The position numbers and the translations under genes were made by a program. Shown here in pieces: positions 1 to 64,000 of a DNA stretch of 64,000 nt. The stretch's first letter is position 1; each line of letters starts with the position of its first letter. The notes beneath the pieces are model-generated. The model ran no database searches and was not told the DNA's origin. It saw nothing but the letters and a program-made list of their open reading frames with translations. Source of the DNA: Pseudomonadota bacterium (lineage in GTDB: Bacteria; Bdellovibrionota_G; JALEGL01; DATDPG01); the NCBI GenBank assembly GCA_043809315.1, contig JAZDDX010000009.1, positions 1 to 64,000 of the forward strand, in the 5' to 3' direction.

Positions 1-2
1 CC

Positions 3-1013
3 GGACGCGACCTGCACGGCAAGGAGATGGCCGCGGTCGTCCTGAACGACGGCCTTGGGATCATCGTGGCGGACCGCTCGGACGCCCTTTTTCGAACGGC
101 GGTCGCCACCGGCTATCGGAAATTAGCCCCCTCCGGCTTGAAACGACCTTCGGCGGTCGCCTTCAGCCCCTCCGGGAGCGATCTGATCGTCGCCAGCCTC
201 CCTTCCGGCGGTGCGCGTTCGAACCTTCCGGGACGGATCGGCCGGATCGATCTCGACACATTCATGTATCGCAGCGAACCGGAGTACCAATCGATTGCCG
301 AAATCGGCGGCTTCCGTGGCGATTTCCCCGGTGACCAAGGGATTCTGCGCGGCGACCCGATCTCCCGCGACGATTACCGGTACGGAACCGTCGGCGCTCA
401 GGGGATTCCCGGGATCGGAATCAAGTTGGCGGTCAGCCCGTATCTGGCCGTCATGCTCGATCCCCGGCGGGGCCCATACCCGTTAGGGGATCTCGGAACC
501 GGTGATATTGACCCCACCCTCGCCACAGAGATTCTCGGGAACCACGGTTATTCAAGCGCCGGCCGGTTCGGTGGTTCGAACAGCGGCAGATCATCGAATT
601 CGAGCCGCGGCGGATTTCGTGGCATGATCATTCTTCCGTCCAACAATATCGCCGTCATCAAGAAGGACGAGATCAACACGATCGCAACCGACAACCACAC
701 GACCTTCCGTTGGTTCCCGCCCGAAAACGTCATCGCTCTCGACGGAGAGGATCTGCGAGCGATCGCCCTCGATCCGGGACAGATCGGTGACGCGGAGCAT
801 GTCACCTCCGAATTCGCCGCGGCCGTGAGCGCGGGAGGCCCCACCGGAACGGGGGGGGTCTTCGTTTCCCGCCTGGACGGCCGGAGCCTTTTGAATCCCG
901 ACCGAATCCCTCTTTCGGGAGGTGGGTTCGACATCGCGATCCGCACCTCAACGCAATTCACGCAGACATTCTCGGCGGCACCGGTCGCGGATAATTCGGA
1001 TCAGAAGAAATAG
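3..1013 (+). CDS. Hypothetical protein, probably 5'-truncated by the window edge; possibly beta-propeller-like
   Basis: Frame is open from position 3 (GRDLHGKEM...). Motifs such as PSAVAFSPSGSDLIVA, LRAIALDP and GFDIAI resemble propeller blades. There is a Gly/Ser/Arg low-complexity patch. Confidence 0.55.
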   Translation, partial: GRDLHGKEMAAVVLNDGLGIIVADRSDALFRTAVATGYRKLAPSGLKRPSAVAFSPSGSDLIVASLPSGGARSNLPGRIGRIDLDTFMYRSEPEYQSIAEIGGFRGDFPGDQGILRGDPISRDDYRYGTVGAQGIPGIGIKLAVSPYLAVMLDPRRGPYPLGDLGTGDIDPTLATEILGNHGYSSAGRFGGSNSGRSSNSSRGGFRGMIILPSNNIAVIKKDEINTIATDNHTTFRWFPPENVIALDGEDLRAIALDPGQIGDAEHVTSEFAAAVSAGGPTGTGGVFVSRLDGRSLLNPDRIPLSGGGFDIAIRTSTQFTQTFSAAPVADNSDQKK

Positions 1014-1061
1014 TTGTTCGCTTCTTCCGACCTTTCGGCATCCGTGTAGAATGGAAAACCG

Positions 1062-1469
1062 ATGCGCCTGCTCGGCCTCGACTACGGCCGTAAACGGATC
1101 GGTCTCGCGATCAGCGACCCTTTAGGTCTCTCCGCACAACCCCTCGGATTCATTCTAAACGACTCCAAGATACTCGATCGTCTCCTGGAAGTTATCCGCA
1201 CACGAGAGGTTTCCGAAATCGTCCTCGGCCATCCCCGCTCCCTCTCCGGAAAGCTCGGGGAGATGGCTCGGGAAGTGGAGGCATTCGCCGAGAAACTTAA
1301 GGAACGGACGACGATCCCCCTTCATCTCTGGGACGAACGGTTCTCGACCTCGGAGGCGGAGAACCTGCTCGTTTCCGCCGACGTACGCAGGGACAAACGA
1401 AAGGAGGTGCGCGATACTGTGGCCGCCTCGTTGATCCTCCAAGGATTCATGGAAAGTCGGAGGGGGTGA
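1062..1469 (+). CDS. ruvX: Holliday junction resolvase-like / pre-16S rRNA nuclease YqgF
   Basis: LLGLDYGRKRIGLAISDPLG, WDERFSTSEAE and DTVAASLILQGF motifs; adjacent to mltG. Confidence 0.95.
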   Translation: MRLLGLDYGRKRIGLAISDPLGLSAQPLGFILNDSKILDRLLEVIRTREVSEIVLGHPRSLSGKLGEMAREVEAFAEKLKERTTIPLHLWDERFSTSEAENLLVSADVRRDKRKEVRDTVAASLILQGFMESRRG

Positions 1470-2482
1470 TGGGAAAAAAGACCGCCGCTCTCGTCGGGCT
1501 GTATTGGATGATCGTCGGAGGGATCGCGCTGGCGACGATCGGATATGCGGTCCTCACGTTCGTCCGGAATGTCCCGCCCGGCATCGCCGGATCGGCCGTC
1601 GTTTTCATCAAGCCCGGTTTGTCCGTTCGTGAGATCTCCAGGGAGCTGGCGCAGGTCCGCGTTCTCCAAGCCCCCTGGAAGCTTCGTCTCCTGGCCCGGC
1701 TCTTCGGAAAACAGAGTCTTCTGAAGCCGGGAGAGTACCGGATGGAGATCCCCTCTCCCCCCTGGAAAGTTCTCACGATGCTCGTGGACGGGAAGGTGAT
1801 CCTCCACAAGCTGACCATCCCGGAGGGGTTCAATCTGAACGAGGTGGTCGAGACGGTCTCGGCGACCGGCCTTGCCGACCCGCAAGAGTTCCAAAAACAG
1901 CTCGATCGGAAGGAGCTCCTCCAACGTCTGAAACTCCCGGGGGAGTCGTTCGAGGGGTTTCTCTTCCCCGACACCTATCTCTTCTCCAAGGTCGACTCCT
2001 CGCAGAAAATGATCGAGGCGATGGTCGCACGTTTCCGCGAGGTGATCCGTCCCGAGGATCAGCGGAAGGCGAATGATCTCGGATTCGATCTTGTGCAGTG
2101 GATCACGCTGGCTTCGATCATCGAGAAGGAATCGTCCGTCCTCGCAGAGCACGCAACCGTTTCCTCGGTCTTTCACAACCGTCTCCGGAAAAAGATGCGC
2201 CTTCAAAGCGACCCGACCGTGATCTACGGCATCCCGAACTTCAATGGAAATCTGACGAAGAAGGACCTCGAAACGCCGACCCCTTACAACACTTACACAC
2301 AGTCTGGGCTCCCCCCCGGCCCGATCTCCAACCCGGGAGCCAGCGCCATTCATGCCGCAGTCAACCCGGCAAGAACCGAGTATCTCTATTTCGTCGCGGA
2401 TCAGGAGGGGCACCACATCTTCTCGAAGACGTACGAGGAGCACGTCAAGGCGGTCAACCTCTACCAGCTCCATCGGCGTTGA
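1466..2482 (+). CDS. mltG: Endolytic murein transglycosylase MltG (YceG family)
   Basis: N-terminal TM helix; TIPEGF, EGFLFPDTY, LASIIEKE, LQSDPTVIYG, YNTY..GLPPGPISNPG and YLYFV motifs. Confidence 0.95.
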   Translation: MMGKKTAALVGLYWMIVGGIALATIGYAVLTFVRNVPPGIAGSAVVFIKPGLSVREISRELAQVRVLQAPWKLRLLARLFGKQSLLKPGEYRMEIPSPPWKVLTMLVDGKVILHKLTIPEGFNLNEVVETVSATGLADPQEFQKQLDRKELLQRLKLPGESFEGFLFPDTYLFSKVDSSQKMIEAMVARFREVIRPEDQRKANDLGFDLVQWITLASIIEKESSVLAEHATVSSVFHNRLRKKMRLQSDPTVIYGIPNFNGNLTKKDLETPTPYNTYTQSGLPPGPISNPGASAIHAAVNPARTEYLYFVADQEGHHIFSKTYEEHVKAVNLYQLHRR

Positions 2483-2513
2483 CATCTTGCGTTGGCTTTA
2501 TTAAGAACCTTCC

Positions 2514-3008
2514 ATGCGCTTCGTAACCATCCTTTTGGCACTGGTCGCCCTGGTCCCGTTTTCCTCGTTCGCCGACTCGACCCCTCTTAAGCTGCTCTTC
2601 ACGAACATCCACGACGACCCGAAGACAAGGTGCCCGTACGCCTCGTTTGAAACCAAAGTGTTCGAGGATTACGAACCACTTAAGCGGTTCGTCATGCACT
2701 CCATTTCCAAGAACAAAGAAAAGATGACGCTTCGCCTGGAAGTCGAACACAAACAGCAGACCGTCCGCACCCTCGACTTCGGGAAGGGAACCGCGTCCAA
2801 CCAGGGGGTCAATTACCCGTGTTTGGGCGTGAAGGGGGTCCCGGGTGAGTGCGCGACGATCGCCAAGGGGCTCGCCGACACGGCCGAGTACCTGCGGGGA
2901 CGGTACGACGCGGGAACTCGCGAATCGAAGGATGACCAGTGGAACGGCCTGACCTGCGCCGCCTCCCTGGCGCGCGCCTTCCAGGAGTACATGGAAGATC
3001 GGAAATGA
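2514..3008 (+). CDS. Hypothetical secreted protein
   Basis: Signal peptide (MRFVTILLALVALVPFSSFA); 4 Cys; fills the gap between mltG and the next gene. Confidence 0.65.
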   Translation: MRFVTILLALVALVPFSSFADSTPLKLLFTNIHDDPKTRCPYASFETKVFEDYEPLKRFVMHSISKNKEKMTLRLEVEHKQQTVRTLDFGKGTASNQGVNYPCLGVKGVPGECATIAKGLADTAEYLRGRYDAGTRESKDDQWNGLTCAASLARAFQEYMEDRK

Positions 3009-3110
3009 GGTCGGAGGTGGCCGGGAATATCGCCGGCCAGCTGAAGTCCCTGTTTCCAAACGAGTATTTGCCCAACAAGATCATTTCGAGCGTCCGTTCA
3101 CGATTGTTAA

Positions 3111-3138
3111 CAGAAAGTGGTTTTTCATTAACTTTCTG
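3111..3138. promoter_or_regulatory. AT-rich inverted repeat CAGAAAGT-N12-ACTTTCTG, candidate operator
   Basis: Perfect 8-bp arms at 3111-3118 and 3131-3138, upstream of a TAAACT -10-like box (3163-3168) of the TIGR02147 gene. Confidence 0.35.
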
Positions 3139-3173
3139 ATCGATCCCGCCCCTCCACCGGCGTAAACTTAAAG

Positions 3174-4004
3174 GTGGTGGACTCCATCCTTACCTACGAC
3201 GATTACCGGGTGTTCCTTCGCGACTATTACAACGAGAAGAAGGAAAAGAGCGCCTCGTACTCGTTCCGCTTTTTCGCCCGAAAGGCGGGACTCAAATCAC
3301 CGAACTACCTCAAGCTCGTGATGGACGGGGAGAGGAACCTCACCCACCGGAACATCCGAAAGTTCGCGCTCGGCTTGGGATTGGGGGATCGCGAGCAGCT
3401 GTTTTTCGAGAACCTCGTTTTTTTCAACCAGGCCAAAGAATCGTCTGACAAGGAGTTCTTCAAGAAGAACCTCGAGATGATCCGGGCGAAAGACGACCGG
3501 ACACTTCTGACGCGCGATCAGTACGAGGTCTTCGCCCTCTGGTACCCGGCTGCGATCCGTGAGGCTCTCCTGATCCCGGGGTTCCCGACCACACCCAAAA
3601 AATTGGCTGCCAAGTTCGATCATCGATTCACCCCGCAGCAGGCGCGGGAAGCTCTCGATCTCTTGCTCCGCATCGGGATGATCGAAACGGACCCGAAAAC
3701 CGGCGGGTTGCGTGTCACGAAACAGAGCATCCAGACTCCCGACCTCACGAAGTCGGAGGCGCTCGTCCGTTTCTACCATTCGATGATCGAGATGGCACAG
3801 AACGCGGTGGAGGGGCAGTCTTCGAAGGAACGCTGTCTCTCGGGGGTCACCCTCGCCGTCCGGAAAGAGGACTTGAAAGAGGCGTTCCGGAAAATTCACG
3901 AGTTCCGGAACGAAATGAACGCTTTCTTGTCGAAAGGAAAATCGTATGACGCCGTCTACCAGCTCAACCTCCAACTCTTCCGACTGGATTGCGATGGCGA
4001 ATAA
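3174..4004 (+). CDS. TIGR02147 / DUF4423 family protein (N-terminal HTH-like region)
   Basis: YDDYRVFLRDYY..KK...YSFRFFARKAGLKSPNYLKLVMDGERNL N-terminus, W(Y)..AIRE, and C-terminal VYQLNLQLF, all typical of the family. Confidence 0.9.
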   Translation: MVDSILTYDDYRVFLRDYYNEKKEKSASYSFRFFARKAGLKSPNYLKLVMDGERNLTHRNIRKFALGLGLGDREQLFFENLVFFNQAKESSDKEFFKKNLEMIRAKDDRTLLTRDQYEVFALWYPAAIREALLIPGFPTTPKKLAAKFDHRFTPQQAREALDLLLRIGMIETDPKTGGLRVTKQSIQTPDLTKSEALVRFYHSMIEMAQNAVEGQSSKERCLSGVTLAVRKEDLKEAFRKIHEFRNEMNAFLSKGKSYDAVYQLNLQLFRLDCDGE

Positions 4005-4458
4005 GATCGGCGTCCTTCTCATCCTGGCCCTCTTTGGCGCCTGCGGTCTCATGACCGGAAACCCGGAGAACCAGGGAAGTGCTGCCGCACCGGACAACAC
4101 GGCATTTCTCGACCCGTCGTCCGATTACCTGAAAGCTCAGGCGGCTAAGACAGCGGACACCACCGACTGCGGTTACTTCACCGGTCAGTCGACCTCGACC
4201 GAGCTTGCGACGGGCCGTCAGTGCATCCAGGACGCGTTCGCAGCTTGCACGTCCGCTTTCTATCTTTTCGACGATACGACGACGAACAACAAACGGTTCG
4301 CCGCTTTCTTGGCAGTGGAAAAGCCGGCGAACAGTTCTTCATGCTCTGTTACGGTGCATGCGGTTTCGACCGACTCGAGCCGTTTTGTCGGTGATCAGAC
4401 GAAGAGCTGTTCAGCTCTCTCCGATCCGATCGAGGTATCCTGCGGGATCGGGAGTTAA
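3994..4458 (+). CDS. Cys-rich lipoprotein of unknown function
   Basis: ATG at 3994 overlaps the TIGR02147 stop region; lipobox LFGAC followed by GLMTGNP; 6 further Cys. Confidence 0.75.
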   Translation: MANKIGVLLILALFGACGLMTGNPENQGSAAAPDNTAFLDPSSDYLKAQAAKTADTTDCGYFTGQSTSTELATGRQCIQDAFAACTSAFYLFDDTTTNNKRFAAFLAVEKPANSSSCSVTVHAVSTDSSRFVGDQTKSCSALSDPIEVSCGIGS

Positions 4459-5807
4459 ATCGACGACTCCGAGAAGAGATCGTATTCCGTTCCCTTTTCG
4501 ATCTTGACCGGCACGATCCGCCCCACTTCGAAATTCTTCCCGCGCACATAGACCGTGCCGTCGATGTCGATCGCATGCCCCTCCGTCCGCCCGACATGGC
4601 TGTAGCCGCCGGCGCGGTGAAAGGCGCGATCGATGAGAACCGGTAAAGTTTTTCCGACCAAAGCGGCGTTTTTCTCCAAAGAGATCTTCTGCTGCGTCAA
4701 CATCACGCGCTCTTTCCGTTCCGCCATCACCTCCGGAGCCACCGGGTCGGGAAGGGATGCGGCCACCGTTCCTTCTTCGTGCGAGTAGGTGAAGACCCCC
4801 AGGCGGTCGAACCGCGTCTCCTCGACATAGGAAAGAAGTTTCTCGAACTGGGCATCCGTTTCACCGGGGAATCCGACGAGCATCGTCGTCCGGAGCGTGA
4901 GGTTCGGGATCCGGGACTTGAGCTTCGAGATCAACTCCCGCGTTTCGGTTTCGCCAATCTTCCTTTTCATCGCCTGAAGGATCCCGTCGTCGATGTGCTG
5001 CAGGGGGAGATCGAGGTATTTACAGATCTTTTCCGACGTCGCGATCAGGTCGATCAAGCCGTCGGTGAAAAATTCGGGATAGTTGTACATCAGGCGGATC
5101 CAGCGGATCCCGTCGACCGCAACAAGTTCATGCAGAAGCGCCTCCAGCGTCGCGCCATCCTCCCGGTCCCGACCGTACGCGGTCAGGTCCTGTGCGATGA
5201 GGTTCACCTCGAGCGCCCCGGAAGAGGCGAGACGCCGGACCTCCTCGACGATCGATGAGATCGGGCGGCTTCTCCCGCGTCCGCGGAGGCGGGGGATGAT
5301 GCAGAAGGCGCAGGGGCGCGAGCACCCCTCGGCGATTTTTACGTAGGAGGTGTGCGGAGGAAGGGTCGAGATCCGGGGAGTGGCGTAGTCGTAGACGAAT
5401 TCCGGCTTGTCGACCAACGACCGGACGACCGGAAGCTCGTCTTTGAGCTTCGTGAATTCGGCGATCCGTTGAAACTCCCCGGTTCCGATGAAGTGATCGA
5501 CTTCCGGGAGATCGTTTTCGAGATCGGCCTTGTATCGCTGGGGAAGGCAGCCGGTCACGATCAACTTTTTTAGCGTTCCTGCCTTTTTGAGACGGGCCAC
5601 ATTCAGGATCGTTCCGATCGATTCCTGTTCGGCATCCTCAATGAAGGAGCAGGTGTTGACGATCATCACGTCGGCCTTCTTCTCGTCGTTCACCAGCTCG
5701 TATCCGCCGTCGCGCAGCAGGCCGAGCATCACCTCGGAATCGACGAGATTCTTGGGACAACCGAGGGAGATCAACCCGACGCGGGTCTTTCGGGGTAGGT
5801 CGACCAT
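4455..5807 (-). CDS. rimO: Ribosomal protein S12 methylthiotransferase RimO
   Basis: SLGCPKNLVDSE, VNTCSFI, radical SAM motif AEGCSRPCAFCIIP and C-terminal TRAM domain. Start re-set to MVDLPRK at 5807. Confidence 0.95.
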   Translation of the reverse strand: MVDLPRKTRVGLISLGCPKNLVDSEVMLGLLRDGGYELVNDEKKADVMIVNTCSFIEDAEQESIGTILNVARLKKAGTLKKLIVTGCLPQRYKADLENDLPEVDHFIGTGEFQRIAEFTKLKDELPVVRSLVDKPEFVYDYATPRISTLPPHTSYVKIAEGCSRPCAFCIIPRLRGRGRSRPISSIVEEVRRLASSGALEVNLIAQDLTAYGRDREDGATLEALLHELVAVDGIRWIRLMYNYPEFFTDGLIDLIATSEKICKYLDLPLQHIDDGILQAMKRKIGETETRELISKLKSRIPNLTLRTTMLVGFPGETDAQFEKLLSYVEETRFDRLGVFTYSHEEGTVAASLPDPVAPEVMAERKERVMLTQQKISLEKNAALVGKTLPVLIDRAFHRAGGYSHVGRTEGHAIDIDGTVYVRGKNFEVGRIVPVKIEKGTEYDLFSESSI

Positions 5808-5811
5808 TCGA

Positions 5812-6477
5812 TCACATCTTGTTCGAGATTTCCGGCATCGTAACGAGCGGCGTTCCCTTGGGGGGCTTGAACTCGAACCGGCTCGAGGCGATCTCCTGAT
5901 TGAAGCGGAGATCGGAGAAACGGATCTCGTTCTCTCCGCCGAGGGAGTCGATGATCTTGGTGCCGACGACGCGAACCGGCTCTTCCGTCCGCACGGCCAG
6001 GTCGATTTCGATGATGTTCGATTCCGGATGGATCGGAACGCATTCGAGAACAACCTCTCCCTCTTTCGAAGCCCGGCCCTTTTTGAAAGAGATCTTGAAA
6101 CTGTCCTTGAGCTTTCCGCGGCCGAGCAAAAACGAAACGGAGACCGGAAGCCCCCCCTCCGCCGGTTGATCGGCGATCAGCGCCTGACGATCCTCGGGGT
6201 CATAGAGAGTGATCCGCTTTCCGTTGGAGACGATGATCCGCCCCTTCGGAACGGAGTAGTCCCAGCGCATCTTTCCCGGCTTCGACAGCGCGACCTCGCC
6301 ACGGGTTTTCTTCTCGTCAAATCGGAGGGAGCGGTAGGTCTGGTCGAATTTTGCTTCAATCGTTCGGGTCGAGTCGTACGATTTCTGCAGACGCTCGACG
6401 ATCGAATCCAAATCGGACCCCGCGAAAACGACCGTGGGGACCAGACAAGCCAAACTTAGGAACGTGCCAAGCCTCAT
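5812..6477 (-). CDS. lolA: Outer-membrane lipoprotein carrier protein LolA
   Basis: Signal peptide; AKFDQ, KPGKMRWDY..P...IVSNG and C-terminal FEFKPPKG; located near ftsK. Confidence 0.88.
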   Translation of the reverse strand: MRLGTFLSLACLVPTVVFAGSDLDSIVERLQKSYDSTRTIEAKFDQTYRSLRFDEKKTRGEVALSKPGKMRWDYSVPKGRIIVSNGKRITLYDPEDRQALIADQPAEGGLPVSVSFLLGRGKLKDSFKISFKKGRASKEGEVVLECVPIHPESNIIEIDLAVRTEEPVRVVGTKIIDSLGGENEIRFSDLRFNQEIASSRFEFKPPKGTPLVTMPEISNKM

Positions 6478-6496
6478 AATTCGGGGCAGACCTCTA

Positions 6497-7348
6497 TCAC
6501 GAAATAGGTATTGTGTCCCCCGATTGGGAGCGGAATGTCGGAACCAACGACCGGACGATGACCGCGCCCAGAATGATCGCTCCGCCGATGAGCGCCATCT
6601 TTCCCGGCTTCTCCCCCATGAGCAGCAACACCCAGATCGGGTTCAAGACCGGTTCGATGTAGGTGACGAGAATCGCTTCGATCGCCGAGACATGTTTGAT
6701 CGCTTTGGAATAAAGATAGTAGGCAAGAGCTAGCTGAAAAACCCCCAGCGCGGATATGAAGATCCATCCTTTGAGAGGCGGCGCGGACCCGAGCGCGAAC
6801 GGAAGGCAGAGAAATGCCCCCAGAGCGTTCCCCAGAACGATCGATTCCAGAGGGGAACTGTCTTTCTGCTTTCGCAAGAAAAGGACCAGCCAGGCGAAAC
6901 TGATCCCGCTCAAGATCGCAAGGATGTTCCCGATCGCGTTCCGGGTGGTGATCTGGTCGGCGAAGAAAAGGGTCATCCCTCCGAAAGCGAAGACGATCGT
7001 CAGCCAATCGAAACGGGAGGTTTTTTCACCCAGGTATCTAGCGCCGAAAAGGGCGACGTAAATCGGGGCGGTAAACTGCAGAAGGATCGCATTCGCAGCA
7101 GTCGTCATCTTGTTCGACGTCACGAATAGAATCACCGTGGCGGTGTACGCCAACGCCCCGCCGATCTGCGCAAACGACCAGGTGAAATGGAACGGTCGAC
7201 AAAGGGCGAAAAGAACCAGAGCTGCGATCGCGCTCCTTCCTCCGGCGATCCCCATCGGCGTCCAATCGACCGATTTGATCAGGAACCCCCCGGTGCTCCA
7301 GAGGGTTGCAGCGGCCAGGAGATGACCGATCGCGGGTCCTCGTTTCAT
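6497..7348 (-). CDS. EamA/DMT family transporter
   Basis: About 10 TM segments; LWSTGG, ANAILLQFTAP and EPVLNPIWV motifs. Confidence 0.9.
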   Translation of the reverse strand: MKRGPAIGHLLAAATLWSTGGFLIKSVDWTPMGIAGGRSAIAALVLFALCRPFHFTWSFAQIGGALAYTATVILFVTSNKMTTAANAILLQFTAPIYVALFGARYLGEKTSRFDWLTIVFAFGGMTLFFADQITTRNAIGNILAILSGISFAWLVLFLRKQKDSSPLESIVLGNALGAFLCLPFALGSAPPLKGWIFISALGVFQLALAYYLYSKAIKHVSAIEAILVTYIEPVLNPIWVLLLMGEKPGKMALIGGAIILGAVIVRSLVPTFRSQSGDTIPIS

Positions 7349-7364
7349 CGTGATTTCCGGAAGT

Positions 7365-9749
7365 CTACGGCTCCAACCGACTCATGCGCACTTCGCGCGG
7401 CTTGCCGACCTCGCCGGGGGCGAGAAGACCTTCTTCTTCCATCCGCTCAACGATCCGCGCGGCGCGGTTGTACCCGATCCGGAGCTTCCGCTGGATCATC
7501 GAGATCGAGGCGACGCGGTGGAGGCGGACGATGTTGAGCGCCTGCTGGTACATCTCGTCGTCCTCTCCCTCGGCCATCTCGGCCTGCGCTTCTTCCTGTG
7601 CCTTGAATTTGAGGATCGTCTCGTCGTAATCGGGGCGCCCCTGCGCCTTCCAGAAGTCGGTGACTCTCTTCACTTCGTTGTCGGTCACGAAAGCGCCGTG
7701 GATCCGCTGCAATTTCGAGGTTCCCGGAGGAAGGAACAGCATGTCGCCGGCCCCCAGGAGAAGCTCGGCGCCGTTTGCGTCCAGGATCGTCCGCGAATCG
7801 ATCTTCGACGAGACCTGGAACGAGATCCGCGTCGGCATGTTCGCCTTGATGACCCCCGTGATGACGTCGACCGACGGACGTTGGGTCGCGAGAAGCAAAT
7901 GGATCCCGGCCGCACGTGCCATCTGCGCGAGGCGGATGATCGACTCCTCCACCTCCCGGCTCGAAACCATCATCAGATCGGCCAGCTCGTCGATGACGAT
8001 CATGATGTACGGGAGCGGGCCGGTATGCTCGGGCGGCTTCGTCTGGGTCTCGTCGACCGGGGCGACACCGAGCGGAAGCTCCGCTTCCGCGGGAGGCCTT
8101 TCCTCTTTCTTGACCCCCCCGTCCTCCACCACTTTCGGGACCCTCTTGTTGTACCCCTCGATGTTCCGGACACCGAGATCGGCCAACAAGCGGTACCTCT
8201 TCTCCATCTCGAGAACCGCCCACCGAAGCGCGGCGGCCGCTTTTCTCGGGTCGGTCACGACCGGAAGCATGAGGTGCGGGATGTGGTCGTAGAGCGAAAG
8301 CTCCAGCATCTTCGGGTCGACCAGGATCATCCGGACCTCGTCGGGGGTCGCCCGGAAGAGAACCGAAAGGATCATGTCGTTGACCGAGACTGATTTTCCG
8401 GAGCCGGTCGCTCCGGCGACCAGAAGGTGAGGCATCTTCCGCAAATCGGTCACGAACGGGACGCCGGAGATCTCCTTGCCGAGGGCAAGGGTCAGAAGCG
8501 AACTGCTCTGTGTGAAAATTGAGTCGCAGATGATCTCCTTTAAGTAGACGACCTGGCGGGATCGGTTCGCCACCTCGATCCCGATTACTGATTTCCCCGG
8601 GAGTGGAGTGATCCGGACGGAGAGGGCCTTGAGGGCGAGAGCCAGGTCGTCGTTTAAGCGCGCGATCTGGTTCACCTTGACGCCGGGGGCCGGCTCGAAT
8701 TCGTACATCGTGACGACGGGGCCGGGCTGGACCTCGACGACTTTGCCGAAAACACCGAAGTCTTTGAGTTTGCGCTCCAGAACCTGGGCGTTCGCGAGAA
8801 GCTCCTCGCGATCGACGGAGATCGTCTGTGACTCCGGCGCCTCGAGAAGGGAGATGTCGGGAAGTTTGTAGATGGTCGGCTTCTTTTTCTCCGCCTTCTT
8901 CTCCTCGTGGCCGGCGAAGTCCTGTGTATGGAATTTCGGCATCTCCTGCGTCGCGGAGGCCTTGCCAAAAACGATCGGGATCTCCTCGAGCCCCTCCACC
9001 TGATCGGCTTCGAACTCCTCCTTTTCCATTTCGGCCCCGGCGATCTTGATTTTCCCGCCGATCTCCGGCTCCTCCGCTTCGGCGTCTTTCCGGATCGCCT
9101 CCAAGCCTCTCCTCAACTGTTTTCCTTCACGGGCGAGGGCCTTATCGACCCGCTCGCCGAGATCCTCCGCGATCGGAGCAAACCAGAGCCAGATCTTCTC
9201 CCCGAGCCAGGGAAATACCTGCAGGAACGCAACAAAACGTTCGAACGTAAGTCCGATCGTCAAAACTAACGATATTGCGAGGAGCGTAAGAGCTACAATC
9301 CAGCTTCCGGAAGTGCCAACGTATCGGCCGGAAGCTATACGGGTCCAATATCCGGACAGTCCACCCCAAGCCGGAATGTGGGTGGTTCCCCCCTCAATAA
9401 GAGCCAGAATCAGCGAAACAGAAACGACCATCACGACGAAGCCGCCGATCCGGACGGAGCGTCCCCGCACCGTCGTTGCAAAAACCACCGCCCAGGTCAC
9501 ACCGAAAAGAGCGATCGGCAGGAGAAAGGAGGCGTACCCCCAGAGTTGCATGATGAAATCGGCGACGTAACTCCCGACCAGGCCGCCGAAGTTGTGGACG
9601 ACGATCCCGTGGCCGCTCACCTTGGTGTTGAGGGAGGGGTCGAGCGGATCGTAGGTCACGAGGGTAATCAGAAGAAAGACCGAAACGGCCAGGAAGACGA
9701 ACCCGATCAGGTCGCGGAGGGGGGAATGGGATTTCACTTCCTTGGACAT
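7365..9749 (-). CDS. ftsK: DNA translocase FtsK
   Basis: N-terminal 4TM domain, Walker A HLLVAGATGSGKS, IDELADLM, ATQRPSVDV and gamma domain LRIGYNRAARIVE. Start at MSKEVK (9749) preferred over 9776. Confidence 0.97.
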   Translation of the reverse strand: MSKEVKSHSPLRDLIGFVFLAVSVFLLITLVTYDPLDPSLNTKVSGHGIVVHNFGGLVGSYVADFIMQLWGYASFLLPIALFGVTWAVVFATTVRGRSVRIGGFVVMVVSVSLILALIEGGTTHIPAWGGLSGYWTRIASGRYVGTSGSWIVALTLLAISLVLTIGLTFERFVAFLQVFPWLGEKIWLWFAPIAEDLGERVDKALAREGKQLRRGLEAIRKDAEAEEPEIGGKIKIAGAEMEKEEFEADQVEGLEEIPIVFGKASATQEMPKFHTQDFAGHEEKKAEKKKPTIYKLPDISLLEAPESQTISVDREELLANAQVLERKLKDFGVFGKVVEVQPGPVVTMYEFEPAPGVKVNQIARLNDDLALALKALSVRITPLPGKSVIGIEVANRSRQVVYLKEIICDSIFTQSSSLLTLALGKEISGVPFVTDLRKMPHLLVAGATGSGKSVSVNDMILSVLFRATPDEVRMILVDPKMLELSLYDHIPHLMLPVVTDPRKAAAALRWAVLEMEKRYRLLADLGVRNIEGYNKRVPKVVEDGGVKKEERPPAEAELPLGVAPVDETQTKPPEHTGPLPYIMIVIDELADLMMVSSREVEESIIRLAQMARAAGIHLLLATQRPSVDVITGVIKANMPTRISFQVSSKIDSRTILDANGAELLLGAGDMLFLPPGTSKLQRIHGAFVTDNEVKRVTDFWKAQGRPDYDETILKFKAQEEAQAEMAEGEDDEMYQQALNIVRLHRVASISMIQRKLRIGYNRAARIVERMEEEGLLAPGEVGKPREVRMSRLEP

Positions 9750-9813
9750 CGGGTACGACCGGTCAGTATATGCCAACCAGCGTCAAAAAGCACAGAGCGC
9801 CGGCACCCTCCCT

Positions 9814-10347
9814 TCAGGGACCGGGCGCGGAGAGCTTGACGTCGACCTTCATGTTTTGCCCTTCCAGGACGTCGACTTCCTTCGTGACCGACTGGAAACC
9901 GGAGGCACGAAACTCCAGCTTGTAATGCCCGGGGGTGAGTTCAAGCTTTTCCCGCGGAGTCTTCCCGATGAAATTCCCGTCCAGGAAGACCTCCGCCATC
10001 GGCTCCGAAGTGAGCGTCAACCCGATCTTCGTTGCGGCACCCGCTCCCCCCTCCTCTTCACAGCGGTTTTCACCGGTCTCGAAGCTGTACGTGCAGGTTG
10101 TCTGCTTGTCGGCCTTCACCCTTACGGAGAACTCGAACTGGGAACCGAGCGCCTTGCTCTTGTATTGAATCCGGTGAAAACCCGAAGTCACGGAGCGCTT
10201 GGTGATCGGAGCCCGGCCGACCGGTTTCCCGTCGATCGACACTTGCGCCGGAGAGTCGGTCACGAGAGTCAGCTTCCCGTTCCCGGGATTGGCAACGACC
10301 GAGGTGGCGAAGAGTAAGGAGAACAAGAATACCATCCATGATTTCAT
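9814..10347 (-). CDS. Secreted PEGA-domain protein (two PEGA repeats)
   Basis: Signal peptide; AQVSIDGKPVGRAP and SEPMAEVFLDGNFIGKTP..LELTPGHY. Confidence 0.85.
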   Translation of the reverse strand: MKSWMVFLFSLLFATSVVANPGNGKLTLVTDSPAQVSIDGKPVGRAPITKRSVTSGFHRIQYKSKALGSQFEFSVRVKADKQTTCTYSFETGENRCEEEGGAGAATKIGLTLTSEPMAEVFLDGNFIGKTPREKLELTPGHYKLEFRASGFQSVTKEVDVLEGQNMKVDVKLSAPGP

Positions 10348-10359
10348 GCTTTCTCCTTA

Positions 10360-12018
10360 TTACACTTCAATAACGATCGGGATGACGACCGGCTTGCGTT
10401 CGAGCTTCGACTTGAAGAATCGCCGGACGGCGAGAGTGATCTCGTCCTGGACTTCGAAAATGTCGGTCCTCGCCTCCCAGTTGATCCCCTCCAACTGTTC
10501 GCGTAGAACGTCCCGCGCGTCGTCCATCAGGGTTTCCAGCTGCCCCTCCGACGCCAGCCCCCGTGCGAAAAGCTCCGGCCCCCGGACGATTTCGCCGGAG
10601 TGGCTGTCGACCATCACGAGAGCCACGACGATTCCGGCTTCCGATAGATGCCTTCGATCGCGCAACAGGTCGCTTCCGATGTCGGCCAGCTCCCGTCCGT
10701 CGACCACCGACCGGTGGATCTCGATCGGCTGGAGCCGTTTCGCGATCCCCCCGGCGATCTCGAGCGGGTGCCCATCCTCCAGGAGAAACGTGTTCGCATC
10801 CGGAAGCCCGGTCTCGCGCGCCAACTCGATATGTTTGTAAAGCTGCCTGTATTCGCCGTGGATCGGCACGAAGAACTTCGGCTTCACGGCCTCCAGCATC
10901 TCGCGCAGATCGTCCCGGAAGGCGTGTCCCGAAACGTGAACGCGCGCCCCCTTGGTCGTGAAAACCTCCGCCCCACGGCGGTAAAGGTGGTTGATGATCG
11001 AGTAGATCGACCGTTCGTTCCCTGGGATGAAGCGGGAGGAAAGAACCACGCGGTCCCCTGGCTTGATCTTGAGCTCTTTGTGCTGGTCGAGTGCCATCCG
11101 CGAAAGAGCGGAGCGGGGCTCCCCCTGCGTTCCGGTCGAAAGGATCACCAGTTTGTTCCGTCGGATTTTCGCCGCCTGAGCGATGTCGACCAGGAGATCG
11201 TCCGGAACGTCGAGGTACCCGATCTTCCGCGCGATCCCGATGTTCTGGATGATGCTCCGCCCGGCCAGCACCAGCTTCCGGCCGCTCTTTTCCGTCAGTT
11301 CGAGGATCTGGCGGATCCTAGGTATGTGGGAGGCGAACGACGAAATGATGAACCACCCGGAAGTCTCCCGGAGCATCCGTTCGATTCCCTCCCGAACCGA
11401 ACTCTCCGAAAGACCTCTCCCCGGAAGCTCCACGTTCGTGCTGTCCCCCAGGAGAAGGAGAACTCCCTCCTGTCCCAGTTTCCGGAACCGCGCCATGTCG
11501 GTTGTCCGGCCGTCCGCCGGGGTCGCGTCGAGCTTGTAATCCCCGGTATGGATGATCGTCCCTTCCGGCGTGTGGATCGCGAGCGCCATGGCGTCCGAGA
11601 TCGAGTGGGCCATCCGGATGAACTCGACGCGGAACGGCCCGGCCGGAATCGTCTGCCCGTCTTTAACGACGGTGAGTTCGGTTCCTTTTATGAGCTGGTG
11701 CTCTGTCAGACGTTCCCGGACCAGTTCCATCGTGAACCGCGAAGCGTAGACCGGAAGCTGCATCTTTCGGAGAAAGTACGGCAGCGCCCCGATGTGATCT
11801 TCATGCCCATGCGTTAAGAAGATCCCGTGCGGGTTGATCCCCTCCTCGAGAACATAACTGAAATCCGGGATCACGAGATCGATCCCCGGAAGATAATTGT
11901 CGGCGAACTGGATGCCGCAGTCGACGATGATCGCGTCGTCGCCGTATTCGATCACCATCATGTTGGTGCCGATCTCCCCCAACCCCCCGATCGGAACGAT
12001 CCGGATCTTTTTCTTCAT
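10360..12018 (-). CDS. rnj: Ribonuclease J
   Basis: PIGGLGEIGTNM, LTHGHEDHIGA, HTGDYK, HVSGHA and PIHGE motifs. Start MKKKIRI overlaps the stop of the upstream ATPase gene. Confidence 0.96.
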   Translation of the reverse strand: MKKKIRIVPIGGLGEIGTNMMVIEYGDDAIIVDCGIQFADNYLPGIDLVIPDFSYVLEEGINPHGIFLTHGHEDHIGALPYFLRKMQLPVYASRFTMELVRERLTEHQLIKGTELTVVKDGQTIPAGPFRVEFIRMAHSISDAMALAIHTPEGTIIHTGDYKLDATPADGRTTDMARFRKLGQEGVLLLLGDSTNVELPGRGLSESSVREGIERMLRETSGWFIISSFASHIPRIRQILELTEKSGRKLVLAGRSIIQNIGIARKIGYLDVPDDLLVDIAQAAKIRRNKLVILSTGTQGEPRSALSRMALDQHKELKIKPGDRVVLSSRFIPGNERSIYSIINHLYRRGAEVFTTKGARVHVSGHAFRDDLREMLEAVKPKFFVPIHGEYRQLYKHIELARETGLPDANTFLLEDGHPLEIAGGIAKRLQPIEIHRSVVDGRELADIGSDLLRDRRHLSEAGIVVALVMVDSHSGEIVRGPELFARGLASEGQLETLMDDARDVLREQLEGINWEARTDIFEVQDEITLAVRRFFKSKLERKPVVIPIVIEV

Positions 12019-12974
12019 ACGAGATGACAGGCCACTTGGCGGCCCCCTCCAAAGGTTCGTAGCACGGGAATTTCGCTTCGGCACCGCGCCTCCGCAATCG
12101 GACAGCGCGGATGAAACACGCAGCCGGTCGGCGGATGAGCAGGGTCCGGAACGTCGCCGGAAAGGACGATCCTCGTCCGCTTCCGCTCCGGGTCGGGAAC
12201 GGGGATCGCGCTCAAGAGCGCCTTCGTGTACGGATGCTTCGCCTGGGTGACCAGGTCCTGGGCCGGAAGCATCTCCAACAGACGCCCGAGATACATGACC
12301 GCCACGCGGTGGGCGATGAACTCGACTACGCGGAGATCGTGCGAGATGAAAAGATACGCGAGGTTCTTCTTCTCCTGCAGATCGAGGAGCAGGTTCACGA
12401 TCTGCGCCTGGATCGAAACGTCGAGGGAGGAGACCGGCTCGTCGGCGACGATGAACCGCGGTTCGACCGCCAACGCGCGTGCGAGGCCGATCCGCTGCCG
12501 CTGCCCCCCGCTGAACTCGTGTGGAAAACGGTCCATGGCATCGGTGTCAAGACCGACCGTTTCGAGCAGCGCGGAAACGCGCATCGGGATTTCGTCTTTC
12601 GCCGCTAGACGGTGAATCCGGATCCCTTCGGACACGATCTCCCGGACCCGCATCCTCGGATTGAGCGACCCGAACGGGTCCTGAAAGATCATCTGGGCTT
12701 TGCGCCGCCACGCGCGGAGCTCGGCCCCCCGCATGGCCGTCACATCTTTTCCACCGAAACGAACCGTTCCGCCGCTGGGTTCGATCAAGCGGAGCAACGC
12801 CCGACCGAACGTCGTCTTCCCGCATCCTGACTCCCCGACGAGACCGACCGTTTCTCCCGCGTCGATGGAGAGCGAGATCTCTTCCACCGCGTGTACGGCT
12901 CCCCGGATTCTCCGAAGAAACCCTCCCCGTACCGGGAATGATTTTTTCAGGCGTTCGATCTCGAGGAGAGCCAT
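12015..12974 (-). CDS. oppF: Oligopeptide/dipeptide ABC transporter ATPase (OppF/DppF)
   Basis: GESGCGKTT, FSGGQRQRI, ADEPVSSLD and C-terminal HPYT/GCVFHPRC oligopeptide-ATPase tail. Confidence 0.9.
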   Translation of the reverse strand: MALLEIERLKKSFPVRGGFLRRIRGAVHAVEEISLSIDAGETVGLVGESGCGKTTFGRALLRLIEPSGGTVRFGGKDVTAMRGAELRAWRRKAQMIFQDPFGSLNPRMRVREIVSEGIRIHRLAAKDEIPMRVSALLETVGLDTDAMDRFPHEFSGGQRQRIGLARALAVEPRFIVADEPVSSLDVSIQAQIVNLLLDLQEKKNLAYLFISHDLRVVEFIAHRVAVMYLGRLLEMLPAQDLVTQAKHPYTKALLSAIPVPDPERKRTRIVLSGDVPDPAHPPTGCVFHPRCPIAEARCRSEIPVLRTFGGGRQVACHLV

Positions 12975-13945
12975 CAGACCTTCACGCAGCGGACAAAATG
13001 TCCCGGCCTCACCTCGCGCAAGGCCGGTTCACCGACCTTACATTCCGGCCCCGCCTTTGGACAGCGATCGAAGAAGCGGCAATGCGAAGGGACCTCCCCG
13101 AGAGGCGGGACACGTCCGGCGATCGTCGGCAGGCGGGCGGCGTGTTTCTTCTGGCCCGGTTCCGGAAGAGAGCGACGAAGTGCCTGCGTGTACGGATGAA
13201 GGGGGTTTGCGAAAAGCTCGCGGACCTCCGCGGTTTCCATGATCGTCCCGACGTACATCACCGCCACCCGGTCGGCCGTCTCCGCCACGACGCCGAGATC
13301 GTGCGTGATCAGGATCACTCCCATCCCCTTTTCGGTCCGGAGCCTCCCGATCAGTTCGAGAATCTGCGCCTGGATCGTGACGTCCAACGCGGTGGTCGGT
13401 TCGTCGGCGATCAGAATCGCGGGACGGCAAGCCAGCGCCATGGCGATCATCACGCGTTGCCTGAGGCCTCCGCTCATCCGGTGCGGATAGGTATCGAATC
13501 TCTCCTGTGGCCCCGGGATCCCGACGGCGGCCATCGCTTCGACCGCCCGATCCCGGGCTTTTGTCCCCCCGACCCGTTCATGAATCCGGATCGTCTCGGC
13601 GATCTGGTTCCCGACCGAGAGAACCGGGTTCAAGGAGGTCATCGGTTCCTGGAAGACCATTCCGATCTCCTTGCCGCGAACCTTCCGGAGCTCGGGCAAG
13701 GGAAGCGTAAAAAGATCGGTCCCCCGATACCGGACCGTTCCGCCGTCGATTCGGGCCGGTGGCTCGGGAAGAAGGCGGAGAAGCGAAAGAGCGGTGACCG
13801 ACTTTCCGCACCCCGACTCCCCGACGAGAGAAAGGATCTCGCCGGGATTCAGGAAGAACGAGACTCCGCTCACTGCGGACCGCCACGCCCCCCTCGCTCG
13901 AAACGAGATCGAGAGGTTCTCGACGTTCAGGATCGGTTCCGGCAT
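12974..13945 (-). CDS. oppD: Oligopeptide/dipeptide ABC transporter ATPase (OppD/DppD)
   Basis: [40 protein letters not shown] and HPYT. Confidence 0.9.
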
Positions 13946-13956
13946 CGGCCGATGGG

Positions 13957-14643
13957 CTAGATCGAGAGGAGCCGTCGCCCCTGCTCCTCGGTGAGAATCC
14001 CTTTGTTGACCAAGATTTCGACCAACGCGTGAAACGCCCTCTCCATCGTCCCCGCGTCCGAAGGGGGGACCGGAAGTCTCTCCAGCGTGGTCACCTTCAC
14101 GCGGTCGACCACTCCGCCGTGCACAACTTCCATCGACCCATCCCCTTTTTCGGCGCTCAGCGTGACCTCGGGTCGGTCCTCCGTGTAGATACCTCCCTGG
14201 TCGTGATAGTACTTCCGGATCGCCGCATCGATCCCGGTGATCGTGCTCAACACCTCGAAGATCGGGTGCTTGACCATGAACCGGAGTTCGTCGGTCGCCT
14301 GGATGTTGGAGGGATCCGACACGGCGAGGATCAGATGGTTCTTCCCGTCGACCGACTTCAGGGTGATCGGAACCAGGTGGTGTTTCCGGCAGAACTCCCC
14401 CGGGATCAGCCGGATCGCGGTCGACGTGATGGGGGCTGTCTCGATGTCGATCGTCGGCAGCCGGTAGACCTCGCCGAGAACTTTCGCCAGCTGTTTCTCG
14501 GTGATGTACCCGAGCGCGACGAGGTTCTCGCCGATCCGCTTCCCCCAGCGTTCCTGTCGGGCGAGCGCGGCTTCCAACTGCTCTGCCGTGATGTGCTTTC
14601 GCTCGAGAAAAACCTGCCCGATCAGTTTGCGCTTGGACGGCAC
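13957..14643 (-). CDS. Standalone MshEN / T2SSE_N-domain protein, putative c-di-GMP receptor without ATPase domain
   Basis: Tandem MshEN motif KLIGQVFLERKHITAEQLEAALARQ-x5-RIGENLVALGYITEKQLAKVL, then LAVSDP. GTG start at 14643 has a GGAGAG RBS. Confidence 0.85.
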   Translation of the reverse strand: MPSKRKLIGQVFLERKHITAEQLEAALARQERWGKRIGENLVALGYITEKQLAKVLGEVYRLPTIDIETAPITSTAIRLIPGEFCRKHHLVPITLKSVDGKNHLILAVSDPSNIQATDELRFMVKHPIFEVLSTITGIDAAIRKYYHDQGGIYTEDRPEVTLSAEKGDGSMEVVHGGVVDRVKVTTLERLPVPPSDAGTMERAFHALVEILVNKGILTEEQGRRLLSI

Positions 14644-14695
14644 CTCTCCACGGTAGCGGAGGGGGGGCATTCGATCAAGAGTTCAACCACGCAGG

Positions 14696-15487
14696 CTAAT
14701 CGTCCTTCCGAAGGATTTCCCCTCCGTCGATCGGCGCAGGAACCACTTTGACCGGAAGGTCGATCCGGAACAGCTCCGGGAGGATCCTCACGTTCGCCGA
14801 AACCTTTGAAAACCGGAACTCGACCGAGGCCTGTTCCGTTTCGATGCGGATTTCCGACGGATACGAACCGGCCGTCGTCTCGATCGGTTTCCCGTAGATG
14901 ATCTTGCGCCGGATCGGGGAGGTCTCCTCGTACGACCGGAGCCAGCTCGTCGCCCGGTCGAAACGGAGCGTCACCCGGGGGATCTTATCCCCCAACTCCA
15001 GAACCGACTCTTTCCCGACATCGACAAACGAGATCACGCGACCGCGAAACGGCGGGGGTTCGCCCAGAAGGAGGCTCACCCATTCGCGGGTCGACTGCTC
15101 GATCCCGAACAAACGTCCCAGGATCTCGCTCCCGTTGCTGCGATACGCCTTGTTCCGGGTCGGAAGGTACGCCAGGACTGACTCCTCGTCCGCCGACACG
15201 ACGGCGCCGACGAGACCGATGCCGTTCACCTCCGCATATAGATGACCGGGGAATGCCACCAGCATCGACGTCTCGAATCGGAAACGCCGCTCCTTCCGCC
15301 GCACCTCCACCCTTGCCTCGGCTTTGAGCGTCTGGATCGTCGCCCTTGCCTCGCGGACCGAACGGAGCCAGTCGTCGGCGTCCTGCCTTGGCGAGCGCGG
15401 GGCCCTCTTCGCGGAACAAGCCGTCAGCCCCAACAATCCCGCGAGCAAAAGCTCACGGACGCGAAATCGTCCCGAGTTTTTTTTCAA
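14696..15487 (-). CDS. Lipoprotein with LolA/LolB-like fold (DUF4292-like)
   Basis: Lipobox LLGLTAC; IQTLKAEARVEV..FPGHLYAEV beta-rich pattern; C-terminal ELFRIDLP; follows a TPR gene as lolB does elsewhere. Start uncertain (TTG 15487). Confidence 0.6.
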   Translation of the reverse strand: MKKNSGRFRVRELLLAGLLGLTACSAKRAPRSPRQDADDWLRSVREARATIQTLKAEARVEVRRKERRFRFETSMLVAFPGHLYAEVNGIGLVGAVVSADEESVLAYLPTRNKAYRSNGSEILGRLFGIEQSTREWVSLLLGEPPPFRGRVISFVDVGKESVLELGDKIPRVTLRFDRATSWLRSYEETSPIRRKIIYGKPIETTAGSYPSEIRIETEQASVEFRFSKVSANVRILPELFRIDLPVKVVPAPIDGGEILRKDD

Positions 15488-17183
15488 TGCGTGTTTTCTC
15501 CGTGTCGTCTTTGGACGCCTTGACCGCTTTTTCGTACGCCTCGCGGGCCTTTTTCGATTCCCCGAGTTTGAGGAGGGTATCACCGAAATGTTCCAGGATC
15601 ACGGTCTCGTCGGGGGAGATCCGGATCGCCTCCTCCAGCTTTTCCCGGGCCTTGGCGTACTTCCCCTGCTGGTAATAGACCCATCCGAGGGAGTCGGTGA
15701 TGTATCCATCCTTCGGCTTGATCTCGAGAGCCCGCTGGATCAACTCCTCCGCTTCCTTCAGATGGATTCCCTTTTCCGCGAAGGTGTAGCCGAGATAGTT
15801 GAGCGCGCTCGCGTTGTCCGGATTGATCCCGATCAACCGGCGAAGCATCTCAACCGCCTGATCCGTCTTCCCCTGTTTGTCGTACGCCTCCGCCAGGCTT
15901 AAGAGCAAGGTTTCGTCTTTCGGCTTCTTCTTGAGACCCGCCTCCAACAAAGCAGTCGCCTCTCCGAACCGTTTCGACTTGATCAGGACGGAGGAAAGGC
16001 CGGCGACGAGATCCGATGCGTCCGGTTTCTTCGAGAGCCCTTTTCGGAGGGCTTTCTCCGCTTCCCCGGGATTCCCGCGCGTTTCCTGAATGTAGCCGAG
16101 CGCCAACCTCGCCTCGACGTAAACGTCGGAGACGGGCCTCACCTTCTCCAGCGTCTGGATCGCTTCCGCGGTTTTCTTCAGCCGTTCGCGGGTGACCCCG
16201 AGGTAGTACTGCACTTGATCGAGATCGGGCACCTCCGTGACCAGCTTGGCGAAAACCGATTCGGCCCCCGCATAGTTCTCCTGACGGAGGTAGATCAGCC
16301 CAAGGCGGAGACGGGCCGTCCGATCGTCCGGTTGCTCCGCTTCCACCGCCTCGAACTCCCTCCGTGCCGAGTCGAGATCCCCCTGCTCGATGTAGATCTG
16401 TCCAAGATGATTTCGGATGTCGATATTGTCCGGCTCGGTTTCGAGAATTTTTTCGTACGCCTCGACCGCTTTCTTCGGGTGGCCGAGATATTCTTCGAGC
16501 AACGCGATCGCCTTGAACGCGGCCGTGAAGGTCGGGTTCGCAACCACCGACTTCCGGTAGACTTCGAGGGCGTCGTCCATCCGGTTCATTTCGGTATAGA
16601 CCCGTCCCAGCTGATAGTAGGCGAGGAGATTCCCCCGGTCCTTGGCAATCAGCTTTTGAAGGAGATCGATCGCCAAATCCGGGCGCTTCGATTCGACGTA
16701 GAGACTCGAAAGCGCGAACTCCCCTTCACTCGAATCGGGGGGTTCCTGTTGGATCACGATCTTGAACTCCCGCTCCCCCTTGTCCCACTCCCCCTTCGTC
16801 GAATAGATCTTTCCGAGCAAGTAGTGCCCATCACGCAGTTTGGGATCGAGCTCAACCGCCGTCCGGGCCGACCGCTCGGCATGGGTCAAATCGTTTTTCT
16901 TCGCATACTCGACCGCCACCGCGAGATGGAGATAGGCCGACTTCGGATCGATCCGCAGCGCTTTGTTGAACTCGGCGATCGCATCGTCCGTGCGACCTTC
17001 GTTCGAATTCCGTTCCCCTTTCAGGAACGACTCGTAGAGGGGACCCTCGGGAGCCTCGACCGGCCAATTGAAATCGTGCCCCGGTCCTATGAACTTGATC
17101 CGTTTCGGACCGCACCCGGCGAGAAACACCGTCACGAGCAGGGCGGAGATGACGACGCGGCGGAGAGACATTTTTTCGATCAT
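15453..17183 (-). CDS. Tetratricopeptide-repeat lipoprotein
   Basis: Lipobox FLAGC; many TPRs; C-terminal ALNYLGYTFAE..YITDSLGWVYY..EHFGD signature. Confidence 0.92.
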   Translation of the reverse strand: MIEKMSLRRVVISALLVTVFLAGCGPKRIKFIGPGHDFNWPVEAPEGPLYESFLKGERNSNEGRTDDAIAEFNKALRIDPKSAYLHLAVAVEYAKKNDLTHAERSARTAVELDPKLRDGHYLLGKIYSTKGEWDKGEREFKIVIQQEPPDSSEGEFALSSLYVESKRPDLAIDLLQKLIAKDRGNLLAYYQLGRVYTEMNRMDDALEVYRKSVVANPTFTAAFKAIALLEEYLGHPKKAVEAYEKILETEPDNIDIRNHLGQIYIEQGDLDSARREFEAVEAEQPDDRTARLRLGLIYLRQENYAGAESVFAKLVTEVPDLDQVQYYLGVTRERLKKTAEAIQTLEKVRPVSDVYVEARLALGYIQETRGNPGEAEKALRKGLSKKPDASDLVAGLSSVLIKSKRFGEATALLEAGLKKKPKDETLLLSLAEAYDKQGKTDQAVEMLRRLIGINPDNASALNYLGYTFAEKGIHLKEAEELIQRALEIKPKDGYITDSLGWVYYQQGKYAKAREKLEEAIRISPDETVILEHFGDTLLKLGESKKAREAYEKAVKASKDDTEKTRIEKKLGTISRP

Positions 17184-17199
17184 AGCGGATTCACCCCGA

Positions 17200-17919
17200 T
17201 CAGGGGAGCCATGCGCGACAGGCGGCGACGGCCGCCACCGCAGCGGTCTCGGTACGCATCACCAACGGGCCGAACGTCACCGACGCAAAGCCGTGGCCTC
17301 GCAAGAGTTCCCGGTCCGCGTCCGACCATCCCCCTTCGGGACCGACGGCCAATCCGATCGAAGGCGGGACCTCCGTCCCCAGAAGATCCCGGAAACGACG
17401 GCTCTTTTCCGCTTCATCGAGAAAGACCGACAACTTCACGGACGAAACCCCGTTCAGAGCTTCCGGCAATGGAATCGGTCCGACGATTTCCGGAAGATGC
17501 GCGTTGCCGCTCTGACGGGCGGCCTCGATCGCGATGCGCGTCCAGCGGGCGGCCTGGCCGGGGCCCCGTTTTCCGATCGTCCGGGCGCTCTCGAAGAAAC
17601 AAATCCGCCGAACACCGAGCTCCACCCCTTTTTGAACGATCCAACCCGCCTTCTCCCCCTTGGGGAGACCCTGGATCAAGATGATTTCGGGCCAGGCCGG
17701 CGCGACCTCTTTCCGATCGAGGATCGCCGCCGTCGAGCGCGTTCGTCCGACCTCGAGAAGGGTGGCGATCGCGACCCCTCCCGCACCGTCGATCAGCTCG
17801 ACCCGATCCCCCTTTTGAAGACGCAGGACGTTCTTCACGATCCGCGCGTTTTCAGAATTCAACGTGTGCCGGCCGCCGACCGCCGCGTCCGTTTTCTCGA
17901 ACAATCTAGGAATGGTCAC
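17200..17919 (-). CDS. rsmE: 16S rRNA m3U1498 methyltransferase RsmE
   Basis: VLRL..GD.V.L.DG, QKGVELGV, EAARQSG, VGPEGGWS and VMRTETAA. GTG start at 17919. Confidence 0.93.
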   Translation of the reverse strand: MTIPRLFEKTDAAVGGRHTLNSENARIVKNVLRLQKGDRVELIDGAGGVAIATLLEVGRTRSTAAILDRKEVAPAWPEIILIQGLPKGEKAGWIVQKGVELGVRRICFFESARTIGKRGPGQAARWTRIAIEAARQSGNAHLPEIVGPIPLPEALNGVSSVKLSVFLDEAEKSRRFRDLLGTEVPPSIGLAVGPEGGWSDADRELLRGHGFASVTFGPLVMRTETAAVAAVAACRAWLP

Positions 17920-17923
17920 CGGA

Positions 17924-18811
17924 CTAACCGCGCGGGGAGCAGACCCGGTTCCGGCCGCGCCGCTTCGCCTCGTACAGATACCGATCCGCTTCCTTGACGA
18001 GGGCCTCGGGGTGTTGTGCCTGATCCGGATCGAGCGCCGCCGCACCGATGGAGATCGTCACCGCAATCTTCTTCCCTTCGTGTTCGATCGAGAGATCTTC
18101 CGTCCGTTTCCGGAGTCGTTCGGCAAAGATCAGTGCGTTGTCCAGCGCCGTCGCCCGCAAGAGGACGACGAACTCCTCCCCTCCGTATCGTGCGAAAACA
18201 TCGTACGCGCGTAACCCCTCCGAGAGAGCCTTGCCGAGGGTCTTCAAGACCAGGTCCCCCGCCGCATGGCCGTGGTTGTCGTTGATCTTCTTGAAATGGT
18301 CGATGTCGAACATGACCGCCGTGAGCGGCTGCCGGAGGCGGACCGCGTAGCTCACTTCGCGTTTCAGCGTGTCCAGGAGATACCGGCGGTTGTAAAGACC
18401 GGTCAGGCCGTCGCGGATCGCCATATTCCGCAACCCTTCCCGGTAGTTGACGTCGATCGAATCTTGATAACTGAAGGAGAGGATGACATCCCCCGCGGTG
18501 ATCTTGTCGCCGTCCCGGAGGGTGGATTGCTTGATCGGAGCGCCGTTCACGTAGGTGCCGTTCGTACTTCCCAGATCAGTCACCGTGAAGGAGTTCTCGT
18601 GCCGGTCGATTCGGAAATGCTTGCGGGAAATCCCCTCGTCCGAGATCACGATGTCGGCATCGTCGGCCCGGCCGATCGTGACGGAACCCTTCTCGATCCG
18701 GTAGATCTCGCCGACGTACGTCCCCTCCATCATGACGAGGCAGGGAACTCGCTCCCCCCCTTTCTTCGCCGAGCTCGAGGGGTTGAATTTGACGGTGGTA
18801 TGCTCAGCCAC
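17924..18811 (-). CDS. FHA-domain diguanylate cyclase (DgcB-like)
   Basis: FHA motifs IGR, ISRKH and DLGSTNGTYVNG; GGDEF domain with DGLTGLYNR, DIDHFK, RAYD I-site and RYGGEEF. Confidence 0.93.
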   Translation of the reverse strand: MAEHTTVKFNPSSSAKKGGERVPCLVMMEGTYVGEIYRIEKGSVTIGRADDADIVISDEGISRKHFRIDRHENSFTVTDLGSTNGTYVNGAPIKQSTLRDGDKITAGDVILSFSYQDSIDVNYREGLRNMAIRDGLTGLYNRRYLLDTLKREVSYAVRLRQPLTAVMFDIDHFKKINDNHGHAAGDLVLKTLGKALSEGLRAYDVFARYGGEEFVVLLRATALDNALIFAERLRKRTEDLSIEHEGKKIAVTISIGAAALDPDQAQHPEALVKEADRYLYEAKRRGRNRVCSPRG

Positions 18812-18879
18812 GGCGGCAGTTTACCACACGTCCGAAAAACCTTTGTACTTTCCCCCGCCTCCGCTTTGATAGACACACG

Positions 18880-19812
18880 ATGAGGTCTGGATGCGCCATT
18901 CTCCTGAACTTGCGCTCCCGGACGCTCCAGAAGAACCCCCGCCGGATCGACCGGATCCGGACGGCGTTCGGTAACCGCGGCCCCGTGCTTCTCCCTCGGG
19001 ACCTCTCGGAACTTCCGACCGCGATCTCGGAGCTCCAACGCGCACGTCCTGAGTTTTTCTTTGTCTGCGGCGGGGACGGAACAATCCATCAGACGATCAC
19101 CGCTCTCGTCCACGGATACGGCGATGATCCACTGCCCAAAATCGTGATCCTCCCGGCGGGAACGATGAACACGATCGACCGGGGGTTGAACGGATCGGGC
19201 GATCCTCTCTGTCGGATCGAACGGATCGTCGCTCACATCGATCAAGAGCTCCCTCTCTCTTCGATTCGGAGGCACCCGATCGCCCTGAACGACCGATATG
19301 GGTTCATCTTCGCCGTGGGGGGATTCGCCAGCTTCATCGAGCGCTATTCCGCAGTCCCGGTCCCCACGCCGCAGCGGGCGATCGCCATGCTGACCCGCAT
19401 CTCCGTCTCCTCGCTGATCGGAGGATCGTATGCCAAAGAACTCTTCCCGATGTTTCAGGCTTCCCTTCGAATTGACGGCCAAGAGCTTCCTACGGAGGGA
19501 GTCACGACGGTCAGCGCCTCTGCGATCCGGCATCTCGGGTTCGGCTTTCGTCCCTTCCCGGGGGCCGAGGGGGGGGACGGAGCTTTCGGTTTTCTCGTGT
19601 TGACCGACTCCCCTCGAGCGTTCCTGCCGCATCTCTGCCGGTTGTATCGCGGCAAACCGATCGAAAGTCCGACGCTCCGTCAGGAGGTCGCTCGTGAACT
19701 CGTAATCCGGACCGACCGGGAGATCGTTTCGATGGCGGACGGCGAACTTTTCCCGCCCCGAAAAGAGTTCACGCTCCGGGTCGGCCCCGCGTTAGACTTC
19801 GTGACGGGATGA
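18880..19812 (+). CDS. Diacylglycerol/sphingosine kinase family protein
   Basis: CGGDGTI, ILPAGTMN and ADGELF motifs. Confidence 0.88.
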   Translation: MRSGCAILLNLRSRTLQKNPRRIDRIRTAFGNRGPVLLPRDLSELPTAISELQRARPEFFFVCGGDGTIHQTITALVHGYGDDPLPKIVILPAGTMNTIDRGLNGSGDPLCRIERIVAHIDQELPLSSIRRHPIALNDRYGFIFAVGGFASFIERYSAVPVPTPQRAIAMLTRISVSSLIGGSYAKELFPMFQASLRIDGQELPTEGVTTVSASAIRHLGFGFRPFPGAEGGDGAFGFLVLTDSPRAFLPHLCRLYRGKPIESPTLRQEVARELVIRTDREIVSMADGELFPPRKEFTLRVGPALDFVTG

Positions 19813-20999
19813 GACCTCTTCACGCCATCGGGATCATGTCGGGAACGTCGCTGGACGGGATCGACGCCGTCCTGGTCCGAGCCGTCCCGAAACGATCGGG
19901 GTATGGCGTTCAAATTCTCGGCCACCGTTTTGACCCCTTCCCGCGAGGGTATTCAAAGACGGTTCGAGCGGCCGCCGCGGACGATTCGTTGCGAACGGCG
20001 GCTCGCATCGGGGCGGTCTGGTCGGAACGGAGTTCGCGAACGGTTCTTCGACTCCTCCGGTCCGTCCCCTTCTCCGCCGCTCGTGTCGATTGCATTGCAG
20101 CCCATGGCCAGACTCTCGTTCATGAACCGATCCCGACGCAGTTTCTCGGAGAACGGATCGGCTTCACGATTCAGGTAGGTGATCTTTCCCGTCTCGCGAT
20201 CCGAACCGCGATTCCGGTCGTAGGAAACTTCCGCGCTGCGGATGTCGCCGAAGGGGGACACGGCGCACCTCTTACCCCGCACGGACACGCCCTCCTGTTC
20301 GGAACTCTCGCAAAGTGCGTCGCGGTTCAGAACCTCGGAGGGATCGGAAACGTCACCCTTCTTCGAAACGGACGGGTCTCGCTCGCTTTCGACACCGGAC
20401 CGGCCAACGCTTGGATCGACGCCGTCGTCCGGCAGAAAACGAACGGGCGCCTAGCGTACGACCGGGACGGCCGGCTCGCCGAACGGGGGAAACCGGACGG
20501 GATCCTCGTTGCGAAGCTCGCGGCCGATCCCTATTTCCGCAAGAAGCCGCCGAAATCGGCCGGTTGGGAACAATTCGGCCCGGCACGTCTCGCCCCGTAT
20601 CGAGCCCGGTTCTCCCGCCTTTCGCTCGCCGACGCCGTTGCGACCGCGACGTATGCCACCGCCTTCGTCACCGCCGAGGCATACCAAGCTTTTGTTTTTC
20701 CGATTGGAAAACCGAAACTTCTGATCCTCACCGGCGGCGGAGCCAAGAACTCATTTTTCGTCCGATTGCTCGGGAAGTTTCTCCCCGAACTCCGGATCGT
20801 CACCTCGGACGCGTTCGGCATCCCCCCGGATCAGCTGGAGGCGGTTTGTTTTGCGCTGCTCGGAATCGAAACGCTTCGCGGGCGCCCGTCGAGCGAGCCT
20901 TCGGCGACCGGAGCCCGGAAAGCGGCCCTCTGCGGGGAGATCTCGTTCGGAGGGGTCGGAGCCCGAATTGACAGGGTTCGAAGCGTGTTGTTACGGTGA
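19809..20999 (+). CDS. anmK: Anhydro-N-acetylmuramic acid kinase
   Basis: GIMSGTSLDGID, HGQT, FRAADVAEGGHGAPL, NLGGIGN, DTGPAN and GGGAKN. Confidence 0.95.
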   Translation: MRPLHAIGIMSGTSLDGIDAVLVRAVPKRSGYGVQILGHRFDPFPRGYSKTVRAAAADDSLRTAARIGAVWSERSSRTVLRLLRSVPFSAARVDCIAAHGQTLVHEPIPTQFLGERIGFTIQVGDLSRLAIRTAIPVVGNFRAADVAEGGHGAPLTPHGHALLFGTLAKCVAVQNLGGIGNVTLLRNGRVSLAFDTGPANAWIDAVVRQKTNGRLAYDRDGRLAERGKPDGILVAKLAADPYFRKKPPKSAGWEQFGPARLAPYRARFSRLSLADAVATATYATAFVTAEAYQAFVFPIGKPKLLILTGGGAKNSFFVRLLGKFLPELRIVTSDAFGIPPDQLEAVCFALLGIETLRGRPSSEPSATGARKAALCGEISFGGVGARIDRVRSVLLR

Positions 21000-21003
21000 T
21001 CCG

Positions 21004-21285
21004 GTGAAGCTAAACCCCGACGAAGTCGCTCTCATCGTTAAGAAGATCCTCGAAGAGTGGAAGCGTCAGGATCTCACGAAGTTCAAGATCACCGATCTGG
21101 AGCTCACGAACCGCCTGAACGAGATCTTTCTCGCCGACCTTCGGGTGGAGGATGACCTGAACCGTGAGGTCGAAACGATGCTCGGGAAGTATGAAAACCA
21201 ATTCCAAAGCGGCGCGCTGGACCGGAGAAAGATGTTCCTGATGGTCAAGGCGCAGTTGGTGAAGGAGCGGAGGCTGGTGCTGTGA
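21004..21285 (+). CDS. DUF507 family protein
   Basis: (M)KL...EDDLNREVETML...RKMFLMVKAQLVKER pattern; GTG start at 21004. Confidence 0.8.
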   Translation: MKLNPDEVALIVKKILEEWKRQDLTKFKITDLELTNRLNEIFLADLRVEDDLNREVETMLGKYENQFQSGALDRRKMFLMVKAQLVKERRLVL

Positions 21286-21554
21286 GGCTGAGCGAGGACA
21301 AAGTTTCCCACATCGCCCATCTCCTGACGGAGGGACCGGCGCTCAAGGGGTGGATCGAGACCCCGGACCAGGGGCGGCTCTTGAAGGTGACCAAGCAGGT
21401 TCTCGGCCATTTCTGTCATCTCGACGAAGAGGTCGACGTCGTCGTGCGGAAGAAACTGGCGTCGTACGGCCGCGGGATTCCGGAAGGAAGCCGGGAGTGG
21501 GACGTGCTCTACCGGAAACATTTCCAAGAGGAGATGAAAAAGCGGTGGAGATAA
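21282..21554 (+). CDS. DUF507 family protein (second paralog type)
   Basis: MRLSEDKVSHIAH...VRKKLASYGRGIPEGSREWDVLYRKHFQEEM. Confidence 0.85.
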   Translation: MRLSEDKVSHIAHLLTEGPALKGWIETPDQGRLLKVTKQVLGHFCHLDEEVDVVVRKKLASYGRGIPEGSREWDVLYRKHFQEEMKKRWR

Positions 21555-23359
21555 AACGACAGGACCTTCGCTACCTCGTCGCATTCGGCTTTTGTTTCGC
21601 CTTCCTTCTCTCCTCCCGATTCACGGTCCTCGCCGAGAAGCCGTACCATCACGACGAGTCGCTCTACGCGACGGAGGCATGGCGTTGGGCGACCCAGGGG
21701 ATCTACAAGTTCAACCCGATGTTGCACGGGCCGTTCCTGTTTCACGTCCACGCTCTCCTCTTCCTGATCCTGCCGATCAACGACTTCACCGGTCGGTTGC
21801 CGGTCGTGATGGCCGGGATCGGCCTGGCGCTTTTCGCCCTTTCCTTCGTGCAACGGACAGGGTGGCTTTCGGCGGTCGTCTGGCTGGCTCTGATCTCGTT
21901 CTCGCCGATCTTCTGCTACTTCTCCCGGTTCCTCGGGATGGATCTCCCGATGACGTTCCTGGCAACCGGGTTCCTCGTCTTCGCGCTACGGACGTGGGAA
22001 CAGCATTCCGTTAAGTACCTGTACCTCACCGCATTCTTCTTCGTTTCTCTCGTCTGCACGAAACTGAACTGGCTCTTCTATTTCTTCTCGTTCGGGACGT
22101 TCCTCCTGGCCCGGCCGCTCTGGGCGGAGGAAAAGTATCTCGAAATTCTCCGTTCCGGGGTCCAAACAGGCAGGAAATTCGCGAAAGGATTCGGAAAGCA
22201 CTGGTACGGGGTCGGCGCGCTCGTCGTGGGGATCTTCTGCGCCCTCAACTCCTCGCTCGGAAAAAACTGGGGAGGGATTCTCGATGCGCTCGGTCGCACG
22301 ATGATCCCGTACTGGATTAACCAACATAAGATCGAACGGGTCGGCGGGCCGTTCGACTACTACTTCCCTCTCGTCGCGACGTACGAACTCCCGCTCTTTC
22401 TCGGAATCCTCTGGGCGATTCTCCACATCCTTCGGGTTTCGAAGCGGGTCCGGAGAGTCTTTCTCACCTGGACGACCGCCTCGATCGCCGTCCTCCTCTT
22501 TCTGGCCGCCTCGTGGAGTTTGCTCGGGGGTCCGTTGAACAAGGTGCTCCATTTCAAGAACGCGTTCCAACCGGCCCTCTTCACGTTCGAGATCGGCCTC
22601 TGGCTCGCTCTGATGAAATACCACCTCAAGGAAGGGGAGGATTTTGCGGCGTTCGCGGCGCACTGGGGAATGACGTCGCTTCTCCTCTATTCGATGGCGG
22701 GAGAAAAGGTCCCCTGGCTGGCGACCAACGTGATCCTGCCGTGGTGTTTTTATTTCGCCGTCGTCATCCCCCCCCTCTTCCTCGACTGGATGACCCGACC
22801 GGTTTCCCGGGCCGCGCTCGGGTTCATCATCATCGTCGTCTTCGCCTGGCAGGGGGTGATCACGATGCGGGCTTGCGTCGATCTCTCCGCGAACCCGCGG
22901 GAACGGCTGGTCTACACGCACTCCTCCTGGGAGATGGTCGACCTGGTGGAGCGGATCCATCACATGGCGAGGGCGACCGGCGAGGGACTCGACCTCAACA
23001 TCCAGGTGAACGGAGACGGCGTCTGGCCCCTTCAGTGGTACCTGCGGGACTACAAGCACTGGTTCTGGCCCGAGATCAATCCGGCCCAGCATCCGGAAAT
23101 CGTCATCGAAAGTTGGGATAAGAAAGATGCGCTCGAGGCCAAGTTGGGTCCGGGCTTCGCGATCGAACGCGTCCGTCTCCGAGTCTGGTGGGTCCCCGAT
23201 CCTGCGAAGGCGACGTTCGTCGACTGCGTGAAGTACTATTTCACGCGCGTGATCTTCAGTCCGACCGGCTCGACCGACATCGCCGTCTTCATCAAGGGGA
23301 CGCTCCTGAACGAGTGGCGGAGTTTCGCCCCCACTCGCGTGATCCGACCGACGTTCTAA
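21545..23359 (+). CDS. TIGR03663 / Agl23-like GT-C (PMT-like) polytopic membrane protein
   Basis: HHDES, YKFNPMLHGPFLFH, YFSRF, GPFDYY, EKVPWL, LVYTHS and WPLQWYLR; many TM helices. GTG start at 21545. Confidence 0.8.
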   Translation: MEIKRQDLRYLVAFGFCFAFLLSSRFTVLAEKPYHHDESLYATEAWRWATQGIYKFNPMLHGPFLFHVHALLFLILPINDFTGRLPVVMAGIGLALFALSFVQRTGWLSAVVWLALISFSPIFCYFSRFLGMDLPMTFLATGFLVFALRTWEQHSVKYLYLTAFFFVSLVCTKLNWLFYFFSFGTFLLARPLWAEEKYLEILRSGVQTGRKFAKGFGKHWYGVGALVVGIFCALNSSLGKNWGGILDALGRTMIPYWINQHKIERVGGPFDYYFPLVATYELPLFLGILWAILHILRVSKRVRRVFLTWTTASIAVLLFLAASWSLLGGPLNKVLHFKNAFQPALFTFEIGLWLALMKYHLKEGEDFAAFAAHWGMTSLLLYSMAGEKVPWLATNVILPWCFYFAVVIPPLFLDWMTRPVSRAALGFIIIVVFAWQGVITMRACVDLSANPRERLVYTHSSWEMVDLVERIHHMARATGEGLDLNIQVNGDGVWPLQWYLRDYKHWFWPEINPAQHPEIVIESWDKKDALEAKLGPGFAIERVRLRVWWVPDPAKATFVDCVKYYFTRVIFSPTGSTDIAVFIKGTLLNEWRSFAPTRVIRPTF

Positions 23360-25942
23360 TTAGTTCACCGCGGGCGAGAGAAGAACCATCACGGCGTCAT
23401 CGGGGGTGAGGTAGCGGAGCGCCGCCTGCTGCACTTCCTTCGCCGTCACGCGCTGGATCCCGCGGGTATAATCCGCAAGGGATCGGTCGGTTCCGTATAA
23501 CTCCCCGAGACAGAGCTGGGCCGCTTGCGGCCCGGTCCGCTGCAGGTCGATTTCGTAGTTCCCGATCAGAAAATTCTTCACCCGCTCGAGCTCGTCCGCC
23601 GCAGCCGGAGTTTCGCGAACACGTCCGACCTCGGCGCGGATCTCGTCCATCGCCTGTTCCACCTGTTCCGGCGCGGTGTTGAAGCTGATCGAGAAGTGCC
23701 CTTCCGTCAGGCTGTGCATGACCGACGTGTCGGCCGAGTAGACCAGCCCCAGCTCCTCCCGCAACCGGACATAAAGCCGCCCGCCCCCCGAACTGGCGAG
23801 TAACGCCGAAAGAACATCCAGCGCGAAACGATCGGGGCTGTCGAGTCGCGAGCCGCGGAAGCCGTACTGGACGTACGCCTTTTCCCCGCGGATCGGGCGT
23901 CGGATCTCGGTCAACCCTTTGAGAGGTAGGAGTGCAGCCGGCCCCGAAAGCATCGGTCCCCCTTTCGGGACCTTCGGCACCAACGCATCCATGCGCTCGC
24001 GAAGGAGATCGGGGTCAATCTCCCCGACCACGCCGATCACGAGACGCTCGGGCCGCACGTAGGAACGATAATGTTTCCGAAGCGCCGCCCCTGTCATCCC
24101 TTCCAGCGAATCTTTCCGTCCCAGAAGATTCATGCCGAACGGATGGCAGGGATAGATCGCCTCAAGGAACAAATTCGAGGCGGCGGTTTCGAAATAATCC
24201 TCCTGCGTCTCGAGTTCGCGGATCAGCACGTTCCGCTCCTGCTTTATCTCCGGTTTATCGAACGTCGGGGAGAGAAGAACATCGAAGAAAAGATCGAGCC
24301 CCGACTCGAGGTTCCGCTGGACCATCTCCATCCGGAGTCCCTGGAAGTTCCGTGCGGCGATCCCGTCGAGGTCGGCCTGAAGGAGCGTCACCTCGTCCGC
24401 GATCTGATCGTCGGCCCGCCGGACCGTCCCGCGATCGACAGTCGATGCGATCAGGGTCGAGATGCCGTTCGTCTCGGGTGTCTCCGTCCAGAGCCCGCCC
24501 TTCACCGCGGCATAGAGTGAGCAGATGCGCGAGCCGGGAAGACGCCGGAAAACGACCCGCGTCCCCCGCGAAAGTTCGAACCGCTCCAGATCGTCTTCCT
24601 TCTGCACGCGAAGAATCGGCCGTTTCCGGATGCGTTCCCCGGCATCAACCCATTTTTGGATCTCTTGCGGCGTCAGCGACTTCTCCTGTTTCGGCAGAAG
24701 CAACGCCAACCCCATCCGGTCGAAATCGAAATACTTCGCGGCAGCCCCCCTCACTTCCCCTTCCGTCGTCGCCAGAACCCGTGCGCGGTATTTGGCTTCC
24801 TCCTCGTACGATCCGTACGTGAGCTCGAAGTAGCCGAGCGTCCGCGCACGCCCTTCCGCCGTCTCGTCGCCGAACGCCATCTCCTTCTCCAGTGTCAGTT
24901 TCGCGCGACTCAGCTCAAGGGGCGAGATCAGCTCGGTCTTCAGGAGCCGGAGCTGCCGGACGATCTCCCGGACCGCCTCCCCTTCGTGCCCGGCATACGG
25001 GAGCGCGTGGAAAACGAACGATCCGCGCTGCAGCGGGATGAAGAGATTCGTCTGGATCGAACGGGTCACCTCCCTCTTCAAACGCAGTTCGCGATAGAGG
25101 CGGGATGTCTCTCCGCCGGCAAGAACGACACTCAACAATTCCAACGCAGCAACATCGGGGTGATGCGCCCCCGGGATCGCGAACGCCGCTTCGAGAATCC
25201 GCTCCTCACTTCCCCGGGCGATGGACGTGAAAACATTCTTCTCCAGGTTCGCCGCCGGGGGGATCGTCGGCACCGGCGTGGAGCCGTTGGTCAGTTCGCC
25301 CGAAAAATCCCGGACCGCATCGCAGAGGAGGTTCCACTCGACGTTCCCGGCGACGGCGAGAACCATGTTCTTCGGTCGGTACCCTCGGGCGTAAAACGAT
25401 TTTGCCGTCTCGACGCTGATCTTGCGGATCTGCCCCGCCGTTGCAATGACAGGGCGACCGTACGGGTGTCCCGGGTAGATGCTCTCGAAGAACTTCTCGC
25501 CGAGAAAATTATCAAGGGCATCGTCCCCCTCGCGGATCTCCTCCAGGATGACCTGTCGCTCGATCTCGAACTCCTCCTCGTCCATCTGAGAATGGAAGAG
25601 CATGTCGGCAAAGACATCGAGCCCCTGGCGCCAGAAACGGCTCGGAAGGACCAGGTGATAGACGGTGTGATCGTATGTGGTGAAGGCGTTGACGTTCCCG
25701 CCGAGGTTCTCGATCTCGTCGTTGATGGCGATCGAGTCGCGCCGCTCGGTCCCTTTGAAGAGCATGTGCTCGAGAAAGTGGGCCGACCCTCCCTCGCCTG
25801 CCTGTTCGTGAGCGCTACCGACCCCGACGAACAGGTGGTAGGCTGCCACCGGCGCGGACTCGATATGCTCATGAACCAGCGTAAGGCCGTTCGGAAGGAC
25901 CGCTCGCATGATGCGACCGGAGGTCAAAGCTCCGCGATCCAT
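23360..25942 (-). CDS. M16 family zinc peptidase (fused two-half pitrilysin-like)
   Basis: LPNGL, AHFLEHMLFKGT (HxxEH), NAFT, SRLY..LR; the second half has RLYVRLREELGLVYS. Start at MDRGAL (25942). Confidence 0.93.
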   Translation of the reverse strand: MDRGALTSGRIMRAVLPNGLTLVHEHIESAPVAAYHLFVGVGSAHEQAGEGGSAHFLEHMLFKGTERRDSIAINDEIENLGGNVNAFTTYDHTVYHLVLPSRFWRQGLDVFADMLFHSQMDEEEFEIERQVILEEIREGDDALDNFLGEKFFESIYPGHPYGRPVIATAGQIRKISVETAKSFYARGYRPKNMVLAVAGNVEWNLLCDAVRDFSGELTNGSTPVPTIPPAANLEKNVFTSIARGSEERILEAAFAIPGAHHPDVAALELLSVVLAGGETSRLYRELRLKREVTRSIQTNLFIPLQRGSFVFHALPYAGHEGEAVREIVRQLRLLKTELISPLELSRAKLTLEKEMAFGDETAEGRARTLGYFELTYGSYEEEAKYRARVLATTEGEVRGAAAKYFDFDRMGLALLLPKQEKSLTPQEIQKWVDAGERIRKRPILRVQKEDDLERFELSRGTRVVFRRLPGSRICSLYAAVKGGLWTETPETNGISTLIASTVDRGTVRRADDQIADEVTLLQADLDGIAARNFQGLRMEMVQRNLESGLDLFFDVLLSPTFDKPEIKQERNVLIRELETQEDYFETAASNLFLEAIYPCHPFGMNLLGRKDSLEGMTGAALRKHYRSYVRPERLVIGVVGEIDPDLLRERMDALVPKVPKGGPMLSGPAALLPLKGLTEIRRPIRGEKAYVQYGFRGSRLDSPDRFALDVLSALLASSGGGRLYVRLREELGLVYSADTSVMHSLTEGHFSISFNTAPEQVEQAMDEIRAEVGRVRETPAAADELERVKNFLIGNYEIDLQRTGPQAAQLCLGELYGTDRSLADYTRGIQRVTAKEVQQAALRYLTPDDAVMVLLSPAVN

Positions 25943-25964
25943 AAGGGGCGGGAACCTACCGAAG

Positions 25965-27127
25965 ATGCCCCCCCCTGTAAAGCCGCGCGGAGCTCTCCCG
26001 GGCTCTACCTCCACGTGCCGTTTTGCACGGTGAAGTGCCCCTACTGCGACTTCTACACCTATCCGCACCGAGGAACGACGCAGTACGTCCAGGCGGTCGT
26101 GAAGGAGATTCAGCACGCTGCCGAGTTCGGATGGAAAAGCGACACGGTTTTCGCTTCGGTGTTCTTGGGAGGGGGAACGCCGAGTCTTCTTTCCCTCCAG
26201 GAACTCAAGATCTTGTTCGACCGGTTCCGGTTCGAAAAGAAGGCGGAAGTCACGATCGAGATCAATCCGGAGAATGTGACGGCCGAAAAGGCAAAGGGTT
26301 GGCACGATCTCGGGATCAATCGCGCAAGTCTCGGGGTGCAGTCGCTCGACGATACGGCGCTGGTTCGTTTGAAGCGTACACACAAGGCGGCCGACTCTCG
26401 AAAGGCGTTCGACCTTCTCCGGAGTGCTGGGTTCGAGAATGTCAGCATCGATCTGATCTTCGGTCTCGAAGGACAAACACCGAAGAATTGGGAAACGACT
26501 CTCCGCGAGGTTCTCGCCTGGAGACCGGATCACATCTCCGCGTATGGGCTCACGATCGAGGAGAAAACCCGTTTCGCCGTCGAGGTTCGGCAGGGAATGC
26601 TTCGGCTCCCCCCCGAAGAGGATCAACTCCGGATGTTCCGTGCGACACGGGAGATCTTGTCTGACGCCGGTCTTCCGCCGTACGAAATCTCGAACTACGC
26701 GAAACCGGGGTTCGAGTCCCGGCACAACCTCACCTATTGGACCGGTGGCGAATACTGGGGCGTCGGCGTCTCCGCTCATTCGTTTCAGCGGACTCCCGAG
26801 ATGAAACGGTGGTGGAACGTTTTGAACCTTCCGAAGTATATCGAGGCGCTCGGATCGGGGGGATTGGCGATCGACGGGAAAGAGACTCTCTCTCCGCAAC
26901 AGCATTGGAACGAACGGATGATCACTGGGCTTCGGTTAACTCGAGGGGTTGATCTCAAAGAGTTGGAGCAACAAATAGGATTCGATCGTTCACCACAGGT
27001 TGCCGATGCACTCATCGAATTGATTCAATCCGGCCACATTCTGAGAACGGGCGACAGGGTCACTCTGACAGAAGCCGGGGTACCGATTTCGGACGAGGTT
27101 TTTTCTCGGCTTTTATGCTACCTCTGA
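25965..27127 (+). CDS. hemW: Radical SAM heme chaperone HemW (HemN-like); start codon problematic
   Basis: LYLHVPFCTVKCPYCDF, FLGGGTPS, SLGVQS, YEISNYA, HNLTYW and GVGVSAHS. The nearest ATG (25965) is out of frame by one base across a C8 run. Confidence 0.9.
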
Positions 27128-27152
27128 CACAGTTTTTTTGGAGGTCCCTCCG

Positions 27153-27998
27153 ATGCCAAGACGCCTTCGCTCCCTGTCCCTTTTTCTTGTCGCGACCGCA
27201 ACCATGAGCTGCTTTCTGGGCAGCGACTCGGCCGTCACGCCGATCGATCTGACCCAGGCGGCCGCAGAATTCGAGTCGCCAACCGGAACGGTCAGCGATT
27301 CGAACGCCGTTGCGACGGTCAATATGGCGCTGGTGCAGAACTTTGCGAGTGGTGCTCTCTATTCCGCAGGAATGAACTATGGAATGGCAAAACAAAACAC
27401 CGCCTACGCGAACTGTTTGTCAGCCGCCGCGGAGGCCGGCAAGACCACGCTGGATTTCAAGTGTTTGAGCGATGCTGGAGGATTCGGGATCTATTCCGAA
27501 GGTGGGGTACTGCAGACCGCTTGCACCGGTTCCGGAAAAATGACGGTCACCGGCGATACTCGCTATCTCTCCTACATGACCGAGATCGCATTCGAAGCTT
27601 TCAGCTCAAGCTGTAATCACAACGGAACGTTGTACGAGATATCGTCGTTCAGCGGTGATTATCAGGCAACCGCGCTCGAACCCCCCAGCGAAGATCCGGA
27701 CTACGCTTGTATCAATGTCACTCTCACCGCGCGCGGTAATGGGCGAACGTACAACGGGTGCTGGTCGCACATGAAGCTGGAAAGGATTCTGATCGACGCA
27801 GGCGGGGGCCCTGTATTGGTTACATTCCCCTCCTCCCTTTCGAACTGCACCAATCTCTGTGTGGATATCCAGGATAAGAACGGAACAGGGAAGGTCGATT
27901 GCGTGGTCAACGACAAATGGGAAGGTTGTAGCCACCTAGATGAGATTGTCGACGTCTCCACCTGCACCATCACAAGAGACGCTACCTGCGGAACCTAA
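27153..27998 (+). CDS. Cys-rich lipoprotein of unknown function
   Basis: GGAGG RBS; lipobox ATMSC; 12 further Cys; visibly less GC-biased codon usage. Confidence 0.75.
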   Translation: MPRRLRSLSLFLVATATMSCFLGSDSAVTPIDLTQAAAEFESPTGTVSDSNAVATVNMALVQNFASGALYSAGMNYGMAKQNTAYANCLSAAAEAGKTTLDFKCLSDAGGFGIYSEGGVLQTACTGSGKMTVTGDTRYLSYMTEIAFEAFSSSCNHNGTLYEISSFSGDYQATALEPPSEDPDYACINVTLTARGNGRTYNGCWSHMKLERILIDAGGGPVLVTFPSSLSNCTNLCVDIQDKNGTGKVDCVVNDKWEGCSHLDEIVDVSTCTITRDATCGT

Positions 27999-28092
27999 GC
28001 TGAGTTCGCCGTTTGGGAGGGGACGAATTCGGGTCCAGTCGTGTGTCCCCCGAACTGTGGACTTTTTCCGTGATTTTGGGCAGTTAGGGGGC

Positions 28093-29130
28093 GTGACCGA
28101 CCTGCAGGACCGGAAACGTAAGGTTCTTTACGCCATCGTGCACGATTTCATCGTCAGTGCCGAGCCGATCGGGTCCTCCCAAGTATCCAAAAAGAAAGGG
28201 ATGAATCTCAGTTCCGCGACGATCCGGAACGTCATGTCGGAGCTCGAGGAGCGCGGCTTTTTGAAGCGCCCCCACACCTCCGCCGGCCGGGTGCCGACCG
28301 ACGCCGGGTACCGGTTCTACGTCGACGAGCTGATGAAACTCCGGCCGTTGACCGCGAACGAGAAGTCCGAGATCCGCTCCCGGGTCGAGTCCGGCACCTT
28401 CGACATGAACGAGATCCTCAAGGACGCCTGCCGGTTCGTCGCCGATCGCGCACACCAAGCCGGCATCGTCATGGCTCCCCGATCGGACGACCGGAGCCTG
28501 CAACACGTCCAGTTCGTGGGCCTCAAGGGGAACCTCGTGTTAGCCGTCCTCGTCTCCTCCACCGGGATCGTCGAAAACAAGATCCTCGAACTCGATCGAT
28601 TCACGCCACAGAACGAACTCGATCGGATGCACAACTACCTGAACGATCATTTCTCCGGCCGCGCGATGGGGAAGATCCGCCAGGAGATCCTTCTCGAAAT
28701 GAAGCGGGTGCAGACCGAGTATGACCAGTTGCTCACGCGGGCCCTCCTGCTCGGCGAAAGAGCGTTCTCCGACTCCACCCCCGACGTCTACATCGAAGGG
28801 CAGAGCCATCTTTTCTCCGTCCCCGAGTTCGGCGGGATGGAGCAGATGCAGGCGATCCTTCGGACCTTGGAGCAAAAAACATCGATCGTCCGATTGCTCG
28901 ATCAGTGCCTTCAGAACCCCGGCGTCAAGATCTTCATCGGTGAGGAGGTGGCCGGACCGGAGATCAACGGCCTGACGCTCATCACCTCGGCCTACAGCGA
29001 CGCCGAGGGGAACCCCGGGATGCTCGGGGTGATCGGACCGAAACGGATCGACTACGCCCGGATCGTACCGCTCGTCGATTTCACGTCACGAATGATCACC
29101 GACGCGCTGAAGAGAGAACGGAAGCCATGA
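28093..29130 (+). CDS. hrcA: Heat-inducible transcription repressor HrcA
   Basis: EPIGS, SSATIRNVMSELE, PHTSAGRVPTDAGYRFYVD and GVIGPKRIDY. GTG start at 28093. Confidence 0.96.
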   Translation: MTDLQDRKRKVLYAIVHDFIVSAEPIGSSQVSKKKGMNLSSATIRNVMSELEERGFLKRPHTSAGRVPTDAGYRFYVDELMKLRPLTANEKSEIRSRVESGTFDMNEILKDACRFVADRAHQAGIVMAPRSDDRSLQHVQFVGLKGNLVLAVLVSSTGIVENKILELDRFTPQNELDRMHNYLNDHFSGRAMGKIRQEILLEMKRVQTEYDQLLTRALLLGERAFSDSTPDVYIEGQSHLFSVPEFGGMEQMQAILRTLEQKTSIVRLLDQCLQNPGVKIFIGEEVAGPEINGLTLITSAYSDAEGNPGMLGVIGPKRIDYARIVPLVDFTSRMITDALKRERKP

Positions 29131-29717
29131 AAAAGAAAATGCCGGAAGAACCGATCGAAATCGAAGAAGCGAAACCGGAGGACACACTCCCGATCGTGGA
29201 GGAAGTCACCGAAGAGCCGAAAGCCGATGACACGTACGACCGCCTGGTCCGGGTCACCGCTGACTACGAAAATTTCCGGAAGCGGACGCAGAAGGAGAAG
29301 GCGGAGCTGATCCGATACGGAAACGAGAACCTCCTGCGCGAGGTTCTTCCCGTTCTCGACAACTTCGAGAGGGCTGTGGAACACGCACAGAAGAGTGCCG
29401 ACGTCGAATCGATCCGGACCGGCGTGGAGCTGATCCTCTCACAGCTCAAGACCACCCTGGACCGGTTCGGCCTCACGACCCAACCCTCGGTCGGGGAGCC
29501 GTTCGACCCCCTGGTCCACGAGGCGGTCAATCACATCCCTTCCGACGAGTTCCCCCCGAACACCGTCATGAACGAGCATCAGAAGGCGTATTTTCTGAAC
29601 AGCAGGCTCCTCCGACCGGCCCTGGTGACCGTCTCGAAGGGGGAGGAGGCCGCCCCCGAAGCCACGAAGGACGCAGGAGAGCCACAGGATTCAGTTTCAG
29701 ATGAAAAAAAGGAATAA
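29127..29717 (+). CDS. grpE: Nucleotide exchange factor GrpE
   Basis: ADYENFRKR, LPVLDNFERA, FDPLVHEA and RLLRPALVTV. Confidence 0.96.
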   Translation: MKKKMPEEPIEIEEAKPEDTLPIVEEVTEEPKADDTYDRLVRVTADYENFRKRTQKEKAELIRYGNENLLREVLPVLDNFERAVEHAQKSADVESIRTGVELILSQLKTTLDRFGLTTQPSVGEPFDPLVHEAVNHIPSDEFPPNTVMNEHQKAYFLNSRLLRPALVTVSKGEEAAPEATKDAGEPQDSVSDEKKE

Positions 29718-29742
29718 CTGCGTAACATAGCGAGTTTCGAGC

Positions 29743-31554
29743 ATGTCGAAGATTATCGGAATCGATTTGGGCACGATGAACTCCTGCGTCGCCGTCATGG
29801 AACGCGGGGAGCCGGTCGTGATCCCGAACGCGGAGGGGTCCCGGACCACCCCCTCGATGGTCGCGTTCAACGACCGGGCCGAACGTCTGGTCGGCCAGGT
29901 GGCGAAACGGCAGGCGATCACCAACTCCGATCGGACCTTCTATGCGATCAAACGCCTGATCGGGCGGAAGTTCGACTCCCCGGAAGTGCAAAAATCGATC
30001 GAGCTTTGCGCGTTCAAGATCGTCCCCTCGAAGAACAACGACGCCTGGCTCACCTACAACGACAAGATGCTGAGCCCCCCCGAAGTCTCCGCCATGGTTC
30101 TTCAGAAGATGCGGGAAACGGCGGAGGAATACCTGGGGGAGGAGGTGACCGACGCCGTCATCACCTGTCCGGCTTACTTCGACGACAGCCAACGCCAGGC
30201 GACCAAAGACGCCGGGAAGATCGCGGGCTTGAACGTCCTCCGGATCATCAACGAGCCGACGGCGGCCGCCCTGGCATACGGCCTCGATAAGAAGAAGAGC
30301 GGAACCGTCGTCGTCTTCGATCTGGGAGGGGGCACGTTCGACGTCTCCGTCCTCGAGATCTCGGACGAAGTGTTCAACGTCAAAGCGACCTGCGGCGACA
30401 CCTTCCTCGGGGGGGAGGATTTCGACATGCGGATCGTCGACTGGCTGGTCGAGGGGTTTCAGAAAGATCCCGGGGTCGACCTCCGGAAAGATCGGATGGC
30501 GCTCCAGCGGCTCAAAGAAGCAGCGGAGAAAGCGAAGCACGAACTCTCTTCCTCTCTCGAGACCGACATCAACCTGCCGTTCATCGCGGCCGACGCCTCC
30601 GGACCCAAACACCTGAACGTCAAGCTCTCACGATCTCAATTCGAGCTCCTGATAGAGGACCTGATCGGGCGGCTGACCCCTCCCTGCATGACGGCTCTCA
30701 AGGATGCGGCTCTTTCAACCGACCAGATCGACGACGTGATCTTGGTCGGGGGGATGACGCGGATGCCGAAGGTCGCCGAAGCGGCGCGACAGATCTTCAA
30801 GAAAGATTCTCACGCTGAGGTCAACCCCGACGAGGTGGTCGCCATCGGTGCCGCGATCCAAGGGGGGATCCTCAAGGGGGAGGTGGATGACGTCCTCCTT
30901 CTCGATGTCACCCCGCTCTCGCTCGGGGTCGAGACCCAAGGGGGGGTTTTCACGAAGCTGATCGAAAAGAACACGACGATCCCGACCCGAAAGAGCCAGA
31001 CCTTCTCGACGACACTCGACAACCAGAACATGGTCCGTGTGCATGTCCTCCAGGGGGAGCGCGAGCTGGCGGCGGACAACAAGTCCCTGGCGGTCTTCGA
31101 GCTGATCGGGATCCCCCCCGCTCCCCGCGGCGTCCCGCAGATCGAGGTCACGTTCGAGATCGATTCGAACGGGATTGTCTCGGCTGCCGCCAAGGATCTC
31201 GCCACAACGCGCCAACAGAGCATCAAGATCAATCCGGCGAGCGGCCTGACCGAGGTAGAGATCGGAAGAATCATCGACGAGGCCCACCAGCACGCTGCCG
31301 ACGATGAGCGGGTAAAGCTGGTCGTCGAAACGCGCAACGAGCTGGAGGGGCTCCTCTATTCCGCGGAAAAATCGTTGCAGTACCTTGCAGACCGCCTGAA
31401 CGCGGACGAGAAGAAAAAACTCGAAGAGGCGCTCCAAACGGCACGGAAAGCGGCAAAGGGGGAGGATCTCCAGCTGATCAAGGACGCCCTGCACGGGTTG
31501 AACGAGGTCACGCACAAGATCGCCGAGATGCTCTACAGTGGCACGTCCTCCTAG
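29743..31554 (+). CDS. dnaK: Hsp70 chaperone DnaK (short, lacking the acidic C-terminal tail)
   Basis: [53 protein letters not shown] and [11 protein letters not shown]. Confidence 0.96.
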
Positions 31555-33526
31555 ACTCCTCGCTCCCCTCCTCTTGTTTTTATCCGCACAGCTCCTGTCG
31601 TGTGCCGGTACCCCCATGGTGATCCGGAACGGGATCGAAATGCCGGTCGAGAAGGCCGCGCGCCTCGATTACAACGAAGGGGAATCGCTGTTCGCACGAA
31701 AGCGGTACAAGACCGCGAGCGCCCGATATCGGAACATCGTGCACGCGATGCCGATGTCGGAGTTGGCGGACAACGCCATGTTCCGGTTGGCCCAGATTTT
31801 CCGGATCCAGAAGGACTCCCGAAACGCGATCCAGATGCTCGAGGCGTTGTTGGCGAAATACCCCGCGAGTGACGTCATGATCCCGGCGAAAGAGGAACTC
31901 GGCCGCCATCTCTACGCGCAGAAGAATTACCCCCGCGCCGCCGAGATCTTCGCCGCGATCCCCTGGAAAGAGATCCTTCCCTCCGCCCGGCCGGGATTCG
32001 AGAAGATGTTCCGTTCCGCGTTCGATGAGGCCCACGCAACCCGAGCGAAGATGAACTGGCTGATTTCGATGTTCGATCTGACCAAAGACCCGCCCCGGGC
32101 TTCGGCCCTCCGTTCCGAGATTATCGACATGATCGACCGGACGACCGATCGGTCCGATCTCGAAGAGATCTTCCGGAACCGGAGCCCCGAGTTCCCGGCC
32201 TCCTACGCCTGCATGAAGCTCGCCAAGAGCGCGGCGCAGGCGGGCAACCTTTCCGAGGCGAAGGAGCAGGTCGCGACCTTCCTTAAGCTTTTCCCCAACG
32301 ACGAGAACGCCCGCGAAGCGGCCGTTCTCGCTCAATCGTTGGAGCGCGCCGGCGAGGTCGATCTGATTTCGGTCGGTCTGCTCCTGCCGCTTTCCGGACC
32401 GAACTCGGTCTATGCCTCGCAAGTCCTTCATGGCGTGGCTCTCGCCGTCGATCTCTTCGGTCCCAAACGGCCGGAAACGCCGGTCGTCACGATCGAGATC
32501 GAGGATGTCGGGGATACGCCGGAGAAGGCCGCGGCGGCGGTCGACCGACTGGCGCGCGAAAAGAGAATCATCGCCGCGATCGGCCCGCTCTTCTTGAAGG
32601 AAACCCAGGCCGCAGCGGCGGCGGCGCTTCCCTATGAACTTCCGATCGTTTCCTTGAGCACGGCGGAGGGGGTTCCGGAGATCGGGCGAAATGTCTTCCG
32701 GAACAGCCTGACCAAGTCGGAACAGGCGACCGGGTTGGCTCGCCTGGCGTTCGAAACTCTCGGGATCCGTCGGGGGGCGATTCTGTACCCCCAGAACAGT
32801 TACGGTACGGAGTTCATGACGCTCTTCTGGACCGAGTTCACGAAGCTCGGAGGGGAGATCCGCGGCGCAGAGGGGTACGATCCCGAAGCGGGGGATTTCG
32901 GCCCGCCGATCAAACGGCTCGTGGGGCTCTCTCCCATCGAACTGCGTTCGGGCCAACTCTGTTCCGAGGACGAGACGAACCGGCGCCTCAAGCTCCTCGC
33001 CGCCGGGGAAGAAGCCGCGCTCTGTTACTCGGCGGCCAAACTGCCGCCGATCGTCGACTTCGAGGCTCTCTTCATCCCGGACGGAGTCGAGAAGGTGACG
33101 CAGATCGTTCCCGCTCTCTCCTTCTACGACGCCCGGGGGATCCAGGTTCTGGGGAACAACCTCCTCGACACGTCCGAGCTGTTTCGCGCACGCGCCGGAG
33201 AGGCGATGCAGGGGACTCTCTTCCTGGACGGGTTCACGAAGAACCGGAACTCGCCCCAGGTCTCGCAATTCGTGCAGAGATTTTACGCTACGTTCGGAAC
33301 CGAACCCGGGGCTCTCGAGGCTCAGGCATTCGACACCGCCTCGATCCTTCTCGATCTGATCGCTCGAAGTCGTCCGGCGAGTCGCGCCGCCTTCGCGCAG
33401 GCCTTGAGCTCCGTCAACAATTTCCCCGGTGTCTCGGGAGAGACTTCCTTCTCCGGAGGCCGGGATGCCCGCCACCGATTGACCGTTCTCACGGTGGACG
33501 GCGAACAGATCGTCGAGTTGAAGTAG
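31538..33526 (+). CDS. LpoA-like lipoprotein (TPR N-terminus plus periplasmic-binding-protein type I domain); putative PBP activator
   Basis: Lipobox LLSC; TPR/BamD-like helices; [36 protein letters not shown] and FPGVSGET. Confidence 0.8.
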
Positions 33527-33529
33527 CGA

Positions 33530-34681
33530 TCAGGATCGGACCGGTTCCGACTCCGCCATGTCGGGTTGAAAGACCCGGACGAGAACTTCCGCGGCGAGAG
33601 CGCCCGTCGGATCGAGCGCCACGAGGTTCAGCTCGTTGTTCATCCGGAGCGAGAACGACTCGAAGTTCGCGGAACCGATCGTGACCAGGAGATCATCGAC
33701 CAGCATCAGTTTCGCGTGCGTCATGCGGGGGTAGAGATAGATCTCCACTCCATGCTTCAAGAGGAGCGGAGCCCACTTTCGGAGAAGGCGGTCGACCGAG
33801 GAGTGATTGCTTTTCGCGGGGGCCACGATTTGAACGGTCTCGACCCCGCGTTTTTTCGCCTCGATCAGCTGCTCGAAAATCCGCCGGTGACCGACATAGC
33901 CGTTCTCGATCCGGATCGACGTCCGCGCCGCCCCGATCGCTTCGAGCAGGAAATCGGTCAGTTCGAAGCGTCCTTGCCGCGGGACGTTCGTCAGGAGCCC
34001 TGCCGTCACTTCGATCCCCGCCGACGAACGATCGTTCGAGTCCGTCACGCGGGCGGGAATCGGCTCCTGCCCCGACCAACGGAACACTTCGTTGAACTGA
34101 TCCAAACCATCCGCCACGATCGGCCCGGTCACGGCCGCGCAGATCTCGTGCCAGACGGAATTGTGTTCCGTCGGATTGAACCCGCCGACAAAGAGAAACT
34201 CATCGTCGACCACCAATGACTTGGAGTGGTTTCGATTCAGGAGATACTTCCATCCGTACCGAAAGAGGCCGACCCCCGCCCCCTCCATCGCACGCAACAG
34301 TTCCTGCGTATCTCTTCTCTCGCGCGTCACTTCGGCCGGACGTCCGACGGGAAAGAAGCTCCAGCGTCCGTTCGTTCGCAGGAACAGCTCGACCGAATCG
34401 AGGATGACGTTCGTGGTGACACCCCGTTTTGCGGCATCGATCAGTGCGCTTCCGAACGGGATCCCTCCCGCATCCGCTTCGATTCCAAAAAACTGATACG
34501 CAACCGACCGACGGCTTCCCGAGATCGACGCGAGCATTCGCGGGATGAATTCCTTGGCACCCGCAAGAATCTCGATACGATTCCCGGCGGACCAACGTGT
34601 CCGAAATCTCCCTTCCCGGGCCCTAAGCCACCCCTCCCAATCGGAGAACCGGGCGGCCGGAACCGGATCATTCCCAGGCAT
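33530..34681 (-). CDS. Phospholipase D superfamily protein (cardiolipin synthase-like, no N-terminal TM)
   Basis: Two HKD motifs: NHSKSLVVDD..GGFN and THAKLMLVDD..IGSAN. Confidence 0.9.
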   Translation of the reverse strand: MPGNDPVPAARFSDWEGWLRAREGRFRTRWSAGNRIEILAGAKEFIPRMLASISGSRRSVAYQFFGIEADAGGIPFGSALIDAAKRGVTTNVILDSVELFLRTNGRWSFFPVGRPAEVTRERRDTQELLRAMEGAGVGLFRYGWKYLLNRNHSKSLVVDDEFLFVGGFNPTEHNSVWHEICAAVTGPIVADGLDQFNEVFRWSGQEPIPARVTDSNDRSSAGIEVTAGLLTNVPRQGRFELTDFLLEAIGAARTSIRIENGYVGHRRIFEQLIEAKKRGVETVQIVAPAKSNHSSVDRLLRKWAPLLLKHGVEIYLYPRMTHAKLMLVDDLLVTIGSANFESFSLRMNNELNLVALDPTGALAAEVLVRVFQPDMAESEPVRS

Positions 34682-34683
34682 GT

Positions 34684-35427
34684 TCAGAAAGCGGGCTCCT
34701 CCTCAGCGGCGGTATCCAGCTTCTTCTGCATCCTCTTGATCAGGTCGTTCCACCCGTACTTCAAGATGATGCTGTTGAACTGGCTCTGGTAATTCTGGAT
34801 CAGGTCGACGTTGTCGAGGATGATGTTGTAGATCATCCATTTCCCGTCCTTCTTGTGGAGCTGGTACGAGATGTCGACGTCGGCATCGCTCCGGGCCACG
34901 CGGCAGGTCACTTTGGCGCGGTCCCCGGCGGTTTCTTCGCCGGTAAAGGTGAGCTCATAGTTCCCGACCAGATCGCGGGACCTTCGGATGTAGGAGTCTT
35001 CCACCAATTCGATGAAGAGCGAGGAGTACTCCTGTTGTTGCGCCCAAGTCACCGTCTTCCAGTGCCGCCCGAGACTCAACCGGGCGAGCATCGGGAAATC
35101 GAAGAACTCGCGGACTTTCGTCTGGACCTTTTTCTCCCTGTCCTCGTCCCGGATCCCCTTCTGCTTCCGCTCGTTCAATCCCACCATCTCGCGCAGTTCA
35201 GCGGTGTAGACCTGGATCACCGCAAGCGGCGATCCCTCTCCGGTTTTAGCAACGGTCGGCTGAACCGGTTGCGCGGTCGGGGCTTGGGTTGCCGTCGCAG
35301 GAGTTGGTGTCGGTGCCTTCTGTCCCGCAGCCGGTGCCGGAGCCGCCACCGATTGTACAACCTTCGCTCCACAGCCGGCGACCAGCGCCAAAGCGGCAAA
35401 AGCCGCGAGAATGGTACCAAATTTCAT
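34684..35427 (-). CDS. MlaC/Ttg2D family phospholipid-binding protein carrying a lipoprotein signal
   Basis: FDFPMLARLSLGRHWK and WMIYNIILDNVDLIQNYQSQF; lipobox LVAGC followed by a Pro/Ala/Thr linker. Start at 35427 overlaps the upstream stop. Confidence 0.88.
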   Translation of the reverse strand: MKFGTILAAFAALALVAGCGAKVVQSVAAPAPAAGQKAPTPTPATATQAPTAQPVQPTVAKTGEGSPLAVIQVYTAELREMVGLNERKQKGIRDEDREKKVQTKVREFFDFPMLARLSLGRHWKTVTWAQQQEYSSLFIELVEDSYIRRSRDLVGNYELTFTGEETAGDRAKVTCRVARSDADVDISYQLHKKDGKWMIYNIILDNVDLIQNYQSQFNSIILKYGWNDLIKRMQKKLDTAAEEEPAF

Positions 35428-36134
35428 CGTCTCTCCTCTTCTTTGAGATGTCGCAGCGAGTGCTGAATCCGGCGGAACGCCGTCCAGTTCGTCGAAACCG
35501 CCAGCACCAGGATCACGAAAATCAAGATGTGTTGCGGCGGCGGGTTTCCGTGCCCGTACAACGACATCGGCATGAGCGAAATCTGGAACAGGGAACTCAC
35601 GATCGACCCGAACCCCAGAAGAAAGAACCGCTCCGGTCGCTGCATCGTCCCCACCTTCGAAAGATCGATCCCCATCGTGTCTGCTTTCGCCCGGACGTAC
35701 GGGACGAACATCGTCCCGCCGAGCGCCAGAAGGACCATGTAAAGGAGCCAGCTGTCGCGGTAGAATACGGCCAGCCCCGCGAACGACAGGAAGTCCTGAT
35801 ACCGGTCCATCACGGAATCGAGAAAGGCCCCTTGGTGGGTGACTCGGTTCGAGGCGCGGGCCACCCGGCCGTCCAGAACGTCGAGACTCCCGACCAACAG
35901 GACGAGCCACCCCGCCGTGAGAATGTGCCCTCCCGCAAAGCGCACGAAGATGAGAACGCAGAGGGCGGTGGCGGCCAGCGTGATGTGGTTCGGGAGGATC
36001 CGCCGCTCGATGCAGAACCGCTCCAGCGGTCCCATCACCCGGTGGATCCACCACGATTTGATCTCCGAATGCAGAAGGTTCGAGTCGCGTTCGATCCGCT
36101 CGGTTGGCTCCTCGGGAACGTTGTCAGTACGCAA
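35424..36134 (-). CDS. CDP-alcohol phosphatidyltransferase (PIP-synthase-like)
   Basis: PNHIT; signature DVLDGRVAR-x8-GAFLDSVMDR; YVRAKA...QRPER. Confidence 0.9.
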   Translation of the reverse strand: MRTDNVPEEPTERIERDSNLLHSEIKSWWIHRVMGPLERFCIERRILPNHITLAATALCVLIFVRFAGGHILTAGWLVLLVGSLDVLDGRVARASNRVTHQGAFLDSVMDRYQDFLSFAGLAVFYRDSWLLYMVLLALGGTMFVPYVRAKADTMGIDLSKVGTMQRPERFFLLGFGSIVSSLFQISLMPMSLYGHGNPPPQHILIFVILVLAVSTNWTAFRRIQHSLRHLKEEERR

Positions 36135-37509
36135 GGTCGGTCACTTCCTCTCCGAGAGCGCGGCTCAAATCGGCCACCGCCGCCAGATAGTCGTGAATGA
36201 CATCGTAATATCCAGCTTTCACCTTGGAATAGGCCACGAACGCCTCCAGCAGGTCTTTGACCGGAACCAGACCGACCCCGAAGTTGAGGGTGGTAGCCAT
36301 GACCCAGCTTCGTCCCGCCTTGAACGCGTTTTCGCCGCTCTTGACCCCTTCCCGTTTCGACACCACGTCGGAGTACGCCTTTCGGATCTGAAGCTCGATC
36401 CCCTGCATCGCCAACCGCTGTTGCGCCAGGGTCGCATGGTAATCGGCGCGGGCTTGATCGGTGCGGCTAGAGGTCAGATGAAAGCCGAGTTTCTGCTCGA
36501 GCCCGAACGCCAGGCCGCCCGAGCTGTAGTTGAAACTGTCCACCAGGAACGGGTTGTCGACCTTCTGTCGTCCGGGAGCGATCCCGTATCCGTAGAACCC
36601 CCCGAGGAAGAAGGTCGGAAGGAACTCTGCCTTTTGGGAGTTCAAAATGGAGCGTTTGATCGCCACCGCTTCGGTCAATTGGTGAACCTCCGGTCGTGAG
36701 GTCCGCGCGCGGTCGAGATAATAGTCGACCGGCTTCAGCTCCACGTTCCGGAACCGGATCATCCGGTCGGCGATATCGATCGGGGTCGTGGAAGGGATTC
36801 CGGTCAGAATCCTAAGAGCGCTCAACCCGAGATCGATCCCGCCGTTCAGTTCCGACAGCCGCCGTCCGGTCTCCCCCTGGAAGACATCGAGACGCATCTG
36901 ATCGATCGACGTGACATCGGCGGAGCGGTGTTTCAGCTGGTCGATGACCCGTTCCCGCGCCTTCTGCGAGCGGTCCTGCAACTCGAGGAGGAACTCTTTC
37001 AGGGAGTAAAGATACGAAAGACCGAGATACACCCCTTTGGTCTTCCGGATCAGCTCGTTTCGAACCACCCGTTCCTGGTCTTTTTTCGCTTGGACTCCGT
37101 GACGTGCCGCCTCTTTGAGGTTCGACAACTTCCCGAACGTGAAGAGCGGCTGGACCGCCTCGATGCGGAGCTGAAAGAATGGACCGAGTTCACTCAGCTG
37201 CGTATCGACGTTGGGGAAGTTGGGAGGGCCGGAACCGTTCGGCAGGTCGGGAACCGGTCCCCCGAGGGCTCTGAACTTGATCTCCGGAAGAAAATAAGCG
37301 CTCTTCGCTTCCCCCAATTTTCCCTCGACCACCTCACGCTCGAACTCCGCGGCCTCCATGCCCGGCGAGTTCGCCAACGCCTTCTGGATGCAGTCCGAAA
37401 GGGTCAGGACCACCGGCGTCGGCAAGGCCTCCGGCGTCTGCGCACCCACAGGCACGGCAACCGCCCAAACGACCGCTACGGCGAGGATCTCACGAATCCG
37501 TCGTTTCAT
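36124..37509 (-). CDS. TolC family outer-membrane efflux protein
   Basis: Signal peptide; LTLSDCIQKALANSP, QPLFTFG, RPEV and AEFLPT; two OEP repeats. Confidence 0.9.
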   Translation of the reverse strand: MKRRIREILAVAVVWAVAVPVGAQTPEALPTPVVLTLSDCIQKALANSPGMEAAEFEREVVEGKLGEAKSAYFLPEIKFRALGGPVPDLPNGSGPPNFPNVDTQLSELGPFFQLRIEAVQPLFTFGKLSNLKEAARHGVQAKKDQERVVRNELIRKTKGVYLGLSYLYSLKEFLLELQDRSQKARERVIDQLKHRSADVTSIDQMRLDVFQGETGRRLSELNGGIDLGLSALRILTGIPSTTPIDIADRMIRFRNVELKPVDYYLDRARTSRPEVHQLTEAVAIKRSILNSQKAEFLPTFFLGGFYGYGIAPGRQKVDNPFLVDSFNYSSGGLAFGLEQKLGFHLTSSRTDQARADYHATLAQQRLAMQGIELQIRKAYSDVVSKREGVKSGENAFKAGRSWVMATTLNFGVGLVPVKDLLEAFVAYSKVKAGYYDVIHDYLAAVADLSRALGEEVTDLAY

Positions 37510-37599
37510 AAGTCGAAGTTTGGGTTTCTAGTGTGAACTGCCGAAAAAATCAATGAATCAGCCTCCTTTTACGCCCGGGCTCATTTGAGGTAACAAGGG

Positions 37600-38481
37600 T
37601 TGGTCGTGCCCGCCCAGAGTGAGATCCGACTCACGTTCCGACGACGGATTTCCCGTAGCGTGGTGTATCCCATCTTTGGGCTTTTTCTGTCGCTCTCTGC
37701 ACCGATCGGATGGCTCATCTACCGAGTCGGCTGGAGCCATTTCAAGCATCCATTCGAGGCGCTGGATCGGGTTTACGAGGAGTTGGTGAACAACTCCGCG
37801 ATCTTCGCGTTTCTCTCCATCCTCGCGATCCTCGTTCTGGCCGCGTTCGGTTATCTTCTGGGACGGGCGGAGGACAGCTTGTACGCCCATTACCGCCGCT
37901 CCTTAAGCCAGCGCCGACTCCTGGGAATCAAGAACCGGCAGCTGGCCCGTCTGTCGATCACCGACCGACTGACCGGCCTTGCCAACCGGGCCCGTCTGAT
38001 GGAGGTCTTGACGCTCGAATACCGAAGGGCACGCCGGTACAGCCTCGATCTCTGCGTCCTTCTGATCGACATCGATCATTTCAAGGCGATTAACGATGCA
38101 AGCGGCCATCTCTTCGGTGACTTCATTCTGTCGGAACTGGGACAACTATTCGCTGGGAACCTTCGCGACTCCGATTACGTCGCCCGAACCGGAGGGGAGG
38201 AGTTCGGCTTCGTCCTGACGCTCACAAACATCGACGATGCCTTGCGGTTTGCGGAACGGCTTCGCGACACCGTGGCCCATCATCGCTTCGAACATGACGG
38301 GGCACGAACCGAAGTGACGGTGAGCGGCGGGGTCGCATCGATCAACGATCTCGTCCGCGAAGAAGAGCTGACGGTCGATCGGGGGCTCCAGCTCCTGGCA
38401 CGAGCCGACGAGGCTCTCTACGAGGCGAAACGGCTCGGGCGAAATCGGATCGTCCGCTGGAATCCGGGGACACACGACTGA
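37600..38481 (+). CDS. Membrane-anchored diguanylate cyclase (2 TM + GGDEF)
   Basis: Two TM helices; TDRLTGLANR, DIDHFK, RDSD I-site, RTGGEEF and ADEALYEAK..GRN. Confidence 0.92.
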   Translation: MVVPAQSEIRLTFRRRISRSVVYPIFGLFLSLSAPIGWLIYRVGWSHFKHPFEALDRVYEELVNNSAIFAFLSILAILVLAAFGYLLGRAEDSLYAHYRRSLSQRRLLGIKNRQLARLSITDRLTGLANRARLMEVLTLEYRRARRYSLDLCVLLIDIDHFKAINDASGHLFGDFILSELGQLFAGNLRDSDYVARTGGEEFGFVLTLTNIDDALRFAERLRDTVAHHRFEHDGARTEVTVSGGVASINDLVREEELTVDRGLQLLARADEALYEAKRLGRNRIVRWNPGTHD

Positions 38482-38489
38482 ACCCGATC

Positions 38490-41400
38490 TCAATCGATCG
38501 TTTGAATTGAACCGCGAAGATACGCCTCTCGGAAGGAGTCCCCGGCCGCGATCATCTGCCGGATGAACGCTGGGCGATTCCCCTCCTCCAGCCACCCGTC
38601 GATCAGGCGCCCCATCAATCCGCCACTCACCGCCATTTCGATTACCGGCTGTTCCCAGTCCTGCACCAGCCACTGTACTGCGAGTCTTGCCGGTGGTTGA
38701 TTGCCCGCAAAGACAATTTCCGGTTTGCCGGCTGTCTCGTCGAGGAGATTCTCTAGAATCCGGGAGGGGCCCCGTTCGTCCCGGAGCCAGGTGGCGAATT
38801 GGGGGACGACCTGTCGGACGCCGTCGGAGATTTCCAGAACCTGATCGCGGGCGGTGAGCATCGTCCGGTTGAAGGTCGAGGGGCCGTTTCGATGAAGAAC
38901 AAGGGCGCCGCGCCCCCGGGCGGTCATCATGACCCCCCAAAGCTCCGAAGCGATCCCGCGAGGGTCGAGTTTCGAAATCCGGTTGAGCTCCGCGGCGGTC
39001 GAGGAGATCATAAGGTTTCGGACATCCGGAAACATGTCGGCCGAGGCAGCGTCGCGGCTGGTTCCGCGGATGTACTCCCGGCGATCCGGGGGTGACATCG
39101 ATTGGAGATACCCGGCGAGGGCGATTTCCGCGACGGCCCCTTCCATCAGCTTCATGAGGGCGGCCGGGAAGACCCCCTGCGCGCATCCGGCCAGGTCCGC
39201 CTGGGTTCTTCCCCAGAACCGCGACTCGAGGGCAATCGCGGTCCGAACGTCACGTCGTTCCAACTCTCTCCACCCGATGTTTGCGACGGAGACGAAACGG
39301 TTCCAGACCGGGGCGGTCTCCTCCCGGTGTGATCGGAATTCCTCCTTCCAGTCGGCCGACAGGTTCCGGCAATGGGCGACCCGTTTCTGCTCCTGATAGG
39401 TCCCCTCCAGAAGTGATCCGAGAACGATCGTCGCGCCGCTCGAGAGATAGGGAATCGGGATCGCGTGGCTCACGAGGGCTGCGGCGCCGAAGAGGACGGT
39501 GGAGACCGCGGAATCGACCAGCGAGACTTCGCGCCAGGCCTGTTTCCGCGAAGCCTCGGAATCGAGGATCTGGAGGTTCAGCGTCCGGAGAAAGGCGTTC
39601 TCGAATCCCGCCGGAAGCGGGTTCACCGGATCGGGCGAGCCGTTCCGGAGGCGGAGGTCGGCGACCGCCCGTTTCTGCCTCTCCGGCGGCGTCGCGTTCC
39701 CGGCGAAGCGCGGACTGCGGAGGGCTTCGTCCACCATGAAATAGGAAAGGTTCGCCCGGAGCTGGCTTTTCCCGAGGGCCTGTTCCGCTGCGTTCCCGCG
39801 GAATCCGTTTTCGACCCATCGCTGTGCCAGGATGCCGGGGAAGAACGCCGCCTGGGCCAGGCCCTTGGAAATGAGGTTCCCCATCCGCATCGCGAACCGG
39901 ACGTTGGAAGGACCGGACAGCTCGCCGAGGTTCTTGAGCACGCTCTTCCATTGACTGCGGACCCAGGCGTTCGCGCCGAGTTGTCCCCCGGTTGTGATCC
40001 CGACGAAGGCGCCGATCGACGCGAGAAACTCCGGGCTCGCGAGGTGGACGAGAGAATCCTGAACCGCTTCCACGAGGTTTTTTCCGGTCGTCCGCATGAT
40101 CTCGTACGTCCGGACGACGAGGATGATGCAGATGAATTCCCATTGCCCTTTCGCCATCTGCTTCATCCCCCAACCGCGCGCGCGCAGCGAACTTTCGATT
40201 TCCCCCTTCATCGCGGCCAGAATTTCCCGCTGGACCGACTCGATCTTCCGGAGCTTCGCCTCTCCCTGCGCGACCTGGTTCTTCGGGAGTTCCTGATAGA
40301 GCGTTTCGACGAGGAGATTCGTTCTCCCGCTGTTCCCCTTTCCCCGCTCCAGCTGGCCCAGGAAGAGCTGCTCGACGCGGGTCCATTCCTCGCGCGACAG
40401 GTTGAACTGGTCGAGAAAGACCGCCTCCGCGTCGGTCAAAGAATGGGAAAAGAACGGGGACTGCACCGTCTTTGGAACGAGTTGGGCGGTGTAGGTCTCG
40501 CGGATTTCTTCCACTTTGGCCCGGATCGGTTCGGCTAATTCCCCTTTTCCGACCTCGCTCACCGTCTGAATCGCCTCCTTGAACTCCGGCCATTCGAGAA
40601 CCGAGAGGATTCGCCGGGGAGGCTTGTGAAGGAACCTCTCCAGGAGACCGTTCTTGAGGAAGTCCTTCCGCTGCTGCTCGGTCGTGAACTGAAGCTGCCC
40701 GCCGTTTTCGGAGGCGAAGTCGTGGACGGCCAGGGCTACTTCCATCGCTTCCAGGCGCGTCGAAAAGCCGGGAGAGGAAAACGCGCGGCGTACCGATCCC
40801 AACGGTAACGAAAAAGTGGCGGCAACTTCCTCGGGGGTGACGGCGATCGCGGCGAACTCTTTCACGTCGTACGCCCGCTTCTTGTCGAAGAGGATTTCGC
40901 AGGCCCGGGAGATCAACTGCGGATCGTTGATGCCGTTCGCAGGAGGGGAAACGAGACCGTCGATCAGGATCAGGGGAGACTGATGGAGCAGGTTGTAGCG
41001 GTTGACGGTCAGAAACCCTTCCCGGTACGTGGATTCCCGAAGACGTGCGAGAAGGCCGTCGACGTTCTTTTCCGGCATCTCAGCATGCGGCAACTCCCGA
41101 GCGATCTCTTCCACCAAAACGTGAACGATCCCGGATTTCGCCTGTCCCGCTTTTCGGCGGGCGAGGTTCTCAATTCTCACCAGGAGATCGTCCCTTCCTT
41201 CGCGCGTCGAAAGGTCGGGTCGGTCGGAAAGAACCGGCGTGATCCGTCGGCCGTTTTCATCGACGATCCAGAACTCCATGGCCAGCCAATCCCGGCTGTT
41301 GCGGTTCTGGGTCTTTAGCATGTCCTGGGCCGACGGGGTACGCGCCACGCGTTCGGTCTCCTCGGCGGGGTGCCCCCATTTGGCCGCCAGCTCCGGGATC

Positions 41401-43544
41401 GGGACCTGGCGGGCAATCTCGGGAGGAAGCCCGCGCTTCAGCCTGTCCTCGAAAACCGCCTGCGCTAGGTAGACCAACTCGAGCGCTTTTCCGGAATCAC
41501 TCTGTTTCACTTGGGTCACGGGCCGCTGCACCGGCGCGTCCGTGATCGCGCCGAGCGTCACCGAGAAACGGCGACGGTTCTTCCATTTCGTATGGAGCTG
41601 CAGACGTTTGCCGCCCTTGCCACCCGCGTACGAACGCTCTGTCAGCGCCGCAACGAAGGGGGGATGCTCCGCGATTCCGATGATCTCCCGGGCGTTCCAG
41701 GCCCGGTTGAGAAACTTCTTCTCCGTCAGCTTGTCGGCGATCTCATCCGCAGGGACGTTGAGGGCGTGCGAAAGATTCGTGCCGGGACGGGCCCCTTCGG
41801 GTTCGGGGAGCATCTTCGCGATCGCCGCTCTTTCCTGCGAACGTTCCTCGAGAGCGTCGATCACTCCGCCAATCGTTTTTTCCGGATATGCGGTTACCAA
41901 AGCGACCCCAACTGTCAGGGGATTTTCCCACTGGATTTTCAGCTTCGGAGCGCCCGTTTTTGTGGGGGCAATGACGTCGTTGTGCGCGCCGAGAATGTAC
42001 TTGAAGGGATCCCTGTATTCTGCTGTCGAGGTTTCCGAGACGAGCTTCAGATCGTCTTTCTTCCAGGTTCGGTCGAGCACTTTCCTCTCGTTCAGGAAAT
42101 AGAGGAGTTCCGAAGGAGGGATGTCTCGTGCGACCCGCAACAGGGCTTCCTTCCCCCCTCGGTCCGCGAACTGCGGGAGCGGCTTGAGTGTCTGAACCCG
42201 GGTTTTCGACAACTCGTCCATCGCCAGAACGACGGCTTTCGAGACACCCCACGGATCTTTCTCGAACGCCTCCTTGAGAGCGGGATCCCATTCGATCGTT
42301 TCGGAAAGAACGAATTTTCGGTCCTTTCCATGAAAAACCTCCATCGCGACCCGCTGGAGATCCGCAAGCAAGTCGGTCCTCCCGAGGGTGCCCAGCGCTC
42401 TCTTAACAAGGGCTGGGTGGTCGAAGGAATCTGCGAGCAGGGAACGCCATGCGAGATCGGACGCTTCCTTCCCCTTCTGCTCCAACATCCAGCGGACTAA
42501 ACCCAGGCTGGTTTCGTATGGGACGTGCGTCAGGTTGAAGATCTGGATTTGGGCGGCGCGCCTTACGACTTGCCCGTTCGGCTCGATCATTGGGACGCCT
42601 CGGGCGATGGAGTTGAAATGTTCCCTGATCCATTTCCCGTACTCGCTTCCGAAACGGACCGGATCGATGGTCGCTGCCGGGTTCAGAAGGGACGAGACTT
42701 CCCAGCCGGTGAACCGCTTCAATGACGACAGCGTTACGATCCGGGTGCAGGTGCCTCTGCAGAGTGCCTCCCGGATATCGCTCCGTTCGATCACGTCCTC
42801 CTGGAAGAGATGGTCTTTATGGGTTCCGTCCGGGAGCTGGCCGCCGAATGCGATGCCGGCCACCTCCAGGGAACCGTCCGGCCGGACCCTCGCCACGGGG
42901 GAACCGTTGGAGCCCCCGTTGGTCACCACGAAGGAGGTGTTCTCGATTCCGACGATCGAATCCTCGACCCGGCCGAGCCCGACGTGAAACCGTCTCCTGA
43001 GTTTCTTCCCGTCGGCGCCGGTGTTGCTGAGGAGCGTGGCAAGAACGATCGGTTCCCCGAGCCGGAGCGGCTCGGTGGATAGACGGACCGACGAGGGGCC
43101 TGCAAACGGATGTCCGGGAGGAAAGTCGGTCTGAAAAACGGCAAGATCGAGAAACGGTTCGCTCCATCCCCGCGACTGCAATCCCCGCAATTCGGTCTGC
43201 ATCTGCCAACGACCCGCCGATCCCACGACGCTGGAAACGATGATCTCCTTCGTTTCCCCGAAGGCTTTCAGCACGTGCGAATTGGTCAGGAACAGGTTCG
43301 GTCCGATATGGACGCCCGTTGCGTGGAGGCCGGGGAGAACCGTGAGACCGACGGTTTCCTTCACCAGGCTTTCGACGGCTGAGAGTTTGGCGGGAGAAAC
43401 TTTCGGCAACACTTCCGGAAGCTCATCGAGGGTCAACAGCCTTGCATGTTCCTCGAGGGTCAACGATGCGGGCGAATCCTGGGCCCAACCCGGGAAGGGG
43501 AGGCAGAGCAGTGCAAAGGCGGCAATTGTCCGAAACCGAGACAT
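38490..43544 (-). CDS. Giant secreted protein (1684 aa): N-terminal trypsin-like domain, internal repeats, C-terminal hydrophobic helices
   Basis: GGAGG upstream; signal peptide; ATGVHIGPNLFLTNSHV, DLAVF and TNGGSNGSPV trypsin-like motifs; uninterrupted 5-kb ORF. Confidence 0.8.
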   Translation of the reverse strand: MSRFRTIAAFALLCLPFPGWAQDSPASLTLEEHARLLTLDELPEVLPKVSPAKLSAVESLVKETVGLTVLPGLHATGVHIGPNLFLTNSHVLKAFGETKEIIVSSVVGSAGRWQMQTELRGLQSRGWSEPFLDLAVFQTDFPPGHPFAGPSSVRLSTEPLRLGEPIVLATLLSNTGADGKKLRRRFHVGLGRVEDSIVGIENTSFVVTNGGSNGSPVARVRPDGSLEVAGIAFGGQLPDGTHKDHLFQEDVIERSDIREALCRGTCTRIVTLSSLKRFTGWEVSSLLNPAATIDPVRFGSEYGKWIREHFNSIARGVPMIEPNGQVVRRAAQIQIFNLTHVPYETSLGLVRWMLEQKGKEASDLAWRSLLADSFDHPALVKRALGTLGRTDLLADLQRVAMEVFHGKDRKFVLSETIEWDPALKEAFEKDPWGVSKAVVLAMDELSKTRVQTLKPLPQFADRGGKEALLRVARDIPPSELLYFLNERKVLDRTWKKDDLKLVSETSTAEYRDPFKYILGAHNDVIAPTKTGAPKLKIQWENPLTVGVALVTAYPEKTIGGVIDALEERSQERAAIAKMLPEPEGARPGTNLSHALNVPADEIADKLTEKKFLNRAWNAREIIGIAEHPPFVAALTERSYAGGKGGKRLQLHTKWKNRRRFSVTLGAITDAPVQRPVTQVKQSDSGKALELVYLAQAVFEDRLKRGLPPEIARQVPIPELAAKWGHPAEETERVARTPSAQDMLKTQNRNSRDWLAMEFWIVDENGRRITPVLSDRPDLSTREGRDDLLVRIENLARRKAGQAKSGIVHVLVEEIARELPHAEMPEKNVDGLLARLRESTYREGFLTVNRYNLLHQSPLILIDGLVSPPANGINDPQLISRACEILFDKKRAYDVKEFAAIAVTPEEVAATFSLPLGSVRRAFSSPGFSTRLEAMEVALAVHDFASENGGQLQFTTEQQRKDFLKNGLLERFLHKPPRRILSVLEWPEFKEAIQTVSEVGKGELAEPIRAKVEEIRETYTAQLVPKTVQSPFFSHSLTDAEAVFLDQFNLSREEWTRVEQLFLGQLERGKGNSGRTNLLVETLYQELPKNQVAQGEAKLRKIESVQREILAAMKGEIESSLRARGWGMKQMAKGQWEFICIILVVRTYEIMRTTGKNLVEAVQDSLVHLASPEFLASIGAFVGITTGGQLGANAWVRSQWKSVLKNLGELSGPSNVRFAMRMGNLISKGLAQAAFFPGILAQRWVENGFRGNAAEQALGKSQLRANLSYFMVDEALRSPRFAGNATPPERQKRAVADLRLRNGSPDPVNPLPAGFENAFLRTLNLQILDSEASRKQAWREVSLVDSAVSTVLFGAAALVSHAIPIPYLSSGATIVLGSLLEGTYQEQKRVAHCRNLSADWKEEFRSHREETAPVWNRFVSVANIGWRELERRDVRTAIALESRFWGRTQADLAGCAQGVFPAALMKLMEGAVAEIALAGYLQSMSPPDRREYIRGTSRDAASADMFPDVRNLMISSTAAELNRISKLDPRGIASELWGVMMTARGRGALVLHRNGPSTFNRTMLTARDQVLEISDGVRQVVPQFATWLRDERGPSRILENLLDETAGKPEIVFAGNQPPARLAVQWLVQDWEQPVIEMAVSGGLMGRLIDGWLEEGNRPAFIRQMIAAGDSFREAYLRGSIQTID

Positions 43545-43556
43545 CGCCTCCTATAG

Positions 43557-43572
43557 AGCAATTGGCATGCCA
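43557..43572 (-). promoter_or_regulatory. Sigma54 (RpoN) -24/-12 promoter
   Basis: The minus strand reads TGGCATGCCAATTGCT, matching TGGCAC-N5-TTGC(A/T) with exact GG/GC spacing. It ends 12 nt before the ATG of the 1684-aa gene and lies just downstream of an NtrC-family gene. Confidence 0.8.
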
Positions 43573-43672
43573 TCTCCGGCGCATAATTGTCTTTAATAAA
43601 CAGGTGGTTAGAGGTATCCCCCTGCCGAAAAAAAGAGGAAATCGGCTCAGATGTGGCGCATGTGTCCCCGAC

Positions 43673-45042
<1,370 letters not shown>

Positions 45043-45046
<4 letters not shown>

Positions 45047-47460
45047 GCCGACCCTCCCGCCGGGAATTCCAGGGTGAAGCGGGTCCCGCTCCCCGGACGG
45101 CTCTCCAACTCGATCTCCCCGCCATGCTCGGAAACGATCTGCTTCACGATCGCGAGCCCCAAGCCGGTCCCGGTCGACTTCGTCGTGAAAAATGGTTTGA
45201 ACACCTGCTCCCGGATCGTCGCATCCATCCCTCGCCCCGTATCCTCCACGATCACGGCCAGACGGTCACGTCCGTTCCCTTCAAAACCCACTCGGACGGT
45301 GACCGTACCACCCCGGGGCGTCGCCTCCATGGCGTTCACCAGGAGATTTTCGACCGCGCGGCCGAGAAGTGTTTCGTCCCCCTGGAACACCGGCTCTTTC
45401 TCGGACCGCATAAAAACGAGACGGACCTCGTTCTTCTCGAACGAAGGGGCGACCCTCTCGACGACCTTCGCGACGAGTGTATTCATCGAACAGTCGCGCA
45501 ATGAAAGTCCCATCGGTTTCGCGTACGTCAGGATCCCCTGAATCGTCCGATCCATCCGGTCGACCTCTTCCTCGACGAACGTCACCAACTCGTAGGCGTG
45601 GTCCCCCTCGCGAAACCGGCGCTTGATCGTCCCGGCGGAGATTCGGATCGTGGAGAGCGGGTTCTTGATGTCGTGAATCAGGACGCTCGCCATCTGCCCG
45701 ACCGCTGCGAGGCGGGCCTGCCGATCCGCCGCCACCGCCAGCTCGGCGTTTTCGAGTACGATCCCCATCCGGACACCGATCGGTTCGAGGAGCAAAAGCT
45801 CGTCCGCCTCCCAGCGATCCCGGGACTCCTTCGCCCCCAGGAGCAAAACCCCAAAAAGTTTCCCGGAGGAGATACAAGGAACGAGGACCTCGATTCCGTT
45901 CGATTGGAGCGTGGCCACCGACTGCCGGTACCGTTCGGGTCGCTCTTCTCCTAAAGTTCCGACTTTGACCGGGGTCGGCTTTTCCTGCAGACGATCGAGG
46001 ACCCCCTCCCCTTCGAACAGCGGAAGCCATTTTTCCATCGCCGGCGGGTCATTCCATCGAGCTGCCCGGACGACGGCACGACTTGCGATGTGCATCGAAG
46101 GGCAGAGAACCGCCGTCCGCTGAAGCTTCAGAAGTTCGACGAGACGTTCGGTTACCTGTTCGGCCAATTGCGCAGCGGGAAGCCCGGCGACGAGCGAGCG
46201 ATCGAGTTCCGTAAGTGCGGTCCCGAGATCGAAGCGGCTCCGGAACAGAAGGCGCCGGACGAGATCGTTGACGCCGCGGCGGAGGCGGTTGAAGAGCAGT
46301 GCGCCGACCCCCGCCAAAACCACGAAGAACCAGCTGAAGGAGCGACCGAACGCATCCCCCGGACCGATCAGCTCCCGGACCCCACCGATCACCGCAAGGT
46401 AGAGAACCAGAACGACCGCGGCCGCGACACCGTAGCTCAGACTTAAACGGATCACGCGATCGAGTTCGAAGACGTTCTTGCGCAAAACCGCGTATGTCAT
46501 GAAAACGGGGAAGAACGATCCGAGCAGAACCCCTTCGTCCAGGGCGAACGATTTCGCGAGCAGAACGAAGTTGAGCGACCAGGCCGCCACGAACGAACTG
46601 GCGAGCACGAGACCGATCCCGATCACCTTGATCTTATCGCGCGCCGCCTGACTCTTGGCCCGGAAATAGGCACGGACGAGCAGATAGAGGCTCGTCGACA
46701 GGACGATCAGGACGTATGTGGAGGAAAGGCGGGAGAGAAGTGCTGAAATAACCGAATCTTTGAAGAAGATTTCGCGCGCCGCCACCAACGCAAATGCGAC
46801 CAGATAGACGCCGGTCACGGCGACACGAACCCTCGTCCGGACCGACGGAGATTCCGGAAACAGGGCGAACAGGTGCACGAGGAGCGCGCCGATCAGGGGA
46901 TAAAGAAGGATCACGCGGAAAAAGGCAAACGAGGTGTACGCCTCGTAGACCGCCATGCAGAAGATCCCGATCAAGCAACAGAGAAATAGATAGGTGAGGC
47001 TCCCACGCGCCGACGGCTGGGTGAAATAAAGAATCCCGCCGAAGGTCACAAAGAGAAGTCCCATCAGGAACGGGGCCAGGCAGACGATTAAAAAATCGTT
47101 CAGCGTATATCGCGTAATCGGAGCCCCGATTTCTTGAACCACCCCTCGCCGCTCGATCCGGTAGGTGAACGTTTCCCCGGGACGATTCTTTCCCACCCGT
47201 TCCAATAGCTCCACTCCGGTCGAGATCGGCACGCCGTCGACGGCGGTGATCTTGTCCAACGAGCGAAGTCCGGCCTGGATCCCCGGCCACTCGGCCCTCT
47301 GTCCGATCCCGACCAGGAGATTCGGTCCGAAAAAGAAGCCGGCGAACGGGGAACCGATCGTCCCGATCGCGCGGAAGAGCGACAGCCCGCCGACCATGAG
47401 GGTCGCGCAGAGCGTGAGAATCGCCACGAAGTGCTGGATCAGCCGCGTACGTCGCTGCAC
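45043..47460 (-). CDS. Membrane sensor histidine kinase with PDZ, multi-TM, GAF, HisKA and HATPase domains
   Basis: PDZ-like [14 protein letters not shown]; about 7 TM; GAF-like [32 protein letters not shown] and PFFTTK.GTGLGL. Start uncertain (GTG 47460 or 47517). Confidence 0.92.
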
Positions 47461-47575
47461 GCCGCTTCCGGTATCACAGAAAGCGACGAGGGTCGATTCC
47501 GTCCTGCCGGAAGCCACGCAAACAAATTGCCCAAGTCCCGGGTAGGTATAGGATTCCGTCGTGGAGGTTTACCGG

Positions 47576-48205
47576 ATGAAACCCGCACTCTTGGTTCTTT
47601 CCATTCTTCTCGTGACCGTCAGCTGCAGTTCGGGCACGTCGGTCGGGAGCGGCGCCGGCTTCGACACGTTCACGACACAGCCGACCGCCGCGGACTTTGG
47701 CTCGGCAATCTTGTTCGCCGCTAAAGCTCAAAGCGTGAACGCAAGGCTTGGGATTACGAAAGCCATGCGCGACGGGCTTCTTCCGGGTGGGGCAAGAAGT
47801 GCTACCATCATTCCTACGCTCACTCCAAGTTCGAAGAGCGGCACGAAGGCTTGTGCGGGCGGAGGAACTATTGCGTGGAGTAGCTCCATTAACAATACGT
47901 CCGCCCAGGGTCAAGCAACACTCTCCCGTTGTTCCATAACGGTAAATGTGGCGGGTAAAGGCTACGCCGAAGAATTAACAGGTTCAGTCACGGCGGACGC
48001 GACGAGATCAGACTCCGAAATCAGGATTACGTATCGGGGCGGAGTTTCCGGGAGTGGAGATATCGGTTTCGCCGTAGACTGCGGGCTTACCCTTGTCATC
48101 ACGAGTACCGCCGGGACCACCACGGGGTCGTGCACGTTCCGGGATGCCGCCGGTCGCAAGATCGAAGGGACCGGAGACGAACTCAGCAGCTTCTTTTTTT
48201 ATTAG
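47576..48205 (+). CDS. Lipoprotein of unknown function (Ser/Thr/Gly-rich, beta-strand-rich)
   Basis: GGAGG RBS; lipobox TVSC; 4 further Cys; less GC-biased codons. Confidence 0.72.
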   Translation: MKPALLVLSILLVTVSCSSGTSVGSGAGFDTFTTQPTAADFGSAILFAAKAQSVNARLGITKAMRDGLLPGGARSATIIPTLTPSSKSGTKACAGGGTIAWSSSINNTSAQGQATLSRCSITVNVAGKGYAEELTGSVTADATRSDSEIRITYRGGVSGSGDIGFAVDCGLTLVITSTAGTTTGSCTFRDAAGRKIEGTGDELSSFFFY

Positions 48206-48224
48206 ACGAACATCCTTTCCTGTC

Positions 48225-50426
48225 TCACAGAAACCGGTGCGGATCGATATCGAGCCGGAGGGAGACCTTCCGTGCGCGAAGCGACTCGCGCGATTCGGAA
48301 AGCAACCACCGTCCCAGCGCAGCCGCCTTGTTTCCCGGCGTCGATCGAAGAATCAAATGATACCGATGTTTCGTCTTGAGCTTCCGGATCGGCGCCGGAG
48401 CGGGCCCGAGAATCCCGACCCCTCTCGAAGCCGCCCTCGCCTGCTTGCCGAGCCAGATGGCCGACGTCCGGACCGCGGTCTCGTCGGCCCCAAGTAATTC
48501 GATCAACGCCATCGACGCGAACGGCGGGTATTTCGCCTCCCGGCGGTACTCGATCTCCCGGTCGAAAAATGTCCGGTAGTCCTGATTCGCCGCCGCCGCG
48601 ACCGCGTAATGGTCCGGTTGAAACGTCTGGAGAATCGCCTTCCCCTTGCGCGAACCCCGTCCCGACCTCCCCACCACCTGCGTCAGCAGTTGAAACGTCA
48701 TCTCCGCCGCCCGGAAATCAGGGAAATGAAGCGACTGATCCGCCAACAACACGCCGACCAGCGAGACGTTCGGAAGATCGATCCCTTTCGTCACCATCTG
48801 CGTCCCGACCAGGATATCGATCTCGCGCCGCGCGAGTTTTCCCAAAACTTGTTCGTGCCCTCCCCGCATCGAAACCGCGTCCCGGTCGAGTCGCGCGATT
48901 CGTGCGTCGGGAAAGAAGCTGTGAAGATCCTGTTCGATCCGTTCGGTTCCCACTCCCAGCAAGATAAATTTCTGTTTCCCGCAAGCCGGGCAGACCTCCG
49001 TCAGCTCCTGCGTGTGATCGCAATAGTGGCAGCGATACGCCCCTTCCTTCCGGTGAAACGTCAGCGTGACGCTGCAATCGGGGCAACGAAGGCTTTCACC
49101 GCAAACGGGACAGAGAACGAGCGGAGCAAAACCGCGTCGGTTCAGGAAGAGAACCGCTTGCTCCCCGTTCCGAAGCGTCTCTTCCAGGCCGGCCCGTAGC
49201 GGTTCGGAGAAGAGCCCCTTCTCCCCGAACCGGGAAAACTCCCCCCGGAGGTCGACGACCTGGACGTCGGGAAGACCGTGTCCGGTCACCCGAAGTGGCA
49301 GCTCCAGGATCCCGTGCGTCCCGCGGGAAGCAGCTTCGTAACTTTCGAGCGACGGCGTGGCCGATCCGAGGAGGAGAACCGCCCCTTCGGTCTGCGCCCG
49401 GTCGGCCGCCAGCGTCTTGGCGTGGTAGGTGAGTCCCTCTTCCTGTTTGTACGAGGAGTCGTGCTCCTCATCGACGACGATGAGGCCGATGTTGCGGAGG
49501 GGGGCGAAAACCGCGCTGCGTGCTCCGATCACGACCGTCGCCTCCCCGCGTAGGATCCGCATCCATTCGGTCAGTCGCTCGCTCTCCGAGCGCGCACTGT
49601 GAAGAAGAGCGACCCCTTTTCCAAGTCGCGCCTGAAAGCGGCCGACGAACTGCGGCGTCAAGGCAATCTCCGGGACCAACGCGAGAACCGTCTTTCCCGC
49701 ATCGAGAACCGCGCGGGCGGCCTGAAGATAGATCTCCGTCTTCCCGCTCCCGGTGATCCCGTGGAGAAGGAAACTTCGGGTTTCGCCCGCTCGAAGCGCC
49801 GAAACGACGGCATCGAGCGCATTCCGTTGCGGCTCCGAAAGATCGACCGCGGGAGCTGTCACGAATGTCGCGTCGGCCACCGGGGGCATCTCGGCTTTTT
49901 CCCGCGCGCGTTCCTTCCGCAGGACCGCTCGCACCTCGATCCAACCGGTTCGCTCGAGCGCCCGGATCCAGCGGATCGCGCGCGGCTCCTTCCGGACGAG
50001 CGTCGCCCAATCGAGGCCGCGTCCGCCGCGGATCCTCCGGATCCAACGGAGCTCGTCGGGATGGCTTGGCTCCCCTTCCCTCTTGGTCGCGACGATCCGT
50101 CGACGCGATTCGCGTGACACGCCGGGGGGGATCATCGTCTGGATCGCCTCGCCGAGGGTGACGCCGTACATCTCCGCCATCCTCCGTGCGAGATCGATCA
50201 ACGGAGGAGTGAGAAGCGGAAGGTCGTCCAGAACCGCCTCGATCGGTTTCGTCTCCACTCCGCCGGCCGTAGTCGGAAGCCCGATCACATACCCGGTCAG
50301 CTTCCGCTTTCCGAACGGGGCGAGAACGCGGTGCCCGATCGAAGCCTCCCCCGCGTCGGCAGGAAGGTCGTAGGTGAAACTCGACGGAAGCGGGAGAGGG
50401 AAAACGACCTCGACGTACGACGGCAC
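48225..50426 (-). CDS. priA: Primosomal protein N' (replication restart helicase)
   Basis: LHGITGSGKTE, VPEIALTPQ, DEEHD, LNRRGF, four CxxC pairs, GTQMVTKG and QVVGRSGR. Confidence 0.97.
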   Translation of the reverse strand: MPSYVEVVFPLPLPSSFTYDLPADAGEASIGHRVLAPFGKRKLTGYVIGLPTTAGGVETKPIEAVLDDLPLLTPPLIDLARRMAEMYGVTLGEAIQTMIPPGVSRESRRRIVATKREGEPSHPDELRWIRRIRGGRGLDWATLVRKEPRAIRWIRALERTGWIEVRAVLRKERAREKAEMPPVADATFVTAPAVDLSEPQRNALDAVVSALRAGETRSFLLHGITGSGKTEIYLQAARAVLDAGKTVLALVPEIALTPQFVGRFQARLGKGVALLHSARSESERLTEWMRILRGEATVVIGARSAVFAPLRNIGLIVVDEEHDSSYKQEEGLTYHAKTLAADRAQTEGAVLLLGSATPSLESYEAASRGTHGILELPLRVTGHGLPDVQVVDLRGEFSRFGEKGLFSEPLRAGLEETLRNGEQAVLFLNRRGFAPLVLCPVCGESLRCPDCSVTLTFHRKEGAYRCHYCDHTQELTEVCPACGKQKFILLGVGTERIEQDLHSFFPDARIARLDRDAVSMRGGHEQVLGKLARREIDILVGTQMVTKGIDLPNVSLVGVLLADQSLHFPDFRAAEMTFQLLTQVVGRSGRGSRKGKAILQTFQPDHYAVAAAANQDYRTFFDREIEYRREAKYPPFASMALIELLGADETAVRTSAIWLGKQARAASRGVGILGPAPAPIRKLKTKHRYHLILRSTPGNKAAALGRWLLSESRESLRARKVSLRLDIDPHRFL

Positions 50427-50435
50427 CCGGCTTAC

Positions 50436-51155
50436 TTACTTTCTTTCTTCGGGACCGCGCAAGCGCGGAATCTCGAAGGTCCCTTCCGGGATCGGGGCGT
50501 TCGTCTCGACGCTCATCACCTCGATCTTTTCCACCGTGCGGCCGCCGACGGATACCTCGACGACCCCGGGATACCGGAGCGGAAACTTGGAGTTTCCGGC
50601 ATCGAATCGATAAATCCGGTCCCCCGACTCGGCCGACATCGGGACGAAATCCTGTTTCGAAAAAACGACCCGCGCCGATTTCGGATCGCCGATCTCGAGA
50701 CCGATCTTCTTTTCTTTCAACGTCCATCGGGTCTGCCCCAAATCGACTCCCGCCTGGCGGAGGAACGAGCTGAGCCGGCCAATGTCCGAATAGAGGTAGA
50801 GCCCTCCGAGAAAACCGAGCGTGTCGGTGATCGAGGCCGACTCGATCTTCCCCCCCCAGATGCGGACGGCGCGATCGCGCCCCACGATCAGGTCGAGCTT
50901 CCCGTTCGGGTAGGAAGCGCTCCGCCGGTACTCGCCGGTCCGGCGCATCCAGATCTCCTCGTCGACCGTCACGACGCCGTCCGGGAACTTGGCGTCGTAG
51001 AGTGTCGTCCTCTGGCGAACATGGACCGTCTTCACGCCGCTCCCCTTTTCGATCCAGTTCTTGAGAACGTAGGGGGATGGAAGAACGGTCGCAAGAGCCG
51101 GGAGGACGAAACTGGCCACCGAAAACAGAAGGATCGATCTCGCCAGCGGTCTCAT
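50436..51155 (-). CDS. Hypothetical periplasmic protein, possibly LolA-like fold
   Basis: Signal peptide ending ALA; EEIWMRRTGEYRR pattern; C-terminal NAPIPEGTFEIP; coupled to galU. Confidence 0.6.
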   Translation of the reverse strand: MRPLARSILLFSVASFVLPALATVLPSPYVLKNWIEKGSGVKTVHVRQRTTLYDAKFPDGVVTVDEEIWMRRTGEYRRSASYPNGKLDLIVGRDRAVRIWGGKIESASITDTLGFLGGLYLYSDIGRLSSFLRQAGVDLGQTRWTLKEKKIGLEIGDPKSARVVFSKQDFVPMSAESGDRIYRFDAGNSKFPLRYPGVVEVSVGGRTVEKIEVMSVETNAPIPEGTFEIPRLRGPEERK

Positions 51156-52018
51156 TTTAGCAGCGTTTTCAGAATCGGCCGGAGCTTCGCGGCCACGGTG
51201 GGGTTGTCGAATCCGTACAGGAGGTTCGCAGCGATGTACCCCTCACACCGGCCAGCGTCGATCCGCGTCCCCTCGAACGGGAGACCGATCAACCCTTTCT
51301 CCCTCGCGAGAACTGCCAGCGCGTCCGTGAGTTGAATTTCCCCGATCGCCCCGGGACGTAGCTTTTCAAGCGCAGGAAAGACGGCCGGATCGAGAACGTA
51401 CCGCCCGATCACCCCCCAGTTGCTGGGTGCCTGATCGACCGCGGGCTTTTCGACGATCTTCTCGACACGGAAAGCATTGAGTCCGACCTTTTTCCCCGGT
51501 TCGACGATTCCGTACGACCTCACTTCCTCCCGCGGGACATCTTCCACCGCGACGACGGAAAGTTTTTCATGATTGTAGACGTCGATCAGCTGTTTCAAAC
51601 AGGGGACCTTAGACCGGACCAGGTCGTCGGGAAGAACGACGGCGAACGGCTCCCCCTCGATCGCATCGCGCCCGCAGAGCACCGCATGACCGAGCCCCAG
51701 CGGCTCTTTCTGGTAGGCGATCGTGAACGAGACGCGTTTCAAAAGGCGGTGATGGATCGCCAGCCGATCGATCTGCCCCCGTTTTTTGAGGGCCTCTTCG
51801 AGATTTCCCCCGACGCGGAAATGCTCAGCGATGATCTGCTTGTCCGGGTGGATGACGAGGACGATCTCCTCGATTCCCGAGTCGGCCAGTTCCTCAACGA
51901 TGTATTCGAGAGCCGGCCGGTCGACGATCGGCAACAGTTCCTTCGGTACGACTTTCGTCGCCGGGAGAAAGCGGGTCCCGAGTCCGGCGGCCGGGATCAA
52001 CGCCTTTCGGATTCTCAT
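51152..52018 (-). CDS. galU: UTP--glucose-1-phosphate uridylyltransferase
   Basis: KALIPAAGLGTRFLPATK..PKELLP, EPLGLGHAV, VEKP and GEIQLTDA. Confidence 0.96.
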   Translation of the reverse strand: MRIRKALIPAAGLGTRFLPATKVVPKELLPIVDRPALEYIVEELADSGIEEIVLVIHPDKQIIAEHFRVGGNLEEALKKRGQIDRLAIHHRLLKRVSFTIAYQKEPLGLGHAVLCGRDAIEGEPFAVVLPDDLVRSKVPCLKQLIDVYNHEKLSVVAVEDVPREEVRSYGIVEPGKKVGLNAFRVEKIVEKPAVDQAPSNWGVIGRYVLDPAVFPALEKLRPGAIGEIQLTDALAVLAREKGLIGLPFEGTRIDAGRCEGYIAANLLYGFDNPTVAAKLRPILKTLLK

Positions 52019-52395
52019 CCGGCCATCCGGCGTTCCTGATCCTCCATGTCGGTCTTGCACTCGATGCACTGGGTGGTGACGGGGCGCGCTTTTAGACGTT
52101 CCGCACCGATCTGCTCCCCGCAGAGTTCACACGTGCCGAACGATCCGTCATCGATCCTCCTGAGCGCCTCGCGGATCTTCAAGATCAGTTTCCGCTCCCG
52201 GTCTTTGATCCGAAGGAGAAAATCGCGGTCCGCTTCCGCGGAGGCCTGGTCGGTCAAATCGGCATGAATCTCCTGAACCTCGGTCATCCCTTCAATCTGC
52301 TGGAGAGCCTCTTTGACCAGGATATCTTTCCAGTTGTTGAGAACCTGGCGGAACTCTTCCAGTTTCTTCTTCGACATCCCTGTTTTTTTACCCAT
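52015..52395 (-). CDS. dksA: RNA polymerase-binding transcription factor DksA
   Basis: DLTDQAS.E, RERKLI.KI..AL.RI and zinc finger CELC...RLKARP..CIEC; GGAGG RBS. Confidence 0.93.
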   Translation of the reverse strand: MGKKTGMSKKKLEEFRQVLNNWKDILVKEALQQIEGMTEVQEIHADLTDQASAEADRDFLLRIKDRERKLILKIREALRRIDDGSFGTCELCGEQIGAERLKARPVTTQCIECKTDMEDQERRMAG

Positions 52396-52516
52396 CTCCC
52401 ACCTCCCTTGGATCAGATATCCTTGGAATTTTAGCGCACCTTTATAAGGATTTGCACCCTTGAATACAACCCCTATTTCCCCCATGATCCCTGCCGTACA
52501 CAAGGAGGCAAAAGAT

Positions 52517-52981
52517 ATGTTGAAAGAAGGGGATAAAGCGCCCGATTTCTCTCTGCAGGACGATTCCGGCAAGGAGACCAAGCTCCGCGATCTCAAGGGG
52601 ACCAAGGTGGTTCTCTATTTCTACCCGAAGGATGACACCCCCGGATGCACGACCGAGGCATGCAACTTCCGTGACAACCTTCCGAAGTTCAAGAAGGTGA
52701 ACGCGGCGATCTACGGCGTCAGTCGCGATTCCGTCGAATCGCACAAGAAGTTCAAGACCAAGTATTCCCTCCCGTTCTCACTCCTCTCCGACCCGTCCGG
52801 TTCCCTGACCGAAGCGTACGGCGCCTGGGGGGAAAAGAACCTGTACGGGAACAAGACGATGGGGGTCATCCGCAGCACCGTCGTGATCAACGAAAACGGA
52901 ACGGTGGAGAAGATCTACCGGAACGTGAAAGCGGACGTCCACGCCGACGAACTGCTCGAGTACTTGAACTCCGCGAGTTAG
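52517..52981 (+). CDS. bcp: Thioredoxin-dependent peroxiredoxin Bcp/PrxQ
   Basis: AGGAGG RBS; YFYPKDDTPGCTTEAC. Confidence 0.95.
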   Translation: MLKEGDKAPDFSLQDDSGKETKLRDLKGTKVVLYFYPKDDTPGCTTEACNFRDNLPKFKKVNAAIYGVSRDSVESHKKFKTKYSLPFSLLSDPSGSLTEAYGAWGEKNLYGNKTMGVIRSTVVINENGTVEKIYRNVKADVHADELLEYLNSAS

Positions 52982-52984
52982 CGG

Positions 52985-53887
52985 CTACGCGCTCCCGCGG
53001 ACGGCGTGCGTCTCAGAGCCGACCGCGTCGATCGCGGCGTCGGAAACCTCGGAGGTCGCCACTTCGCTTCGACCCACGTGCTCCGGGAAGGGGATGATCG
53101 TGTTTTCCCTCGCGAGGCGCGCACCGTGGAGCGGCGCCACGGACCGGTACTGGTACGCCAGGTGCCTGATTTGCGTCATCGCCTCGGGGGTAATCCCCGA
53201 GAGACTGGTCATCTCCGAGACCCGCGTCCGCCGAACCCAGGTCAGTGAAGGAACGCCGATCGCGAAGAACCGCCGGACATCGGCCTCACTGACTTTGTCG
53301 CTCGATCGAACCGCCCGGTAGAACTCTACCAGGTTCCGCACCGCCAGCTGGTAGCCGCGGAAACGCAAATCGTACCGGTTCGCAAGTTTCGAGAAACCCT
53401 CCATCACTACCTCCCTCATTGCTTTCGATCCGGACGGATCACGTTCACCAAGCGCTAACAGGAGCAACGAACGGAAGAACGACAGCTCCTCGGCATGTTC
53501 CGCAAGCCCCACCTGCTCGACTCTCGGAAGAAGCGGGGTCACGATTAGTTCGCTGATTTCGATCAACTCGCGTGCATTCTCCCCGAGCGAGATCGCTTTT
53601 ATGTAGCGGGCGATCGGAGCCAGATTCTGGCGGATGATCTCAAGGAAGGTCTCCTGCATCTGCCGAATTCCGGGATCATCGCTCAACCCGTCGTTCACGT
53701 TGACGAGCATCTCCTGCGTGGCGGTCGTCCCGTCCAAATCGGCGGTCAGCACATCCTCCAACGCATCGTCGATCTCGGCCAGCAGATCGTCGGGTAAATT
53801 TTGCAATGAAAAATCGGTATTTTCGCTATCCGTGCGGACAAACGGATCGTCCAAGGCTACCTCCGGGGATGAGGAGAGGGAAGGCAT
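52985..53887 (-). CDS. Hypothetical protein with acidic N-terminus and C-terminal helix-hairpin-helix-like segment
   Basis: Asp/Glu-rich N-terminal region; FAIGVPSLTWVRRTRVSEMTSLSGITPEAMTQI resembles an HhH module. Confidence 0.6.
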   Translation of the reverse strand: MPSLSSSPEVALDDPFVRTDSENTDFSLQNLPDDLLAEIDDALEDVLTADLDGTTATQEMLVNVNDGLSDDPGIRQMQETFLEIIRQNLAPIARYIKAISLGENARELIEISELIVTPLLPRVEQVGLAEHAEELSFFRSLLLLALGERDPSGSKAMREVVMEGFSKLANRYDLRFRGYQLAVRNLVEFYRAVRSSDKVSEADVRRFFAIGVPSLTWVRRTRVSEMTSLSGITPEAMTQIRHLAYQYRSVAPLHGARLARENTIIPFPEHVGRSEVATSEVSDAAIDAVGSETHAVRGSA

Positions 53888-53998
53888 CTGAACACGTATG
53901 TAGTGAAGGGTAGTATATTGTAATCTATGGTCAAGAAAAAACGTGATCTCGCAGGGGGCCCCGGGGGGCCCAGATTGGCGCCTTGCGTTATTCCGTAA

Positions 53999-54550
53999 TC
54001 AGCGAAGAAACGACTTCGGTAGTCCCGAAAGAGCCGCTGATTTCAGTACGTCACCGACCACGAACGGAACGAAGCCGAGCATCACGGCTTGTCCAATTGA
54101 GAGATGTCCCCAAAGTGCGAGTTGGGCGACTCCCGGAATAAAGATGAGAAGCGAGACGGCGCACAATCGAGCGAACCGCCCGGCATAGTTGAACCGATTC
54201 CATCCCGAACGGACCCATCGATCGGTTCCCCATGCAGCCAGGACGAATCCGATCAGATACCCACCGGTCGGACCGAACAGCGCCGGAAGATTCGGAACGT
54301 TCGAGGCGAACATCGGAAGGCCGACGCCCCCCAGTAATAGATAGAGAATCTGAGCATACAGACCATCCCGACCGAGGATCACTCCGCCGGCGAGAACCAC
54401 CATCGTCTGAAGCGTCACCGGCACCGGGGTGAACGGAAGCGGGATCCGAACCCACGCCGCCGCACCGGTCAAAACCGCAAACAGCGAGATCCACGCGAAC
54501 CGAACGGCTGCGGAGTCCCGGACCTCAGCCTGGACAAGCGTCTTCTTCAT
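53999..54550 (-). CDS. bioY: Biotin transporter BioY
   Basis: IPLPFTPVPVTLQT, YLLLGGVGLPMFA, GPTGGYLIGF and PFVVGDVLK. Confidence 0.94.
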   Translation of the reverse strand: MKKTLVQAEVRDSAAVRFAWISLFAVLTGAAAWVRIPLPFTPVPVTLQTMVVLAGGVILGRDGLYAQILYLLLGGVGLPMFASNVPNLPALFGPTGGYLIGFVLAAWGTDRWVRSGWNRFNYAGRFARLCAVSLLIFIPGVAQLALWGHLSIGQAVMLGFVPFVVGDVLKSAALSGLPKSFLR

Positions 54551-54582
54551 GCCGCGTACGATGCCATAAACTCTCGGGATCG

Positions 54583-55443
54583 TCATATCTCTTGGTATTT
54601 CGGGTCCAAGATATCTCGCAAGGAGTCGCCGACGATGTTGAGGGCGAGGACGAGAAAGAACATCGCGCCGGTCGCGGCGGTGATCTGCCACCAGATCCCG
54701 CGCAGCAATTCCTCTCTCGCATCGGCGATCATGATCCCCCAGCTCGGTTCCCCCTGAACCCCGATCCCGAGATAACTCAGGATGACTTCCGATTTGATTG
54801 CGGAAACGAACCGGAGCGAGAAGTCGATGATCACGAGGTGAAACAGGTTCGGGAGAACATGCCGGAAGATCACGCGAAGATCCCCGGCTCCCAAAACCCG
54901 GGCCGCCGTCACGTAATCCTGCTCTCGATGTTTCAGGATTTCGCCACGGATCAGCCGGCAGATCCCTACCCACGAGGTGAGCCCGATCGCGACATAGACC
55001 GCCGTGATCCCCCTCCCCGCCACGAAGCTGATCGAGATCAAAAGGAGAATTTGCGGCACCGAAGCGACCGTCGTGTAGAGCCAAACCACCGTCGCATCGA
55101 CCCAACCGCCGAAATACCCGGCCAACGCCCCGAGCGTCGCACCGATCGGAATCGCGATGAGAGACGCGATGATCCCGACCGAGAAGGCGATCTGGATCCC
55201 GTGCACTGTTTTCGCCAGAACGTCCCTTCCTAAGAGATCGGTCCCGAACCAGAACTTCCCCCCCGGCGGGTCGTAACTCCCCCCGAGACGGGAAGCGTAA
55301 TCGAGCGGGAGCAGATGGGTCGCCGACATGAACCAGATCAAAGCGTAAAGTGCGATCACGCAGAGACAGGCAAACGCCATCCGGTCGGCCACGAGGCGGC
55401 GGAGCGCGAGACGGGCGGGGGAGTTGGCCGCAAAGAACTTCAT
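54583..55443 (-). CDS. oppC: Oligopeptide ABC transporter permease OppC/DppC
   Basis: FGTDLLGRD, EAA-like YVTAARVLGA, RHVLPN, LSYLGIG and PSWG. Confidence 0.9.
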   Translation of the reverse strand: MKFFAANSPARLALRRLVADRMAFACLCVIALYALIWFMSATHLLPLDYASRLGGSYDPPGGKFWFGTDLLGRDVLAKTVHGIQIAFSVGIIASLIAIPIGATLGALAGYFGGWVDATVVWLYTTVASVPQILLLISISFVAGRGITAVYVAIGLTSWVGICRLIRGEILKHREQDYVTAARVLGAGDLRVIFRHVLPNLFHLVIIDFSLRFVSAIKSEVILSYLGIGVQGEPSWGIMIADAREELLRGIWWQITAATGAMFFLVLALNIVGDSLRDILDPKYQEI

Positions 55444-56375
55444 CCCAACCTCACCCTCGGGTCGACCCAGGCGTACAAGATGTCGGAGACGAGGTTCCCC
55501 ACGATGTAGAGAACCGAACCGAGCACCACCATCGCCTGGATCACCGGCCAGTCGGCGTTGTTCAAGGCATCATAGAGAAGGTTCCCGAGCCCCGGGATCC
55601 CGAAGAAGTTCTCGAGAAGGAGGATTCCGAGGAAGAGAAACGGGATCTCGATCACGACCCTAGTGATGATCGGGACCAGGGCGTTCGGAAGGACGTGAAC
55701 CAAGAGGACGCGCGCCCGACTCGCCCCTTTCGCCGTCGCCGTCCGGACGTAATCCTTCCCCAGCTCCTCCAGAAATACCGTCCGGAAGAAGCGAGTGTCG
55801 TATCCGACCGAGACTACGACATAGATGATCCAAGGGAGAAGAAGGTACCGGATCCGGTCGGGAAATAGGCTTTCGTACCCGGAGATCGGGAAAAGGTTGA
55901 AGTGATACGCCAGGATGTACTGGCCGAAGAGGATGTAGGCGAGAAACGGAACGCTCATCCCGAAGACACAGGTCACGACCAAGAAGCGATCCAGGAACCG
56001 CCGATGCATCGCCGCCGAAAAAAGCGCCAGCAAGACCGAGAGAAAGACCGTGACCAGGAACGGAAGGGCGGTCAGAGACAGGGAAACCCCCGCGCCGTCG
56101 GCCAGCATCGTACCGATCGTCTGCTTCGTGTGAAACGACCGGTCGAAATCGAGTGTCACGATCTGTTTCACGAACCGGAGGAACTGGATCGGAAGCGGCC
56201 GGTCGAAGCCATACTCGTGCCGGAGCGCCTCCACTTCCTGCACCGTCGCATGTTTCCCGGCGAGCGCCAGGACCGGATCCCCCCCCGCGAAATGGAAGAT
56301 CACGAACGTGACCAGCGCCACCCCGAGGATAATCGGGACGGCGTGGACGATTCTTCGGAGAATGTAGGCGGTCAT
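55440..56375 (-). CDS. oppB: Oligopeptide ABC transporter permease OppB/DppB
   Basis: MTAYILRR, YGFDRP, DYVRTATAKG, FGIPGLG and DILYAWVDPR. Confidence 0.92.
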   Translation of the reverse strand: MTAYILRRIVHAVPIILGVALVTFVIFHFAGGDPVLALAGKHATVQEVEALRHEYGFDRPLPIQFLRFVKQIVTLDFDRSFHTKQTIGTMLADGAGVSLSLTALPFLVTVFLSVLLALFSAAMHRRFLDRFLVVTCVFGMSVPFLAYILFGQYILAYHFNLFPISGYESLFPDRIRYLLLPWIIYVVVSVGYDTRFFRTVFLEELGKDYVRTATAKGASRARVLLVHVLPNALVPIITRVVIEIPFLFLGILLLENFFGIPGLGNLLYDALNNADWPVIQAMVVLGSVLYIVGNLVSDILYAWVDPRVRLG

Positions 56376-58048
56376 TTTGCGATATCGAGGTACTCGAAGT
56401 TCCCCTGGGAGATGGGGTTCGGCTTGTAGTTTTTGAGCCACGGCTGGCGGATCCCGTATCCGATCAGGTGGGAGAAGAGGGCCATCGGCGTCTCTGCGTG
56501 GCCGATTTGCACCATCCGGGCGATCACCGCCAACCGCTCGGGGCCGTCGGGAAGATCCCGCATCCGTTCATAGAGCCGGTCGTACTCCGCGTTCTTGAAG
56601 TTCGTGCTGTTCGGACCCGGAGAGGCGTTCTTGCTGTAGAGGATCTGCAGCATGTTCTCCGGATCGGGATAGTCGGCCTGCCACCCCCCGGCCCAGAAAA
56701 ACTGCGCCTGCCGTTTTGCCAGACGTTCCTGAAGCTGCGGCCAAGTTTTCACGTTCATCTCGATCTTGAGCCCGATGGTCGCCAAATCCCGGATCAACGA
56801 CTCCACCATCTGGCGCGACGTCGTGCTGTTGATGAGCTCCAACTGGATCGTCGGGATCTCCCCCTTCCCTCCGAGCTCGTGATACCGCTCCGTCGCTTTC
56901 TTCATCAGCTCTTTGGCGCGCGCCGGGTTGAACCCGTTCGGATCTTTCACGTTCGGATCGAACCCGACGAATCCCGGAGGGATCAGCGAGTTCGCGATGA
57001 CCCCCCGGTTGTTATAGAAGAGCCGGATCATTGACTCCCGATCGATCGCGCAGCTGATCGCCTGCCGAAGGAACCGATTGCGCCCGAGAATCGGGTCGTC
57101 CAGGTTGAAGCCGAAGAAGAGCGTATTGACCCCGTCGGATCGCGTGACGGCCATCCCGCGCTTCCGGATCTCCTCTCGAACCTCCCCCTTGTCCGTGAAG
57201 ACCGCGTCGTACGACTCTTTCGGGATTCCGGCCAAATCGAGATTCCCCCGCATGAAGTTGAGCCAGCGCGGTTGGGATTCGGTGTAAATCCAGATCACGA
57301 CCGAATCGACGAACGGGATCGGTTTTCCGGCGGAGGATAAAAGTCCGGCCGCACGATCCTCCTCCGTCCCCTCCGACGGGTAGGTGTCGGGCCAGTGATT
57401 CCGGTTACGGACGAAGGTGATCTTCTGTCCCCGCCTCCACTCCTTCAAGCGGAACGGGCCGGTCCCGACCGCATGATTCAAGAACTCGGCTCCGTATTTC
57501 TCCACCACCTCTTTTGCGACGATCTTCGTCGCCGACATCGCAAGAACGTAGAGGAACTGCCGATACGGGCGGGTCAATTTCACGACGACCGTCGCGTCGT
57601 CGGGGGCGCTGATCCTTTCGATCCGTCCTTCGAAGACCCAGGTGTTGGGCCCTTGGAGCTTCGGATCGCGGAGCCTTTCCAGACTGTAGACGACATCGGA
57701 GGACCGAAGCGGGCGCGGTTTCCCCCCGAACACCGGGTCGTCGTGAAAGAAGACGCCGGGGCGAAGTTGGAAGGTGTAGGTCCGGCCGTCTTTCGAGATG
57801 CTCGGCATCGCGGCCGCAAGCTGCGGTTCGAGTTGATACGGACGTTTCAGGTAGCTGTACCGGAGAAGCCCCTCGTACACCTGGTGGACCGCGATCGACG
57901 TATATTCGTCGTTCTGCGTCGCCGGGTCGAACCCCTTGATGTCGGCACCGAAGGCGTAGTTGAGAATCTTCTCCCCGTCGGTTCGCGCTCCTTGCTTCGC
58001 GCAGGCGAAAAACGCGAGGCAGAGCAGAACCGCAGAGACTTTTCTCAT
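56372..58048 (-). CDS. oppA: Oligopeptide ABC transporter substrate-binding lipoprotein (family 5)
   Basis: Lipobox FFAC; FDPA, YEGLL, FQLRPGVFFHD, VGTGPF, LRQAIS.AIDR and WQADYPDP. Confidence 0.9.
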   Translation of the reverse strand: MRKVSAVLLCLAFFACAKQGARTDGEKILNYAFGADIKGFDPATQNDEYTSIAVHQVYEGLLRYSYLKRPYQLEPQLAAAMPSISKDGRTYTFQLRPGVFFHDDPVFGGKPRPLRSSDVVYSLERLRDPKLQGPNTWVFEGRIERISAPDDATVVVKLTRPYRQFLYVLAMSATKIVAKEVVEKYGAEFLNHAVGTGPFRLKEWRRGQKITFVRNRNHWPDTYPSEGTEEDRAAGLLSSAGKPIPFVDSVVIWIYTESQPRWLNFMRGNLDLAGIPKESYDAVFTDKGEVREEIRKRGMAVTRSDGVNTLFFGFNLDDPILGRNRFLRQAISCAIDRESMIRLFYNNRGVIANSLIPPGFVGFDPNVKDPNGFNPARAKELMKKATERYHELGGKGEIPTIQLELINSTTSRQMVESLIRDLATIGLKIEMNVKTWPQLQERLAKRQAQFFWAGGWQADYPDPENMLQILYSKNASPGPNSTNFKNAEYDRLYERMRDLPDGPERLAVIARMVQIGHAETPMALFSHLIGYGIRQPWLKNYKPNPISQGNFEYLDIAK

Positions 58049-58076
58049 CGTCGCAATCGTACTAGAGTGCGGGGCC

Positions 58077-58673
58077 GTGACAATCTTACCGAGATCCTTT
58101 TGTGTTGCGGCGTCCGTCGCCGCTCTCTTTCTCCCCGTTCCCATCGTTCGGGCCGAAACCGTCCGGCTCAAATCGGGGGAGCTTATCGAGGGGACCGTGC
58201 AAGACTTTCAGGAAAATATTCTGTCGATGGCCCAACCGGACGGCAAGATCCGGAAGATCGTCCGGGACGAGATCGTTCAGATCGAGTTCCAGAAACCGGC
58301 TCCTCCGCTGGTCACCTCCCCCCCGCCGGAGACCTTTCTCGACGCCCTTCCGAAGACCGTCTCCAAATTCCAGACCCCCAGGCAGACTTTCCTGACCTGG
58401 AGAAAAGCTGCGACAGCGGGGGATATCGACTCAATGGCCGATTGCTACTCGGCGATCCGGAAAAACGACGTCAAGAAGGAGCTCAAAAAATTGTCCCGCG
58501 ACCAGCGGGATCAGATGCGACAAGCGACGGCGACGACCGAATTCACGCCGGCCGAGCCGTTCTACCAAGGGGATCGGGCCGTCCTGGAAGTCACCTGGCG
58601 GGTCGGACTCCAAAGCGACAGCCAAATCCTTCAGTTCACGCTTGAAGGAAAAGACTGGAAAATCATTCAATAG
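58077..58673 (+). CDS. Hypothetical secreted protein
   Basis: Signal peptide ending VRA-ETVRLKSG..IEG; Pro-rich linker; C-terminal NTF2/DUF4878-like ending EGKDWKI. Confidence 0.65.
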   Translation: MTILPRSFCVAASVAALFLPVPIVRAETVRLKSGELIEGTVQDFQENILSMAQPDGKIRKIVRDEIVQIEFQKPAPPLVTSPPPETFLDALPKTVSKFQTPRQTFLTWRKAATAGDIDSMADCYSAIRKNDVKKELKKLSRDQRDQMRQATATTEFTPAEPFYQGDRAVLEVTWRVGLQSDSQILQFTLEGKDWKIIQ

Positions 58674-58698
58674 GCTGAATTTATTGTTCTTTATCAAC

Positions 58699-58718
58699 TA
58701 GACTGACATGTCGGTCTA
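58699..58718. promoter_or_regulatory. 20-bp palindrome TAGACTGACATGTCGGTCTA, candidate repressor operator
   Basis: 9 of 10 symmetric positions pair; lies in the intergenic region 55 nt upstream of the reductase operon. Confidence 0.6.
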
Positions 58719-58773
58719 ATTTCGGTCGCCTTCCCGAACGTTTTGGGCTAGGTTCCGGACTCCTTAAATCCCG

Positions 58774-60375
58774 ATGGAACGCTCGAACCTCGCATCCGCC
58801 CGTGCGACCGCGGACGGTTTTTCAGTCCACGAAACCTATAACGGCCGGCACCTCTTGATCGCCGGAGCCTCCGGCTTCCTGGGAAAGGTCTGGCTGTCGA
58901 TGGCGCTCGACCGCCTTCCCCAGATCGGCCGCATCTATGTGATGATGAGAAAGCGGGGGGTGAAATCGGCCCGCGCCCGGTTCGAAGAGATGCTTTCGAC
59001 CTCCTTTGTCTTCGAACCGCTCCACCGTAAACATGGAAGCTCCCTGAGCCGGTACCTTTCGGAACGTGTGGAGATCATCGAGGGGGACCTCACGAAACCG
59101 AATTTCGGAATGGCGACGGAAACCGCCAAACGGATCCGCGAGCGGGTCGACCTCCTGATCAACTGCGCCGGCCTCGTGGAGTTCAACCCCGACATCCGGG
59201 AGGCGCTCTCGACCAACCTCGACGGAACCGCCCACTTCCTCAAGTTCGCCGACGGATGCGATCACGCCGCCCTCCTCCACGTCAGCACCTGTTTCGTGGC
59301 AGGAACCCGCCAGGGGAAAATTTCCGAGACAATCGATCCCTTCACCTCCCCTTCGGGCAAAAAGTTCGACGTCGAAACGGAGTTGGCAAAGCTGCGGGAA
59401 CGGATCACCTCCATCGTGAACGACCCTCGGTTCAAAGAAATGGGAACGATCGAACGCCGTCGCGCGATCCGCGAGGCAATGATCGCAGAGGGAACCCGCC
59501 GCGCCGAAAAATGGGGGTGGCAGAATACCTACACCTACACGAAGGGGATGGCGGAGATGCTCCTCGCGCGCCGCCAGACCCGGCTTGCCTGGGCGACCTT
59601 CCGGCCGGCGATCGTCGAGAGCGCCGTTTCGTACCCGTTCCCCGGCTGGAACGAGGGGTTCAACACCTGCGGACCGCTCACCTACCTTCTCGGGACCTGG
59701 TTCCGCTACCTCCCCGCGAAGATCGGAAACCCGTTCGACATCGTTCCCGTCGATACCGTCGCCTCCGGAATGCTCTCCGTCGGCGCGGCTCTCCTGAATC
59801 GAACCCACGCCGAGGTCTATCAGTGTGGGACCTCCGATCTGAACCTCCTGACGATCGATCGCGCTTGCCGGCTCACCTCGTTGAGCCACCGTTTGCATTA
59901 CCGGCAGCATGGCAAGACGCTCGTGGAACGGCTGATCCGTTCCCACTGGAACGCGGTCACCGTCGCCGACAATCATCCGCTCACCGTTTCCTCACTCCGC
60001 ACCGTCTTCCGGGACTTAAACCAGCTCCTCGGGGAGATCTCCCGCTCCCCCCGCGCACCGAGACCGATCCGTGCCGCCAGCCGGAGTTTTTCGAAGATCT
60101 CCCAGAGAACCGACCGGAAGCTCGAGCAGATCAGCAATCTTCTCGAACTCTTCATGCCGTTCATTCACGACAACCATCACGTTTTTGAAACGCGGAATCT
60201 CAAGGAGCTGAAAGTGGAAGAGGAGTTCCGCTTCCAGCCGGAGACGCTCCCTTGGCGCGATTACTGGCTCAACATCCACATGCCGGGGCTCCGCCGCTGG
60301 TCGTTCCCGTTGATCGAGCGGAAACGGATCGAGTCGTTCACGCCTGAAACCCCCGTCCATCTCGAGGCTCTATGA
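58774..60375 (+). CDS. Fatty acyl-CoA reductase-like protein (NAD_binding_4 / male-sterility family; ElbD N-domain-like)
   Basis: IAGASGFLGKV, INCAGLVEF, HVSTCFVAG, WGWQNTYTYTKG (YxxxK), RPAIVESA..PFPGWNEG and C-terminal W..YW...HMPGL. Confidence 0.85.
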   Translation: MERSNLASARATADGFSVHETYNGRHLLIAGASGFLGKVWLSMALDRLPQIGRIYVMMRKRGVKSARARFEEMLSTSFVFEPLHRKHGSSLSRYLSERVEIIEGDLTKPNFGMATETAKRIRERVDLLINCAGLVEFNPDIREALSTNLDGTAHFLKFADGCDHAALLHVSTCFVAGTRQGKISETIDPFTSPSGKKFDVETELAKLRERITSIVNDPRFKEMGTIERRRAIREAMIAEGTRRAEKWGWQNTYTYTKGMAEMLLARRQTRLAWATFRPAIVESAVSYPFPGWNEGFNTCGPLTYLLGTWFRYLPAKIGNPFDIVPVDTVASGMLSVGAALLNRTHAEVYQCGTSDLNLLTIDRACRLTSLSHRLHYRQHGKTLVERLIRSHWNAVTVADNHPLTVSSLRTVFRDLNQLLGEISRSPRAPRPIRAASRSFSKISQRTDRKLEQISNLLELFMPFIHDNHHVFETRNLKELKVEEEFRFQPETLPWRDYWLNIHMPGLRRWSFPLIERKRIESFTPETPVHLEAL

Positions 60376-61523
60376 CGATCTTTGTAACCGGTGCGACCGG
60401 GTACCTCGGCTCGTACATCGCGAACGATCTCCTGCGAAATCATCCGGACCGCCTCGCTCTCCTGGTCCGGGCCAAGTCGGAGGAGGAGGCGAAACAACGG
60501 CTCTGGCAATCGCTTCAACTTCACATGGATTTCGAAACATTTTGCCGGTTCCTGACCGAACGGATCGAGATCTACCGGGGAGAGCTGACCGAGCCGGGCT
60601 TAGGTCTCTCCTCCTCCGCGCGGCAATCGCTGGTCCGTTCGATCGACTCGATCATCCATTGCGCCGCTTCGCTCAACCGAAAGTCGGAGAAGTCGTGCCT
60701 CAACGTGAACCTCCGCGGCACGCTGCATATGATCCGGCTTGCGCGCGAGGCGAACGAGAACCGCCCCCTCCGGCGCTTCAGCGACATCTCGACGGTCGCC
60801 GTCGCAGGAAACCGGCAGGACGAAACGGTTCTCGAGGAACGGATGATCGACTGGAGCCGGAGCGACTACGACCCGTACGCCCGGACCAAGAAGTTCTGCG
60901 AGTATATGCTCGCGGAACTCCTCCCCGACATCCCGCATACCGTGTTCCGCCCGAGCATCATCCTCGGCGACAGCCGGTTCCCCCAGACCACCCAGTTCGA
61001 CATGGTCCGAGCTTTCGCGTTCCTGGCGAAGCTCCCGGTTCTTCCTTTCTCCGGAACGTACCGCGCCGACATCGTTCCGGCCGACTTTGTCAGCCGCGCC
61101 GTCGTCACGATCCATCAGAAAGAGAAACCGAAACACGACTCCTACAACCTGAGCTCCGGAACCTACTCCCTGACCTACCGCGAGATCGTCCGGACCCTCC
61201 GAGAAGCGGGGACGGGGGGGAGAGGCATCTTCGCTCCCTGGCTCGAAACCCCGTTCTCCGGAACCGTATCGGCCCTGGCCGCGACCCCGCGCGCGCTCGG
61301 GATCTCGCCGCTCGCAACGCTCCTCAAGGTCTTTCTCCCGTATCTCACGTTCAACACCGTCTTCGACAACCGACGCGTGATCGAAGAGTTGGGGGAGAAG
61401 CCGGCGTCGTTCCGCTCGTACGCCGCGGGACTCTATCGGTTCGCGACGGAGGGGAAATTCACTTATCCGTACAAGCCTTATCCGGTCGAGACCGGAATCG
61501 AACGAAAGGTGGTCAACGTATGA
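60372..61523 (+). CDS. Extended SDR / thioester-reductase-like oxidoreductase
   Basis: IFVTGATGYLG, IIHCAAS, YARTK (YxxxK), RPSIILGDS and DIVPADFV. Confidence 0.88.
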   Translation: MTIFVTGATGYLGSYIANDLLRNHPDRLALLVRAKSEEEAKQRLWQSLQLHMDFETFCRFLTERIEIYRGELTEPGLGLSSSARQSLVRSIDSIIHCAASLNRKSEKSCLNVNLRGTLHMIRLAREANENRPLRRFSDISTVAVAGNRQDETVLEERMIDWSRSDYDPYARTKKFCEYMLAELLPDIPHTVFRPSIILGDSRFPQTTQFDMVRAFAFLAKLPVLPFSGTYRADIVPADFVSRAVVTIHQKEKPKHDSYNLSSGTYSLTYREIVRTLREAGTGGRGIFAPWLETPFSGTVSALAATPRALGISPLATLLKVFLPYLTFNTVFDNRRVIEELGEKPASFRSYAAGLYRFATEGKFTYPYKPYPVETGIERKVVNV

Positions 61524-62941
61524 TCGACGCCGATCGCGCTCTCGCGCTCTACATGGGGTCGTACATTCGGGCCGTCGGCTTCAAAACGAAGTTCGGAACC
61601 GCCGAGCCGCGCTGGAGTCCGGGGAAGAAGTTGAAGCTCCTCCTGGCCGGATATGTGGGCTCCCGGAACACCGGGGCCGACGTCCGGGTCGAAGAGATGA
61701 TTCGCCAGTTCCGTCACATCCTGGGGGACGACCGATCGGAGCTGACGATCATGTCGATCGATCCGACCCTCACGCAGGGGTACTTCGACGGTGTTCGCCA
61801 GATCGTGTTGCCACAGATCTTCCCGAAGTTCCTGTACGACGAATGCCCAAAACACCATGGAGTTGTCGCCTGCGAAGGGTCGATGTTCAAATCGAAGTTC
61901 GCGAACGCTCTCTCGACGATGATGGCGGGAGCTCTCGGAATCGCGGCGCGAGAAAACAAGCTGAGCGTCGGGTACGGTGCCGAGGCCGGAGCCATGACTC
62001 CGCCGCTGCGCCGATTCGTCGGGAAGCATTGCCGGAACTCGTTCGTGATCTGCCGGAACGAGCCGTCCCGGAAGATCCTCGAGGAGATGGGGATCCGGAC
62101 CGCGAGCGGAACCGACACCGCCTGGACATTCGAACCTTCCCCCCCCGCGACCGCGCAGGAGATCCTCCGACGGAAAGGATGGGACGGGCAGACCCCGATC
62201 CTGACCCTCTGTCCGATCAACCCCTACTGGTGGCCGGTCAAACCGCGACTCCTCAAAGCCGCGGCCCGACCGTTCGTTCCGGCCTACCGGGCCATCCACT
62301 ACAAATCGATCTACTTCCACGAGTATCCGACCGAGGCCCGGAAAAAATACGAACGCTATCTCGACTCGATCGCCGAGGCGGTGGCGGTGTTCCACCGCGA
62401 AAGGCGGTTCTTCCCGATCTTGGTCGCGATGGAACGCCTCGACCGGCGCGCCTGCCTCGACCTGCAGGCCCGTCTCAAGATGCCGATGCCGATCTTCGGG
62501 AGCGACGAGTACAACATGTACGACCTCGTCGCGATCTTGCGGAAAGCGTCGTTCCTAGTCAGCTCCCGCTTCCACGCCATCGTCACCTCGATGCCGGCGC
62601 AGGTCCCTTCCGCCGGGATCACGATGGACGAACGGATCCGGAACCTGATGACCGACCGCGGCCACCCCGACCTTTTCTTGACCGTCGATGACGAGCGGTT
62701 GACCGAGAGACTCGTCGGAATTCTCCGGAAACTCGACGCCGACGGTGAAAAAATCCGAGAGGAGATCGGCCGCTCGATCCCGAAACAGCTTCAATTGATG
62801 GGACAGATGGGGGTCGACTTCCTGGACGAGGTTTCCCGTGTTTACCCCGACTACCCGCGCCGCGATCTCAAGAGAGCCTGGGACCTACATCTTCCGCCGT
62901 TGCCGGAAACGGTCCGCAAACTGATGGAGAAATACGCATGA
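61520..62941 (+). CDS. Polysaccharide pyruvyl transferase family protein
   Basis: LLAGYVGSRNTGAD, ICRNEPS, DTAW and VSSRFHAIV match the family's GY.G..N.GD, R...S and R.H motifs. The ATG overlaps the SDR stop. Confidence 0.75.
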   Translation: MIDADRALALYMGSYIRAVGFKTKFGTAEPRWSPGKKLKLLLAGYVGSRNTGADVRVEEMIRQFRHILGDDRSELTIMSIDPTLTQGYFDGVRQIVLPQIFPKFLYDECPKHHGVVACEGSMFKSKFANALSTMMAGALGIAARENKLSVGYGAEAGAMTPPLRRFVGKHCRNSFVICRNEPSRKILEEMGIRTASGTDTAWTFEPSPPATAQEILRRKGWDGQTPILTLCPINPYWWPVKPRLLKAAARPFVPAYRAIHYKSIYFHEYPTEARKKYERYLDSIAEAVAVFHRERRFFPILVAMERLDRRACLDLQARLKMPMPIFGSDEYNMYDLVAILRKASFLVSSRFHAIVTSMPAQVPSAGITMDERIRNLMTDRGHPDLFLTVDDERLTERLVGILRKLDADGEKIREEIGRSIPKQLQLMGQMGVDFLDEVSRVYPDYPRRDLKRAWDLHLPPLPETVRKLMEKYA

Positions 62942-64000
62942 ACTTCGTCGAAACGATTCTTACCCGCCTTCGTTCCTCAACCGCCGATCCGATCGTCGAA
63001 GTCCACGGAAAGAAATTGGTTCCGATGACGGCGGCGGAGCTCCTCGACCGGATCGCCCGGGCTCGTTCCTTCCTGGAGGCGGGGGACGTCCGGGTCGGGG
63101 ACCGCGTGGTTCTCCTCGCTCCCAACTCGGCGAACTGGGTGGCCTGCGATCTCGCGATCCTTGCCTCCGGAGCGATCTCCGTCCCTCTTTACAGCCGGCA
63201 GGATCCGAAAGAGCTCGCCTTCATGGCCCGCGACTGCGCCCCGAAGCTCCTGATCGCCGCCGACCGGACGTTGGCCGACTCGATGCAACGGGAGTGGAAC
63301 AACCCCTGTCGGATCGTCACGTTCGACGAACTGTTCCGAACGGCACCGGCCGATCTTCCGATCGACGAGATCCGTTCGAACGATCCGGTGACGATCGTCT
63401 ACACCTCCGGCACGAGCGGCGACCCGAAAGGGGCGATCCTCACCTGCGGCAGCGTCGACTACATGCTGGCCCAGACCGCATCCCGTCTCCGGCTGGCGAC
63501 GGGGAAGAACGGGGGTACGGAGAGGGTCTTCCATTACCTTCCGGTCTGTTTCATGGGATCGCGGATCCTTCTCTGGACGCAGCTTCTTCGCGGAAACCCG
63601 CTTCACCTCTCGACCGATCTTTCGAACCTCCAAGAAGAACTCGCGACCGCCGAGCCGGAATATTTCCTGAACGTGCCCGCCCTTCTGGAGAGGATCCGGA
63701 GCGGTGTCGATCAGAAGATCCGGGAGATGGGGGGATTCCCCCTGCGGGCGTACCGAGCGGGCCTTGACGGGTATATCAACGCGAACCGGAACAACGCGAG
63801 TTTGCGCGGCTGGATCGACTTCTTCGTGGCAAAGCTGTTGGTGTTCCGCGCGATCCGGAAAAAAATCGGTTCCAGGATCCAGTTCCTGATCTGCGGGTCG
63901 GCCCCTCTTTCGGAAGAGACGCAGTTTTGGTTCGAAGCGATCGGGATCCCGATCCTCCAAGTGTACGGTTTGACCGAAACCACGGCGATCGTGACGATGG
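62938..64000 (+). CDS. AMP-dependent long-chain acyl-CoA synthetase (truncated at window end)
   Basis: ATG at 62938 (MNFVETIL...); GDRVVLLAPNS, IVYTSGTSGDPKGAIL, CGSAPL and QVYGLTET. No stop codon before 64000, so it is absent from the ORF track. Confidence 0.9.
   Translation, partial: MNFVETILTRLRSSTADPIVEVHGKKLVPMTAAELLDRIARARSFLEAGDVRVGDRVVLLAPNSANWVACDLAILASGAISVPLYSRQDPKELAFMARDCAPKLLIAADRTLADSMQREWNNPCRIVTFDELFRTAPADLPIDEIRSNDPVTIVYTSGTSGDPKGAILTCGSVDYMLAQTASRLRLATGKNGGTERVFHYLPVCFMGSRILLWTQLLRGNPLHLSTDLSNLQEELATAEPEYFLNVPALLERIRSGVDQKIREMGGFPLRAYRAGLDGYINANRNNASLRGWIDFFVAKLLVFRAIRKKIGSRIQFLICGSAPLSEETQFWFEAIGIPILQVYGLTETTAIVTM

What the first reader, a model, noticed from the sequence alone, without database searches (positions are those of the whole stretch)
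58774..64000. Lipid-biosynthesis operon: acyl reductase + second SDR + pyruvyl-transferase-like enzyme + acyl-CoA ligase
Seen: four translationally coupled genes (ATGA overlaps at 60372, 61520 and 62938), continuing past the window. Established: myxobacterial ElbD fuses a fatty-acyl reductase to adenylation, ACP and acyltransferase domains for ether-lipid synthesis, and sits near SDR genes. Inference: here the reductase stands alone and a pyruvyl-transferase-family (GT-B-like) protein is embedded. This suggests an uncharacterised fatty-alcohol-derived ether lipid or glycolipid pathway in which that protein may not act on a polysaccharide at all.
Basis: partly seen in the sequence, partly recalled or inferred. 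Interest (0 to 1): 0.7.

Follow-up and report, generated by a model that had tools for sequence, protein, structure and literature searches.

The report
Conserved ether-type lipid operon, PEP-transferase core
The four genes are the front half of a widely conserved but unstudied bacterial operon that probably builds an unusual fatty-alcohol-based, perhaps ether-linked, membrane lipid, using an enzyme type so far known only for decorating sugars.

Summary
Four genes with ATGA start/stop overlaps encode a fatty acyl-CoA reductase (FAR), a stand-alone thioester-reductase ("R-domain") SDR, a pyruvyl-transferase-family protein (PT) and an acyl-CoA ligase cut by the contig end.

They are part of a larger operon. 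A complete same-family genome has HAD-like, FAR, SDR, PT, ligase 1, crotonase, free ACP, ligase 2, lipid kinase, PlsC acyltransferase and TetR. In this genome the tail lies on contig C29.

The order is kept in most of 80 loci examined, from Myxococcota, Bdellovibrionota, Acidobacteriota and others. At least 586 species genomes hold a PT relative.

It is not the elb operon gene for gene. An elb-type cluster has a LarA-like protein where ElbC sits and one fused FAR-ligase-ACP-acyltransferase.

PT keeps the Arg/Arg-x-His set that aligns with the only invariant Arg/Arg/His of canonical pyruvyl transferases. It is the genome's only PF04230 gene. Elsewhere it is fused to FAR, to ligase-ACP, to the SDR or to ligase 1.

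My inferred mechanism: PEP plus fatty alcohol gives an enolpyruvyl ether, which is converted to a thioester, hydrated, reduced to an alkylglycerol and phosphorylated. None of this is tested.

This scan reported the same operon on at least 8 other genomes (AI notes).

The parts
58699..58718 (.). 20-bp palindrome TAGACTGACATGTCGGTCTA, 55 nt upstream of the FAR start; candidate operator of the operon's TetR regulator
   Evidence: Found as an inverted repeat. It is unique in G000 at up to 4 mismatches. Copies with 3 or fewer mismatches lie just upstream of the first operon gene in 9 other loci (L012, L013, L019, L025, L032, L033, L034, L039, L040) out of 1.57 Mb of loci scanned, where about 0.05 is expected by chance. 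Binding by TetR is inferred.
58774..60375 (+). Fatty acyl-CoA reductase (FAR), 533 aa, alcohol-forming type; homologous to the N-terminal reductase domain of ElbD
   Evidence: PF07993 6.3e-54 and a weak PF03015 match. Full-length match to the solved fatty acyl-CoA reductase 7eoz, E 9.8e-42, residues 13-508. An ElbD-like protein matches window 58819-60360 at 32% identity by tblastn, E 1.1e-78.
60372..61523 (+). Stand-alone thioester-reductase ('R-domain') type SDR, 383 aa
   Evidence: PF07993 1.7e-48. TIGR01746 3.6e-41, below its cut-off. Best solved relatives are the MxaA reductase domain 4u7w (1.3e-24), the M. tuberculosis Nrp R domain 4dqv, and carboxylic acid reductase. Orthologues are 52-65% identical and are present in 8 of the 9 relatives that have PT, and in none of the 31 without it.
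61520..62941 (+). Pyruvyl-transferase-family (PF04230) GT-B-fold protein, 473 aa; a lipid-operon subfamily, proposed PEP:lipid-alcohol transferase
   Evidence: PF04230 46.9 bits against a cut-off of 25.3. AF2 model pLDDT 91, GT-B fold. hhalign to 7 canonical PF04230 proteins gives 98.2% probability, E 2.9e-14, with R179, R350-x-H352 and R372 on the conserved Arg, Arg-x-His and Lys positions. It is the only PF04230 gene in G000. Identity is 49-65% across phyla.
62938..64000 (+). Acyl-CoA ligase 1 (ANL superfamily), N-terminal 354 aa in the window; runs to contig end C9:64364, C-terminus not assembled
   Evidence: PF00501 7e-50. 54% identical to ligase 1 of G004 over residues 1-476 of 547. The operon's tail (ligase 2 C-terminus, lipid kinase, PlsC acyltransferase, TetR) is at C29:2-3271.

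Best explanation
The four genes are the promoter-proximal half of a TetR-controlled biosynthetic operon. In full its order is (HAD-like), FAR, R-domain SDR, PT, ligase 1, crotonase, ACP, ligase 2, YegS-type lipid kinase, (PlsC acyltransferase), (TetR). It most likely makes a fatty-alcohol-derived, probably ether-linked, phospholipid precursor.

Shown:
- gene content, order and conservation;
- homology of FAR, ligase 2, acyltransferase and HAD-like to ElbD/ElbB (ACP only by its position);
- Arg/Arg-x-His set retained in PT;
- both catalytic Glu retained in the crotonase;
- natural fusions of PT to its neighbours.

Inferred route:
1. A ligase and FAR turn a fatty acid (or pool acyl-CoA/ACP) into a fatty alcohol.
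2. PT adds the alcohol to C2 of phosphoenolpyruvate and releases phosphate. With only one hydroxyl available, the product is an O-alkyl enolpyruvate (2-alkoxyacrylate), not a ketal.
3. The other ligase makes its CoA or ACP thioester.
4. The crotonase hydrates the acrylyl double bond to 2-O-alkyl-glyceroyl thioester.
5. The R-domain SDR reduces the thioester to 2-O-alkyl-glyceraldehyde or 2-O-alkylglycerol.
6. The lipid kinase phosphorylates it, and a PlsC-type acyltransferase (in the operon or housekeeping) acylates the free hydroxyl, giving an alkyl-acyl analogue of phosphatidic acid.

Which ligase serves which acid is open.
For: Operon reality
- ATGA overlaps at all 3 junctions.
- Same order in a complete same-family genome.
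- The tail lies on C29 in the matching orientation.
- Neighbours present beside PT in loci with enough flank: HAD-like 55 of 59, FAR 59 of 63, SDR 65 of 69, ligase 1 68 of 76, crotonase 63 of 70, ACP 57 of 67, ligase 2 51 of 61, kinase 47 of 59.
- PT and SDR orthologues co-occur in 8 of 9 relatives with PT and are both missing in 31 of 31 without it.

PT uses a PEP-like donor
- The profile-profile match to canonical PF04230 places R179, R350-x-H352 and R372 on the conserved Arg, Arg-x-His and Lys.
- These are the only invariant Arg/Arg/His of the 7 canonical proteins.
- Their order and R-x-H spacing fit CsaB R148/R306/H308/K328 and Pvg1p R217/R337/H339/K361, shown or docked as PEP binders (PMC10435577, passages read).

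PT works on the lipid intermediates
- It is the only PF04230 gene in G000.
- Fusions: FAR-PT of 923 aa, 5 member sequences (P0156); ligase-ACP-PT of 1348 aa, seen on 4 contigs (P0155); SDR plus half of PT (P0157); PT-ligase 1 of 967 aa (P0052).

Chemical logic
- Two ligases plus two reductases fit two carboxylate-to-alcohol reductions.
- The crotonase keeps GGGxE...PE in 68 of 70 orthologues, with 2 cut, so an alpha,beta-unsaturated thioester is expected, which an enolpyruvyl ether would supply without any acyl-CoA dehydrogenase in the operon.
- The SDR's nearest solved relatives are terminal reductive-release domains.
- The kinase scores above the YegS/Rv2252/BmrU lipid-kinase cut-off, 154.8 against 118.65, and keeps GGDGT in 47 of 48.
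Against: - No product is known and no enzyme was assayed. Steps 2-5 are inference only.
- Every characterised PF04230 enzyme named in the papers I read makes pyruvate ketals on sugars. I found no case of a lipid or mono-alcohol acceptor.
- The route predicts an sn-2 type ether, whereas the M. xanthus ether lipids described in PMC9131029 carry the alkyl chain at sn-1.
- Ligase 1 is missing from 8 of 76 assessable loci, and the acyltransferase is adjacent in only 11 of 57. The assignment of ligases, and the acylation step, are therefore loose.
- Fold search cannot separate PT from ordinary GT-B glycosyltransferases: PimA Z 21.3 against Pvg1p Z 16.8.
- Several fusions rest on few sequences and could be gene-calling artefacts. 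P0157 holds only 39% of PT.
- In this genome the crotonase, the ACP and about 2 kb of the operon are not in the assembly.
Confidence: 0.4

Rival explanations
1. PT is a true ketal-pyruvyl transferase acting on a lipid diol. The diol could be a long-chain 1,3-diol made by crotonase plus FAR from enoyl/3-hydroxyacyl thioester, or the free 2,3-diol of a monoradylglycerol. This would give a cyclic pyruvate ketal lipid. Its carboxylate is then activated by the second ligase, reduced by the R-domain SDR and phosphorylated by the kinase.
For: All characterised PF04230 enzymes form ketals on diols (4,6-O of hexoses is a 1,3-diol; PMC10435577 passages). PT keeps the family's conserved Arg/Arg-x-His residues. 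Two ligases and two reductases fit as well here. The acyltransferase is often not adjacent (11 of 57), as expected if no free hydroxyl is left to acylate.
Against: No acyl-CoA dehydrogenase in the operon supplies an enoyl thioester. After ketal formation there is no double bond, so the tight SDR-PT-ligase-crotonase block would be less well explained. The FAR-PT fusion fits either reading.
Confidence: 0.2
2. It is simply an unfused elb pathway. FAR, ligase 2, ACP and acyltransferase do what ElbD does in Myxococcus (chemistry still unknown) and make an sn-1 alkyl ether lipid. PT, ligase 1, crotonase and SDR are an accessory module that modifies the head group or supplies a precursor.
For: FAR, HAD-like, ligase 2 and acyltransferase each match an ElbD/ElbB-type cluster at 28-33% identity. 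A free ACP lies before ligase 2. Split elbD variants and neighbouring DAG kinases and acyltransferases are described for elb-like clusters (bioRxiv 10.64898/2026.06.23.733905, section 14 read).
Against: PT, SDR and crotonase are the best conserved proteins of the operon (49-65%, against 35-47% for FAR) and are never missing where flank allows, beyond 4-7 loci. This is odd for an accessory module. The LarA-like ElbC partner is absent. The HAD-like protein has lost the DxDxT motif.
Confidence: 0.2
3. A catabolic or salvage operon (TetR-repressed, two ligases, a crotonase) for an exogenous lipid or acid, or a plain fatty-alcohol/wax pathway, in which PT has a side role.
For: A TetR regulator with a conserved operator-like palindrome, ligases and a crotonase are common in degradation operons (general knowledge).
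Against: FAR, R-domain reductase, ACP, lipid kinase and PlsC acyltransferase are anabolic. There is no thiolase, acyl-CoA dehydrogenase or wax synthase in the core. A PEP-consuming transferase has no obvious catabolic role.
Confidence: 0.08
4. PT pyruvylates a polysaccharide as usual and merely happens to lie among lipid genes.
For: Pfam and NCBIfam name it after polysaccharide enzymes.
Against: It is embedded with ATGA overlaps on both sides. It keeps this position in most of 80 loci from several phyla, is fused to FAR, ligase or SDR elsewhere, scores far below the CsaB equivalog cut-off at 61.5 against 213.1, and has no glycan genes beside it.
Confidence: 0.02

Closest known systems
Myxococcus xanthus elbABCDE ether-lipid operon (ElbD; Lorenzen et al. 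2014, seen only as summarised in PMC9131029 and in the Fig. 1 legend of PMC13012113)
   Same: HAD-like, FAR, adenylating ligase, carrier protein, PlsC-type acyltransferase and an SDR occur together. FAR is 33%, ligase 2 28%, acyltransferase 28% and HAD-like 33% identical to an elb-type cluster of a Myxococcota genome.
   Different: - Here the ElbD domains are separate genes.
- The gene at the ElbC position of the elb-type cluster is a Lar_N (LarA-like) protein, absent here.
- This operon adds PT, a second ligase, a crotonase, an R-domain reductase and a lipid kinase.
- Its HAD-like protein lacks the DxDxT motif and is missing from this window.
- I identified the elb-type cluster by domain architecture, not by name.
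Ketal-pyruvyl transferases CsaB (Paenibacillus alvei) and Pvg1p (S. pombe, PDB 5ax7), Pfam PF04230
   Same: Pfam match above cut-off. GT-B-like two-domain fold, 5ax7 Z 16.8, rmsd 3.3 over 255 residues. The conserved Arg, Arg-x-His and a basic residue at the Lys position are retained (PMC10435577 passages).
   Different: - Far below the CsaB equivalog cut-off, and no PDB match by sequence.
- Family-specific N- and C-terminal extensions.
- About 34 residues (235-268) with no counterpart in the canonical profile, inside the lower-confidence stretch about 241-270, carrying invariant Trp, Tyr and Lys.
- Lipid-operon context with no glycan genes.
- The acceptor is proposed to be a lipid alcohol.
Carboxylic acid reductases and NRPS/PKS terminal reductive release (A-T-R; for example CAR 5mso, MxaA R domain 4u7w)
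   Same: Ligase 2, the free ACP and the stand-alone R-domain SDR together give the A-T-R parts list.
   Different: The three parts are separate proteins. A crotonase is interposed. Substrate unknown.
Eukaryotic/myxobacterial FAR-GNPAT-AGPS ether lipid route
   Same: It starts from a FAR-made fatty alcohol and ends in an alkyl-acyl glycerophosphate (as described in PMC9131029 and the PMC13012113 abstract).
   Different: No AGPS or GNPAT is in the operon. The ether bond is proposed to come from PEP chemistry, and the glycerol backbone to be built on the alcohol rather than taken from DHAP.
Enolpyruvyl transferases MurA / EPSP synthase (analogy only)
   Same: The proposed reaction, alcohol plus PEP giving an enol ether plus phosphate, is theirs (recalled; MurA chemistry is also summarised in PMC10435577).
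   Different: The paper reports only about 17-19% sequence identity between MurA and Pvg1p or CsaB (PMC10435577). That MurA has a different fold is recalled, not tested.

Membership tests
elb ether-lipid operon (M. xanthus type) | One multidomain ElbD: FAR, adenylation, ACP and acyltransferase in a single protein | tested here: not met
   FAR and ligase are separate genes in the window. ACP, ligase 2 and acyltransferase are separate in relatives. No fused ElbD-like frame in G000. An elb-type cluster has a 1636-aa fusion.
elb ether-lipid operon (M. xanthus type) | ElbC partner (found here to be a Lar_N / LarA-like protein in an elb-type cluster) | tested here: not met
   Lar_N 4.9e-36 at the ElbC position of L096. 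No tblastn match in G000 at 1e-5. G000 is 96% complete.
elb ether-lipid operon (M. xanthus type) | ElbB HAD phosphohydrolase with intact nucleophile motif | tested here: not met
   No HAD-like gene between the operator and FAR, and none found in G000 with the G004 query (a weak search, since it also misses the divergent L013 copy). Relatives carry [WF]R[VA]EG in place of DxDxT in 58 of 59, with 1 unaligned. The elb-type HAD has DVDGT. The motif meaning is recalled.
elb ether-lipid operon (M. xanthus type) | Makes alkyl ether lipids | not testable with these tools
   Needs lipidomics.
PF04230 polysaccharide pyruvyl transferases | Profile match above the curated cut-off | tested here: met
   46.9 bits against 25.3. 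hhalign to 7 canonical members: 98.2% probability, E 2.9e-14, 321 columns.
PF04230 polysaccharide pyruvyl transferases | PEP-binding Arg, Arg-x-His, Lys (CsaB R148, R306, H308, K328) | tested here: met
   R179, R350, H352 (invariant in 35 of 35) align with the invariant R, R, H of the canonical set. R372 replaces the Lys of YDPKV. The mapping to CsaB numbering is by motif order and spacing, not by an alignment with CsaB itself.
PF04230 polysaccharide pyruvyl transferases | Saccharide acceptor / glycan gene context | tested here: not met
   The context is lipid genes in most of the 80 loci. It is the only PF04230 gene in G000. Fused to FAR, ligase-ACP, SDR or ligase elsewhere. The acceptor itself is not testable here.
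CsaB equivalog (TIGR03609) | Score above the equivalog cut-off | tested here: not met
   61.5 bits against 213.1.
Alcohol-forming fatty acyl-CoA reductase (FAR) | NAD_binding_4 plus C-terminal Sterile domain; full-length likeness to a solved FAR | tested here: met
   PF07993 183 bits. Sterile only 19.7 bits (cut-off 35.4). 7eoz E 9.8e-42 over residues 13-508. Product chain length and alcohol versus aldehyde are not testable.
Thioester reductase (R) domain, TIGR01746 | Score above cut-off; GxxGxxG and YxxxK | tested here: inconclusive
   141.6 bits against 213.35. GATGYLG and YARTK can be read in P0002. Best solved relatives are R domains.
ANL acyl-CoA ligase | AMP-binding domain | tested here: met
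   PF00501 170 bits. The C-terminal domain is not assembled in G000.

The most novel reading that the evidence does not exclude
PT is a PEP:fatty-alcohol enolpyruvyl transferase, a new way of making a lipid ether bond. The next three enzymes (ligase, crotonase, R-domain reductase) build the glycerol backbone on the alcohol from PEP, giving a 2-O-alkylglycerol that the kinase feeds into phospholipid synthesis. The operon would then be a third, oxygen-independent and AGPS/PlsA-independent ether-lipid route. It would also be a candidate for the unexplained ether bonds of aerobic Acidobacteria, the group that includes brGDGT producers.
Probability: 0.25. Interest if true: 0.9.

Novelty: new variant of a known kind. 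Interest (0 to 1): 0.66.

Why it matters
How aerobic bacteria other than Myxococcus make ether lipids is unsettled. PMC11868695 (passages read) states that the acidobacterial pathway is unclear, because only some subdivision-4 genomes carry elb or agps. PMC9131029 (passages read) states that even ElbD's chemistry is unresolved.

This operon is present in hundreds of Acidobacteriota, Myxococcota and Bdellovibrionota genomes. It has a complete and chemically coherent parts list, and it contains an enzyme family never linked to lipids in the literature I could search.

If the inferred route holds, it gives:
- a new ether-bond-forming reaction;
- a marker gene (PT) for such lipids in metagenomes;
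- a warning that blast screens for 'ElbD homologues' (for example E below 1e-30 and at least 30% identity in PMC11868695) would also pick up this operon's FAR (32% identity, E 1.1e-78) and lump two different pathways together.

A cultured carrier, Paraliomyxa miuraensis SMH-27-4 (L021), makes it directly testable.

Tried and rejected
- Sequence search of PT profiles against PDB chains found nothing relevant: only de novo designed proteins at E 0.24 and 1.3.
- Foldseek and VIA fold searches gave generic GT-B hits. They cannot tell a pyruvyl transferase from a glycosyltransferase.
- Solved relatives of ligase 1 and ligase 2 are nearly the same list (feruloyl-, malonyl- and fatty acyl-CoA synthetases), so substrate size could not be inferred.
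- NCBIfam gave only generic names for the crotonase and the ligases.
- The CarF/PEDS1 family PF10520 was not found in G000, but the control rang nowhere, so this says nothing.
- The metagenome scan with the PT-ligase fusion P0052 returned 48 loci that match only the ligase half at 23-39%. No context for the fusion was obtained.
- The Rfam scan of the window found no RNA family.
- The sigma-70 promoter scan upstream of FAR found 0 sites.
- The HAD-like gene, crotonase and operon ACP were not found in G000. The last two probably lie in the unassembled gap of about 2 kb between C9 and C29, whose adjacency is inferred from synteny only.
- Paper searches without a relevant hit: 'pyruvyl transferase' + 'ether lipid' (1 unrelated S-layer review); 'elbC' + 'elbD' + 'Acidobacteria' (0); 'pyruvyl transferase' + 'acyl-CoA reductase' (0); 'pyruvyl transferase' + 'brGDGT' (0); '2-O-alkyl' + glycerol + ether lipid + bacteria (2 unrelated).
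The domain tables and figures of the sponge elb-like preprint, and Sinninghe Damsté et al. 2018 (not in the library), may show this cluster without my seeing it.
- L097 was fetched and not used.
- No complex prediction was run, because the report claims no binding.

Full report
**1. What is in the window**

On the + strand there are four open reading frames:
- 58774-60375 (533 aa)
- 60372-61523 (383 aa)
- 61520-62941 (473 aa from the ATG; the open frame extends back to 60542, but relatives align from residue 1-5 of the ATG form)
- 62938 to the window end (354 aa, still open)

Each of the three junctions reads ATGA, so every start overlaps the previous stop.

Family matches (Pfam, NCBIfam):
- Gene 1: NAD_binding_4 at 6.3e-54, with a weak Sterile domain.
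- Gene 2: NAD_binding_4 at 1.7e-48. It also matches the thioester-reductase model TIGR01746 at 3.6e-41, below that model's cut-off.
- Gene 3: PS_pyruv_trans at 46.9 bits against a cut-off of 25.3. It matches the CsaB equivalog at only 61.5 bits against a cut-off of 213.1.
- Gene 4: AMP-binding at 7e-50.

The closest solved relatives sharpen the names. Gene 1 matches a solved fatty acyl-CoA reductase (7eoz) over nearly its full length, E 9.8e-42. Gene 2 matches terminal reductive-release domains: MxaA 4u7w at 1.3e-24, the M. tuberculosis Nrp R domain, a PKS R domain and carboxylic acid reductase.

GC content (0.61-0.62) is that of the genome.

**2. The four genes are half of a larger operon**

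The window is contig C9:1-64000 of a 2.42-Mb, 44-contig, 96%-complete genome. C9 ends at 64364, inside the ligase gene. Earlier notes of this scan call the organism an uncultured Bdellovibrionota bacterium; I did not check this.

A complete genome of the same family (G004) has, in one direction:
- a HAD-like gene
- FAR
- the SDR
- PT
- ligase 1 (AMP-binding plus AMP-binding_C_3)
- an enoyl-CoA hydratase (crotonase)
- a 77-aa carrier protein with an LGINS serine motif
- ligase 2
- a YegS/Rv2252/BmrU-family lipid kinase (154.8 bits, cut-off 118.65)
- a PlsC-type acyltransferase
- a TetR regulator

In the window's own genome the tail is at the start of contig C29, in the matching orientation:
- ligase 2 from its residue 244 (C29:2-1012)
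- kinase (1015-1914)
- acyltransferase (1911-2651)
- TetR (to 3271)

About 2 kb is not in the assembly: the end of ligase 1, the crotonase, the ACP and the start of ligase 2. That C9 and C29 are neighbours is inferred from synteny only.

**3. Conservation**

Within the 40 relatives searched, a strong PT orthologue (E at or below 3.3e-152) occurs in 9, all among the 14 genomes of the same order. One more genome, outside the order, has only a weak match (E 4.8e-4, G033) to a canonical PF04230 gene. None was found in the other 30. The SDR orthologue is in 8 of those 9, the ninth locus being cut by a contig end. It is in none of the 31 genomes without a PT orthologue.

The best 80 loci carry titles naming:
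- Nannocystaceae, Polyangiales, Sandaracinaceae and other Myxococcota, including the cultured Paraliomyxa miuraensis SMH-27-4
- Bdellovibrionota and Bradymonadia
- Terriglobia and Blastocatellia (Acidobacteriota)
- single MAGs labelled Xenobia, Binatus, Verrucomicrobiia and Acidimicrobiia

Among loci with enough flank to judge, these genes lie beside PT on the same strand:

| Gene | Present / assessable |
|---|---|
| HAD-like | 55 of 59 |
| FAR | 59 of 63 |
| SDR | 65 of 69 |
| ligase 1 | 68 of 76 |
| crotonase | 63 of 70 |
| ACP | 57 of 67 |
| ligase 2 | 51 of 61 |
| kinase | 47 of 59 |
| acyltransferase | 11 of 57 |
| TetR | 5 of 57 |

The commonest string, in 31 of 80 loci, is HAD-FAR-SDR-PT-ligase 1-crotonase-ACP-ligase 2-kinase.

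Exceptions told in full:
- 2 loci show PT alone.
- In several, the neighbours lie 7-9 kb away.
- A handful of Myxococcota and Bradymonadia loci lack ligase 1.
- Terriglobia operons end at the kinase; an unknown ORF, a VKOR gene and an esterase follow.
- One Blastocatellia locus has a KAS III gene inserted before the ACP.

PT (49-65% identical to the window's protein), the SDR (52-65%) and the crotonase (49-62%, measured against G004's) are better conserved than FAR (35-47%, against G004's).

**4. Relation to the known elb operon**

The review PMC9131029 (passages read) describes:
- elbA and elbE as NAD-dependent epimerase/dehydratase proteins
- elbB as a HAD-like phosphohydrolase
- elbC as a protein of unknown function
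- elbD as FAR-ACS-ACP-acyltransferase

It also says that ElbD's reductase and acyltransferase activities could not be shown.

In a Myxococcota genome I found a cluster of exactly this architecture (G053, L096): HAD with an intact DVDGT motif, a 548-aa protein with a Lar_N (lactate racemase N-terminal) domain at 4.9e-36, a 1636-aa FAR/AMP-binding/PP-binding/acyltransferase protein, and an Epimerase-type SDR. I identified it by architecture, not by name.

Compared with it by blastp, using G004's proteins:
- FAR is 33% identical
- the HAD-like protein is 33%
- ligase 2 is 28% (242 bits; ligase 1 only 167 bits)
- the acyltransferase is 28%

G000 has no Lar_N protein and no fused ElbD-like frame.

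So the cluster is a paralogous, unfused relative of elb. It has a different partner (PT instead of the LarA-like protein) and four extra enzymes.

The preprint on sponge elb-like clusters (section 14 read in full) describes split elbD variants and neighbouring DAG kinases and acyltransferases. Its main text does not contain the word pyruvyl. Its supplements and figures were not available to me.

**5. The PT protein**

Structure:
- An AlphaFold2 model built on 35 orthologues is confident (mean pLDDT 91, pTM 0.89). The stretch at about 241-270 is less confident, at 59-66.
- The fold is GT-B. The top matches are glycosyltransferases and UDP-GlcNAc 2-epimerases (PimA 2gej: Z 21.3, rmsd 3.4, 326 residues aligned). 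The only solved pyruvyl transferase, Pvg1p 5ax7, is at Z 16.8, rmsd 3.3, 255 aligned.
- Fold alone therefore does not decide the chemistry.

Sequence does better:
- A profile of the 35 orthologues aligns to a profile of 7 canonical PF04230 proteins from other genomes with 98.2% probability (E 2.9e-14, 321 columns).
- The only invariant residues of the canonical set beyond glycines, a proline and an asparagine are one Arg in a '(V)RDxxS' motif and the Arg and His of 'RxH'.
- These align with R179 (CRNEPS) and R350-F-H352 (SSRFH), which are invariant in 35 of 35 orthologues.
- The Lys of the canonical 'YDPKV' aligns with invariant R372 (MDERI).

The CsaB paper (PMC10435577, passages read) reports that R148 and H308 are needed for activity, that K328 affects PEP kinetics, and that R306 was indicated by docking. 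It gives the Pvg1p equivalents as R217, R337, H339 and K361. The order and the R-x-H/+20 spacing agree with my mapping, but I did not align CsaB itself.

What is special to the lipid-operon subfamily:
- an N-terminal helix (residues 4-24)
- a C-terminal helical extension (after about residue 418)
- about 34 residues (235-268) with no counterpart in the canonical profile, carrying invariant W238, P239, V240, K246, Y261 and Y265. They sit in the flexible, lower-confidence part of the model, near where the CsaB paper places a catalytically important loop.

A full scan of 1.84 billion representatives with the profile found 294 clusters at E at or below 1e-30, and 2636 at or below 1e-3. PT is the only PF04230 gene in G000.

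**6. Fusions**

PT occurs fused to its neighbours in other lineages:

| Protein | Length | Architecture | PT identity | Support |
|---|---|---|---|---|
| P0156 | 923 aa | FAR (NAD_binding_4 + Sterile) then PT | 44% to P0003 over 96% | 5 member sequences |
| P0155 | 1348 aa | adenylation domain (with an inserted PilZ domain), PP-binding, then PT | 58% over 99% | seen on 4 contigs |
| P0157 | 832 aa | SDR (56% to G004's SDR) plus the first half of PT | 61% over 39% | 1 sequence |
| P0052 | 967 aa | PT then ligase 1 type (32% to G004's ligase 1) | 38% to G004's PT | 1 of 150 listed representatives |

Some of these may be gene-calling artefacts, and I could not get genomic context for them. Taken together with the ATGA coupling, they tie PT to the acyl-reducing and activating enzymes rather than to any glycan machinery. 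The FAR-PT fusion points to the FAR product as the PT acceptor.

**7. Other catalytic signatures** (the motif meanings are recalled, not from a call)

- The crotonase keeps both catalytic glutamates (GGGxE and, 20 residues on, PE) in 68 of 70 orthologues; the other 2 are cut. It should be a real hydratase.
- The kinase keeps GGDGT in 47 of 48.
- The acyltransferase keeps HxxxxD in 10 of 11.
- The HAD-like protein has [WF]R[VA]EG where HAD phosphatases have DxDxT, in 58 of 59 with 1 unaligned. It is probably not a phosphatase.

In the window the HAD-like gene is simply missing. A 20-bp palindrome, TAGACTGACATGTCGGTCTA (58699-58718), lies 55 nt before the FAR start. Copies with 3 or fewer mismatches lie directly before the first operon gene (the HAD-like gene) in 9 other loci from Bdellovibrionota, Myxococcota and Bradymonadia. 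About 0.05 such copies would be expected by chance in the 1.57 Mb scanned. The site is unique in G000. This is a good candidate for the operator of the operon's TetR, and it marks FAR as the first gene here.

Upstream, on the other strand, lie an ABC transporter (SBP_bac_5 plus two permeases) and a BioY gene, unrelated to the operon.

**8. How it most likely works**

The parts list has:
- two carboxylate activators
- two thioester reductases, one acyl-CoA type and one carrier-protein release type
- a carrier protein
- a PEP-type transferase
- a hydratase for alpha,beta-unsaturated thioesters
- a lipid kinase
- no acyl-CoA dehydrogenase, thiolase, AGPS, glycosyltransferase or wax synthase in the conserved core

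The reading that gives every conserved enzyme a job is this:
1. Fatty acid goes to thioester and then to fatty alcohol (a ligase and FAR).
2. The alcohol attacks C2 of PEP on PT. Because there is no second hydroxyl to close a ketal, the product is an O-alkyl enolpyruvate.
3. A ligase makes its thioester.
4. The crotonase adds water to the terminal methylene, giving a 2-O-alkyl-glyceroyl thioester.
5. The R-domain SDR releases it reductively as 2-O-alkylglycerol.
6. The kinase phosphorylates it, and a PlsC-type enzyme acylates it.

Steps 2-5 are inference from chemical logic and gene adjacency (SDR, PT, ligase 1 and crotonase are contiguous).

Which ligase serves which acid is open:
- For ligase 1 acting on the PT product: homology of ligase 2, FAR and the acyltransferase to ElbD's domains, the ACP's position before ligase 2, and the PT-ligase 1 fusion.
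- For ligase 2/ACP acting on the PT product: the loss of ligase 1 in 8 of 76 loci and the carrier-dependent nature of R domains.

I put 0.4 on this overall reading and about 0.25 on the specific enol-ether route.

Rivals:
- a pyruvate ketal on a lipid diol (0.2)
- an ordinary unfused elb pathway with PT as an accessory (0.2)
- a catabolic or wax role (0.08)
- a polysaccharide role (0.02)

**9. Novelty and context**

I found no paper that links a PF04230 protein with fatty acyl reductases, ether lipids or brGDGTs. The searched library lacks most subscription journals, and Lorenzen et al. 2014 and Sinninghe Damsté et al. 2018 were seen only through citing papers.

PMC11868695 (passages read) states that the acidobacterial ether pathway is unclear, because only some subdivision-4 genomes carry elb or agps. 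Its blast criteria for 'ElbD homologues' would also catch this operon's FAR.

This scan has already reported the same operon on at least 8 other genomes. Those AI notes reach the same general conclusion. One gave me the lead to look for the free ACP, which I confirmed.

- the finding that the ElbC position is LarA-like
- the mapping of the conserved Arg/Arg-x-His residues
- the four fusion architectures
- the degenerate HAD motif
- the conserved operator
- the explicit enol-ether/hydration/reduction scheme

I class it as a new variant of a known kind: an elb-related lipid operon with an undescribed PEP-transferase module.

Noticed in passing
window 58699-58718; also L012:17532, L013:4305, L019:231, L025:423, L032:6167, L033:6397, L034:6373, L039:6420, L040:1827: A 20-bp palindrome (consensus about TAGACTGAC-NN-GTCAGTCTA) is conserved across phyla directly upstream of the operon's first gene. 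It is a likely TetR operator and is unique in G000.
   Followed up: partly
window 58172-58773 (no HAD gene); L012:16803-17483 and orthologues: The operon's HAD-like protein has [WF]R[VA]EG in place of the DxDxT nucleophile motif in 58 of 59 relatives, so it is probably not a phosphatase. It is missing altogether from this genome's copy, where the operator abuts FAR.
   Followed up: partly
L096:11452-13098 (-): In an elb-type cluster (HAD, X, FAR-A-ACP-AT, SDR), the gene at the position of ElbC, called 'unknown function' in the review, carries a lactate-racemase N-terminal (Lar_N) domain at 4.9e-36. This hints at a 2-hydroxy-acid intermediate in the classical elb pathway too.
   Followed up: partly
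P0155 (1348 aa), residues 376-469: A PilZ (c-di-GMP-binding) domain is inserted in the adenylation domain of a ligase-ACP-PT fusion protein. This suggests second-messenger control of this lipid pathway in some lineage.
   Followed up: no
L074:14797-15801 (+): A Blastocatellia version of the operon has a KAS III (FabH-like) gene, an unknown 209-aa ORF and a PIN-domain ORF inserted between the crotonase and the ACP.
   Followed up: partly
G008:C2:48-1166: The SDR orthologue of a same-order relative is read with one in-frame TAG. This could be a sequencing error, a pseudogene or a contig-edge effect; not examined.
   Followed up: no
window 54000-56000: There is a strong A-over-T skew on the + strand (0.25-0.30) over the two ABC permease genes and BioY on the minus strand. 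It probably reflects T-rich codons of membrane proteins.
   Followed up: no
G000 contigs C9 (end 64364) and C29 (start): The assembly breaks inside the operon, and about 2 kb (end of ligase 1, crotonase, ACP, start of ligase 2) is absent from all 44 contigs.
   Followed up: partly
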